NCBI GenBank assembly: GCA_020536535.1
Contig: JAHLWZ010000530.1
Location: forward strand, 62,001-126,000
From: Pelomyxa schiedti
Lineage: Eukaryota; Protista; Evosea
DNA: 64,000 bases
Reading direction: 5' to 3'
The position numbers and the translations under genes were made by a program. The notes under the pieces are model-generated. The model was not told the DNA's origin and did no database searches. It saw nothing but the letters and a program-made list of their open reading frames with translations. Of the stretch, positions 1 to 64,000 are shown piece after piece. The stretch's first letter is position 1, and each line of letters opens with the position of its first letter.

Positions 1-1353
1 AGAAGTCATGGACGAAAAGGAATGTTCACAGAATTTTCGTACGAAAATTCCTTTCTGATTGGTTGTGCTTCAAGCTTTACGATAGTGGCCTACAGTCATA
101 TCTAGATCAAAGGGCGGCTGTTTTTTTGGCCTGTCAAATTCCTGTAAAAACAGCCGCAACAACAACAGTACTCTGCCTCAGTCTGCAGCAACAGATTTGT
201 CCAGTCTCCGTTTTTTCAAAACGATCAGGAAAGGCTGTTGGTGTCGATGTGGGTGTCGGCACCCACGTATGTGTAGGTGTCGAGCGGCGGTGTTGGGAAC
301 AACAGCAGCAACAGACCGAGTGAAGGGGTGAAGGTTTACCCAACAGCGCCGGCGCCCACGCCATCAGCTGTGCCACTGAGGCCTACAGCGACGCCAGCCC
401 CTCACCACCAGGGCTGACCGGACTCCACGTAATACACCTGCACCTAAGACGCCGACGACGCCTACACCTACGCCAACACCGACGCCTTGCCTGCACTGAG
501 GCCAACACAAACCCACACCAACACCCTCAGAATAACTTGCCCAACACTGACACAAACACACTGAAGAACACACAACACACAACACACACAACAAGAAACA
601 AGAAACAAGAAACAGAACCCACACTTAACCAGCACACTGTAAAAACAGCCCCCCAGCCACCCCTCAAGTTTTAATAAGGAAAAAAAAAAATAAAACAGCC
701 ACCTGGGTGGCTGTTTTACCAATGGGGAAAAGCCATTGTTTTTTCACTGTTTTTAACAGGTTTGAGTCTGCAACATGTAGAAAAGGTGGGCAGTTGGTAT
801 TTCTAAGGGGAAAATTTTTTTGTTTTGTGAAGAACATATGTGGACCCTTGTGAAAAAACAGCTGCCACCTCACACCAAACAAGTGCAAGGTAAATTTTTG
901 TATTGTTACAGTGCATTATCCTTGTGCAACCTTTCCTTTCTCTTTGATTACTTATCTCCAATTAGTTGTTTGTGTTTTTGGTTTGTTGGTGCCAAGCAGG
1001 AGATGGGGGGTGAGTGGAGGGGAGGGAGGAGAAGAAAGGTTGGTCTGAGCATCTTGGATGGCATTAATGTTGGGAGAGTTTGTGTGCACACTGTGTCTCA
1101 AGTCCTCCACCTTCTTTACCACTGTCTCAATGCCTTGGTTTTTCATTATGATTGCTGTTGATTTCTATGATAATGTTACAATCAACCTGTACCTTGCGCC
1201 TTTGCCCTGTGGTGTTGACAACAAAATTCACAGAAAAAAATTTATCCGTTTTTTCCCCAGGCCCCTCTGCCGAAAACCTACTGAAGGACCCGAAAACCTT
1301 CTTTCAGTAGACTTGACATTCAAGTAACTGTTGAGAATCCACTAAGCGTATGT

Positions 1354-3699
1354 ATGGCGTCAGTCTTGGCTGCCTGTGAGTACCAGCTCGGGGAACAGTA
1401 CTACTGGGGAGACTTCGATATCCCACGAGATGCAGGCAAAGCGGTTGCTTTGTGGGTGCAGGCGGCGCGCCTCGGGTCGCCGTTGGCCATGGTTTCCCTG
1501 GGCTGGTGGTGCTACCACCGCGGCGTCGGGGTCGGCCGCAATCCAGAGGCGGCCGCCGAGCTCTACGCCCACGCCGCCTCTCTTCCCACCTGCCCGCGGG
1601 CAGTGCACTGCCAAGCAACCGCCTGCCTCGGCGTGTGCTCCTTGCGGGGCGAAGGCGCGCCGAGGGACTGGGAGAAGGCCGCACAGCTGCTGCAGCGGGC
1701 TCACGAGAGCATGCAGCTGGTGGCCGAGCAACTGGGAAAGCCTGCCAGGGTGGACACACTTTGCTACGAGAGGCTGGCGCCTTGCAGGCACCTTGGGTGG
1801 TGCTACCTCTGCGGATGCGGGGTGTCGCGGGACCCCGAGAGGGCAGTGTCTCTGTTCAATTATGGGCTCAGTTTTTCGTGGAAGGACTGGGGTTGTGCTA
1901 TTTACCTCGCTCATTGTTACGAAACTGGCGAGGGTGTTGCGAAGGACACTGGCAAAGCACAGGAGCTGTATGGCATGGCACTTAATGCCAAAGATAGTGC
2001 AAATCGTCCCATGCTGGGATTTGGCTCCCCGGAGGCTTTCGCGGAACTTGGATTGTACCTCCAGAAAGGTCTGTGTGTTGACCGAAATATTCTCAAAGCG
2101 TGTTCATTATTCGAGAAGGGTGCTATAGCTGGTGACCCTGTTGCAATGTTTCACCTTGCATTGTGTGAGACTACTCACAGACGAAGGAGATTTGACCTTC
2201 TTACACAGGCTTCCTCTCTTGGCCACAAACAATCCTCCCAAATTCTTGCAACCGAAAAGCCATATCCAATTTTACAAGCACTGGTACCTCCGGGCATAAC
2301 GCCACTACAAGCTGTCAATCAACAGGCAGTATGTAACCATTATGCTGGCAAATATATTTAACAAGCAGTCAGGACGTAGAAGAATTAATCATAGAACTTA
2401 CATCAAAGCTGGAAGAGGTGTGCTTGCATCTACAATGTATGTCATAAAGAAAAACCTCATCAGGACAGTATGCGTATTCGACAACTCCAAGAAGAGAATA
2501 AATTACTACGCTCTGATTATGCACGCTGTCAAGTTAGTCGACTAAGTCAACCCTGATGTCCTCACCCTAAAACACAGGAAGTTATTAACACGATGTCGTC
2601 ACTTATTACTGCAGACATTTCAGACTTCATTCCGCATGGCCTCCTTGGAATGGGAACAAACACTGCAGCATTTGAAGTGCACTTCAATATACCACTCCCT
2701 TTTGACATCAAACTCGGAATCACAACACTGGTCATGAAAGTTGTCTTCAACATGCGTAATACCAAAATTCCAGAGTACAAGATTCTTGCATCAATTCCAC
2801 ATCACCCTAATGTTATTCACACACTTGGTGATATTGCCATCCCACGGTTGATACAATCATTGATATACACCAATAATATCGGCTTATAGGTTACCAAATG
2901 AGTTTATTGAAAAGCTAGAAGGACCCATTTTCCGCCGAATGGCACTTGACCCGTCTCTTGCGTTTCTCATGCCTTTCTGTGGGATCACTCTGTCAGCTTA
3001 TTTATCTTCTGTATCTCCGGTCAGTACAATTCACAATCTGATCCTGTACTCACTCTCAGCCTTGCAGACTAGACTCGCCAAAAAGGCCCAGAATATTTTT
3101 TTGCAAGGCACAAAAGCAATCCATCATATTGAAACCTTTTGGGTTGTGCACAGGTACGCCATCTAGCATATTTCTGTATTCACCCTCGCAGGGATATCAA
3201 GCAAAGCAACTTATTGGTGGACCCAACAGGGAAACTCACCTTGATTGACTTTGGTGACGCGACTAAGTGCCTCAATGCTAACTTGGAGTCAGGGGTTTCT
3301 CCAACCACACAGTTTTGGGCCAACCCAGGGACAATGCCCCCAGAGCTCCACATGTTCATCAAGGCTCTCACCAACGACGTTTCCAGCCGTGGCATTTCCT
3401 CCAGCACCAGTAACAAGTCCACCACGTTCTCATACTCCAAGTGTGACTCTTTTGCACTGGCCCTCACATTCTACAACACACTTCTTCCCGCTCACGCCAA
3501 GTTTATCGGCAGTGAAAAAAACTTCTCCATGAGCGACTTCACAACGGAGTCACTTGTGACGAATTTCCCACTGCCCGTCCCACAGGGTACACGTCTCACC
3601 GGTATACTCATTTCCATGCTGAACCCTGACAAAGGGCAACGAATGTCAGCTTCTGCAGCCATTGAAACAATCACTCGTGCAACAAAGAACCACCTTTGA
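1354..3699 (+). CDS. SEL1-repeat + coiled-coil + Ser/Thr kinase (PINK1-like), multi-exon
   Basis: Exon 1 has SEL1 motifs (AMVSLGWWCYHRGVGV, LAHCYETGEGVAKD). Short GT-AG introns join it in frame to DVEELIIELTSKLEE / DSMRIRQLQEENKLLR. The kinase follows: LGMGTNTAAF, VMKVVFN, HPNVI, HRDIKQSN, IDFG, NPGTMPPE, YSKCDSFALA. Confidence 0.85.
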
Positions 3700-3838
3700 C
3701 TAGACTTGTTCCTTTGACACTTAGTTCTTTGCAAAAAAATTTGTTTTAAATAAATATATCACGCAAGTTACTGTAACACTCAGAACACAGAACCACAATC
3801 AACATGTGATGCTGGTGCTGTGGCAGGTTATATTACTC

Positions 3839-6800
3839 CTAGTGCCGTTTTTTGTTGCTCTTGGATGATGATGTATTAGTAGTGTGCTTGCTGCTGCTAT
3901 CTGTTGTGCTGGTGGATGTAGTGGTGGATGTTGTTGTTTTTGTTGGTGAGGTGTTATTGTGGACCCCCTCTGATACAATCAGGGATGCCAGTTCTTGTTT
4001 TCCTTGGAGGCAGCTGTGGCTTTCAATACTGGGTGATGCGGAATGGAACGGGGCTATGAGAGGGTGTTGAAGCAAGTCTGTGGCGTAAGGCCGGGCGTTG
4101 GGATTCACTTCAAGGCATAAGTTCGAGAACGCCGATATAGAAGTGGACCAGAGTGATGGGTTCAGTGGTGGAGGGGACGTGTTTTGGGCCGCTATCAAGA
4201 GTAGGGCATTGAGCGGCGGGTGTTGGATGAAAGGTGGTGAACCATCAATCATTTCCATCACCATTATTCCGAGACTCCAGATGTCCACCTTTTTTGTGCA
4301 TTCATTGTAAGGAGCATGCTTACGGATGTCAACCAAAATGCTATACCTTACAGTTGTATTCTTTTGTCTTGACAACTTCTGGTGCCATCCAATAGGGTGT
4401 GCCGACAATCTTGAAGAAAAAGGGATTAAAAATGCAATTGAGTGGGTAGACAAGTACTGAGTGCCGGACTGATTTGGAACTTGACAAAGTAGAAACATAA
4501 CCAAAGTCACCAATTTTACAGGTACCATCCCTTCCCAGAAGTGTGTTGTCGCTTTTTATATCTCTTTTTGATTATCTGTTAGTATAGTGTGTTTGCAGTG
4601 TAGTCTTGTACCTATGAATTTTATTGTTGATGTGGAGATATTCCAGTGCTTTTAGTACACAGTAACATACATAACCTATTACACTTGTACTCAGTGGATA
4701 GTGATTCTCGATAACATCAGTCAAAGTTCCGCCGTCCATGTACCTATTTTTCTTCAATCTTGACAATGGACTTGTTGGAGCGATATCAATTTCTGAACTT
4801 ACTCCATTATAATGCGGATTTGGTCCCCCTTGGTGAAGCAGTCAATGAACTTCACGAGATTTGGGTGATGTGACGTTTTCATTGCAAATACTTCCATTGT
4901 TATCTATGGGCGTTAGAGTTCAGAGATAAGAAAAGAAGTTGAAGTACCTGCTTTCGATTTTTATCTGCTAGAGGTATCACCTTAATTGCAACTTTTTTCT
5001 TGGAAGCTTTGTGTAGTGCAGAGAATATCTATTCAAGTGAGCCTCGTTTGGCATAACGAATTGGGGAATTGTACCTTACCAGCAGAGCCTTCGCCTATCA
5101 ATTTAACGTCACCGTACTCGGCCATTGTGGAAACTGCAGGTGCTAGATCTAGGATGTCAAGGGGGGTCTGTGCATGGCCTTTTAGCTCCACCGCTGTTGG
5201 TGGCGGGGAGGCACTGGGTGTTTTCTCATTGGCGGCACTAGTTTTTCCATGTATAGTAAGCTCCCAATGCTTGGAGTCTTGAACACCAATTCCCCCTAGC
5301 AAGCCAGTAAAAAGAACGTCCAGCATGGCACCTCTCACGTAGTTGCTGGGGAAGCTTGGAGATTTTTCACTTGAGGCAGAGGTTTCCCCTTTAAGAGTCG
5401 TCGAACTGGGTGACTTGGAAGTGGGTGGCTTGAACAGCTTTTTGGATATACTTCTTAAGAAACCATGCTGTGATTCATCGGGCTTGATGCTTGGGGTAGT
5501 TGATTCTGCAGGCTGTGGCACAGGTCGAATGATTCCCGGTGGCAATTCAGGCTGTGATGGCGGGGGAGAGATCGGGACTGGTGTTTGTTGTGGTAATTCT
5601 TTATCTTCTTTTTCCTCTTTGAAATTCCCCCAGCTCCGAGATCGATGATGGGATTTAGTCGAATTAGTTGGTGGTTGAAGATGATCCTTGTAAAAGTGAA
5701 AAAGAAAAATTACAGGCAGGTACCGTACCCCAGAGAGTCTCCGTTTTAGTAACTCGATCGTGGCATCTTGGTTGCTGATTTTCTCCTCCAAGATTTGGAG
5801 TCTTGAAGACATTGACACCAATTGGCTAGAAAGCTTTTCGTGATCCTTGTATAAGATTAGTGGTTCGAGTGTTCCTAGTTTAATTGCATGACATACTTTG
5901 GCCTTTTGCTCAGCAATGTGCTTCTGTTGTTCTTTTATGGCTTGTTTTAATTTATTTTCTAAATCTTTTTGTATCTGTATGGGATTTTGAAGAGCGAATT
6001 GCTCGTTGGTAGCCAGTCCATTATCCTGGTTACTGTGAATAAAAAAAAACCACAAAATTTACAAGGAAACCGTTACTGTGTGCTCCCGAACGTTGTTCCC
6101 TTCATGTATTTCATTCCCTTTAATACGTTGAGTCTGGGAAGTTAGTGACAAATTTGAAGCAGCGTGGATTGGTTCTAGATAGGCAGATTTCTTGGCCGTC
6201 AAGTTTTTTTGGGAGGGCAGAAGAATTTGAGATGATAATGTTGGAGAAGGGGAAGTGTGTGTTGGAAAGGCAAGATTGGATCGTGACTGGTGGGCTGATG
6301 GATCTTGAAGCTCCCACCCCGTTAAACTTCTTTGCAGTGAGGAAATATCCCCTTTTTCACATGTGAGTGAAGTAGATAAAAGTAAAGATAAGTGTTTACC
6401 AATGTTTGATGGTGAGTTACTAGGTGGGGCTCTGTGCTTTCTGTTGAAATCAGCTTCTCCGCATACTGAAATAGATCTCGTGAAGGCACCATAGTTGGCA
6501 ACAACAGAAAGGTTATCAGAACTTTTAATGGAAGGAAATCGAACTGCTGAATCCTAGCCATTAAAATGTTGGAAGAAGTATTTCAAAAGAATATCCTAAT
6601 ACCATGGGATAGGGGGTGTCGGGAAAATTGATTTCCATTTTGCTTTTTTTTTGTGTTAGTTTGAGAGAATTTCTTGAAGTAAGCTCACGAAGTTGTTAAA
6701 GATGTTCGTGGACACGATTTAGACCTCATTCTAGCCTCAGCTAGTTTTTTAAAAAAGTTAACAAGTAACAACCAAATCAAAAAAAAAAAAAAAGTCACCT

Positions 6801-7783
6801 TGGGGTGAGGACACACGGTCTACCGGTGTTTGTGTAATCGAGATGGAGGGTACTGTACATTCCGTCATTTCAGGACTCGCTCTGGCAGGTGCGTCCTTAA
6901 TGCACAAGTCAAACCACAAGTGCGCCAAACCCTCAAGCAAGAGAAGGGATAATACCCGTGGGGAAGGCTGGCTGCAGTTGTGCCTGTGCTTCCCCCGTGG
7001 CGGCGACTCGGACGAGTGCTGCTGGCACGAGACGATGTGGTGCTCCAGCGCCGGGAACGGCTGCCTCGGGGGGGCATCCTCGTGGTGCCTCCGCGACTTC
7101 CTCTTGCGCTCCTGCTCCCCGCCCCCGCTGGCCCCGCCCGCCCCGCTGCTCCCGGGGAGCTGGTCGCCGGTGGGGCTCTGGTTCGAGGCAGAGGCGCCGC
7201 AGCCGCCGCCGCATGTGCTGCCGTAGATCGCGGGGAAGTGCGTGGTCAGCTCGGACTCGTGGCGGCGGTGGAAGGTGGTGTGGGGCGAGGGCGAGCACGA
7301 GGAGGAGACCTCGGACGAGGACGAGGAGCTGGGCAGCCGGGCCTTGGAGGGCGAGGGGCACGGGGACCGCGACCGCGACACGGACGGCGACAGCGCCGCG
7401 GGCACCGCCGAGCCGACGTCGTCCTCGCTCGAGGTGTCCTCGACGACGAGCACGGGGTTGTCGCTGCCGAGGTGGCTCACCGTCGACGATCTCACGGGCA
7501 CCGAGGGCGTGGACAACGACAAGGGGTTCCTGCTGCTACCTGCGCCGGGCACCACTGCGGCAACAGAAAGGCACGCCGAAGACTGGTTCTTTCTGAATTG
7601 TGGGTTGCTGTAGGACTTCTTGTGCCCGCTGCCGTGTACCCTCTCGGTCGTTGGACTCCGGTGTCCCCTCGGCGATGATGTTGTTGGTGGTGTGTTGTTG
7701 CTGGCGTTGGTGATACTGAGACTGGTGCCGAGGCTACTGTTGGTTGTAGTTGTCGTTGTCGATACTTCCGGTGGACCGTCCAT
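3839..7783 (-). CDS. STE20/PAK-like protein kinase with long N-terminal region, multi-exon
   Basis: [72 protein letters not shown]. The start is taken at MDGPPEV (7783); an in-frame ATG also exists at 7993. Confidence 0.85.
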
Positions 7784-8015
7784 CGTCAAATGGAGACGGT
7801 GGTCTTTGGTTTTCTCTGTTGATTTTCCCCTTGTGCACTTTCGTTGTTTATTGACGCTGTGGAAAAAACTGGGCGATAACAGATCAAAAAAAGTTTCCTT
7901 CCGTACCGCCGTTTTTGTTCCTTTCTTCTCGGTGGAGAGGCTGACCTGGGACATGGTTGTACTCTTTGGTGTTGGCGATTCCGTTTCTCCCATTATGGGA
8001 TCATGCGACGCGGTG

Positions 8016-9771
8016 TTACGGTGAACTCCACAGGGGATCTATGCCTAACTCAAAGTAGGTGTTGAGCCACCCAGCTGTGGAAATGTGGGTGTTGGTTACA
8101 AGCTTCTGTACAATGTGGGTGAGGTTGGGAATATCTCCCTTTGTGATTCCCAGGTTGACCACCAGCCACTTTACCACAGGAAGCTGCCCGTTTGCAATTG
8201 CACTTCGCAATCCAGGCCGCGAAATAACATCTGATTTGGTGCATCGCCGTTGTAAAACAATCAGTTTCACAGCTTCTAAGTGGCCTCCTGCACAAGCTGC
8301 CCACAACATTGCTGGAAAAACCTCTTCTCTGTTTGGATCCTTCATGTAGTTGGCAAGATACCACTGCACTGCATGTGTGAAACCATGCAATGCAGCGTTT
8401 ATTACCCCTGAGCCTATTATAAAGTACCCTGGTGCATATGAATCAAACAGAGTCATCATATCAGGATTGTGCTGAGTACATGCAAGTCCAAACCATTGCC
8501 TAACAAAGCTAGACTGAGAAAGTTCAGGAGATTGCTGTAGAGCAAGTGATAGTGCTTCTTTGGCGAGATTCAAATGCCCCCCCGAGATTGCCCCTCTAAT
8601 AATTGCACAGTGGTAGTGTCTACAAGGGTGGAGCTCGAGTGATATTTTGTTGCTGAACCAGGAAATCAGTTCTCGGTCTCCCACTTTTCCAAGGCTCTCC
8701 AGTGCTGTTGAATGGCAAGTAACACTATCTTCAAACGGTTTCGAGGCAAACCAAAATATCAGGTCCCTGTTTCCTGTGCTGCAAACTGCGCTCAACAAAT
8801 CAGAAGAGGTTTCCCAAACTGAAAATGAGTCAGCAAGCCATTTTGCAACTTCAAGATGTCCATTACGGCATGCAGATCGAAATGGTTCGTTTCTAAAGTA
8901 TTGTACTTGATCTCTGCCGTAGTGAAAGTAACTTGCAATCCACTTGGCAACGGACAATTGCCCACTGGAGCATGCTCTGTTGAATACCAAGTTAAACAAA
9001 TCCAATACATCTTCCATCCGGAGTGAAAACTTCCTCGCCATCCATTCTACAGTCTTCAGAGAGCCAGCTTCACTTGCACCAGCCAGAGAGTATAAAATCA
9101 GTCCCTTGTTACGGTGAGGCTGTGACGCCTCCAAAATCCATTCCAGGGTTTCTTTGTCTTGGCAGTTCTTGAAAGCTTCCATCAACACTTCTCCCCCATT
9201 GGCTTTTTTCTTGTATGGCCTGTTGCTGAAGTCCATCACTTGTTCAATACAGTCATGCAGCTTGATGTGGAATTTTTTTGAGAACAATTTGGCAGCTTGT
9301 ATGCGAACCCTCATTACCGCGGTGACCATAAGGTGATATTCAGCTATTGTGGGGCATAGAACCGCTTTCCTAAGATGGTCATACAGCCCCTCACTGTGTG
9401 AAGTATAATTCTGCATGGGGTTGAGTGGAACAAACAAAAAAGTGTCTAAGCAACATAGGGGGGAAAAAAACCCATTGATCTGTGTAAGTGACAGGCGGGT
9501 TGGTGGCGAACAGCAGTCTGGCTTGTTTGACAGAGGCCTCGCACAGCAACCAACTTACATCGCACAGAGTAACCAGTGCCTCAAACGAGTCGAGGATGGG
9601 CACTATGTGAGTTACCAAAAAGCCGCAGGTTTTCACTGTATCTGCTATTTGTTGGCTCCTGCTGAGTGCGGCACAGCCTCCTTGCAGTGTTGTTCGTGGC
9701 GCTGCTTCCTCTGTTGTTTTGTCACTGTGTTGTGGTATCGGTTTTTTCCCCCTCGACTCCTCACCGCCCAT
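8016..9771 (-). CDS. Ankyrin-repeat protein with possible N-terminal F-box-like segment
   Basis: Repeats ACSSGQLSVAKWI, ACRNGHLEVAKWL, ACAGGHLEAVKLI, AIANGQLPVVKWL. Upstream exon LVTHIVPILDSFEALVTLCDVSW. One intron near 9425-9475. Confidence 0.8.
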
Positions 9772-11735
9772 TTTTTTATCCACCCGGCGGGTCTCGTTTA
9801 AAGCAGTCCTTTTCTGCTCCTTTGATGGGTGCGACAAACTACCGCCTCCCCACGGGCTTCACCTTCGTCGACGTGGCCCGCGAACGCTGCAGATACCCAA
9901 TGGGTACCTGCGCAGTCTCAAACAACCAACCTACTCTTGAGTAGTGCGCTAAGCGCTGACCCTCCAGAGATTGGAGGTTATCAGAAATCTACTCTTTTTT
10001 TTTTTCCTTTTGAAAAACTGCTTAATATGGTGCCGTGGATACCATCAACAAAGTGGTGACTGAAAGTTGTGTTGTTTCTTGATTTAATGTTAGGGAAGTC
10101 AGGCAGCCCTGTTAAGTGTTCTTGTACCCAAAAGGGTTGATGTAGTATCTGTTGTTCTCTTGAGCACAATAAGACACAATGCCCTGAAAACCCTGCAAAC
10201 CAAGTGCAACCACAATGCACTCAAACTTCATCTCAGCTTTTTCTTAATTGAAACTCTTGCTGAAAAACTTTGGGTACCAGCAACATATATTGCCATTCTT
10301 CTTAACAGATTTGCAAAAGGTATCGTGTTCTGGCTAACTGTGCTTCTAGTCACCCACATTTATTATGGACCCAGTGTCTCCATCAAGGAATTGGAAAATG
10401 GCAACCTAAGTGCTTTATCAAAAAAAAGTGTGATCTCCCCTCAAAGTTTGATAAGTGATTTTCACAGGCAGCACACCTGATGGCTCTTTCATATTATGCC
10501 AAAGTTGCAGCAAATTGAAAGAAGAAGATCATTAACATCCTCACAAATATCCCAAATTTAACCACAAGAACTACTCGTCTGGTTTGGAATGCAATATCAG
10601 GTGGCACTGTGCTCAGAAACAGCTCCTAATTGGGATCTCTGTGCTGCCAGCAAAGAATCCTCCTCCATCTCCACAAAGGCAGCAACTTACACACGCATCC
10701 TCTGCAGCTGGCTCCATAGGTTCGACCAATGCACACTCTCTTTGATCCTGATTGGCGCTCCACTTTGCGTTTTTCGCAGCTTTTTTCGCGGATTTGATCA
10801 AATCTGATCGCTGTCTTCTAACCTAACCCGCTAAACAGCAAAACTTTATTTCCATTCTAAAACTTCGATTTTTTCGAAGGTGGGGGGGGGTCTAGAAGTG
10901 CGCTCCCCATTGGATACTACCTCGTGGACAGCGACTGCGTCGTGTGCAACCGCTCATGGATTGCAGCAGCAAGGTGGTCAAACAGGGCGGATATCTGGGA
11001 AGGGCGAGGAGGAGGGGGGAAGAGGAGCATGACTCCTTGAGGGGGTCCGTCGTTCGGGATTCCAAGCAGACGACCGTTCATTCCCAGGAGTCACTGGGGC
11101 TGGATTCTTGTATCTTTTTAGCACTGTCCTCCAGACTGTAACACTCACTTATGTGGACTTGCCCTGCTCCTCTTCTGGATTGCTTGTTGCTGTGAGTCCG
11201 CCACTAGTGTTTCACATGCCATTCAGGTCGAGATACACCATAGGTGGTGCTATGTTTGCTGGAGGTGACATTCTACTTTTACTTGGAACTGGGAAACCCA
11301 GTAAAGAAAAGACTGTTGTTTACTCCACCAAAACAAGGAAAGAAATGGAAAAGGGGAAAGGAATCACTCTTCTTTGTGATGACTCTCTTTAATAACCTAT
11401 CTTCCACAAAACCTATTTTGACCCTCCCCCATATTATACATGCCAACTGCCTAACAAGGCTTTGCGCATTGGAATCCAACACTCCCATTGCTAACAGTGC
11501 ACATTACACACCCCCCAACACAGACAACAATTAGATTTAATGGTGCCAACCACATCAACTTTCACATCTCACCATAAACTCCATGAACCAAAATAAATTG
11601 TTAAACACTCAAACTCTGGGGTTCTCACCAGTTGGGGGACCCCCAGAGTTTCACTTTTACCTTGAAGTATTTTGACAGATGAACGAAAGCGTTTGGAAGT
11701 GTACATTATTAAAACTAATAATTTAATCAGAGGCG

Positions 11736-11995
11736 ATGAGATCTGCCCTTTGTGCGGTTGGGCTTTGTTTGTGCTTGTGGCTCTCCGTGTGTGCAGGATC
11801 CGCCACAATTAATGCTGTTACGGACATTCCTGGTGTCGGTATGTCTCTTCTCCCCTTGGCCCACGGTCTGACCTTTTTTTTTTTGTTAGACCCATCAGAG
11901 TACACTTTTTCAATGTACTCTGGATATGTTGGTGTTGGTGATGCTTCGCTTGGCCACAGATTGTTTTTTTACATTGTGGAGAGCCAGCGTGATCC
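11736..11995 (+). CDS. Serine carboxypeptidase (S10) 5' end, truncated by assembly gap
   Basis: Signal peptide MRSALCAVGLCLCLWLSVCAG, then VTDIPG, an intron, and MYSGYVGV..HRLFFYIVESQRD, which is typical of the S10 N-terminus. Confidence 0.85.
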
Positions 11996-12095
11996 NNNNN
12001 NNNNNNNNNNNNNNNNNNNNNNNNNNNNNNNNNNNNNNNNNNNNNNNNNNNNNNNNNNNNNNNNNNNNNNNNNNNNNNNNNNNNNNNNNNNNNNN
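11996..12095. other. Scaffold gap (100 N)
   Basis: Run of exactly 100 N. The peptidase does not resume after it. Confidence 0.99.
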
Positions 12096-12348
12096 GACAT
12101 TGTTGTTTCCCAGGTCGATTTGGGGAAGGTGGTCACGCCCGGGATCGATCCCACAACCTCTCAGTTTTCGCGATTTCAGACGAACGCCTTAAACCGCTAA
12201 ACAAAAAGGTCTCCCCCATGCGACCAACCCCCTGGTTGTATGGGAGGTGAACCCTTGGTGGTTCAGCTCTGGCTTGGGCTGTAGTAATTTGTTGTTGGCC
12301 ACATTTTTTTGTTTTTCTATTCTCTTTTTCCGTATTGCACTCCAGACC

Positions 12349-13779
12349 ATGCAGCCAACACACAAGAGGTCACCACCTTGTTCCCCCACTATTCCCGTGC
12401 CGCATGTGCCGGCGCCGTACGGCGATCAATGCCACCCCACAGCACCGGCACCTCTGCTACGACAGGGGCGCTGCGGCAAAGTGGTGGCCGTCAAACCTCC
12501 GGCGCCGTGCTCGCGATCGCAGTGCATTACAATGGGCGACCAGGTCTTGGCCCTGGTGATGGGCACACACCCCCGTTGCGGCGCCGGCTGCCCACTGTGG
12601 TCGATGTCGCCGGCGGCGGCGGCGGCGCCTGTGGGGCCAGCCGGGGGGGACAGCTGCGGGGGTGGCGGGGGGCTCGACGGGTCGCTGGTGCCGAGGACCC
12701 TGTGGATGTGGCTGGTGGCGCACTCGAGGCTCTACTGTGTCACGTGGACCAGCAGGGCGCCGCGCGGTGGCCTGTCCACCGTCACCGCCACGTTTGGGGT
12801 CTCGTCGGCTTTGCTGACGCTGACGCACGGGATGAGGTGGTGGGAGAGGGGCACTTGCGTCAGCTTGGGTGCCAACGACGACTACTTTGTGGCGGTACAC
12901 AGGTCGCTTTTCGTGCTGCAGGACAGGCTCACGGGCGAGAGGCGCGCACTGTTCGATTCCACTGGCTGCTGGTGGGTGAAGCTCTGCTCGAACAGGAAGT
13001 GGTTCGTTGTGTTTGACCAGTGGAAGATGGTTGCCTTTGAGATTCCAAGGAGGAACCCATCCGGTCCCACCACCATCAAGAAGCCAACTGTTGTGCCACT
13101 TGGCTCTCTTATGGGAAGCAGCAGCTATTCTCCCGAGTTTGGGGGTGGCAACGAAGACCACATTCTGCTGTGCGACTACAGTTCCGCCTCGCAATTCCAG
13201 TTTATCCTGGTGGATGTCGCACAGACCACTGCATCGAAAACATTGGCAGTGTTGAGCTCGACTGTTCCCAGATTGAACGACTTGCAACTTCCAAGATCAG
13301 AACCATTTATTTTCCGTTCGTTCTTGGTGATGACTCATAAGGGCGGTGCTCGCTCATTTGTCACAGGGGGCTCCTTTAAAGATCCAGCGGGCATCATTGT
13401 CATTGAGGAGGGAACTGGCAAAGTGAAGGGACCTCTTGGAGGATATGAGACCTCCAACTTTTGCCCAACCTGGTGTGTGTCACAGCTGAATCAGTCGCAG
13501 TTCTGCGTTACTTGCACAGCGAGAGACACCTATGACGTGTGGGATATCAACGATATCTCAAGACCAGCGAGGACACAGAAGTTCGCCACCGGGAATCCAA
13601 AAAGACATGACTTTATGGAAGGTGGCCTGCTTTTCCAACTGAAAAGACCACACAGCATGCTAAAGGAAATCAAAGTGACCGAGGAGGCCTCTGGAACCCA
13701 TGTTGTCACTTTCCAGTTGTTCAGGCCCGTTCTTGCATTCACCAATCATTTCTCTTGCCGTCAACCTGACAACCTGTAG
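12349..13779 (+). CDS. Intronless hypothetical protein, N-terminal 'HPRCG' motif plus beta-rich (propeller-like) domain
   Basis: Long ORF containing QVLALVMGTHPRCGAGCPL and beta-strand-like segments (CSNRKWFVVF, YDVWDIND). Start is 12349 or 12532. Confidence 0.75.
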   Translation: MQPTHKRSPPCSPTIPVPHVPAPYGDQCHPTAPAPLLRQGRCGKVVAVKPPAPCSRSQCITMGDQVLALVMGTHPRCGAGCPLWSMSPAAAAAPVGPAGGDSCGGGGGLDGSLVPRTLWMWLVAHSRLYCVTWTSRAPRGGLSTVTATFGVSSALLTLTHGMRWWERGTCVSLGANDDYFVAVHRSLFVLQDRLTGERRALFDSTGCWWVKLCSNRKWFVVFDQWKMVAFEIPRRNPSGPTTIKKPTVVPLGSLMGSSSYSPEFGGGNEDHILLCDYSSASQFQFILVDVAQTTASKTLAVLSSTVPRLNDLQLPRSEPFIFRSFLVMTHKGGARSFVTGGSFKDPAGIIVIEEGTGKVKGPLGGYETSNFCPTWCVSQLNQSQFCVTCTARDTYDVWDINDISRPARTQKFATGNPKRHDFMEGGLLFQLKRPHSMLKEIKVTEEASGTHVVTFQLFRPVLAFTNHFSCRQPDNL

Positions 13780-13907
13780 CGCAAGTAAAAAAAAAATCCC
13801 AACCCTTCATTGGCCCACTCTTCGACGAGCACCATCCACACAGGAACCCAGCTGGCTTCCTCCTGTGTTAATCCACAAATTACCTTTTCCAAAGTACAGT
13901 ACCGAGA

Positions 13908-15722
<1,815 letters not shown>

Positions 15723-15878
15723 AGAACCAAAAGAGGACATTTTTGTTTTTCACCATTCGACACGCTCTTTTCTCCTCAGTTTGCGGACACAGTGTGAGAA
15801 ACATCGTCACTCACTTGTTGCTTTCCCGGAAATGCTTCTCGAGGCAACCAACCTGGTTATAAATTCAGGCCACTACTG

Positions 15879-16508
15879 ATGGGTGTCACATCCTCCACTT
15901 CCCCACCCAAGGAGCAGCCACAACGAGAAGAAGTTACTGACACTGGCGGTGGTGGCCTAAGAAACAAGCTTAGACGCCCGATCCGGGCGGCACATCGCCC
16001 TGACCGCATATCGTGGAGCCCCAAGATCGAAGCCCTCGCGTGCTGCACGCACCCGAGGTGCGGGGCCCGCAGCTCCGCGCGCTGCCTGGCCGGCGGCGAC
16101 GCGGGGCCCCTGCGGCTGGTGCTGGCGTACCTCTCGGCGGGGGCCAGCCCCTGCCGCCACGCAGCAATGGAGGCCAGCTGGGACCCCGCCTGCAAGCCCG
16201 GCACCGTCCTCACCCTCGGCCGCGACGGCTCGTGGACCCTGGCCAAGGTGCACGACATGATGGACGTGTGGGGAGCCAAGACTGGGGGCGAGAGCGGGGG
16301 CGGGAGCGGGAGCGGGAGCGGGGGAGGGACAGGGAGCGGGGGGGTGGGGAAAAGCGTGGTGGAGATGCGGTACATGATGCAGGAGAACATAAGGGGGTAT
16401 TGTGGGGCGGGGGGCAGGAGTATTGTTTCCTGCGGCGGGGCGGAGGAGGGCTGTGGGCCGTCGTCGTGGCCCTACTTTTGGTTTGATCGGGATGGTGCAA
16501 AGAAGCTG
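15879..16508 (+). CDS. Hypothetical protein with 'HPRCG' motif (first exon; 3' extent uncertain)
   Basis: 210-aa ORF containing IEALACCTHPRCGARS, ending at a GTGAGT donor near 16509. Confidence 0.6.
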
Positions 16509-16904
16509 TGAGTATGTGTTGTCCACTGTACTATTACGTTACATTCTCAACTGGGGGAAAAATAAGGGAGGGATTCTTTTCTTTTTTATACAATGCGAAA
16601 AAGGTTTGTTTTATGAAATCTAACTAGGCCTTTTTTAGCCACCTTGTTGTTAACGATGTTTGTCGGGTTGATTTAGTTCCATTTTTACCTCCCGGACCTA
16701 CTCGTGAACAGTGGGCTTGTCTGACTTATGTTGATCCTGAAATTAGGTTTGTGTGCTTGACTAGTTGCTGCAACACACTAAGAAAAGCTGTCTTACAGAG
16801 ATGGTTCCGAACTATCAGTTTGTGTCATCCAGCAAACTTCCTGTACTATTCTTCGTTTCGATTTCTCAGATGCCAAATCCACTGTTGAGGTTGTACCAAA
16901 AGCA

Positions 16905-17357
16905 GTGATATCCATCACCGATGGCTTTGCGCAACTCTTCTCTGCAAGAACATTCTTAGCAAGGGGAAGAATACTGCCTCTAAGCTCTAGGACTTCTACC
17001 GAGACACTGGATTTTTTTGATGTTTCTTCCCCCTATTCAAAGAAAGTAGGTAGTATCACCCTGAGGCCTCATTGGTTGGTCCCTATCAATGACAGATACT
17101 TTGTTACTGCCACCACTTCTCGCGTGCAACTGTGGACTCTTGAGAACCTTGCTGGTACTCCTCTTTGGACAATAGAAACGCAATGTTCATCCATTACATA
17201 CCTGCGGGAACACATCCTCATTATGGATGGGGCATTCTCCAGTGCCACCATCGATGCACATAGCCTTGATTCAACCAAAGTAGGGACAATCACCAACCCT
17301 CCTGGCGCGACTTTCATTGGTATATTCCAGCCGTGGACTCCCTTGGCGTCCTGGTGA
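16905..17357 (+). CDS. Beta-rich hypothetical exon (may belong to the upstream gene)
   Basis: 150-aa ORF with propeller-like strands (RYFVTATTSRVQLWTLE). Confidence 0.5.
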   Translation: MISITDGFAQLFSARTFLARGRILPLSSRTSTETLDFFDVSSPYSKKVGSITLRPHWLVPINDRYFVTATTSRVQLWTLENLAGTPLWTIETQCSSITYLREHILIMDGAFSSATIDAHSLDSTKVGTITNPPGATFIGIFQPWTPLASW

Positions 17358-17450
17358 GCCAAATGATGCTCCCAGAGTGGTGTGGTTATAAACCTGTTAA
17401 TAACAAACAAAAACAATTTGCACCTGTTCTTTTTTTTTACAAGGGGTCAC

Positions 17451-20400
17451 TTAGCTCCGCTGGGCATTCTTTACAGGGGGCTTAGGGAGTGGTCTGTGGG
17501 GGGCATTTGGAGATGATGGTGGGGTTGGAGTGGGTGAGGAAGTTGGAGTTGGAGTGGGAGTTGGTGGTTTGGTAGATACTGACGTGGATGTGGTTCTTGT
17601 TGGGGCAGTGTCAGGGGACATTGGGGGTTGTGGGGATATGGTGCTCTGAGGAGCCTTCCTTGGTGGTGGTGGGGTGGCACCAGGAAGGGGCCCTCGCTTG
17701 ATGGGGGGTGTTGGCCTGCTGGGTGCTGGTGGGTTGGCAGTGCCACTGGCTGCTGCCGAGTCATATGAGGTAGTAGTACCAGTAGCAGTACCAGTACCAT
17801 CTCGGCCCTGTTTCCCTGATGTTGTGAGTGTAATGGACGCAACCAGTGCTGCTGTTGCTGCTGCTGTTGGTGATCGGGATTGGGATTGGGTAGGTGTTGA
17901 GCACGGCACTGCCACTGGTTTCGACGGTTGAGAGGGTGTTGATGCTGGTGGACTTGGAAGTGGATGTGGCTTTGGGGTTGGAGTGGGAGTTTGTGCCGGT
18001 GCTGAGTGAGTTGGAGTTGATGGTGGTGCTGGAGTTGATGTTGGAGATGGAGTTTGTGTTGGGGTTGGTGACGCTGCTGGAGTTGGACTCGTTGTTGCCG
18101 TTGGAGATGAAGTCGGAGTCGGGGTTGGCGTTGCAGTTGGATGTGGTGCAGGAGTTGGAATCGCTGCTGGGGTTGGCGTTGGTGCCGGAGTCGGAGTCGG
18201 AGTCGGAGTCGGAGTCGGAGTCGGAGTCGGGGTCGGAGTCGGAGTCGGGGTCGGAGTCGGGATCGGAGTCGGGATCGGAGTCGGGATCGGAGTCGGGGTC
18301 GGAGTCGGGGTCGGGGTCGGAGTCGGAGTCGGAGTCGGAGTCGGAGTCGGAGTCGGAGTTGGATTTGGAACTGGATTCGGAATCGGAGTCGGAGTCGCGG
18401 CTGGAGCCGGTGTTGGAGCTGGAGTTGGAGCTGGAGCTGGTGTTGGTGTTGGTGTTGGAGCTGGTGTTGGTGCTGGTGTTGGTGTTGGTGTTGGTGTTGG
18501 TGTTGGTGTTGGTGTTTGTGTGAGAGTGAGGGGGGATGGTATAGTAACTACCTCCGGCTTTAGTTGTTCTAGGAGAGCTCCTGCTCTTGGAGATGATAGC
18601 AAGAGCGGATGTGGCGTTTGTTGCATCAGGTTTGGGCGGATTGGGGCTTTTGGCAGGGGTCGCAATACCCCATAGTATCGTGCCGTGCGTTGCAGTGGGT
18701 GCTTCGTGGTGTGAGAGCCGCTGCTGTTCGTAGATTCAGGTGAGACTGCGGGTTGTTTGGCACCTGAACTGCTTGTATTCTCTGAACTATGATAGGCGGT
18801 TGTGGTTGTGGTTGTGGTGGTGGTGGTGGTGGTGGTTGGAGTTGGGGTTGGGGTTGTATTTACTGATCGGGGTGCTGTTTCTGTTGTGGTGGACGAATCT
18901 TCATAGACATTCGAATATAGTGGTGGCCATATAAAATCTTCATTGACACTGATGTCCGCGGAAGAGAAAAAAGGTTCACGCCGCTGAGGGATCACGAGTG
19001 TCATGGTGGTGCCAGTGTACACAATAATTGGTGTGTTCTGGATACCAGTGTTTGTGGGGTGCTTGCCCGGTGTTGTTTCATTCTCCTCGTCGCCGCTAGT
19101 AGAAGTAGTATTTACAAAGTGAACAGTGTCTACTTCACAGTTTGAAGGGAGAGACCCGCTGTTCTCTGTTGGGGCAGAAACTGGGACCTCTGTACTTGGT
19201 TCCTCAAAGTGGTCTTCAATTCCCGTCTGAGGGAGGGACTCTGGATCAACACCGTCTCCTTCAACTGCTGGATTTTGAGACAAAAGTTTGTTGTGCTCCA
19301 CAATTTTCAGTAGTCTGGCTTGTTGAGATTGACTCCTGTGAGGAGGAGGAGCCATTCGTGGAAGTGGTGGTTTGGGTTTCTTTGGTCTAGGTAACCGTTC
19401 CAAAGGCTTTCCCTCTCGTGTGTTCGGATCTTCGGGATTGCTGTTGGGTTGTTCCTGTTGTAGTGGATCTAAGTGCTCTTGTGTTGAAATGGTGGATGGT
19501 GGTTCAGAGACTGGCAAAGACTGTGCAGGTTGCGAACAAGTGGGCATATCTTCACATACATGCTCTTGGCTTTGTTTACAGTTCAAGTGCACTGTGGATT
19601 CTGGTAAATCTACTGGAGGTTGTACTAGGGACAGGACTGTAGTCTCACTATGTGGTTGTTGAAGTGTTGGAGAAACAGGGTCCTTTGGATTTGGTATAAC
19701 TAGGTTGGTCTCCACGGATGGGACTTTTTCAAAGAGTTCTATTGAGTTGGACTCTCCTGTTACAACACTAGCCACATGAAGGGGGCTTGTGTTAATGTCG
19801 GAAGATTTTACCTCCACACAGAGTGAAGGATCCTGAAGTTGTGAGTCAGAACCTGGAAGGTCCTGCACAACCAAAGTGTTTTCCAAATCAGTGCTCTCTT
19901 GTTGTGGCACAGTGAAAGTGGCTTCTATTTGCTCACTCTGATTTGGAGGATCTGTTTGACGCATTTCTCTGTGTAGCAGGTCTTCAGGTAATGCAGTGTC
20001 AGAGGGAGGAGATCTTTGCTCTTCATTGAATTGAATACTCTCTTGTTCTCCAAATTGCTATGTTATCTTAGTTTTGAGTTGATTGCTGGCGAAAAAGAAA
20101 ACCAGGGATGCTCTGGGCTCTGTGGGGAACATAGCTTTTTGATCTCTAAAGACTATTTTTATGACCCAAAGATAGTTCTATGGTTACCTAAATGCTCGGA
20201 GCCATAGGTCTTTTTCAAATTCATTTGAAAAGCAGAGGATAAAAGTATCATTTTCTATCTTCGTTTTTTTGCTCAAAAGTGATGTAACCACTTTATCCAT
20301 TCGCACTATTTGTATTCCATAGGAATAAACTTTTTTTCTGTAAGTCGAGGTACATTTCGTGTGCAGTAATACCCTTGGACAGTGGTGCTTCACCAATTTC

Positions 20401-21824
20401 CATTTTTCCCAGGGGTATGAAGTCACAGAGCTTCAGCCTTCCATTTAGACATTCTTTGCAATATATGAACTTAAAGGCAATTACCATAGCAGAAGAATTG
20501 TTAAAGAGTGTACTGACCACATCTGAAAAAAGAAGGCATTTTCTTTGCTCGGACTTGCTATGAGAAAGTTTGGTGAGAGTTCCCTCAATAATGAACTTTC
20601 GATTCGAATCGACAAGGTTAAAGTGCTAACTTACTAAGTGTAAAGGTGACGATGGGGAAGAAGAACCTTTCCACCAACAATGATGTCGTTCAGCGCCAGA
20701 AGCTTTTTTAAATTGTCAGAGTGGCTTTTATTGCTATTGATCCTGTCAATTGCTTTCTGAAGTATGCGCAGTGCTCGATTTACATTCAGGAAGTCGGGAT
20801 GGGATTCAGGAGTGTATTTTTGTAACTCCTAGGAGAAGTGATTTTAACAACGAATTAGGTCAATGAAAGGCACACTCGGAGTAAAAGAGGATATTTGAGA
20901 TATCTTTGAAATGGTTTTGCAATAAAATCCTGAATGCTTAATTTTTGTCTTGTTCCAGATCTGCACCTCTTTTCCTTTTGGTAAACAAACAACTTTTCAG
21001 TGTAATTTACCTGGAGGAACTGACTAAATTGCGTGTTTGCAGACAACCAATTTAGCTTATCACTTGTAGCTTCTTGTTGATTACAGTAAAGGGCATACTG
21101 TGCCCATTGTTTTGACCGTGTTTCATCAGAGAGAAAAGACAAAAGGGTACTGCCAATCGCAGTTTCATCATTTGCATTGAGACGAGAAACCCAAGCATTG
21201 TATAAATCCGTATTTAGATCGAAAATGCTTTCTGTGGTAGTAAAAGAGTCCAAGATTTCCTGGAGAAAGGATAGGTACGAAACACAAAAATACAGTCAAA
21301 CATACTGCAGATGAAGACTGTAAGAGGTCTGTGAAGTGGGAGCGAATTGGATTGATATAACTAGTTTGGAATTAAGGAAATTAAAAAAAAAAACAAAAAA
21401 GGCACAAGAAAAAGGAGAATATCAACATACTACACAATGTAAGTGTACAAATCTTCCAAGTACTGTAAGAATGAAAAAGAAGGAGAAAATGAGCCTGGAT
21501 AAGAAGAAGGTTGAATGAAATGAAACTTGAAAACTCTACCTGTGACTCAGAAGTGATAATTTCACCCACAACAAAAGCCCTCAGCTTCTGCCTTCTGCAG
21601 TCTTCCGCATCGTTCTCCTTCTTAATGAGTTTGATTGTTTTTCTATAATTTACAGCACGCTCTCCTTCCCCGACTGCTCCTGGTTCTTACCAAATTAACC
21701 AAAAATCAACCACTCGCGGTCGCCCGCGAAACGGCACAAAAAAAAACCAAACGAGAGAGGGCCTCATACTGTGAAATAATACATCCTCTTGTAACATTAC
21801 AACCTCCTGCATCATGTCGTCCAT
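17451..21824 (-). CDS. Dbl-family RhoGEF (DH-PH) with very long Pro/Thr-rich tail
   Basis: DH motifs [45 protein letters not shown] exons end in [14 protein letters not shown]. The last exon is over 800 aa and Pro-rich. Confidence 0.9.
18170..18520 (-). repeat. Hexamer tandem repeats encoding (PT/PA/PI)n
   Basis: (GGAGTC)n and (GGTGTT)n arrays on the + strand. Confidence 0.95.
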
Positions 21825-21955
21825 TTGTTTGTGGATGTTGATGGGTTGTCGCCGAATTCTTTTTTTTTTTACGGTTTTACGCCGTTTCGCATCACTGCGG
21901 AAGAACGGTCATAAACCGGAAATACAACACGGAGGAGAGCTGTTGATTGTCTCAG

Positions 21956-24541
21956 TTAATAGCGGCTCATCCAGAATGCTAGGATAAAGAATATCACTAC
22001 CATCAATAGTATCCCGGTGAAACGGCTGTTGAGGTACTAGAGAAACGTAAGTGGGAATGAATTAGGTCTGAGGATTGATAACCGGGTAGAGGACGGGGGC
22101 CAACTGCGACGCTTTCTGCCACACGGAAGTGGATTTGGGGGTACTCGTGCTTGTCAGTGTGGAACTTGGAGGCAAGGAGTCGAAAAGCGACGTGTGGGGT
22201 ACGTCAACTGTAATCTTGAGCTATGTTAGCTCGTGATTTTGTGGCGGGAATTACTTCAAAAATCTCCTGCAACCCATCAACTATATTTGCGGCGTAAGCA
22301 CCATACGTCCTCTGCATTGTGCCTATGAGCCTCTTTGCCGCTTCTTTTGCATTCACTAAATCAGGTAATTGTAGGCAAGACTGTCGGCCTTGCCCAGAAG
22401 CTTGTTTGATTATGAAAAATGTCGAGACATCGCCGTCTTCAATGGCTTTGATATCTTGGCGAAGTCTGTATACCAAGCTCCTATCAGAAAAAATTCGTAC
22501 CACCTGGTGGTATTAGTACATAAACCAGCTTCGTTTTAATACCTCTTTTAGTATGGCGAAACTGTCCTGCAGTGTCGATTTTGAGGCGATCTGCAGCAGT
22601 ATAACAAACATAGGAAAGTAAAAATGATAGTAACTTGTCACCTGTTAAAAGTAGGAGTTAGTCTTACTTCTTCCCCTACATTTTTTGTAGGGAGAAGGGA
22701 GGTAGCCGCACACCAGTAGTTCCCTTTTTTTGTTTGGATTTAGTTAAGTAGGATGAAGTGTATTGCAAGAATGACAACCATTCCTCAGTGTACTCATTAG
22801 TTAATAGTGGCGGTACAGTCGAACTTTCTTGTTGGATACTTCCCGAACTTGGGTACTGGCTTGCTTGAGCAGATAGTCGGCGCATGATGCCATCAAAGCT
22901 TGGAGCGTTGGGGTCTACAGCCCATGGTCGTATAACACACTCCCATAACTTTAGAACCTGGCACAAACTGAGTACATGGTTATGATGTGAAGATAGTGAC
23001 TTGTAAAAAGCGAGGAAAGTTTCTCCCAGTAAAGAATTGCCAGTTTAAGAGACAAGAACGGATGAAATGAAGAATGTGACCAAGGGTCATCTTATGTGTA
23101 ATGAAGGCGGTCCTCGAACTGAATGGGAGCGACAGATCTCCAGACGGCAGGAAAGAAATCGACTGACATTCAATTGGTCCGTCTACTCATTTAGCATTGA
23201 ATACATACTTGGATTGAAGCCTGTCGCACTAAGTCCGAATGAAGTGTATAAACAAGCATGGTTATACTTTCTATTAATGCCGATGGAGGCATGGTGAAAG
23301 CCTTTCATAACCGTCAAAGTTGAAAACTTTCCCATTTTTGAAACGAACCAATTTAGAAAAGGAGGAATCTTGCGAAATGACTGTGTAGTTCAGTAGCCAA
23401 TATGACCGTAATAGGTCGAAAAATGTTGCATGCTGCGGGAAGACCGGTTCCAAAAGAAAAGAATCGATATATGTCCTAGTGTTTGTATTAAAGCCAGTGT
23501 GTAACATGTTAGATAAAACCAAACATTACTTGACTAAAAGAGCGAAAATATTGTCTACTGTTGGAACAGGTTGTCTTGGTGCATGTGCGGTTGAAAAGGA
23601 GGTGGTTTGTGCGGGGGGAGCTGAATTTGTAAACAAGTTCAGTAGGTATCCAACGGTAGTTTGATTTTGAGGTGCCTGAGTTCTGTACCCTGACTGCATC
23701 AACTCCTTGAGTTGGAGTGGAAAGGGAGTGGGACATACGTGAACATCAATGCCAGCAACCATTCCAGCAGGGGGTACCTGTTGTGCAGTTCTTCCAAAAT
23801 AAAACAAGCAGCACCAAAAGTATTCCAGCAATGTGAGCCTAACAAGTCCTTCATTCCCATCCACGTATCCATGCTGTGCTTTGGCACTGAAAAAATCAGA
23901 GGAGCATCTAGCAGGGTTGTTTATTTCAGCTCGCACTTGGTCCTTGTAGTTGTGGGTGAGTAATTTTACTTGGTAAGAGGGTCAACTTACGGGTAGCATT
24001 CCAAATGGAAAAGGAATAAGGGATTTTTTCAGCCTCAAATAGGTGATAAAGTAACTTGCAGGACCGAGTGTCTCAAGTAATCTTTTTCCTGGATATCCAC
24101 TGGCTGTGACTCCTATTGCCTGGTGGAACCAAGACCTTGTTTGTGTCATTGTTACAATAATACCAATAATAATAAATACAGAACGAGAGTAAACTCTACG
24201 CACTTCTCACACTTTGGGATGTCAAAAAGGTGCAATATGAATCTAGGAACGAGAGTTTCCGCGTCCTCGAGATCTACATACGCCCTCTTTACAAGCACCG
24301 GATCTTGAGGTGGTGCGTCCAAATCTGCAAACCTCACACGAGGGCGAGGCTTCGACATTACTGCGGGAATGGGTCTGGTGTCCTCAAAAACGTTACTTCC
24401 GCCGCGCGAGGGGATCTTTGACGCCTCGAACGAGGGATCGGTCAAAACAGCGTCGAGACCCCGGAAGTACTCGTCTACTTTGTCGCATTTGTTGAACAAC
24501 GACACGTTCGGTGCTAAGGCCGCTAGCAAAGTCTGTGACAT
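21956..24541 (-). CDS. SMPD4 (neutral sphingomyelinase 3)-like, tail-anchored, multi-exon
   Basis: LEYFWCCLFYF, VLKLWECVIRPW and EEWLSFLQ resemble SMPD4 conserved blocks. The C-terminal TM reads YLNSRFTGILLMVVIFFILAFWMSRY*. Confidence 0.6.
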
Positions 24542-24651
24542 GTCGTCCAAAACCCAAGTAATAAAAAGCCTAACAGATCTATCTACGCGGAAAACTCAAT
24601 TTTTTATGGTCACCGTAGCCACAGTAGTAAATGTCACAGCTTCTCAACATC

Positions 24652-24743
24652 AAAAAAAACAGCACTTCACACCTCTCAACATCAAAACAGCACTCAGAAA
24701 AAAAACAGCACTCCACACCTCTCAACATCAAAACAGCACTCAG
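24652..24743. repeat. 46-bp direct tandem duplication in a divergent intergenic region
   Basis: AAAAAAAACAGCACT(T/C)CACACCTCTCAACATCAAAACAGCACTCAG occurs twice with one mismatch. Confidence 0.9.
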
Positions 24744-25041
24744 AAACTGAAAGAAAGATAAACAACTAAAAAAGAACCAAAAACGCTACAAAAAACAAAA
24801 AACCGCGTTACGTATAGAAAGCTGAGGCAATTTAATGGTGTGGTGGGCCACGGCAACGGCGATGTGGCTTCTTTCGCCTCGAAGACGGTGCACGGTGTTT
24901 TGATCTACGTTCGCTTCGCTCCGCACCCGATCTATTAATTTTCCCTGTAGATCTGTTCCACCACTTGGTGCCCCAACAACGATAACGAGCAGGTTGACAC
25001 GCGAAAGAATTCAGTGACGAAAATTGGAACGTTCAGCAGCC

Positions 25042-28000
25042 ATGGGCAACAACCCGAGCGGTCGTTCTCGCGACCCGAATATTGCAGAGTCGTCAGTACC
25101 CACTATACCTGTCTCAGCCGCCGTAGCCGCGGAAACTACTACACCAACAATCAGCAACAGCAACAGCAACGGCGCCAGCGCCCAGCCGCCGCAACCTCCG
25201 CCGCCACGAGATCGTCCAAGCGTCGTTGGATACGACGAGTTCCAGAGGGTGTTGCGCGACCGCGCCGCTTTCTTCACAGCTATGTCAAAGTCGGTCACCG
25301 TCGCAGAAGTGCAGAACTCGTCGGGGAGTCTCGTCGTGTCGAGGAACTTCAGGCTCGTGAGGAAAATCGCGCATGGTTGCAATGGTATCATGCGGTGCAT
25401 GGGCATGGGTTGGGCTGGGTGTTACTGACGTGCGTGAATTTTTTTTTTTTTTTATTGACAGGGATTGTGTTTGAGGTGAAGTGCATTGGGGAGGGACACC
25501 CTCAGTTGTTCAAGGAACAGTCTTATGTACTCAAGGTTCCTTTCAATTATGGTCACGCCACAGAGAGTGTTCAGAATGCCTTTGAGGTGTGCCTTTATCT
25601 CTTCTTCTTTTTTCTTAATTTGTTTCTTTTTTTATCCCCCTTCTTCCAGAATGAATACCTCATTTCATCCACATTGGTACCACACCCAAACATCAACCAA
25701 TATTTCTGTCACTTCACAGACCGTGTCCCACAAGAGTATTGTGACCACCTCCCAGAGGTGGCCAAGGAGTATGCATTTGACAAAGCAAGGAATCGCCCGC
25801 ATGCGTGCATGTGGGTTGTACTTGAGTATCACTCAGGGACGTTGGAGCAGTTTTTGAGGTGCCTCAACACCACTGCTCCCCAATCAACCGACACCATCAC
25901 CACACCATGGCCAATTGTGCACAAGTACTCCAGGGATATTTGCGCTGCTCTTGTGCATCTTTTCGAGAATCGCATAATTCACTTTGACATCAAGCTGGAC
26001 AATATTGTGATTTCCTCTGTGTGTTGTTTCTCTTTCTTTTTCTCAAACTCCACTCTTAAACAATACAGAACAAGGAGCAGGCGATTCTGATTGATCTTGG
26101 GTGTGCAATGAAATTTCCCAGGAACAACAGGCCGTTTGAGACCCAAATAGTGGCTCTCAAGGCAGCACAAGGAAACCAAAGTCACAGGGCACCTGAGATC
26201 ATCAATGTGATCGCAGAGCACACACAGAATCCAGATCGGGTTTCAATGTTTTGTTGTGACAAGGTACCTTCCTTGATCCCCCAAAAAACAATGACCAACA
26301 GTCACTCAACTCAATTCCGCTTTGTCCAAAACAGCAACCGTCATTTGAACTTGGATGCATTTTGTTTGAACTTGCAATGTGTGGAGAACATCCACTTCCA
26401 GGATTCCCTGGTGGCTATGGCCCAAGTGGTCAGATCACATTCTCATTTGAGAGTGAGGAAGAGTTCCCCATGAAACCACCAGCATTCCCAAAGGAGTTTT
26501 GCAACCTTGTCCGATCATTGTTGCAGAATAACCCCGATAAAAGGATGCCTCTGTTGAAAGCTGCAGATGTGCTGTCAAACATTGATCCCCCTGAATTCCT
26601 CCCATTTTACAATAGTGTTATCCCTCAGATAAATGATGCAGGTTTGAACACAAAACGAATACATGAAGTTTCTCAATGATAAAAACCGAACACAGGAACA
26701 CTGACAGGCAAGGCAATATGTCAGATTCTTTATGGTTCTGCACAAGATTGTGCTGACACCCTCTACATGGCTCTGGAATTGGAACCACTGTTCTCCCCTG
26801 CTTTACTGCTTTTGCGTTATCTCAATTCTTGTTCTACTATTGCGACCCCCACTCAACATTCCAGTGCTCTCGCGTCACTCACAGGAAAAACGGCCACTTT
26901 CACAGCCACAGATGTGGAATTCACAAGAGCCATCATCAACAAGAAACACAGGAACACACTCCCTGAATTGACTTTGACAGCACTCTGGACAAGGCACATC
27001 TCACATGAGGCTTGTACTGCCACTCAGTTGCTTCTAAAAAAGATCGCAGCGGTTAACCAGCAAGTTCTCTCAATCACAAGATTGGCCTCCCTTTTTTTGT
27101 GGTCTGTCATCAACACACGAAACGAGATGATGATGGAGGCACTTTCACAGTTGGATTCGGGAAAAATTGACTCTGCCCTTGACATTGTGGCCAATGCAAC
27201 CTCATTGTTTGAAGAGGAGAGGAGAAGCATTTGTATGTGAAAGTCTTCTTTTTTTTTTTTTTCCTCTCATCCATGAAACAAACAAACAAAGTGAGAACAG
27301 AATGGATGATCATGCCAGCCAACAACCAGTTTGAATACCTGCCTGGACTGTTGCTCCTTTTTATTCTATGTTTTATTGTAAATGACCATGTCACACTTGG
27401 TCAGCACATACCAGCCAGCCTTGCCCCAGCTTTTTCTCATGCAGTCTCTTCCTCATTTGTGTCAATGAGAGCCCAATTCTCGCGTGTGTTGAACAAGGGG
27501 GAGATTTGGAAAAAGAAATTCACTGCTGAGTGGTCTGAACTTGTCACAATAGCAGAAACTGCAGGCAAGCACTCACTCACTACACCTGAACAGACCCAAA
27601 GACTGTGGGCCTGCCTGCATTTTGTTGCCTTGTGGAGGACTTTGTGCACCTCCACTCAATGTGTGGCACCTCTTTGGGTTGAACTGAGTTCAATTGCAAG
27701 TACATGTGAATCCACTGTTAGCACCCCAGTGGGGCACATCCACTGGCGTGCTTCCTCCCTCACTCATCTGGGTATCTGTTACAACTTCGGTGTTGGTGGT
27801 GTTGACACGGACATTCACAAGGCAGTTTCACATTATCGGGAGGCTGCTGATGCCGGAAGTGCCATGGCAATGCTCAACCTTGCTCTGTGTTATGTGAATG
27901 GAAATGGTGTGGACAAGGACATTCACGAGGCAGTCTCACTTTATAAGAGGGCTGCTGATGCTGGTGATGCCATGGCAATGTGTGCTCTTGGTGTGCATTA

Positions 28001-29510
28001 CGAGAAAGGCAGTGGTGTTGACAAGGACATTCACAAGGCAGTCTCACTTTATCAGAGGGCTGCTGATTCTGGTGATACCATGTCAATGTTCAACCTTGCT
28101 CTGTGTTATCTGAATGGAATTGGCGTGGACAAGGACATTCACAAGGCAGTCTCCCTTTATCAGAGGGCTGCTGATGCTGGTAATGCCATGGCAATGTGCA
28201 ACCTTGGTGTGCATTATGAGAATGGCAATGGTGTTTACCAAGACATTCACAAGGCAGTTTCACTTTATCAGAGAGCTGCTGATGCTGGAAGTGCCCATGC
28301 AATGCACAACCTTGGTGTGTGTTATGTGAATGGAACTGGTGTTGACAAGGATACTCACAAGGCGGTCTCACTTTATAAGAGGGCTGCTGATGCTGGTGAT
28401 GTTATGGCAATGTGCAACCTTGGTGTGCATTATGAGAACGGCAATGGTGTTGACAAGGACATTCACAAGGCAGTCTCACTTTATCAGAGGGCTGCTGATG
28501 CTTGTGATGCCCATGCAATTTGTGCCCTTGGTGTGCATTATGAGAACGGCAATGGTGTTGACAAGGACATTCACAAGGCAGTCTCCCTTTATCAGAGAGC
28601 TGCTGATGCGGGTAATGCCAATGCAATGTTCAACCTTGGTGTGTGTTATCTGAATGGAACTGGTGTTTACCAAGACATTCGCAAGGCAGTCTCCCTTTAT
28701 CAGAGGGCTTCTGATGCCGGAAATGCCAATGCAATGTACAACCTTGGTTTGTGTTATGTGAATGGAACTGGTGTTTACAAAGACATTCGCAAGGCAGTTT
28801 TTCTTTATCAGAGGGCCGCTGATGCTGGAAATGCCATGGCAATGCTCAACCTTGGTGTGTGTTATCTGAATGGAAATGGTGTGGAGAAGGACATTCACAA
28901 GGCGGTCGCACTTTATCAGAGAGCTGCTGATGCTGGTGATGCCATGGCGATGCTCAACCTTGGTGTGCATTATGAGAACGGAAATGGTGTTGACAAGGAC
29001 ATTCACAAGGCAGTCTCCCTTTATCAGAGGGCTGCTGATGCTGGTGATGCCCATGCAATGCACAACCTTGGTCTGTGTTATGACAACGGAAATGGTGTTG
29101 ACAAAGACATTCACAAGGCAGTCTCACTTTATCAGAGGGCTGCTGATGCTGGAAGTGCTGATTCAATGTGCGCCCTTGGTGTGTGTTATGTGAATGGCAA
29201 TGGTGTTGACAAGGACATTCACAAGGCAGTTTCACTTTATCAGAGGGCCGCTGATGCTGGAAGTGCCCACGCAATTCTAAACCTTGGGGTGTGTCATGAG
29301 AATGGAACTGGTGTTGACAAGGACATTCACAAGGCAGTCTCACTTTATAAGAGGGCTGCTGATGCTGGAAGTGCCAAAGCAATGTTCAACCTTGGTCTGT
29401 GTTATAGGAATGGAATTGGAGTTGACAAGGATATTCAGAGGGCTAAGTTACTACTTGAGAGAGCAGCACAGCTGGGTGATGCTAGAGCAACGCTTTCAGG
29501 GTCTGTGTAA
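25042..29510 (+). CDS. PINK1-like kinase + helical linker + 16 SEL1 repeats, multi-exon
   Basis: MGNNPS start (N-myristoylation-like). IAHGCNGIVF, VLKVPFNY, HPNINQYFCHFTDRVP, HFDIKLDN, IDLG, GNQSHRAPE, FELGCILFEL. The terminal exon carries 36-aa SEL1 repeats. Confidence 0.88.
27858..29477 (+). repeat. 15 near-identical 108-bp coding tandem repeats (SEL1)
   Basis: The unit ..GACAAGGACATTCACAAGGCAGTCTCACTTTATCAGAGGGCTGCTGATGCTGG.. recurs every 108 nt. Confidence 0.97.
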
Positions 29511-29740
29511 GCCTGGCTCATCAACCTTGGAGTTTTGGCCTCTTGCTGTGCCCACCATCCTATTGAATCACTACAACCACAAATGTCATATTAACCTCTG
29601 CCCTCTTTGGACTTTAGCATTGGAACACTTTTTTGATGACACCATTGGTGACAGTCTCCTTGATGCCCTTGTTTAGTGCCTAAGGGAAAAATTTCTTTTT
29701 TCGATTTTAAAAATCTCAGTCATTTGATTATGTGCTAGTA

Positions 29741-31734
29741 TCAATCATCGTAGCCAATTAAGGCTAGGTAGTGAGACCCATAAGCGTTGTATTCCTCCAC
29801 TGTCATCAGTTCCTTATCAGCCTCAGTTACTTCAGAGAACAACTTTGGCCGGCCTTGTACAGTCACAACAAACTGGTCCTGGCTCTCCATATTCACAGCC
29901 TGGTCATCACTCATTGCTGTTGATTTGGGGTCCTGTTGGAGGTGCGGGGGAGTCATTTGCTGCTTCTGCGGGGCCGTGGGAACCTCCGCAAGAGACAGCT
30001 GCTCAGAGTCCGAGAGTGTCACCCATTTCCCCGAAGGTAGGCTTGTTCTGGAGCGAGGCTGCGGCATTGGTGGTGCAACGGGAAGGTTCAAGTTCAGTGC
30101 GGGTGCTTCCGGAGTTGGGGAGGTGGTTCTTGTTGGGGAGTTGCTCTGTGGGTAATTCTGCTGTTGGAGGGGCCCTTTGGAGGGTAGTGTTGTGGTGCTG
30201 TTGTTCTTGTTGTTGCCGCTCCCCAGCATCAGGCTGGAGTCTCTCGACTCGAGCCATGGAACGGCTATTTTTTTGCGTGGGGGCTGGCTTTGGGGTTTTT
30301 CGGCATCATCATCCACAAATTCCACTAGGAAATCAACTTGTACAGAGGAGCCGCTTTTCGCTTTTGCCAAAAGTGTCATGTTGTAAGAGTGTGATGATGT
30401 TCCGTGAATTGAGGGTGTTGTGGGTTGTTGTACAGTGTTGGTAGACCGAGAGTGAGTCAGAGCTTGTAAATGCTCTTGTGTAGGTAAATCAAATCTGCAA
30501 AACAACGATAATAAGTGAACTTCCAAAAAAAAAAAGTGTAACAACTTTGGGATTGAAGTCAGGGCAGATACGGGAGTAGAATCAGAAACTCTTAAGAAGT
30601 CTGAGGCTTCTTTTACAAGGTCAATTACAGGTCTTATCTGTTGCCCGATTTGTTGTTGTCTTTTTTGAAGTTCAGAATCCACGTTCTTCTTCGTTTCAAC
30701 AAGAGGAGCCGCACAATGCTCACAAACTATTTGCTTGGTAGGGGAAATGCAACGAGCAAGGTCTGCTTCTGTGTATCCTCTACCACACCCAGGGCGGGGG
30801 CATAAAAAGGCGTACTCTTTCACTGTCCCACCACTTGAAGATGCTGCCGTCATGAGTAAATGTACACGAAGCATAAGTGCATAAATTGCACGCCTGTAGT
30901 CCACATACCAAAGCCTTTTTGTTCTTGGCTGGGGTTTGTGAGGCTGCTCCACTGGTGGTGGAGCTGGAGTAGAAGCTGGTGTTGGGGTTGGTGACGGCAG
31001 TCCAGAAGGTGTTGTAGTTTGAGTTTCATGTTTTGCAGTCTCCATATGTCGGTGTTGGTCAGAAACAAGGTGTGCGTTATGCAGCTCAGTCAAGGTTTTC
31101 AACACTTGTTTTGTTTGAAGGCAAAGAATTGCTGCTAGCTCACTTTCTGAAAGTAACAACTAAGGGGGTTGTACTTGTCAAAAATACACCACTAAACATT
31201 AAAGTAGAAGGAAAAGAAGAAGTACGGTGAAGAGGTGAACACCCCAAATCCCAAATAAATTAAGGAATAAAACAACAAACAAACCTTATGCCGCAAAAGT
31301 GCATCCAGAACCACTACATGTTCCGGTCTGGTTATGTGTACAAAGAGTAAACACAAAGAACCATAGGTGAAAAGGAAAAAGAAACAAAACACAAAAAAAA
31401 CAAACAAAAAAAAAAAAAAAAAACCAGGCAAACGACAGCCATACTTATAGAAACAACGAACTACAATGCGCAGCAGGTCGTCCAGCGCGTCGGCGCCAGT
31501 TCGCGCGACAACGCCGCCGTTCGACGCGGGCACAGAGGCACTTGCGAGCACAGGCGCGGGCACGGACGCAGGCGCGAGCGCGAGCACGGGCGCGGGAGCG
31601 GGCGGGGCGGTGCCGGTCCCGGTGGCCGACGTGGTCGCCGCGCCCGGCACAACTTGCTGGCCAGATCTGCTCGCCATCGGCATCGGCACGCGCGACGCTG
31701 CGCCGCTCAACGACGTCGGGGGACCCAAGTTCAT
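29741..31734 (-). CDS. GTF2E1: Transcription initiation factor IIE alpha subunit
   Basis: LLRIVVRCFY..EHVVVLDALLRH winged helix, WYVDY, zinc ribbon CPRPGC..CEHC, and C-terminal VTVQGRPKLFSEVTEADKELMTVEEYNAY. Confidence 0.9.
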
Positions 31735-31888
31735 GCCTGCCCCTGTCTGATTAGGCGCCTTGGTTTGTTATTGCGACTGAGGAAGTCAACTGGAAATGAG
31801 AGAAAACACAAGAAAAACCACAAAACAGCGGAATCGGTTTTTTTTTTTTTGGTGCACTTTCGCACAACGAGCAGGCATTCCCCCATCG

Positions 31889-34800
31889 ATGTCGGCGTCC
31901 AATTCGGTAGCGGGGGTACCGTCGTCTTCTGCCACAACTCCAGCTTCGACAACATCAGCACCAACCAAAGAGGGCGACTACAACCTCCGCCGTCGTGCGT
32001 CGACCCAAAGCGGAAGCACCAGCAAAAGCAGCGGGAAAGGCAAAGGCAAAAGCAAGGCGGCGGACAGCGACGGCGACGACGACTACGACGGCGCCGAGGA
32101 GCGGCGGAAGGAAGTTGTGGGATGTGCCGAAACCGCGGCCAGCAAGCCACGCAGGCGCCGCCACCGTGACCGGTCCCCGTCGCCGTCGTCGTCTTCCGAG
32201 TCGCCCAGCCACGAGGCCACGCCGTTGCTGCAGGCGTCGAGCAACTCCAAGTTGAAGGGACGAGGCCCAAAGGACGCCGCCGTCGCCACGATGGAGCCGG
32301 CGTCTCGGGGGCCGACCCATAATCCAGGCTCAGCTGCTACCGCCTCCGCCTCAGCCGCCGCTTCCTCGTCGCCTTCCGAGACACTTTGTGTGGGTACAAC
32401 CGCAACCGGCGGCAGCAGCAACGGCACTTATGGGTCCGGTGGATCGGGCAGGGAACAGTCCTTCTCATTTATCACAATTGACAGACGAGAAGACTTGTTG
32501 ACTGCCGGATCACAGATACAACTGGGGTTGCTGGCAGGGTCCCTGTCTGATATTAATACCGCAGAGAATCTCACGCCGAGCGATGGCTCCAAATCCGGCG
32601 AAAAGACTGACTCGCCTGGCGCGAATGTGTGCGGACTGTGGCAGGTTTACCTGAGGCCAATTGTGACACCAATTGCTAGCCCCAATTCAGTTACTGCTGC
32701 CTCTGGTAGTAGCGGCGGTTCAAATTCCCAAATCCAACTTTTGCCAATTTCTGGGGGAGCTCCGGCAGTTTCTGATGTGTCTTTGAGGTCTGCTGGTGGT
32801 TCTGAGGTCGGCGATGGAGCAACAGCTATTGAAACAGATGACACTCTAGAAGTTATTGGGAAGGTTGCTGGATTGCCTACAACAACCGTAAAGAGTGGGA
32901 CAATGTTTGATCTATTGTGTTGTTGCTCAAAGGCTATGTACACTGAGGCAGAAATGTGCTCAGCTGGTGCTACTTCTGGCCCTGAAAATGAAACTATTAC
33001 TCTCAAGTTTTCAATGTCTGAGTCATGGACTTTCTGCCTTGGATTTTACATGGTTCCTCCAACCGACTGCTCTTCTTAAATAACAACAACTAGGCTGGTG
33101 ACTCTGTTAAATTTGCTGGTGGCGCTGCCATTGAATCACCTGAATCTGATATCAGAGTCCACATCCACCAAGCAACTAAACAGGGAGTTACTGTATCTTT
33201 CGAGTCAGCACTGTTCCCTGGAACCTGGGTGGCGACTCCGGCTCTGCCATTAGACACAACCGAGATTCGAACAGTCGCTCCACTGGAGACAACACGTGAT
33301 CTGTCAAACAGAGCTTTATTTTGTACACTTCTGGCAGGACTCCGATTCCTATCTAATTTACCTAGGCATTTCACATAGTGTAAATCGACAGAGTATTCAT
33401 GAAGAGTGTCAGACGTCCCTTCACAATATCAAACAGTGGCTTATTCCAGGTTTGACTGTGTGAAATTCAATTTTTTGCTCGCTAAGACACCTCAAACAAT
33501 AACGACAACAGCTTTACAGTTGGCAAATATTCCACCAGAAAAAAGTGTGATATTAAACGCACTTACTCATATTGATTTACATAAATGGAATTTGCCTCTG
33601 GACTCTGTTCTTGTTCTCCCACGGCATCTAAAAAATACCAGGATTTTCATGTTCGAAAGTTACCTATTTTCCACTAGCAACTCAACTCCAGGGAAACACG
33701 GCTCTTTCTTTGGGGACTAGAGTACTTGGATGTACGGCCTGGTCAGGATCTTCTGCAAGTCAACGTTTCAATCGGAAAAATTGCACAAATACTCTGCTAT
33801 TTACTTCGAGATAGTAGAGATGAATTTAGTTTTACTGGCTGGGATATTGATCCAACCCTTCACCATTGGCTAAAGTAATTCCTTGTAACTTTCATTCGAG
33901 CACTGGGGAGTTCAGGCACCGTTAATCTCATTTTCCTATATAGGTTCATCTTCCGACACCGATTCAGTGAAGCCCACAAGATATCTGTGGCAGTACAAAA
34001 TTGCTTCACCTTTCCCGCAATATATAAGGGGAAATTCGACCGAATTATGTTGTGTGGCAAGGCTCCACAAACCAGATATTATCAAATGTGTTCACTACTG
34101 AAGCCTGGAGGAATTCTTGTGGTTGGGACTAGAAGGTACCAAATGCCGATTGATAAACGGCTTTTAAGGGTTGCTTTGAGACTCTTGCTGGTGGCAGGCT
34201 GTTTCAAGTGCGAAAGGCACTCGATGGTACCTTATCCCGAGTTGTAATCACCGTTTTTCATGGTTTGGACAAACTCTGTGTTTCCCATTTGATAGTTTCC
34301 ACTCAGGTATCCAAGCAGCTGAACTTCCCAATTTATTGGCTCCTCCTGTCATCTCAGAAATGCATGACAGGGTAACGAGACTCGTTTTCTCATTCAGTTT
34401 AATAGTTTTCAGGTTACACATTTCCATGGTGATCTAGATGATGAAGAAGGTAAATTGTGAGGCTTTCAAAATAAGCCAACTTTTTTTTTCTTACAGAGTT
34501 ACGACAGTGGCTGGTTTATTTTGGAGATGCCTATAATATGAACCTCAGCAAGTATGCTCCAGTCATACTCAACTCTGGGTACCCGCTCCCACTTATCAGA
34601 GAGGGTACACCTGACAGCCTGAGAGATCTCAATCAATGACATTTTCAAAATAGGTGGGGTATCGTTTGAAGATTTATCACAACTTGGAATTCCAACAGCA
34701 GACGCAACTGGCCTTGCATTTGCTATCACAAAATATTCGAAGTTCATGGAAGAGAAAACGGAAGCTGCAGCTCGCGAGACCAAACGTGTGTTCCACGCAC

Positions 34801-36291
34801 TATAGGATAACCCTTAAAAAAGAACAAAAGGAAAAGTACAGCACATCGATATTTCTGTGATCAGAGTGCATGTAGATCTCCTTCGAGTTGATGCCGTTTT
34901 ATCTGAGTTTGAGATCTTACTTGAATTAACTCTACATTATCATGATTACATCCAATGGCGATCTTTGGCGGTGATCATCTTTTAGACTTGTACTTGTGTA
35001 ATATGACAACAGGCAAAGAAAGTTTTTGGTACAGTAGAACAACCTATAAGTGTAGAAGAACTTTCTATTGCCCCACTATTGGCCTTCCCGAACGCCAAAA
35101 GCCCTGTTACCCTCATTTCTGAGGTTTAAATTTTAGTCTCCTTCTGTTTCTTGACGGCACTAGAGTGCCTGCATTGTGCCACAGACAGGAATGGTCAACC
35201 ATTCATTCGTTTTTTCTGGAGTTTTCCTCGAAATAATGGAGCTGCAAAGATTTCCATTTGATCGACAGGTGAAACTTCTCATTTAGAAAGCAAGCTAAAA
35301 ACCATTCCAATAGGTTCTACATGCAGAGTTCAAGCATGACCAAAAGCATCAACAAAACATCAGCATTTCCTGGAAAGAGCCTGACACCCCGTATTTTTCA
35401 AATCCTCCCCTTTTTCCGCTCTCAGCTAAGGCAGGAATCCTGATAACTTCACACTTGTCTCACATGATCGCGAGTGGAAGGAGGCCAACGTTGTCTCAGT
35501 GGCCTATCCACGAGGATCAGATTCCAAGTTGGTTTGTTCCCACTACTGTTTTCTGATCCTCTCTTTACCGTCTCGAAGGTCATCTCTGGAAGAGTTGAAA
35601 GTAATTTTATTTTCCCTAGTTTTTTTTACATTTATCACTGTCAGGATATTCCTCGTACTTCATGTGGAATGTTGTATTCGTGGTATGAAAACACAGATTG
35701 ACAAGGACCTTGTAACATACGTTCACAGATGTGGCTAATTGTTTCAATGTCGTTTATGACATGGGCTCTCCCCCCAGAAGAAGGAGGAGATAGACTCAGC
35801 TTGAATCTGACATTACTTCTCACATCAGTTGCCTACAAAGTAACCTTCCTTCTATTCCCATACTCCGGGACCCCGATGTAACCCGGCATGATAGTATGTC
35901 ATTGCCGGCTACCTCCCCAGGACTGCATACCTCACAATACTTGACCTCTATGTGTTGTCCTCATTCGTTCTTCTGGTCGTTGTGATTGTTGAGAACGCAG
36001 GTGCCGCGATGTGTTCCTCCCCAGCAAACAGAAATCTTGACAAAATATCTGCTATAGTCCTTGTTCCTGTATGGTTCTCCCCTTTTCTAACACAAAATGA
36101 ATTCAAAAACCAAGGTCTGGCTGATTATCAACCTCATAATGACCTTTGGCTGTATTTTTGGGATTTTCCGGCTGAACTGGGACGTTGTTGATGCCGAACA
36201 AATCGTCATCAGTGACAAGGACCGGAAGAGACACAAGAAATTCCAGGGGTTCTTGTCCCGGGGCGTTCTACATCAATCGCAAGACATTTGA
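31889..36291 (+). CDS. Multidomain Cys-less pentameric ligand-gated ion channel: low-complexity N-terminus, PCMT-like domain, SAM domain, pLGIC ECD and 4 TM
   Basis: Spliced translation gives GLEYLDVRPGQDLLQVNVSIG / FDRIMLCG..LLKPGGILV (PCMT-like); ELRQWL..LSKYAPVILNSGISINDIF..SFEDLSQLGIP (SAM); PLLAFPNA, MELQRFPFDRQ (Pro-loop), RYSSYFMWNV, GDRLSLNLTLLLTSVAYK (M2), LPRTAYLTILDLYVL (M2-M3), and M4. Confidence 0.85.
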
Positions 36292-36359
36292 AAAAGTGGG
36301 AATAGGAAAAACTGTGAAATTCCTTTTACTTTATTGTTATTGGGTCTTTTTGTATGTGT

Positions 36360-39300
36360 TTAGACGTTATCTTGTGGCTGGAGAAGACAAGTAGTCTCGT
36401 CTGTGGGGTCTTGCCCTATTGATACAAGTTTACTGTCACGGGATTTGTTCCGGCTCTGGTTAAAGCTACTTGATGTGGAAGTTGCGGCTGTTACAGAGGT
36501 AGTTGTGGTAGTGGTTGTTGGCAGTTCACTGCTAGAGTTCACACTGATCAAGAGTCCTTTGTTTGGTGACGAGTACGCGGGGTCCCGCTTGTACTCTATT
36601 GAAGTGTCATCGGGAAGGAGGGAATGTTCAGAAGGCTGGTGCTCAAAATCAAGGACATTTCTCTGAAGGCTTGGTGAATCGTAATTTAGCCCAGATTCCG
36701 CCTTTTTAAGGTGATTAGTTAGGATGCAATGAAACTGAAGTACCTGCACGACACTGAAGTGAGGCGTGTCAAGTAAAACCGAATCATCTCCCAAAGGAGA
36801 TACCTCATCAAAAACAGTGGCCGATATTTGCTGCTGGAAGTACCAATGTATGTATACCCACAAAGCAATAGTACTCACGGGAAGCACTAAACCAACCGTA
36901 CTCATAGTAAATTTCTTGAGTTCAAGGACGCCTTCATTGTATCAGGAGTTTGTACATATAATTACAACATACCAAGTGTAGTTATTTGATACATTATCAA
37001 GCTTAGTAATGTTCCATGGCAGAGCCACTGCAAGATAGAACCACCACTTTCATACTTACGTTGGAAAACAAAGCGGAGTAGATATTGACCCTTTAGTGCA
37101 ATTAGACCAATTATAACAAAAAAAGTATTACTCACTGCAATGTGTGCGAAGAAGAAATAAATGACAGCAAAAGGCACAACCATAGGAGAAAGAGAACTGA
37201 ATAGTATCCCAACAGCGAGTACCAGTAGGTTCCTAGAATAGTTGGGTACCCATGGCATGGATCCTGGGTTCGTCAATTTCCTTGTATCTGGAAACTGCAG
37301 TGAGAAATGAATACCATTAAGTGTTACCAACCTCTAGGGGTACAGTTCATTAATTTAGGTGTAATCCAGAGTCTGAGGAGGTTACCCAGGCGGGTCATAG
37401 AAAGAATGGGACCAAGTATCGTGATGAGTTGAATGTAATTGATAAAATAGGTTGCTTGTAGAGGAATGCTTAGAGCAAAGAGTTCAGCATATTCCATTAT
37501 ATCATCTAAAACCTGTTGTAATTCTGTTTTGCTTCTAAAGAAAAGGCTCTCCACTCACCATATACAAATCAGTGAACATTGACCCGGCAAGAACTGATAC
37601 AAGAATAACATTTACTACTAGGAACACAAAGTATGTAGCAGTGCCTAGAATTACAACGTCGGACCTCTGAAGCAGTAAAGGTACGTTCCAGAAGGGGAGT
37701 ACGCTTACCTTCCTGATTCCAACTTTGGAAGCAAATTTAAGAATGACAACAGGGACACTGGCAATGACTAATAAAGTAACAATTGGGGGGAGCAAGCCCT
37801 GAAGAATTCCTAGAACAACAGGACTTGTTTGAAGTAGTGCTATTCCCAGTCAAGAACGAACTTTGATAAAGAAATCTCACCTGTAAGGAAGCTAAGAAAC
37901 TCTATCTGAGAGAGGAAACTCAAGGATCCCAAGGATGCAACAAACGCCATTGGGACAGTCCAGAATAGTGTAATTCCAGACATAATTGCAATGTACCCTA
38001 TACGGCGGATAATCTTTTGTCGCCGGGGCATTAATAGTGCATGCCATACAATGTCATTTGGGTGAGGAGCTAAACAGGGTTACTGTGCGATTAGGAGTTG
38101 AAACCTAACCAGGTTTAACAAGAAATGGCTTAGAGAGATCTTCTGGGTTTGGTATAGTTTTTCGGTATGCACACACTGAAGCTGAAGCTGCAGTGGAAAA
38201 TAATACAAAGGCAAAGTTTGTGAAGCGGCTCAATTTGGCTTGCTCTTCAAACAGGGAATCTAGAAGATCATCTAAACGCCGTACTTCTCCTTGATAATAC
38301 TTGATTGAATCAACTCTCTCCCCCACACAACACAGGCAACACTTTGCACTAACGCGGTAGGTGAGAGTAGGTTGTGGTGGTGGTGGTACACGATGTGTTG
38401 GACGCTTTTTGGATTTGGATTTATTCAGTTTGAGGAGAGTCCGTTCAGCTTCAATGCACGCACGGTTTCTTGCATCTAGTGGATATTGGACAAGAATAGA
38501 AATTGAAGGAAATACCAATTGTTTGATCAATTAGTGGTATTACAACCACCCGTTTAACTGAGACTACATCAGGGAATGTGGAAAGTAGGAAATCTTGAAG
38601 CTTCTGGGCATCCCAGGTTCTTGGGACGTTCTCGAAAAATACAGCCAAATGATGTATGTCCCCAGACTTCCTGTATGCATGAAGAAGAGACACATACTGT
38701 TTTGAAATAAGCAGATTATTCCACTGGATTAGAAGATACCTTTCTGTAGAGCCATAACACCATTAACCAAACAACGGCACTGTTTACAAACATAGAGACT
38801 AAGTGTGCCCATAACAGAGGTGACCCATCTGCCACATTTGAGATTGACGTAACATCAATGCCATTTACATCAGGTGGCTCTGTGCTATCACTTGACAGAA
38901 GCTGTTGCGACTTATCACCACCAAAAATGTCAATTGGAATCAAAGTCACAACGGCTTCCACACTCAATATGAAAGAGACCAATAAACAGCCTTTCGTGAA
39001 GCTGAGGTAAAGCAGTGCATCCAGACCTTGCTCCCTAAGTACAGCAGAATCGGGCTGCCCAATGATGAGATTGTAAAACAAAGAAAGAGCGCTGCTCGGC
39101 GGCGGAACCAACCCAGTTCTTTTCTTCGGTGTAAGTAAAATTGCTAGTCCCGAGAACAGTGGAGTTTACCTTGTAGCCTTTGGGTGGTAAACCGGGCCGT
39201 ACTTTTTACGCAGGACCACAAACATCACCATCATGAACAAGGCCAACAAGCCGCAAAACACCAACGTCGTAAGAAACTCGTCCAAACTGGTGCCATTAAC

Positions 39301-39381
39301 GATCTCAATACTACTACTAGTACTGCTGTTACTCCCCTCAATGTCGCTGCTGGCGCCGCGTGGGCTGCTGAAACTGCCCAT
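36360..39381 (-). CDS. OSCA/TMEM63 (CSC1-like) mechanosensitive channel, multi-exon
   Basis: FVVLRKKYGPVYHPK, GLDALLYLSF, LWAHLVSM, FAFVLF, LFWTVPMAFV, ATYFINYI, YESGG. Confidence 0.93.
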
Positions 39382-39709
39382 TTTTTTTAAAAAAAATGAA
39401 GAACGAAGATACTGAGAGATCTCACAGAAAACTGGTGGCAGGTGCCAAACCGGGGAGTGATTCCCCTGCTTGGGTGTCACCAGCTCGGCGTGACATAAAT
39501 TTTGAAAAAAAGGTATCTACGGAGGACATCTCTCAAGGATGGTCCGAGATCTGCTGTGCCACAGGCGTTTGAACATTTGTTTGTGGGTAAGCGTATTCCA
39601 TGGGAATCAGCCTCTCAAGATTCATTGGACAGGATTACTAATCGTGACTGTGCCTTTCGAAGGTTTGGCTTGTTATATTACATAGTTAGTGGAAGTACCA
39701 GGCATGGAA

Positions 39710-40424
39710 ATGAGGATAGGGAGGATTTGCGTAGTGTTTGTGCTTATCGCTTTTGGTTGTCAGCTGGCCTCTGTAAGACAAAGTGATGTTGGAATGGAGT
39801 CACATTTTATACACTTAGGCTCAATCGGGTGGTGCTTTGGCATTTCTCCAGGATCCACTCCAAGACATAAGAAGGTATGTCGGTGTGATTTTGAGAAAGG
39901 TTACTGACGCCTTTCTCATTAAGGCTTTACACCGATGTTCAGAGGATATTCGAGTCTGCTATCAAGGATCCCACAAAGACACTATTCCAGTCGCACACAT
40001 ACGAATGTGAAACTGACAAGGTTACATTGTACTGTAATAGCACATGCAGTGAATAACATGATAATAGGAGTACGTGTTTGAGTTCGATCTGCCTGGTGTT
40101 GGACGTGAAGACGTTACTCTATCATTGCAATGTGGCGAAATTACAATCAGTGGAAACAAGCAAATCAAAGTCCGGCAGCCCCCGAAGCTCACAACAACAA
40201 AGTCCGACGAAAAGCAAGCGACAACAACCGACGAGGAGCCTCCAAAGCCAGTCAATTCGGAGTGGATCACACAAACAGTGGAGTTCACGAGGCAAGTGTC
40301 TGTGCCTGTAGGAACAACAGCGGACGACATTCACGCCATCCTCGGCGACGGCCTTCTCAAAGTCACTGTATCCAAATCCACCAAGCCATCACCTCCAGTG
40401 ATTATCCCCATACAAGCACCGTGA
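39710..40424 (+). CDS. Small heat-shock protein (HSP20) with N-terminal signal peptide
   Basis: Spliced: MRIGRICVVFVLIAFGCQLASA/QSGG..., ETDKEYVFEFDLPGVGREDV, FTRQVSVP, DGLLKVTV, C-terminal IPI. Confidence 0.88.
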
Positions 40425-40653
40425 GAGCGATTGATGATACACGACCGGGGTTACGCAACACACCAAGATAAAGATCCCCCACTTTGTTTTTTCCTACTTG
40501 TTCCTTGATTATTTGTTTTTCTCACGAAACAACGTGCCGTAAACTCTTTGAACAAAATTTGCATTTTTCGCCGGGGCTGCACAATGAAGCAATGGAAGTT
40601 AAGTTGCATTGCTTGATCTTTCCCAACCACAGCGGTGGTACGAAATCCAACAA

Positions 40654-43600
40654 ATGCTACTGCGACGCACGGGACACGAGCCCCTGTTGCCAGTATTACA
40701 CTGCAGCAGTTGGAGCTCGTTTCGGTTCTCGTTTGTTGTGTATGTTTCTGTGCTTATGCTGACGTCAGCACGGGTGTGCCGTGGAGACTGCTCGTTGCAA
40801 AGTTGCGATGATGGGATGCTGGACGTGGTTGTTGCCGGAGATTTCGCGGATTCTCCCCTGGCCGTGGTAACTTGTGGGGCTGTAGATGAAAGGTTCAGCC
40901 CCAGCTTCGTTCCTATGACGATCGACGGGCAAGAAACCTCTTCGCATTCGTCCACTTCTTCCGCGAACCACCAACAACAAGAGGACGTGCTTTCGCCGGT
41001 GGCGGACGCCGCTTATGGGCCACTTACTTTCACTTGGACAGTGGCCAAGGACAGGGACTGTGACGACTGCAATTACACCTACAGTGCCTACGTTGCCATC
41101 GGCGCCGATCGCGGAACCGGCGATTCTGTGGCTTCCGTGAACGGGCTTCAGGGGTTTGGACCGGCGCCTGTGGCTGGCAGGCAACCTGCTGGTCACTTTG
41201 AGTTAGCTTTCAATTGCACCGACGAGTTTGTGGCATATGCGAAGTTCACTTTCGCTGTAACAAGCCTCTGCGGCAACGGTTCCGCTCCTGTGACTGAGCT
41301 GGTCACATTCAATGTTGCTGTTCAGTGCCATACTCCCGGCTGCAGTAAGTGGTGTTCGCTGCATGGAGAGTGTGATTACCTACGGGGAGTGTGTATATGC
41401 AATGACGGGTGGGTTGGGGATTCTTGTGGAATTATGATGACCATTCCTGATCACATCTGCCCTAACGAACCATTATTGTTGGAGTGGTACATACCGTGGG
41501 TATACTCTCTCTTATTTCAAGTTCACTTAACTAACACTTACTCCAGAAAAGATGTATACAATTACCAAAACATTGTTAATACCATGTGGTTTGGCATTGG
41601 CGGTGTTAATTCTCCTTGCTGGACAGAGCAACGTTATTTTATTACCTCAAACTCAACTCCAGCCGCGGAAAGTGATCCGCGTTTAAACCAGGATTGCACT
41701 GGAAGCGCTTATACTGTTGGCTATTATCCGCCAGGGGATGATATGACTATGCAAGTTTGTTCAGATAATGCTCCGGACATTTTTGTGAGTGCAACTATCC
41801 CAGTTTGGTCATGGGAGGACTGTGGTTTCCTTTCCATATGTGACGATGGAATTACTAGTAGTACTTGTAACACTGACCTGGGAAATGGAATATGTATTGA
41901 TGGGTCATGTGTGTGCTCAGACGCCTATTTCTGGTATGATTGCTCCCGGGGCTGTGCTTCATATACCGAGGTTCTAGATCCAAGTGGTACAATATCCAGT
42001 GATTCTCCAGCTTTCGAACAAGACCCTTATTCTATGCATTATCTTTTTGGACACAGTTGCTTGTGGGAGATTTCACCTTCAGGAAGTTTTGACGTTATTG
42101 AATTCACACTAGTTTTCTGGAACGTAGAAAGAGGAGATTGTATAAACTTCTATCTGTACGATTCTTCAGGTGTACAGTTAGATGTTCCGGAAACTACAAT
42201 TTATGGTGGAACTAAAGTGGGGACAATAAGCTTCACCGCTAAGAAGGTGGCAGTCGAGCTTTTGTCAAGTATCAGTAACGAGGGAAATGGTTTCATTCTG
42301 CAGTACAATACAAATCGAACTCCTTTCCCAAAATTTGGCAGTGCCCTGATTGCTGTAACTGGCTTTGCCTTCCTTATTGCCGTGTTATCCTTGGCGAGTG
42401 TATTTTTCCTCTGGCTCTATCGAAAACACAAGGAAAAAAGCCGCGCTGCCATGGAAGTTCCTGCTGCGATCCTCCCTTCCTCAGTGGATAGCGAACTTCA
42501 GTCTATTCTTTCAAGTCTGTCCCAGGAGGGAGCAGAAGATGACATGGAGCGATTACTTGGAAATGCTGGCATTCATTTGAGTAAAACCAAGCTTGATTTC
42601 GGGCTCGGGTCAAGTGACGTTTTTCCTGTAAATGAAGAGCAAGTTGACGATATGGTCTTAGTAAACCGTGGAAGGCACCCAGTTGACTACTGCTTCTTTG
42701 TGCCAGATAAGCCCTGCATTTGCCTATCTATTAAACCCGGAAAGGGGCGAATACCTCCACACAAGTCTACTATTGTGCATTTCGAAGTCAAATTACTCTA
42801 CACAACGTATTTTGAAGGAGTCATTAGACTGCAAGTTGAAGGAAATTCTGAGGCCGTTCATGTGCACTTCCCAATTAAGCTTCAAGGAGCTGTATCAGAT
42901 CGTTTAGATCCTGATGAAATTATGCTTGAACCACTTCCACTGGCTGCTGGTGGATTCGGGTATTCTACTCTCTTTGTTTCTATCTTCTCACTCCCCTAGC
43001 TGTGTATTCAAAGGTGCCTATCGATCTCAATTGATAGCCGTCAAAGTAGTGAAACAGCAAGAAGCCATGAGAGAGAAAGAGAGACAAGACTTTGAGGACG
43101 AATGTGCACTTCTCAAACAACTGCGGCACCCATACATTGTCACATACATTGGGGCGTCGTTTGTGACAGGTCCAACTGATATTATTTGGTCAACGTGGTT
43201 CTTATTCTGCCACAGGCAAACTATGTATATGCACTGAGTTTATTGAGGGTGGCAGTGTAGAAAAATATCTCATGTCAGATGTAGATATTCCTTATCTATT
43301 AATTCTCAAGTTTGCCATCAATGTGGCAGAGGCAATGGCTTTTCTTCACAACAACCGTATTTTGTATAGTTACTTTTCCTTCTCACATCTTGAAAAAGTC
43401 CACTGACCTATGTATAGGAGACCTTAAGTGCTCCAATATGCTTGTAATTACTACCTCTTTGACCGCTGAGATCAATTGTAAATTAACAGGTACTCTTTGA
43501 TATATTTCTTCAAGTAATCATTGCTGTTTTAGATTTTGGCACAGCACGGAATGTGGAAAATCCAGGTAAGACAGTGCTTTTTTTCTCGTCTCTAGCTAAA

Positions 43601-44229
43601 TAACTGTAGCTACTATTGCACGGTACACAGTAGGACTTGGCACTCCTGTATTCATGGTACCAGCCCCTTTTCACTTGATTTGACTAACTCAAACTCAAGG
43701 CACCTGAATTACTTGCAGCTGGTCCATATAACTTCAAGGTATTACTTATTGGATAGAGATATTTTTCGTTGACACCTAAAAGGTTGATGTGTACAGTTTT
43801 GGGGTGGTTCTTTGGCAGATGTGGTGCCGAGATGAGCCATGGGCCGGTGAACGTGTATGGGATATTCCTATGATTGTTATCCGGGGGGACAAGCTTCCTA
43901 TTTCCGAAGATTGCCCCTCAGAACTATCAACGCTCATGAATCAATGCTGGGAGGCAGATGCAGAGAAAAGGCCGGACTTCCAGGCACTAGTGGGAGAACT
44001 CAGTGAAGTCATTACCCAAGTTTCTGGGGATGAAGGCACACCCTCCACAGAGGGGTTCACAGCCAGAGCCTCTGGTGCTACTTGGACCGGACCTGTGTCC
44101 AAGAAAAAGACGAATTCCAGACGAGATACTGCAACTGCTATGGACTCCACACCAGCTGATGTATCTCAGTTCCGCCACGGCGAAGTGAAGAAAAAGGGCA
44201 ACACTCTCGCCAAAGGCACGAAATTGTGA
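40654..44229 (+). CDS. Transmembrane receptor kinase (EGF-like x2, CUB, TM, Ig-like, TKL kinase)
   Basis: CSLHGECDYLRGVCICNDGWVGDSC; CUB (SGTISSDS, CLWEISP, GFILQY); TM; LAAGGFG, IAVK, DLKCSN, DFG, GTPVFMAPE, DVYSFGVVLW. Confidence 0.92.
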
Positions 44230-44505
44230 AAACCCTATTGTAGACACTGAAAAAAAAAAACCAAAAGCCTTTTTCAATCCTCTTGTTCTACAACAACCCC
44301 ACACCCTTTGCACAGTCAATAGCACAATTTAGTTTCACATGTGATTCTTGGGAATGCTGGCTCCTGTGGTATTCGCAAGTTGAATTCTTGATGGGCACAT
44401 TCTCATCAAACACAGCAACGGCAGGGACTCCCATCAGGAAAATTGAATTATTTACTCAATGTTGTTTCTAAGCGTTTTTGATCTTTTTCATCACTCGAAA
44501 ACAAG

Positions 44506-46307
44506 ATGAGTGCTGAGCCACAGTACGAAGCCCGTTCGTCGCGCACTAACAGATCCGTGATAGGCAGTAATGTAAGGCATTAAATAACATTTGGGGTCCA
44601 GGACACTTGTGGGATACAGGGGAGCAGGTCGAGTTGTCAGCGACCAAGTTGCCCAACATCCACTGGGTGCAACTGCAGGCACGACACTTTTTTTTTGTTG
44701 TTCGTTTCTTTCCCCTGGCAGCCCACTCTCACAAATTTCCCTGCAATTTTGTTTTAGCTGGTTCTTACTTTATCTCTCAGAGACTGACAGACACACACTT
44801 CTTACAGTGTCAGATGTGCCACGTGACCTGAATGGCGCTGATAAATTGCTGGTTGTTGATATAATATTAATACAGACAGAAGAACTCGCTCACTTTGGAC
44901 TAGGAAGGGAGATCATACCATGCGTGCTTGAAACTGTGTGATTTGCTTGAAAAAGCCATACCTGGTGTGATTAATCCTCTGGGCACTTCGCCACTGATGG
45001 CAAAGCTCCAGATTCACGCACGGAAATTGATTGCCCTTGTACAACTGGGGTGGCTTTTTTTCCTTTTTTTTTTTTTGTTACCAACCAATACAAATTCCTG
45101 CTTCACAGAAAATTCGAAGATGCTCAGGCAGACATCCAGTCTCTTGGACCACTTGACGATCTCCAAACACAACTGTCTGCGTCTGGCACAATTGGAAGTG
45201 ACAATGAGGTTCCATTTGTTCTGCGTTTGCTCAAAGCACAGCTGCCATTGTTCCACCGTGTGGGAACTGCAGATAAGGGAAGCAGCACATCTTCCCCAAC
45301 CCCTCCAGAAAGAGTAGGATCCATGGAACACATGTACAGGTAAAAAAATTCCACTTTTGTTTTTAACTATGTTATTGCTGTATTAATGTTGACTTACTCA
45401 AGTTCTCTCGTTCTCCCACTTCAGCCTTCTGGAATGGTGTAAATCACGGACCCAGGAAGTGCCATCTGATCAACCTGCACAAGCACAGGTACTTGCCTCA
45501 ACAGACTTCCTGATGTTTCAACCACATGAATTTTAAAAGATTTGGTCCTCCAGAGTGATTTACGTAACGAACGTTCTTGCCACGCACCATATTTTGCGTC
45601 ATGTGAGCCCTTTGGATTCCCACTCCACGCGAACTAATGGAATAACAGGAGTTCCATATGGCGATTTTAGCACTGGAGCAACTCGCGTTGCAATACCCAA
45701 CTGACCCGGTGGTTCTTTCTAACATTGGCAGATTGCTGCTTCAGGTTTGGACTTTTGTCACTAATCTTTAATAACCAGTGTAATAAACCACAGATGGGTG
45801 CAGTGGACTCCGCAGCACAGTACTTCAAAGTCGCTGAACAGCACATACCTTCCCCAGAAAACTCCGTTTTGGCAATGGAAAATAGGTTACTGCAGTTTGA
45901 TATACTTAGCCATTTGGGACTGAATGATTCCCAAAAGGGGTTACACAGAACTCGCACGAGATCAATATGCGGCAGCTATTGATTCATTCAAGGCAGCATT
46001 GAGGTTATCCCCAAAAAATACCAGTTTAATGAACTCTCTTGGAGTGGCCAATGTCTTCAACAACAGCCTGACAGAAGGAATTTCCGTTTTGGAGGTTTGT
46101 GGTGTATTCACCAACGGGATTTCTAAAACACAAACCAAAAAGCAAGCAGTAAGTAAAAACCCAGACCATGTTGATGACCCCTTATTGCAAAATTTGTTTG
46201 TTCTCTACGACCTCACTGTGGAGAACCCTGAGTACAAAAAGCAAAACATCAAACAGCTTCTCAAGAACTTCCCCCTCAGAAACGCACTTCTCAATGAAAA
46301 CTTGTAA
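44506..46307 (+). CDS. TPR protein, TRAPPC12-like
   Basis: KLIALVQLRKFEDAQADIQSLG, EVPFVLRLLKAQLP, C-terminal TPRs, NLFVLYDL. Confidence 0.72.
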
Positions 46308-46377
46308 CAAAGCAATTAATTCCCTTCTGGGGAAAAAAAAAAGGAACATGGAAGTCTATGTTGTTAGCCTATCTCAC

Positions 46378-49300
46378 TCACTCAAATGTATTGAGTTCCA
46401 TGTCATCAGAGAATGTCTGAGACATCTTCTTTGCTTGGCACCACCTGTAAACAACGAATGCAGCAGCGAGACCAGACACGGCACAGCCAAGTGCCCCAAA
46501 CGCAATCACGACGGCTGCCCACGCTGGTGTGTTGTGTCCCACAGAGGATGATGAAACAAGTGTCGATGCATCGGAAGCTTCCTCGGAGGATGTCTTCGAT
46601 GATGACTCCGTGGTAGAAGATATGGATGTGGAGTGTGAGGATGGCAACGTAGAACTCAGGTCCGCGCTGGATGATTGTGATTGGACCGCGGTGCTGGACT
46701 CGGACGCTGACGTGGATGAGGACGGCGAGGTGGAGTGTGACGATTCCGACTCGGACTGTGACGAGGACACAGAGTCAGACTTGGAGTGTGACGATTCCGA
46801 TGAAGACGAGAGTGATTCCGAGTGTGATGACTCTGAAGATGAGGGCAAGGGTGACGTGGAGTATGGCCCGGAGCCAGAGTCGGACTCGGAGGAACCTGTC
46901 GTTCCGCTGTGTGATGATTCTGACACGGAACTGGATTCGGAAAGACTTATGGAAATGGAGGAAGAAGATAACGAGGTGGATGAGGAAGACGAGAGCGATG
47001 AGTGGAAATTGACTGTGAGGGTGAAAGAGCCAGTCTGGTTATCTCTCCCAGTGACAAAGATGAAGTAACTGATTCCGGGTTCCGAGTTCCACACCACTGA
47101 GGTTCCGTGCAAAAGGCACGACCCAATTGCACCATGGTCACAGCCAGTGAAGAGGTATATCTCGGTGTCAAAGTCCGCGGAGGTGCACGTGCTCGCCTCA
47201 ATGGACGCCGACTCAGTTCCGTCAAAGACGAACAGCGCTCCTGTTTGTGGTGGGAGAGAGTGGGAAAAGAGAAAGGGGAGGTGAGTGTGCTGTTTGCACT
47301 GTCAGTGAGAGTCGCAAACCTTGTTTGTCAGTGGCGTTCGGGAAACACGAAATGGATGAAAGTGGTGCTCCCACTGTTGATTCTGTCGTTGAAGATCCTA
47401 TCAGTACTGTTGTTGCTGCACTGCAGTTCATGGTTTGCACTGCAAAAAAAAAAAAAAAGGGAGATAAAAGCAGTCCCAGGAGTGAGAAGACGTTTGGCGC
47501 TGGGAGGGAAATACGATGTCCAGAGAATTCCAAAGTTCCCACCAAAGCGTTCCGCCCAGAAGCAAAGAAGTAGTAAACATTATTGTACTCAACATCCATG
47601 GTATACGTGGAAAAAGACGAGTCGTACGAACAGGGTGCATCGTCGTTGCTCCCAATGCATTTGGATGATGTGCAGTTCGTGAACACGTAAATCATGGTGT
47701 CGAACTTGGTCCTTGGGCTGCACGTGGTGACTGTGAGCTTCCCGGTGCTGGTCGCATTGAACTTGAAAGTTGCTCCTGTGTGAGGTGTTTGGAAAATCAC
47801 ATATCAGTTCGGAGAGTTGAAAGAACAACTATTGAACCTCCTTTGTTCGAAACGGCAGTGCAAGTGAAGGTTGTTTTTCTGTAATAAGTCGTGTTTACAA
47901 GAACACCGGAAAGGTCCCAGTCGATCGCATCACTGCACTGAAGGCCTTGACTACACGTGTAATTTACAATTGCAAAAGGCATGTAGCTGCCTGACGATTT
48001 GGATATCTGAGTCTCTTCACAGGTGTGTTTATTCAAGCTGTACAGTCCGGCCCCAGTGTACCATGTTATCCCGGAACCATAAAGGATTCCAGTGCACGAA
48101 TCGAAATCGATGGGCATTTGGCGGTACTGGCCAACAGCACAGCCAGGTTCGATGGTTCCCAATCCCAAGTCAATCTTTGCCAGGTTGTTTGTGTTCGAAT
48201 AAAACATGTAAAGTACGTCCCAGTTCTCATCATAAGCAATATCGCCTGACTGGGCAGACCGACTTCCTACGGGCATCACGAACGAGGCACGGCCAGTGTC
48301 CAAGTCGACAGTGTAAAGGTTGATTGTTGTGGAAAGGGAACTTTTTGCTGTCATGTACATCAGTTGCCGCTGTGTTGACCATGCCGCACCAACAACCTCA
48401 ACTCCAAAGATGTCAAGATTGCCGATGATCTTGAATGCGCAGTCAGTCAGTCCCAGCGTTGTCACTTCGCCCGTTTTGTCAACAATTTGATACATGACGT
48501 TTGACCACTTGGACTCGTGTGCCACGTCTCCATAAAAGTTCGATCCGCTGTTTTTGATTGGGTACGGGGCAGCACAGAGGCGCTTCCAGAACGGCTCAAT
48601 AGGTAATCCCTCGAAAATCTCCAAGGTCTTGCTCATTTGATTTTTGCTGTAACCAACTTTTTTGGGAGGAGAGAGATGTGAGAGACAGATAAAGAGAGGA
48701 GGGAATAATGACACCAACACTAAAAAGTGAGTTGGGGCTGCGGGAGTAGCGGCACAGACAGACACACCGATTGTGGACTCATAAAGGCGGAACTGGAATG
48801 TTCCATCCACGTCAGTTGTAGAGGACAACAAGATGAAGTATGTTGTTCCCGCTGTGGTTGTCCATCGAACGGACCCTTGATAGGCACAATTTTCAGATGC
48901 CTCTCCAACGATCTGCGCTGAAGAACCACAGTCCTTGAAAACCGTGACCTTTGACTTGCAGTTGCCTTCAGTGCCACTGTTGTCACACGTTGAGGCTGTG
49001 ATTATGGTGGATTTTGATGCTGTGTAGTTGAACAACTTCCCTGCCAATATAAGGTCAAACAATGAAAACCAAGTAATTTTTTTCAACCTTTGAGTGCCTC
49101 CCCTGTTGGTGTGAAGTGCAGGAAATACCATGGAGCATTCGTGATGTTCCAGCTTTGCTCGAATGGAAGACTACTGATCGTTGTTCCTCCACTGCATTCA
49201 GACTGTGAGATTTCTGTGTGCATATGGTCAGATCAAACAGGAAAAACTGAAAAAAAAGTTTGGACACAGAGTGGAGGTTTTACTCCACTAGTGGAAAATA

Positions 49301-52300
49301 GAAGGAACAATGCCACGTTACCTGTGAGGGCAAGTGGTTTGGGAGAGTCGGAGGTAAGAAGGATGTAAGATGTGATCCCTCCACGAAACGCCAACGCCAG
49401 TTTCGTAGCACCAACGATTGTTCCCGTCAGGCAATAATCAATGTATCCGTTGGAACATCCTTGCCAGATGATGATAGCTGTAGTGTTGACGAGGTAGATC
49501 GTGTCTGATGCAGGTGTGATGGAATACAAAACACCTTTTGATTTGTGGGTTGCTCAGGCCAATCATGTCAGTCAATTTCACTCACCATAAGAGTAACTGA
49601 GCGCTACACAGGGGTTCATATAACTCAAGGAGGTGGGAGTCGTTGTCACTGTCACTGGGGCAGTCAAAGGTATGGCAGCTGAGCAATTTGGTGGAGAATA
49701 CACTGAAAAAAAGAGAGTGGGTTTCAGTGGGTGGAAGAGAGTGTGGAACACACATGAAACAGTGAGATTGTAGTTCCCTGTTTGTGACTTCGAACTTCCC
49801 ACCCAGACGTAATATGTGACTCCCAATTGGCCGATCCACATGAGGGAGGCCAAGTTGGAGTTGCTGCATTCTCCCTGCCACACCTTTGAGACGCACCCGG
49901 TTTGGCTGTTGGGGCTGCATCCAGTGAATACACTGACATAAGCGGAGAAGTCTGCACCGTTGCAAACGTCTGCTCGAAACACACCAGCACCAGAAGCTGT
50001 GAAAGAGTACAGAACACCTTTTTTCGGGGTGGGAGGAGGGGTGGAGGGGAGGAGCTGACAGTTAGACAACGCACTTGTGTGTGTGGCAAACTCAAACCTC
50101 TGGAGAATTTGTTTCGCAGATCGCTGGAACAACTGACAGTTGAGAAGGGAGCACCAACAGTGGTTCCCATGTGTGAAAATGGAAGGGATGTTATTTTTTT
50201 GGCTGCACTGCAGTTCATCTGAAGTGCTGTGTGTGTGTGTGTGAAGAAAGTGTTGAGTCAGGGTGAGTCTGATGTGCCAAGAGAGGGAAAAACCTGTCAC
50301 AGTGACAAAATAGTTGCTGATGGTATCTGAGTTTGAATTGACAGGCACCAGGAAGTAATCTCCAGCATCGAGGGAAGCGGAAACAGAAGCACTGCTTGAG
50401 TAATAACACCCAGTTGCAAACCCAGATGTGTCACACTGAGTGGCCAACCCAACAACGAGGTTGCCGTGGATAGTGACCATGAGAAAGGTGGGCTTGTTGA
50501 GATGGAATTGCACAACGTCCACTGATCAGGGCAGCGTCAAAATGGATTGAAAAAGGGAATAACAGATTTTGTACACACATCCAGCTGGATTGTCCAAAGC
50601 AAAACATTTGGGGTTCATCAAGGCGTTGCTTTCCGTTCCCGAGATCGAGCCGAGGGTGATGTTTTTCGATCCACCTTCCAAGATTTGCATCTGCTTTGGT
50701 GCCCCACACACAAGATCCCTGGCTGTGAAAAATAAAATGTCAGACAAATCGAGAGTCGTGATGAGAGACTGCCAAACACACGCGCACGCACACACACACA
50801 CACCACTGAGTCTGAATGTGAACGTTGGATTCGAGAAATAGTCACCAGAGGCAATGATGATGTAATCTTTCTCCGATTCAGCAGTTATCATGAATGAAGA
50901 ACATTTCCTTCCACTCCAGTCACCGTTGTATTTGGCATCAGAACTTGCTGTGTCAGACAATGTTGTGGAGCACTCCAGCAAGGAAGCCTCATAAGAATAC
51001 AGAGCTGAGTCGATGTTCACAGAGTCAGAAGAACACGTGTCGGCAAAAATAGAGATTGAGGAGGAGAACGGATTGTGCCATCTGAAAATCGCTCCTGATG
51101 ATGAAAACAAAGAGGAATTAGACCGTAAATTAGAACCAAAAAAAAAAAAAAAAACAGAGAGAGAAAGAGGGATCATGATGTGCTTATCATAGCAAAAAAA
51201 AAGAAAAGGGAAACAAACCTCTCACAGCGTAATCTTTAGCCATGGAATTTGTATAACCAAACCGAGTTGTATTCACTGCCAAGGTGAATGGAAGTGATGT
51301 GATGTTGATTGTATCGCATGATATTGGTGCAGCTAAATAAAAAAAAGGGGAACAGAGTAGAATGGTTATAATAGTCATAATTAACACTTGATAGTGATTG
51401 TATCCCCATAATACAACCCCGCACAAACAAACAGAAGCAAACCTGAAAAAGTGACATTCACTTTCCCTTCCCTCACAGTCTGAGTGCTCTTTCCAGTGAC
51501 CAAGAACCAATAATGTGTCACTGCTGAAACCTGAAACTGAACGCCCACGCCCCAATATTCATCCATGCCCAGTTCAGGAAGTGGCCAACAACTCTTTGGG
51601 TTGTAGGAACATGTTGGTGAGGCTTGGCTGCACGTCGTGGAAGTGGTTGACCATGCATAAATGTTCGTGTTGAAATCGGCGTCGCACGCGGAAATGGTGG
51701 CAATGGAGTCGATATCTGAGCTCTTGGGTGTCCACGAAAACAGGAGCCCTGAGGAGTAAGGGAGGAAAAATCAGATCAGAAAGCCTGAAATCACTGTTCA
51801 TGATAACCTTTGCCTACGTTCCCGTTGCAGGGAGGAAATACACTGTACGCTGTCGAAGTATCTCCGTGATACGTGAACTCGTTGGATGTGATGGGAACGG
51901 CGGCCTCGCAGTGAAGTGAGTTGTCTAGCAATTTTTGAGGACACAATCGCTGGGGAAGGAAACTAACCAGTAATGGTGAGATTGAAAGGATAAGCAGAAT
52001 CCACGGAAATCCCAATGTAATACGTAGTGCCGGCAGTGGCGCTCCATTGTACAGCCGGGGAAATTTTGCAGCCGGATATGAAATCTGACACTGTGTTTCC
52101 GGAGGGGCATCCATCTTGCACTGAAATCTGGCCGCTCACGTCGGTATCACAGGCATGGGCAACGATCGTGGATGCCTTGGTAGGTGTGTACGTGAATATC
52201 CGATCTGTTTTTTGTGTTAAAATTGCAAAGAAACAATGAGATTGGTTAAGCTTTTCTATGGTAGGTGGTATTGGGAGGGGAAGCACACATGGGCCGGTTC

Positions 52301-52503
52301 CAAGAGAATCAAACGTTTGGTCGGCGCCATCACAGTATCCATGATACGTGTATGGCAGCTTGGTGACCGTTGTTGTCTGGCAGCTCCCTCCAAGACTCCC
52401 TGTGTTTTGTTACACCTCACTTTCCTCACTGGGGAAAAACCGCCTCACCTCGAATGCCCACTAATGACAGAAATGTTACAAGGAAAACAGTACAAGAGCT
52501 CAT
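46378..52503 (-). CDS. Large type I surface protein: signal peptide, about 7-8 Cys-containing beta-sandwich repeats, a propeller-like insert, Ser-rich stalk, TM
   Basis: MSSCTVFLVTFLSLVGIR signal. Recurring motifs TC..FDT..VF..C, NDD.C, V.W....G.TYYI.V.G, G.F.L.V. Ser-rich region, then TM WAAVVIAFGALGCAVSGLAAAFVVY. Confidence 0.8.
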
Positions 52504-53052
52504 AGGTACTGTCTATTTGGTTTGTGTTTTTCTTTCTTAGTGCAAAAATGTTCGTCGTATAAAAGGTACCCAAGCACTTTCAGTTCGGGGAATGGGAGGA
52601 AAAGATGACGAAGAAAAGGTGCCAAAAGCTGGTTAAGGGAAAATCTTGAGGAAACCCCTAAAGAATGTGTTCAGTCGGTGGTTCAGCTGATATCAGCAGA
52701 GTTCGCGGAAGGATCGAAGAACACCTGCAGTAAGCTCTGCCACTCCACCTCCTGGATTTTTTCAAAAAGTGCATCATCGTAGGGCACCAGTAGAACCCGA
52801 AGACCAATTTCCAGTGACTTGGGCCAGTAGTGCCTAGCAGATCAGAAAAAGAAAAAGGCCGGGCAGCAACTGAAATCGCCGAAAAGAAAAAACTTTGAAA
52901 AAACAACAAGAAACAACAAACAAAACCGCACAACGGTGAAGAGTCGGGGTTTGCGGACCACCGACAACGACAAGGGAGCGAGCGAATCAGCGCCACCTAG
53001 CAAGCCACCACAGTTGTTCCGTGAGTAAGTCGTAGTTGCAGTGTGGAGCGTA

Positions 53053-54668
53053 ATGGGCGGCGCGTGCGCGAAATCTGGCGGGGGTGACACGGAAGGTGAC
53101 CGGGCCAATAAGGCCGCCGATGAGATTCTGACACACGACGCCGAGCTTCAGAACCTCAATTTCAAAGTGCTACTGCTTGGTGGGTTTGTGAGTGTGGGTG
53201 TTTTGTGGGTTTGCTGTTGTTGAACTTGTTGTTAGTGGTGAGGTTTTTTTTTTGTTGTAAAGAACGAAAAAACTCACCTACCTAAAAGGTGCTGGTGAGA
53301 CTGGCAAAAGCACTTTAGTAAAGCAACTCAAGCTTATCAATAAGGTTACTTTTTCCCTCAAGCTTGAAATTACAAATAATTCCCCGTCGCTAAAGGGTTA
53401 TTTCATAAAAGATTCCAGTTGATGAAATTGAAATGGAGAATTACGCGACAAATATCCACCAAAATGTAGTCCAGTGCATGAAAACATTTGTTGATGCCGC
53501 AAAAAATCTCAACCTCACTTTCTCTGACCCAGAACATGCAGTATGTCTCCGCTTGACGTAATCTCGCTCTTTCTTATGGAAATCGTAGAGAATGGCGGCA
53601 GAAATTAGCGAGTATGACTTTGGGGAAAACAAAAGGATGCCAAAGCAGTTTGCAGATTATGTACAAACATTGTGGGCTACTCCTGTAATCCAAGTGTGTA
53701 ATGACTTGTCACCACACCAACTTAACATTCGCCTCAGGAAGCATATTCCCATCGTTCGGAATATTGGTTTCTAGATGCCTCAGAATAGTATTTCTCATCA
53801 CATCATCCTCTTTATTAAACCGTTGCAGCTACTTTGCCAATGTGCATCGTCTAATTGAAGATGATTATAGACCTTCAGAGGAAGATTGTTTGATGACAAG
53901 AATAAGAACGACGGGACTGTCTGTTACAGAATTTGATGATCCTCCTGTTCACTTCCAGTAAGCTTCACCCACACAGATCCGGTTGGTGTTGACACAAAGC
54001 AGAGTAGTGGATGTTGGCGGACAAAGGAATGAACGGAAGAAATGGATGCACTGTTTTGATGATGTAAAGTGCTTATTGTTCTTTGTCAATCTTGCTGGAT
54101 ATGACCAGGTACGACTTTATGGTCACCCCTTTGACTAATAGTGCATACCAGGTGATGTTTGAAGATCCCACACAAAATCGGATGCAAGAGTCCATCCAAC
54201 TGTTTGCAACAACTGCAAATAACCCCATCTTTGCGGATACCCCTCTATTCTTATTTTTGAATAAGAAGGATCTGCTGGAACAAATGATCAAAAGAACACC
54301 TTTCACCAAGTGCTTCCCAGAATACACTGGTGAGGACGATGTAGCTCAAGCCATTGAGTACGTCAGTGAGCAATTCAAACGACAGTTGACAAATAAGGCC
54401 AAAACTGTGCACACCATTGCTATAACGGCAAGAGTAAGGTTGGGAACCCTCAGCAATTCCAACACACAACAATAACAAAAAGCGAAACCACCCGCTTAAC
54501 ACTAACTAAATTCGCACCCAATACAGAAAAGATGTAAAAGACTGCTGGTCTGAGGTCAGGAGAATTCTCCTGGAGGAAAACAAAGCCTCTGTCCAAAAAG
54601 CCCAGAAGAACCTCAAAGGTGCCCCAACACCTTCTTCCTCCAAGACCACATCCACCTCCAAATCCTAA
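53053..54668 (+). CDS. Heterotrimeric G protein alpha subunit
   Basis: [47 protein letters not shown]. Confidence 0.96.
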
Positions 54669-54966
54669 CCCCACCACCAACACCACAATCACTCCCACAA
54701 TCCAGGCACACACCACCGACACTCGCCCACAACACCCCAAGCAATCAACAACACCCCTGTTTGACTAGTTGCACCCCAAAACACAACAACAGAGATTTAT
54801 GTTGAGACTTATACATAACAAACCCTGATTTCTGCTAACCCGTAACTTCCGTTTTCGTGTGTTCGCGTCATTCGCCCACAACACGCCGACACCCACGAAC
54901 GTAACGACGGTACAGCGGCAACAACACAACAACAAGGCGAAATAGACAAATAGAAACAGGAAGAAG

Positions 54967-56402
54967 ATGAGCGGCGGTGTAATGAGCTGGCTGTCTGCGT
55001 CGGCGTCCTCGGCTTCGTCGTCCATCTCTGGGGCAGTGGATTTCAGCAGCATACCGAACTGCCCTGCGTCGGCTGGATACCACTGGGCCAGCACGTCCAC
55101 GGTTTCGTTCGCGAGCGGGCTCGTGAGCCTGGTGCTGGCGTGTCTGTCTGCGTGGAACTACAACGCCATTGTTGTCGACGGGTGGGTTCTTCTCTCACGT
55201 CGTATATATTTTCTTTTCCCTAGTTCCCCCTCGCCTATCATGAATGACACCATTTTGTTTTTGAAAAAAAAAAGAACCAAATTGAGGCCCCCGGGCATCT
55301 CCAACACTGTTTGGATAGTATTTTTCGTGTCTTCATCCATATGGTATATATTAGCGCGATTGATTCTTCACTTACACTGAAACTAGTGGAATATTGCGGG
55401 GGTTATATATGTGCCTGGGGTATGGCAGAGACATTTTTGCGGATACAACTGAATTGCTATCAAATATATTTGAGGCTCTAGCAATACTCCTGGCGTCACT
55501 CGCGGTAGATTTCCAGCGTAGATTCAAATCATCAAGTGATTCCAATTTCAGTCAACGGTGATTAATAACTCTACCTAAGAGCTATTTTTGGGAGAGGAAT
55601 CAGCCAAACTTGTGCCCCAAAAAAAACCTGTAATGACTTGGCAGCGTAAACTTATAAGATTGCCATGTGGCGTGCACTGCCAAATGCTCACCATCTCCGA
55701 GATAGTATTCATTCTTTGCACTCTGCAGTTTCTCATTTTTCTCATGGTGAACCAAATACTAGAGTGTGTTTTTGGTGTGTTGTGGATAATTCCCATATGC
55801 CCCTTCCTTTTTCCCTCTTTGCTTTATGGAGTTTTGCTGTTGTGTACTTTGCGATGTTAACATCGTACAAGCAGCTCGGATGGTGGCATAATGTGGATTT
55901 ACTACATTTCTGAAGCTGTGGCCAGCCTTCCAATTAGTACATTCCCTACCTTTTTTTCCCCTTCAAAACTTTACCAATTTCCAGTTGTTGTAACAGTCCT
56001 TGTGGTGATCCAAAGACCGGTAAAAATTGGACCTTCTATCACTTCCAGAATATTGCTGTGCGGTGGAACAGCCCTTTTGCTTGTTACACTGTCACCTGCT
56101 CTAACCTGGGCCTTGATATTACCTTGTATCATTACCTCGATCACTAGTTAACCTCTTACTTGAAAAAAGCAGAATGCATGCCGCATGCCTCGTTCATGAG
56201 TTGGTTTGATGTCATTGTTGGATTCTCTCTCCTGGGACTTGTTTTTTTCTTCTTTTTCCTGAGGGCAGAGTACTTCCGGCAACACAGAGAGTACACTCTG
56301 CACTTTGTTCTTGGTGGGAAGGTACGGTACTTCATACATCACACTTACAACTAATCCACCGAATTCCAATAGGCCGGCTGCTCAATTACAAATTTTGAAT
56401 AG
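54967..56402 (+). CDS. Seven-transmembrane protein of unknown family
   Basis: About seven hydrophobic segments across the exons, from VSFASGLVSLVLACLSAW to WFDVIVGFSLLGLVFFFFFLRAEY. Confidence 0.7.
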
Positions 56403-56523
56403 GCACAAAGCACCCAACAACTCTGGAACCCAAACTTGTACACATAACAACCCAATCCTCTGCTGCACTTTTTTTTTTTAATCTTTTCAATTTTCCTTCC
56501 ACGAACCAGGACAAAAAGAAAAA

Positions 56524-58380
56524 ATGGAATCTGATGTAACAGATGCATTTGTAGGCTGCTCAGGGCTCAGCGGCGACTCCCCAGCCGCCGCGCGAGCACC
56601 GCCGAGCACGAGCACAACCACCAGCGCCACCTACGCGACGAGCACGAGCGCCGCCGCGGCCCCCCGCCCGAGCGGCGGCGACGACTCAGCCACGCACGAC
56701 CAGATGGCCGAGGACGAGCTGGCCGAGTTCCTGCAGGCAATCCCGGGACCCCAGGAGGAGGCGGATGCGGAGGGGGAGGGGGGCCTCGGGGGTCGAGATA
56801 CGGCGGCGGCTGCTGCGGCGCAGCAGGCGGCGAGGGCGAGGGGCAAGAAGAGGTGGCGGTGCTGCGGGGTGGCGCCGGCGCGGGGGGGAGGGGCCAGGGG
56901 CGAGTGCGCGGTGGGGAGCGTGGAGACCCTGGGCGCCCGGCTGCAGGGCATCCTGGCGCTGGTGCACCGCTTCCACCTCAGAGTCCACCGCTGCCCTCGT
57001 TTCTACTTGCCCAGGGGGGGGCTTAGCGAGGCGGGAGCGGGAGGGGGCGGGGCGGGGGCCGACTTGCAGCTGTATTGGATTAGAGTGTGCACCTGCGAGC
57101 ACCCGGGAACCGTGGTGGTTCCTGGGGACGTGCACACTGTCGTGGTGGTGTGTGAGCGCGATGGCTGCCCGACTTTCTTGCTGTATGAGTGCGGCGGTTC
57201 GGCGCGGTTCTCGCCTTTTACGATGCAGCAGCCGCGGAATTCCTCCGCTTGTAGTTCTGGAGTTCTATCTAGGATGTGTGTGAGGGACAGGATCGTGCTG
57301 GAGGCTATTTGCCTGGCACTCAGATGCACCTTGGTTGGTGAGGATGTGACACTCCACGAGAGGCTCCCCGGTGACGAGACAATAGTGGAGATGTTGGCCC
57401 TTCTTATTGATAAGTTGGTTCTTCCTCCGCAACCACCAATAGAATTACTTGCAAACCCTCCACGGTTTTCTGTCACCAATGAAATGGGCGACCAAGAACA
57501 AATTAACTCTGACACAGATTGTAACCTAAGCTTCATTCCCTCACCACCACTCTCACTACCACCCACACCTCAAACCCCCGCACCAAGGCACACTATCCGG
57601 TCTACGACCACTCCTGTTGTCACGCCATTTTCAATGCAAACACTCATATCCAGCAACGCCCCCTCCCCAATGTCAACATCACTCTTAACTCCAATGTTAA
57701 TGTCACCCCCGGCGTCAGCTCCGATGTCAATTATAGCACAAACCCCGATGTCACATAAAACATCTCTCCTCTGTCAGGACACACCAATGCACGCGACATC
57801 CACCTCAATCATCAGCGGTGAGATTGACCACCCACAACCGGCAATCCCGCCACCAACCCCAGTCACCACAACGACTACCACGAGCACTACTTCCCAATCG
57901 ACTGCACCTCGCGCCCCACTTCGCCTAAGATTAGCTCTCCCACCACACAACACACCGGCCCCGGCACTTCTGCTTCGGCATACCCCAATTTTCCCACAGG
58001 CATCACAGCTTCGCGCCTCTCTCTCACAACCCCAACAACAACAACAGCAGCCAAAATGGCTCAAAATGCTCGAGAAATTCGCCGCCTCCACGCACCAATC
58101 CCACACAAATGACAACAATCACCCAACATCAACAACAACAACATCCACATCCACATCATCAGAAGATGACCCCCTCGAGTGTATTAGTGTATCTGTAACA
58201 AGCGAGCTCCGCGTCGAAGAGCTCCGCGTACCCATAAGTGTGCGAGTCAGCATCGAGGCTCCCTGCGTAGCCCAAGCGCTTGTTGATTGCTACAAAAGTG
58301 GAGCTCTGCCCAAGCCTCACAATACACTCCTTGTGGCCTGTGAGGAGCAGTACTCCAATCCCAAAAACAAATCCAGTTGA
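56524..58380 (+). CDS. Intronless hypothetical protein with Cys/His-rich domain and Pro/Thr-rich region
   Basis: 618-aa ORF with a GC-rich 5' part; no recognised family. Confidence 0.7.
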   Translation: MESDVTDAFVGCSGLSGDSPAAARAPPSTSTTTSATYATSTSAAAAPRPSGGDDSATHDQMAEDELAEFLQAIPGPQEEADAEGEGGLGGRDTAAAAAAQQAARARGKKRWRCCGVAPARGGGARGECAVGSVETLGARLQGILALVHRFHLRVHRCPRFYLPRGGLSEAGAGGGGAGADLQLYWIRVCTCEHPGTVVVPGDVHTVVVVCERDGCPTFLLYECGGSARFSPFTMQQPRNSSACSSGVLSRMCVRDRIVLEAICLALRCTLVGEDVTLHERLPGDETIVEMLALLIDKLVLPPQPPIELLANPPRFSVTNEMGDQEQINSDTDCNLSFIPSPPLSLPPTPQTPAPRHTIRSTTTPVVTPFSMQTLISSNAPSPMSTSLLTPMLMSPPASAPMSIIAQTPMSHKTSLLCQDTPMHATSTSIISGEIDHPQPAIPPPTPVTTTTTTSTTSQSTAPRAPLRLRLALPPHNTPAPALLLRHTPIFPQASQLRASLSQPQQQQQQPKWLKMLEKFAASTHQSHTNDNNHPTSTTTTSTSTSSEDDPLECISVSVTSELRVEELRVPISVRVSIEAPCVAQALVDCYKSGALPKPHNTLLVACEEQYSNPKNKSS

Positions 58381-58473
58381 ACTCTTTTGCATCGTAAAAA
58401 AGAACAAACTCGGAACGAACAAAAGCAAAGTTACAAGCAAGCCAAACACCGGAAAACCCTCAAACAGCGCGTT

Positions 58474-61253
58474 ATGGGTGCCCTTGTTACCTTGTGCTTG
58501 GTTGTTTTGGGTGTGGTTTTGTTGGACCTATGCCGAGCAGTTTTGGTGTCAAAGAGAAAGTGGAGTTATATTGTTGACTCCACAAACAAAGTTCTAAGGG
58601 GGTGTGGTTCTAGGCTGTGTTGCAGAAACATTAATGTAAGACATCATGAGCTTTTGTTGGTTTTTTTTTTTTTTGTTTCGCGGTCACAGCATTGCACACT
58701 TGTCTTTCCTTTTAAAAATATATCTTTTCAGGGAAAAAAGTTGTGTGAGCCTGTGCAGAGTAGTGGGGCAAAAACGAGTTATGAAGTTTTTTGGGAGACT
58801 GTTCGTGCATCTCCCGATAAGCCTGGTTTTGGTACCAGGCGAATTCTACAAACTCACTCTGCGGTTTGACTAACACTCTCACTTTTTCAGTGCTTTTTAT
58901 TTCTCACACCTAAATAGGTTATTGACGGAAAGCCCATAACAAAGTACGAAGTCTCTCCATTTGAGTGGATGACATACAAGAAAGCTGGGGAAACGGTGAC
59001 TGCTCTCGGCAGTGGACTTATTGCAGCAGGAGGAAAACAAGGTGACATTGTTGGATTCTTCTGTGATACATGTATGGAGTGGACGTTGCTTCTTCAGGCA
59101 CTTTATACCCAAGGCCTCATTGCTGCAACAATCTACGCCAACTTAGGAGTGGAGGGTGTCGCCCACATTGTTGCAATCACAGAGATGAAATTTTTGTTTA
59201 CATCTGCAGAGTTCTTGGATATTGTATGATATTTTCCAAAATATGGTGATAAAAATAGCATGACAGTAGTTTTGGTGATTAACTAACAGGATATTGTTAT
59301 GGTAGTGTAGATTTTGCAAGTTCTGGATATTTGTCCCAGCAACCATCTACAAACATTGATAATAAAAGGAACTGCGGATCAAAGTAAAGTTGACCAGCTC
59401 AATTCCAGGGGAATCCGAGTTGTTGTGTATGAAGAGTTAGAGGTGCTGGGCAAGAGCAACTTACTCGCCCATAATCCACCAAATCCATCTGATGATGCAA
59501 TGATAATGTACCAGGCGACATTTTTTCAATTCCCCACTTAAACAATTATAGATTCACCAGTGGAACCATGAGTAACCCAAAGGGTGTAATTCTAAATCAT
59601 AGCAATATACTTGCAGGAGGCATTCCTCCTGAGCATGCACTGGAACTAGGACATGATACTGATGACACCTTCTTAGCCTTTTTACCTGCTGCACACATTT
59701 TTGAGATTTCTGTAGAAAATTCGATGATAGGTCACCAGTGTAAAATTGGCTATGGAGTGAGGAATATAGTTTCTTTCGAAAAACTCATCAATTTGACAGA
59801 CTAGACGAACTTTAACCGATGAGTTTATGAGTAATTGTATCGGCGATTTCCGCGAGCTTGCACCCACAATCGTTGTTGGGGTTCCTTTAATTTTCGAGAA
59901 GCTGAGGAAAGGCATCCTCACGAAAATTCACCGTTCACCACTTCCTGTGCAAATTATGTTCCGAACAGCTCTTGGAATTAAGCTCCGACTTATTGGTTAT
60001 CTTTTCGCATTCAATCATTCAGGCTCTCTCACGTCACACAGGAAGATTGCGCCATACAATTCTTTCTCGTGTTGTCTGTACATGCCTCGACAAGATTTTA
60101 TTCCTGAAAATAAAGGAAGCAGTAGTTGGACATCGGTTGCGTGCTTGTGTCAGTGGAGCTGCTTCTCTCTCCCCTGAGACACAACGGTTCCTAGTGGCCT
60201 GCCTGTGCTGCCCTGTTGTTGCCGGGTATGGATTGACTGAAACCTCGGCTATTGTCAGCATTCAACACCCAGACGACCTTTCTTTTGGAAGGTGCGGTGC
60301 TCCAGCTTGTACCACGGGCGAGTTACACTCTCTTAATTAGTAGTACTAACGATTGGTGTAGATGTGAAATTAATTGATGTGCCTGAGCTTAATTATACCA
60401 GCCGCAGCGTTCCATATCCTTGTGGTGAAATCGCGTCCAAAGGGCACCAAATTGCGAGAAGCTACTATAAATTGCCGCAAGAAACGTAGGCATAACTTAA
60501 TCACATGTACCTAATTAGTTTCAGTGCAGAGTCCTTCCTTCCTGATGGATGGTTCCTCACAGGTGACATCGGCCGAGTACAAGCCCTTTTAGTTGACTTT
60601 CACATCTAACAACTTCTTATAGTTGCACCCAGATGGAACTATTGAAGTAATTGACAGGAAGAAGAACGTTGTCAAGTTGGCACATGGAGAGTACATTCCG
60701 TAAGCATTCAAAAATTGCCCTCCTCTCAAATCTAACCAACAGAGCAGATTGGAGCACATTGAGAAATCCTACTCTCGGAGCTCTTTCGTAGATAATTTCT
60801 GTCTATATGCAACTAGTAGACATGAATTTGCTGTAGGTATCGCGGTACTCTCAAAATCGCGAGTCGAGAGCCTTTTGGGGCAAAAATTCCTGACAGCTGA
60901 GGAGTTTTCTCTAGCCTCCAAACGATCAGAAGTAGTTAGGTCTGTTACCTCCTCACTCCAAAGAGCTGCTGAGGAAGCCAAAGTACTTTTTAGCACATCA
61001 CTGTCCACCCTTTCCAATTCACCCTCCACTTTTTAAAATTAGATAGCAAAGAATCATAGAGCACGAGCGTTCTGCCTAACCACTGACGAATGGACTGTGG
61101 AGAGTGGAATGCTCACGGCTGCAATGAAACTAAAGAGACCCAGTATCGCCTCCCACTATGCAACCCAAATCAAGGTTCCCAAACACAACCAGCAACCAAA
61201 TCACACTAACATACACTAAGGCTGCCTATGACTCCATTTCCTCTTCCCTTTGA
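58474..61253 (+). CDS. Long-chain fatty acyl-CoA synthetase
   Basis: N-terminal TM; FTSGTMSNPKGV, FLPAAHIFE, GYGLTET, GWFLTGDIG, IDRKKNVVKLAHGEY. Confidence 0.95.
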
Positions 61254-61362
61254 AAACCCCGGGTACTCCACGCAAAAATTCGTTGGTACGTGCCCTTAAA
61301 AGAACAAACCGTTTGGACGGAAAGGAAAATCAAACGATTTTCAAAAGAAACCAAACAAAACA

Positions 61363-62121
61363 ATGGTGAAGGTTGTTGCAGTACTCGGTAGCCCACGACC
61401 ACAGTCCAACAGCACAAAATTGGCCCGAAAGGCACTGGAGGTGTGCAAGGCCAATGGTGCCGAAACTGAGGAGTTCATCCTCTCCCACATGCCGATGAAG
61501 GGGTGAGTGAGCCCATTTTTTTTTGTTTTGGTTTCTTTTCATTAATTAACTATTGCTTGGTGCCTAAAACATTGTGGTGTTCGTTTGTTTTTTTAAATTT
61601 TCGAAAACAAAAAGGTGCTTGCATTGCGGAGGGTGCAAGACAAATGGCGGGAGGTGCGTTATCACCGACGAATTTCAGCGTGTGATCAACGCCGTTGTAG
61701 CTGCTGATGCTGTTATTTTCACCACACCAGTCTACTGGGGAGACTGCAGCAGTTGGTTCAAGGTACACCCCCAAATCTTTGTGTCATAAGAAGCTGACCC
61801 TTTTTAGCTCTTCTGGGACAGAAACTACTGCTTCATGAGGCCCGACTTCACGTCCACACTCCCTCCTGGCAAGAAACTGATGTTCATTGTCACCCAAGGT
61901 GCTCCTGATCCCAACATGTTCAAGGTCAGCCTCCTCCCATTTCGTTTTTTGTGTCCTTCTTACATTGTGCGCAGGCCATGGTTGACAGGTTCAGCCACTC
62001 CTTCAAGTGGATCGGCTTTGATGTTGTTTCGACACACCTCTTCGGGGGTCTCAACACACCAAACACTGTCACGCCTGAACAAATGGCTGAAGTGGCTGCA
62101 GCAGCACCCAAGTTACTCTAA
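61363..62121 (+). CDS. Iron-sulfur flavoprotein (NADPH-dependent FMN reductase / flavodoxin-like fold)
   Basis: VLGSPRPQSNS, compact Cys motif GCLHCGGCKTNGGRC, ADAVIFTTPVYWG; three introns. Confidence 0.9.
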
Positions 62122-62209
62122 CAACACCCCGCTGAGGAGATTGAACAAAATTAGTTGAAAAATCTATGGTTGTTTGAAAAGAACCAGCCACTCCTCAACA
62201 ACAATTAAT

Positions 62210-64000
62210 TTATTGGTTTCTTACATCCAAAGTGAACAACAGGGCAGAAGAGTCCTCAACGAGCACACCAAAGTGGCTGAATTCCTTCTCTGTTGTACGG
62301 CCGAAGTTCACAACGCACCTGCACCCCACCACAACAACAGGCGCGCTTCCTGTTACCTTCTTCCTCCCCATGTCTCTTACTCTTGCTTGCACTCTGTAGG
62401 ATCCAGCCTGTGCCGTCTTGAGAGTGTACTCCCATGGGCCCATCCCAACCGAACTTCCTCCTGACATCCTCCCACCAATTGCAGTGTGATTGTGCCACAT
62501 GCTGCAACACTCACCCGATGGTTCGGTAACCTTCATTTCAACGTCATAGTCCTCACAGTGAGCCCACATTATCACACGGAAATCGAGTTCCGGCACAGAA
62601 GAAAGCCCTTCTTGATCATAGGATTGACTTGGTATTGAAGGGTTTGATGAGGCCGTATGGCAAATCAAATCCAACTTTGCACTAACCTGCAGACCAAGGT
62701 TAGCCGGCTTGCACCTTGTCTCACCTGAAGCCATGGATTGCAGAACTGATACTGCTTCAGCAACAGCACCGCTGCTTCTGTCATTTCTCGATTCTTGCAT
62801 TCTCATGCAAGTAATGGCAGCATGATATGAATATTGCGGCTGCAATTTTCTCAGAGAAGAAGAAGCCCTCCACGCTTTGTGAGCTTGTGTCCACATCCCC
62901 AGTGCTTGGAATACTGTTCCAAGAGCACACAACGGCTGAACCTCACCAGGGAAGTGCTCCGCAATATTGCTGAGAACCCGGCATGCAGCCTCCCACTGAC
63001 CAAGTGAGGAAAGGTACAGTGCACTCCCAATGATAAACGCATAAATTGGCTGACCTATCTGAATCACATAGTTATACAGGTTTGGATACATCCGAAGCAA
63101 AGATGAAATGTCTTGGGTTCCTTGGCGTGAGAGTAAGTTGGAGCAGCTGGGAGCACACTGTGTGGCTGAAGTGAGTCTATAAGCAACAACTTTTCTCCCA
63201 AACGGGCTCTCAATCTCCATCCGGCCGTTTTGCTCTGGTACATTGCCCGCATAGCCAGGGGTAACATCGTCATCAAGACTTCTTCTCTTCAGAGGCATTT
63301 GGCTAAGCTCATCACCGAATATATCTGTCCGTTTTGCTGCGAAAGACTGTAGGTTAAGGCTACATATATGTGCGCTGGAGATGCGTGGTGCGGAAGTGAC
63401 CTGGCAATAGCTCTCATCAATTGGTAATAGACATGTTTGGATGTCAGAACCAGTGCTGGTGCTGTTACCAACAGTTCCTCTTGGAGGGGAAACAGTATTA
63501 CAACGAGACCTTTTCCCCCCTCTACGACGACTCTTTGGTTGTACTTCGGGGGGCGGCGTGATTTGCTCTCTGCTTCTTTCATGTGCTAAAAAGAATTTTT
63601 CAGCTTGGTGAAGGCTCGCTGTGTGCCATGATTTCTTTGAAAGGAAGTTTTCTTGTATTGGGAGTCGTTGTGGTTGAGGGGTGAAAACAGGCCGGTCATC
63701 AATATCCTGGCTATATCTGGCCAATAGTGCATCACTCCTTGTTGTGAAACCCACAGCACCACGCCCCAGTGAGGCTTTGTATCCAGGAGGGGGTGTTTGT
63801 GATGCCCATCGAGAAGACGGAGCTGGCATTATTGTTGGAGGATGGTAGGCTTCTGTTGTGTCAGACAACATGCAAAGAACCTCCGCATTACTAGGAAGGC
63901 TTCTTTCCTGGGGAGGACCGACATCAGACCCATCTGCAAAGTCAAATTTGTATCCTCGGCCAGAGTAGCCATACGGTTTATACTCTCCCGAATCCCGCTC
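62210..64000 (-). CDS. TPR + C-terminal YfaP/DUF2135-like protein (5' end beyond the window)
   Basis: The frame is open from 64000 to 62210. TPR-like helices, then DFRVIMW..DVEMKVTEPSGECC..HTAIGGRMS..GMGPWEYTLKTAQAGSYRV. Confidence 0.8.
   Translation of the reverse strand, partial: ERDSGEYKPYGYSGRGYKFDFADGSDVGPPQERSLPSNAEVLCMLSDTTEAYHPPTIMPAPSSRWASQTPPPGYKASLGRGAVGFTTRSDALLARYSQDIDDRPVFTPQPQRLPIQENFLSKKSWHTASLHQAEKFFLAHERSREQITPPPEVQPKSRRRGGKRSRCNTVSPPRGTVGNSTSTGSDIQTCLLPIDESYCQVTSAPRISSAHICSLNLQSFAAKRTDIFGDELSQMPLKRRSLDDDVTPGYAGNVPEQNGRMEIESPFGRKVVAYRLTSATQCAPSCSNLLSRQGTQDISSLLRMYPNLYNYVIQIGQPIYAFIIGSALYLSSLGQWEAACRVLSNIAEHFPGEVQPLCALGTVFQALGMWTQAHKAWRASSSLRKLQPQYSYHAAITCMRMQESRNDRSSGAVAEAVSVLQSMASGETRCKPANLGLQVSAKLDLICHTASSNPSIPSQSYDQEGLSSVPELDFRVIMWAHCEDYDVEMKVTEPSGECCSMWHNHTAIGGRMSGGSSVGMGPWEYTLKTAQAGSYRVQARVRDMGRKKVTGSAPVVVVGCRCVVNFGRTTEKEFSHFGVLVEDSSALLFTLDVRNQ

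Follow-up and report, generated by a model that had tools for sequence, protein, structure and literature searches.

A gene in the window (the whole stretch of DNA analysed, 64,000 nucleotides, from the anaerobic amoeba Pelomyxa schiedti) encodes, in a single spliced frame, a protein akin to neurotransmitter-receptor channels. From its N-terminus, it consists of a tail, a beta-trefoil, a degenerate PCMT fold, a SAM domain, a beta-sandwich and four transmembrane (TM) helices. Judged from its sequence, this protein would probably be one subunit of a pentameric, Cys-less ligand-gated cation channel placed inside-out in the membrane relative to the Cys-loop receptors, ELIC and GLIC. The following features were located:

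31889..36291, + strand: whole gene, 21 exons, 1154 aa, equal to KAH3761383.1
31889..32488, + strand: N-terminal tail, aa 1-200, of hydrophilic, S/T-rich, low-complexity sequence; no signal peptide by hydropathy
32213..32230, + strand: EATPLL, aa 109-114, an acidic dileucine motif; putative endo-lysosomal/vacuolar sorting signal for AP adaptors
32495..33382, + strand: beta-trefoil with low-complexity insertions, aa ~203-470; structure matches and weak trefoil-clan matches
33401..34344, + strand: degenerate PCMT/PCMTD-like methyltransferase fold, aa ~477-703; structure and profile matches
33747..33779, + strand: AdoMet motif I in degenerate form, LLQVNVSIG against FLNLGSGTG in PCMTD1
34440..34841, + strand: SAM (sterile alpha motif), aa ~722-791; profile, model, and RNA contig over both flanking junctions
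[quoted passage not shown]
35251..35268, + strand: Pro-loop FPFDRQ, invariant in the Pelomyxa set; FPFD is aa 918-921, 35251-35262
35653..36162, + strand: four-helix TM domain M1-M4, PF02932 E 3.4e-7
36169..36291, + strand: 40-aa C-terminal tail with a basic cluster, from the sequence

Gene Structure and Paralogues

Splicing at 20 GT-AG introns of 40-69 nt gave one frame from the ATG at 31889 to the stop at 36289-36291, in agreement with the original prediction, and every residue of the product is the same as in the Pelomyxa schiedti protein KAH3761383.1, annotated in the database as "GABA receptor subunit gamma-3". A single RNA contig of 583 nt matched the gene with 0 mismatches from 34020 to approximately 34876 and crossed six splice joints, connecting the PCMT-like, SAM and channel (ECD) exons. 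Both junctions on which the prediction had relied, linker to SAM (intron 34450-34496) and SAM to channel (intron 34786-34830), were spanned by this contig, and the junction after the PCMT-like domain that had been called ambiguous was fixed as intron 34122-34168. Together with five further channel introns, RNA support was obtained for 11 of the 20 introns; the coverage excludes 31889-34019 (exons 1-5) and introns 34971-35012, 35269-35313, 35840-35894 and 36069-36114. The other unclear junction, intron 33875-33943 (69 nt), occupies a phase-2 position common to all six paralogues, which have about 13 intron positions in common. At 32888-32932 an in-frame intron of 45 nt seemed possible, but it was discarded because the sister paralogue conserves these residues as protein.

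Five paralogues with the same architecture were found in P. schiedti, one transcript ORF with PCMT, SAM and channel in Pelomyxa sp. JSP, and a SAM remnant with a channel in Mastigella. A full-length homologue search returned only the six P. schiedti proteins; the word index is insensitive, and therefore this null result is not proof of absence elsewhere.

A mis-joined model, in which an upstream soluble trefoil/PCMT protein and a separate channel would be two genes, could draw on the exons 1-5 and the intron 34971-35012 that lie outside the RNA coverage, and on the origin of the contigs in Logan, where they are graph paths and not molecules. It is nevertheless so improbable that it can nearly be discounted: PCMT, SAM and ECD exons lie on one contig, the joins and phases are identical in the six paralogues, the second Pelomyxa species has one ORF, PCMT-like sequence is found in the P. 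schiedti genome only ahead of a channel, and neither a start codon nor a spacer separates SAM and ECD. The proposal of a single gene was thus upheld.

Domains Ahead of the Channel

No single exon gave a Pfam match over the cut-off, since the exons are too short, and the folds were obtained from paralogue profiles and models. In this way a beta-trefoil overlooked by the original prediction was recognised. The model, which has low pLDDT in the N-terminal third, shows the three-fold trefoil over aa ~248-470, with VIA matches to IL-1Ra (Z 11.4, rmsd 2.8, 125 aligned) and to the IP3-receptor core (Z 10.0); values of 10-11.4 over IL-1, FGF, haemagglutinin and IP3R singled out no subfamily. Weak trefoil-clan matches were also obtained in Atlas and Pfam, and the domain is kept in the six paralogues.

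The PCMT-like fold proposed next to it was recovered by structure comparison (VIA Z 19.1, rmsd 2.9, 201 aligned; Foldseek E 5.5e-8) as the seven-strand fold in its PCMT form, with helices at the N-terminus. The closest sequence match of its profile was PCMTD1 (E 7.4e-5), and Pfam on the whole protein gave no PCMT match. Motif I reads Q-V-N-V-S-I-G and departs from the acidic/Asn-x-G-x-G-x-G pattern; in each of the seven homologues its first position holds Gln or His in place of the acid, and the glycines are gone in most. The isoaspartyl-binding pre-motif I (S-A-P) was not found before the first strand in any homologue. Residues on the ribose and adenine sides (the post-motif-I Asp and Gln-Asn-Cys) are retained. 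Because motif I and the isoaspartyl-binding motif are lost and these residues are kept, the domain most likely has no catalytic role and binds an adenosyl metabolite or a protein. PCMTD1 itself has a PCMT fold that binds AdoMet but is catalytically inactive (PMC12590147), a further point against the reading of the domain as an active methyltransferase of altered specificity (a "chanzyme"). Retention of the entire fold, a mean identity of 43% among paralogues and the near-canonical D-x-G-x-G of motif I in the Pelomyxa sp. JSP homologue would favour such an enzyme, which is very improbable in view of the two degenerate motifs. That this domain serves as the gating sensor, with a ligand of the methyltransferase fold gating the channel, is conceivable but doubtful; approximately 10 other SAM-capped, signal-less channels of the P. 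schiedti genome have no PCMT-like module at all.

For the SAM domain, the prediction was borne out by a profile match to the Caskin-1 SAM (E 2e-6) and by a five-helix model (pLDDT 81) whose top nine VIA rows were all SAM domains (Z 7.7-6.3); no SAM match was given by Pfam on the whole protein. Another match to the SAM profile, IcmE/DotG, was rejected as a repeat artefact, with no stretch passing alone. Helix 5 continues as one long helix directly into ECD strand 1. The suggested clustering by SAM polymerisation was not supported: the start of helix 5 (the EH surface) is neutral or acidic, with a net charge of -1 here and of -1 to +2 over ten homologues, and this protein lacks the basic end-helix surface that would complement an acidic mid-loop surface. 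Some SAM polymers use hydrophobic surfaces, so polymerisation is still conceivable.

Channel Domains

The pLGIC fold of the C-terminal part was corroborated by a profile over ECD and TM domain, whose best solved-structure matches were a GLIC chimera (E 5e-22) and ELIC (~1e-21; 1.5e-21), and by Pfam (PF02931, E 0.003, for the ECD; PF02932, over the cut-off, for the TM domain). The Pro-loop is present as described and fits the F/Y-P-x-D pattern of the superfamily. As also described, Cys-loop cysteines are absent: none flank the Pro-loop, the C-x13-C pattern was not found, and the whole ECD has one Cys and no conserved disulphide pairs. In loop A the Trp of W-x-P is replaced by an aliphatic residue, and the loop B and C aromatics of the agonist box are mostly absent. 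The M1-M2 linker is acidic, with Asp at -1', Leu is found at 9', and the M3-M4 loop has about 20 aa. If the subunit conducts, the Asp at -1' would probably make it cation-selective.

An inverted and assembled protein might also lack ligand-gated conduction when alone, either serving as a scaffold anchored in the membrane or modulating heteropentamers with the SAM-only paralogues, outside which it would not work. The loss of the loop-A Trp and of most of the aromatic box, the M2 residues Asn 4' and Lys 15', both polar, the three folds of protein-interaction type and the ~17 family members in the P. schiedti genome are consistent with this reading. It is unlikely, however, since conservation is highest in the TM domain (61% mean identity in six paralogues) and Leu 9', Arg 0', the Pro-loop, the pre-M1 Arg (R989) and the M2-M3 Pro (P1046) do not vary within the Pelomyxa set, a pattern that speaks for gating being under selection.

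Orientation in the Membrane

The absence of a signal peptide and the presence of only four TM helices, all C-terminal, were both confirmed by hydropathy. The maximum KD over 10 aa in the N-terminal tail is 0.76 versus 2.4-3.5 in 17 bacterial signal peptides, and this tail has a mean identity of 12% among paralogues. No signal or TM segment was detected by hydropathy before M1 in any of the seven proteins, and the first hydrophobic segment is M1 (residue 992). Because 990 residues and four folded domains precede this first hydrophobic helix, M1 would insert N-in as an internal signal anchor. A cytosolic ECD is therefore likely and the best reading, with the M2-M3 loop and C-tail on the same side of the membrane and the M1-M2 and M3-M4 loops, both short and acidic, lumenal or outside. 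The beta-trefoil, PCMT and SAM modules ahead of the ECD are of kinds usually found in the cytosol.

Three lines of evidence add to the case for a cytosolic ECD: charge bias, a sorting motif and clade-wide signal loss. A K/R bias towards M1-M2 and M3-M4 was observed in 16 of 17 signal-bearing controls, all of them bacterial with no eukaryotic Cys-loop set, versus 0 of 14 Pelomyxidae; the contrast persists without the C-tail (mean +4.2 versus -0.3), its P values are overstated because the sequences are related, and the bias of this subunit itself is neutral (0). An E-x-x-P-L-L/I motif occurs in the N-tails of three of the six paralogues (shuffle P 3e-4; background 0.02 per 200 aa), and AP small-chain genes are present in the genome. 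The motif is missing from three close paralogues and from the apparent N-tails of ten distant SAM-channel genes, and therefore is not family-wide; that it directs the subunit to an endo-lysosomal or vacuolar membrane is possible, at somewhat less than an even chance. Among the animal Cys-less relatives, 73 of 76 have no signal, and post-M4 tails are basic; their reversed charge bias depends on this tail, the core loops alone still giving +2.2. Their ECDs carry 9 sequons versus 27 expected. The Pelomyxidae total is 14 versus 9.5, and thus sequon depletion as a topology marker holds for the animal members and fails for Pelomyxa.

SAM and beta-trefoil folds also occur in lumenal or secreted proteins, such as STIM1 and the ricin-B lectins, and this would suit a normal orientation, as would the sequons of this ECD (N900, N938 and N953, three versus 0.7 expected), one of them common to four paralogues. 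A cryptic signal, a leader exon missing from the annotation or an unusual translocation route would then carry the N-terminal 990 residues into the lumen or to the outside, the extra domains acting as extracellular sensors as in DeCLIC; this orientation is that of every characterised pLGIC (PMC549065). An in-frame ATG upstream, at 31796, was considered as a signal peptide start. The extension is basic and then passes into a weak poly-Phe segment, which a T13 run encodes (KD10 1.3); it was rejected, being far below the hydrophobicity of every control signal and not common to the paralogues, four of five of which lack an upstream in-frame ATG. Space for a leader is also scarce, since the divergent TFIIE-alpha gene lies just 154 bp away. 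These points, the lack of a TM segment ahead of M1, the acidic and K/R-poor M1-M2 and M3-M4 loops, the dileucine motifs in the N-tails and an ECD devoid of conserved disulphide pairs make a normal orientation quite unlikely.

Inversion is probably a feature of the wider eukaryotic Cys-less clade and not of this fusion alone. In a tree without Cys-loop receptors, with narrow bacterial sampling and long branches, the P. schiedti channel and the animal and protist Cys-less sequences fell on one side of a 100/99 branch, versus 17 bacterial sequences. There is about an even chance that the whole eukaryotic Cys-less clade (Pelomyxa, other protists, flatworms, molluscs, annelids and rotifers) is inside-out and gated by cytosolic signals, with the Pelomyxa fusion revealing the orientation and its pseudo-methyltransferase being a metabolite sensor. 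Such an inversion would explain the missing Cys-loop disulphide and signal peptide, the few sequons and the lack of a known agonist.

Proposed Mechanism and Implications

Under the inside-out reading, the pentamer could be homomeric, or heteromeric with the five paralogues. A cytosolic cue would be transmitted by coupling of the Pro-loop, the pre-M1 Arg and the M2-M3 loop to open the Leu-9' gate. SAM and the long helix may take the place of the N-terminal alpha-1 helix and cap the vestibule, SAM being a putative docking and relay module of the whole family, and the beta-trefoil and pseudo-methyltransferase may be add-on regulators of one subfamily.

All characterised pentameric ligand-gated channels sense their ligand outside the cytosol. 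An inside-out member occurring in nature would put the scaffold to a new use, as a channel gated by an intracellular messenger with a role like that of IP3 receptors or CNG channels. Eukaryotic Cys-less pLGICs have no known biological role or ligand (PMC4795631), and those of schistosomes have been proposed as drug targets (PMC9874803). If they are inverted, screens with agonist applied outside would miss them, and the missing disulphide requires no special explanation. In the literature searched on Cys-less, inverted, signal-less or multidomain pLGICs and on Pelomyxa, neither this architecture nor this orientation was found described. Signal-peptide prediction was run on molluscan Cys-less channels in PMC13174522, and the lack of signals may already be tabulated there.

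Comparison With Known Systems

Cys-loop receptors, such as the GABA-A receptors of the database annotation, differ from this protein by the C-x13-C disulphide around the Pro-loop. ELIC, GLIC and sTeLIC, its best matches among solved structures (E about 1e-21), are similar to it in having no Cys-loop disulphide and a short M3-M4 loop, but their ECD is periplasmic and is preceded by a signal peptide (PMC549065). In the bacterial controls, the M3-M4 loops are rich in K/R and a post-M4 tail is nearly lacking. DeCLIC and the bacterial pLGICs fused to PBP-I, Cache or MCP-N also carry, before the ECD, extra N-terminal modules that can modulate gating (PMC9897478, PMC549065); these modules are periplasmic, follow a signal peptide and have other folds.

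PCMT1 and PCMTD1 have the same fold as the PCMT-like domain, and PCMTD1 offers a precedent for its use as a sensor without catalysis. In PCMTD1 motif I is retained, and both AdoMet and isoaspartyl peptides are bound (PMC12590147), whereas the P. schiedti domain is degenerate in motif I and pre-motif I and has no SOCS box. The IP3 and ryanodine receptors are likewise intracellular ligand-gated channels with cytosolic N-terminal beta-trefoils, a functional analogy only, as their tetrameric pore is unrelated; the IP3R trefoil match is no better than that to IL-1 or FGF, and therefore indicates likeness of fold only.

Another counterpart is the eukaryotic Cys-less Pro-loop clade (PMC4795631; PMC9874803), in whose descriptions (Jaiteh et al., 2016, PMC4795631; PMC9874803) the termini were trimmed or undiscussed, no amoebozoan member was named, and signal peptides and orientation were not raised. 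Its members share with the P. schiedti protein the Cys-less Pro-loop, an ECD with four TM helices, an acidic residue before M2, a short M3-M4 loop and the lack of a signal. To this common plan, the P. schiedti protein adds a beta-trefoil, a pseudo-PCMT and a SAM domain ahead of the ECD.

Gene Model and Neighboring Genes

After removal of 20 GT-AG introns (40–69 nt) from the DNA of the window, assigned to Pelomyxa schiedti from the species of its closest protein matches, the region 31889-36291 (+) was read as a single frame of 1154 aa, and the spliced product was identical to KAH3761383.1, labeled "GABA receptor subunit gamma-3" in the database. Assembled contigs from one single-cell RNA run of the same study (X1) supported 11 of the 20 introns with zero mismatches, a coverage that excludes exons 1–5 and four later introns. 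One 583-nt RNA contig started at 34020, within the PCMT-like domain, and ran through the linker and SAM exons, ending 45 nt into the channel exon. It crosses the linker-SAM and SAM-channel junctions of the original prediction, and fixes the junction left ambiguous there as intron 34122-34168. That the PCMT-like, SAM and channel parts form a single gene is practically certain. The surrounding genes were:

27231-29510 (+), one ORF with a long array of near-identical 36-aa repeats, presumably Sel1-like from the repeat pattern
29741-31734 (-), divergent TFIIE-alpha-like gene (Pfam TFIIE-A_C, E 0.002), its start codon 154 bp from the start of the channel gene
~36360-39480 (-), convergent multi-exon gene, its stop codon ~70 bp from that of the channel gene; we take pieces of it to resemble an OSCA/TMEM63 channel

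Domain Composition

Table. Domains of the 1154-aa protein
aa 1-200, low-complexity tail in which paralogues are 12% identical
aa ~203-470, beta-trefoil, VIA Z 11.4 (IL-1Ra) and 10.0 (core of the IP3 receptor)
aa ~477-703, PCMT fold, Z 19.1, Foldseek E 5.5e-8
aa ~722-791, SAM with five helices, E 2e-6 against Caskin-1; the top structural matches were without exception SAM domains
aa 806-1112, Cys-less pLGIC, matching ELIC and GLIC at E about 1e-21

The PCMT-like, SAM and pLGIC folds read from the sequence at the outset were all recovered by these matches. The beta-trefoil had been overlooked; the Atlas also gave trefoil-clan leads for this stretch, each scoring <0.9. The top sequence match of the PCMT-like domain was PCMTD1. 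In the Pelomyxa domain, the acid of motif I is replaced by Gln/His, most of the glycines are gone and the isoaspartyl-binding motif is absent, with the post-motif-I Asp and the Gln-Asn-Cys following strand 3 retained. With a mean identity of 43% among paralogues, this domain is, judging from its sequence, a pseudo-enzyme under selection. Helix 5 of the SAM domain extends as a single long helix that leads into strand 1 of the beta-sandwich (ECD). Since the end-helix surface is non-basic, the SAM polymerisation proposed originally is, in its head-to-tail form, unsupported, and clustering through a SAM polymer is unlikely. The pLGIC part carries the Pro-loop, the pre-M1 Arg, Asp at -1' and Leu at 9', and lacks the loop-A Trp and most of the aromatic-box residues. 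In a tree built without Cys-loop receptors, it grouped with the Cys-less channels of animals and protists, and 17 bacterial sequences stood separate from this group.

Paralogues and Relatives

Five paralogues were found in the P. schiedti genome with the M2 exon as query, all with identical domain order. All six genes share about 13 of the 20 intron positions; among these are the two SAM junctions and intron 33875-33943 (69 nt). In the genome search, PCMT-like sequence was confined to the contigs of these six P. schiedti genes, each time preceding a channel. A transcript of Pelomyxa sp. JSP (P0023) also holds PCMT-like, SAM, ECD and TM parts within one ORF, and in Mastigella (P0031) the channel is preceded by a SAM remnant. 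Outside Pelomyxa, a full-length protein search of limited sensitivity found no such fusion. Around ten more distant P. schiedti Cys-less channel genes (L014 and L057-L065, on contigs C861, C1721, C238, C998, C346, C838, C93, C1004, C583 and C187 of G000) have hydrophilic tails, some with a further helical region; most carry a SAM-like stretch ahead of the ECD, and none matched the trefoil or PCMT profiles. Therefore, SAM plus channel would be the family core, to which a single subfamily has added trefoil plus PCMT.

A seventh close channel paralogue (L056, G000:C85:19482-19886, -) has its N-terminal part cut away by the contig end. Additionally, the public model KAH3765081.1 (P0001) drops 26 PCMT-like residues through a late acceptor; the genomic DNA (L009:5265-5400, G000:C237) holds them in frame.

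Orientation of the Channel

As stated in the original prediction, there is no signal peptide: M1 is the first hydrophobic segment in all seven proteins, none preceding it. The sole upstream in-frame ATG (31796) was rejected as a signal-peptide start, adding only a weak Phe stretch, encoded by a T13 run, that lies well under all 17 control signals in hydrophobicity and is missing from the paralogues. When Sec61 inserts a protein whose first TM helix comes only after 990 residues containing folded domains, the N-side of that helix stays cytosolic. With four helices, the ECD, M2-M3 loop and C-tail would therefore lie inside; the two other loops, M1-M2 and M3-M4, would face the lumen or the exterior. 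The channel is thus likely to be inverted, its ECD facing the cytosol.

A K/R excess on the M1-M2 and M3-M4 side was found in 16/17 signal-bearing bacterial channels vs 0/14 Pelomyxidae (mean bias without the C-tail, +4.2 vs -0.3), in counts where the sequences are related and the controls bacterial only. The subject subunit itself has a bias of 0, with a basic cluster further down its tail. Three of the six paralogue tails, otherwise unalignable, share an E-x-x-P-L-L/I motif (shuffle P 3e-4; background 0.02 per 200 aa); two of the carriers are sister paralogues, and the motif was not found in the distant ones. Motifs of this type are recognised by cytosolic AP adaptors and direct sorting to lysosomes or vacuoles. 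AP small-chain genes are present in the P. schiedti genome, and a TPC1 case is cited in PMC11085791. Only the sequon count, among three topology tests, leans against inversion: the subject ECD has 3 vs 0.7 expected, and Pelomyxidae 14 vs 9.5. The shared sequon, present in only 4/12, falls where a strand begins, a position that structurally favours Asn/Asp.

The animal Cys-less relatives (P0040-P0158; flatworms, molluscs, annelids, rotifers and nemerteans) have long hydrophilic N-tails, and 73 of the 76 with an N-terminus lack a signal-like stretch, the three exceptions resembling strand 1 or doubtful starts. Their post-M4 tails are strongly basic (6.5 K/R in 15 aa), the K/R bias is reversed in 33/33, and ECD sequons number 9 vs 27 expected, again for related sequences with bacterial controls only; the core loops alone still lean canonical (+2.2). 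Three oyster proteins (P0062, P0066 and P0072) contain two ECD+TM units per chain, the second ECD straight after M4, and are either natural concatemers or fused gene models.

Proposed Mechanism and Comparison With Known Channels

Five subunits, perhaps a mixture of paralogues, would assemble into a cation channel with its sensor side cytosolic, possibly in an endo-lysosomal or vacuolar membrane. The SAM domains would sit atop the vestibule, replacing the alpha-1 helix, and relay signals received from partners, from the trefoil or from the pseudo-methyltransferase module, the gate being opened through the conserved ECD-TM coupling. Given inversion, a conducting, regulated channel is likely; an organellar location has somewhat less than an even chance, and the gating sensor that had been suggested for the PCMT fold is rather unlikely.

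The gene is real and unusual, and its four-module head was previously undescribed. In a literature search mostly outside subscription journals, nothing was found on inverted pLGICs, this architecture or Pelomyxa ligand-gated channels. The gene belongs to the known pLGIC superfamily, and probably to the known, uncharacterised Cys-less clade, whose main paper cut off the termini and calls architectures and roles unstudied (PMC4795631). On the predicted topology, it lacks the signal peptide and extracytoplasmic ECD that define the superfamily. PCMTD1 demonstrates that a PCMT fold is usable as a non-catalytic AdoMet-dependent sensor (PMC12590147); it retains motif I, whereas this is degenerate in Pelomyxa. 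The N-terminal fusions known so far in bacterial pLGICs sit behind a signal peptide (PMC549065), in contrast to the Pelomyxa fusion, which has none.
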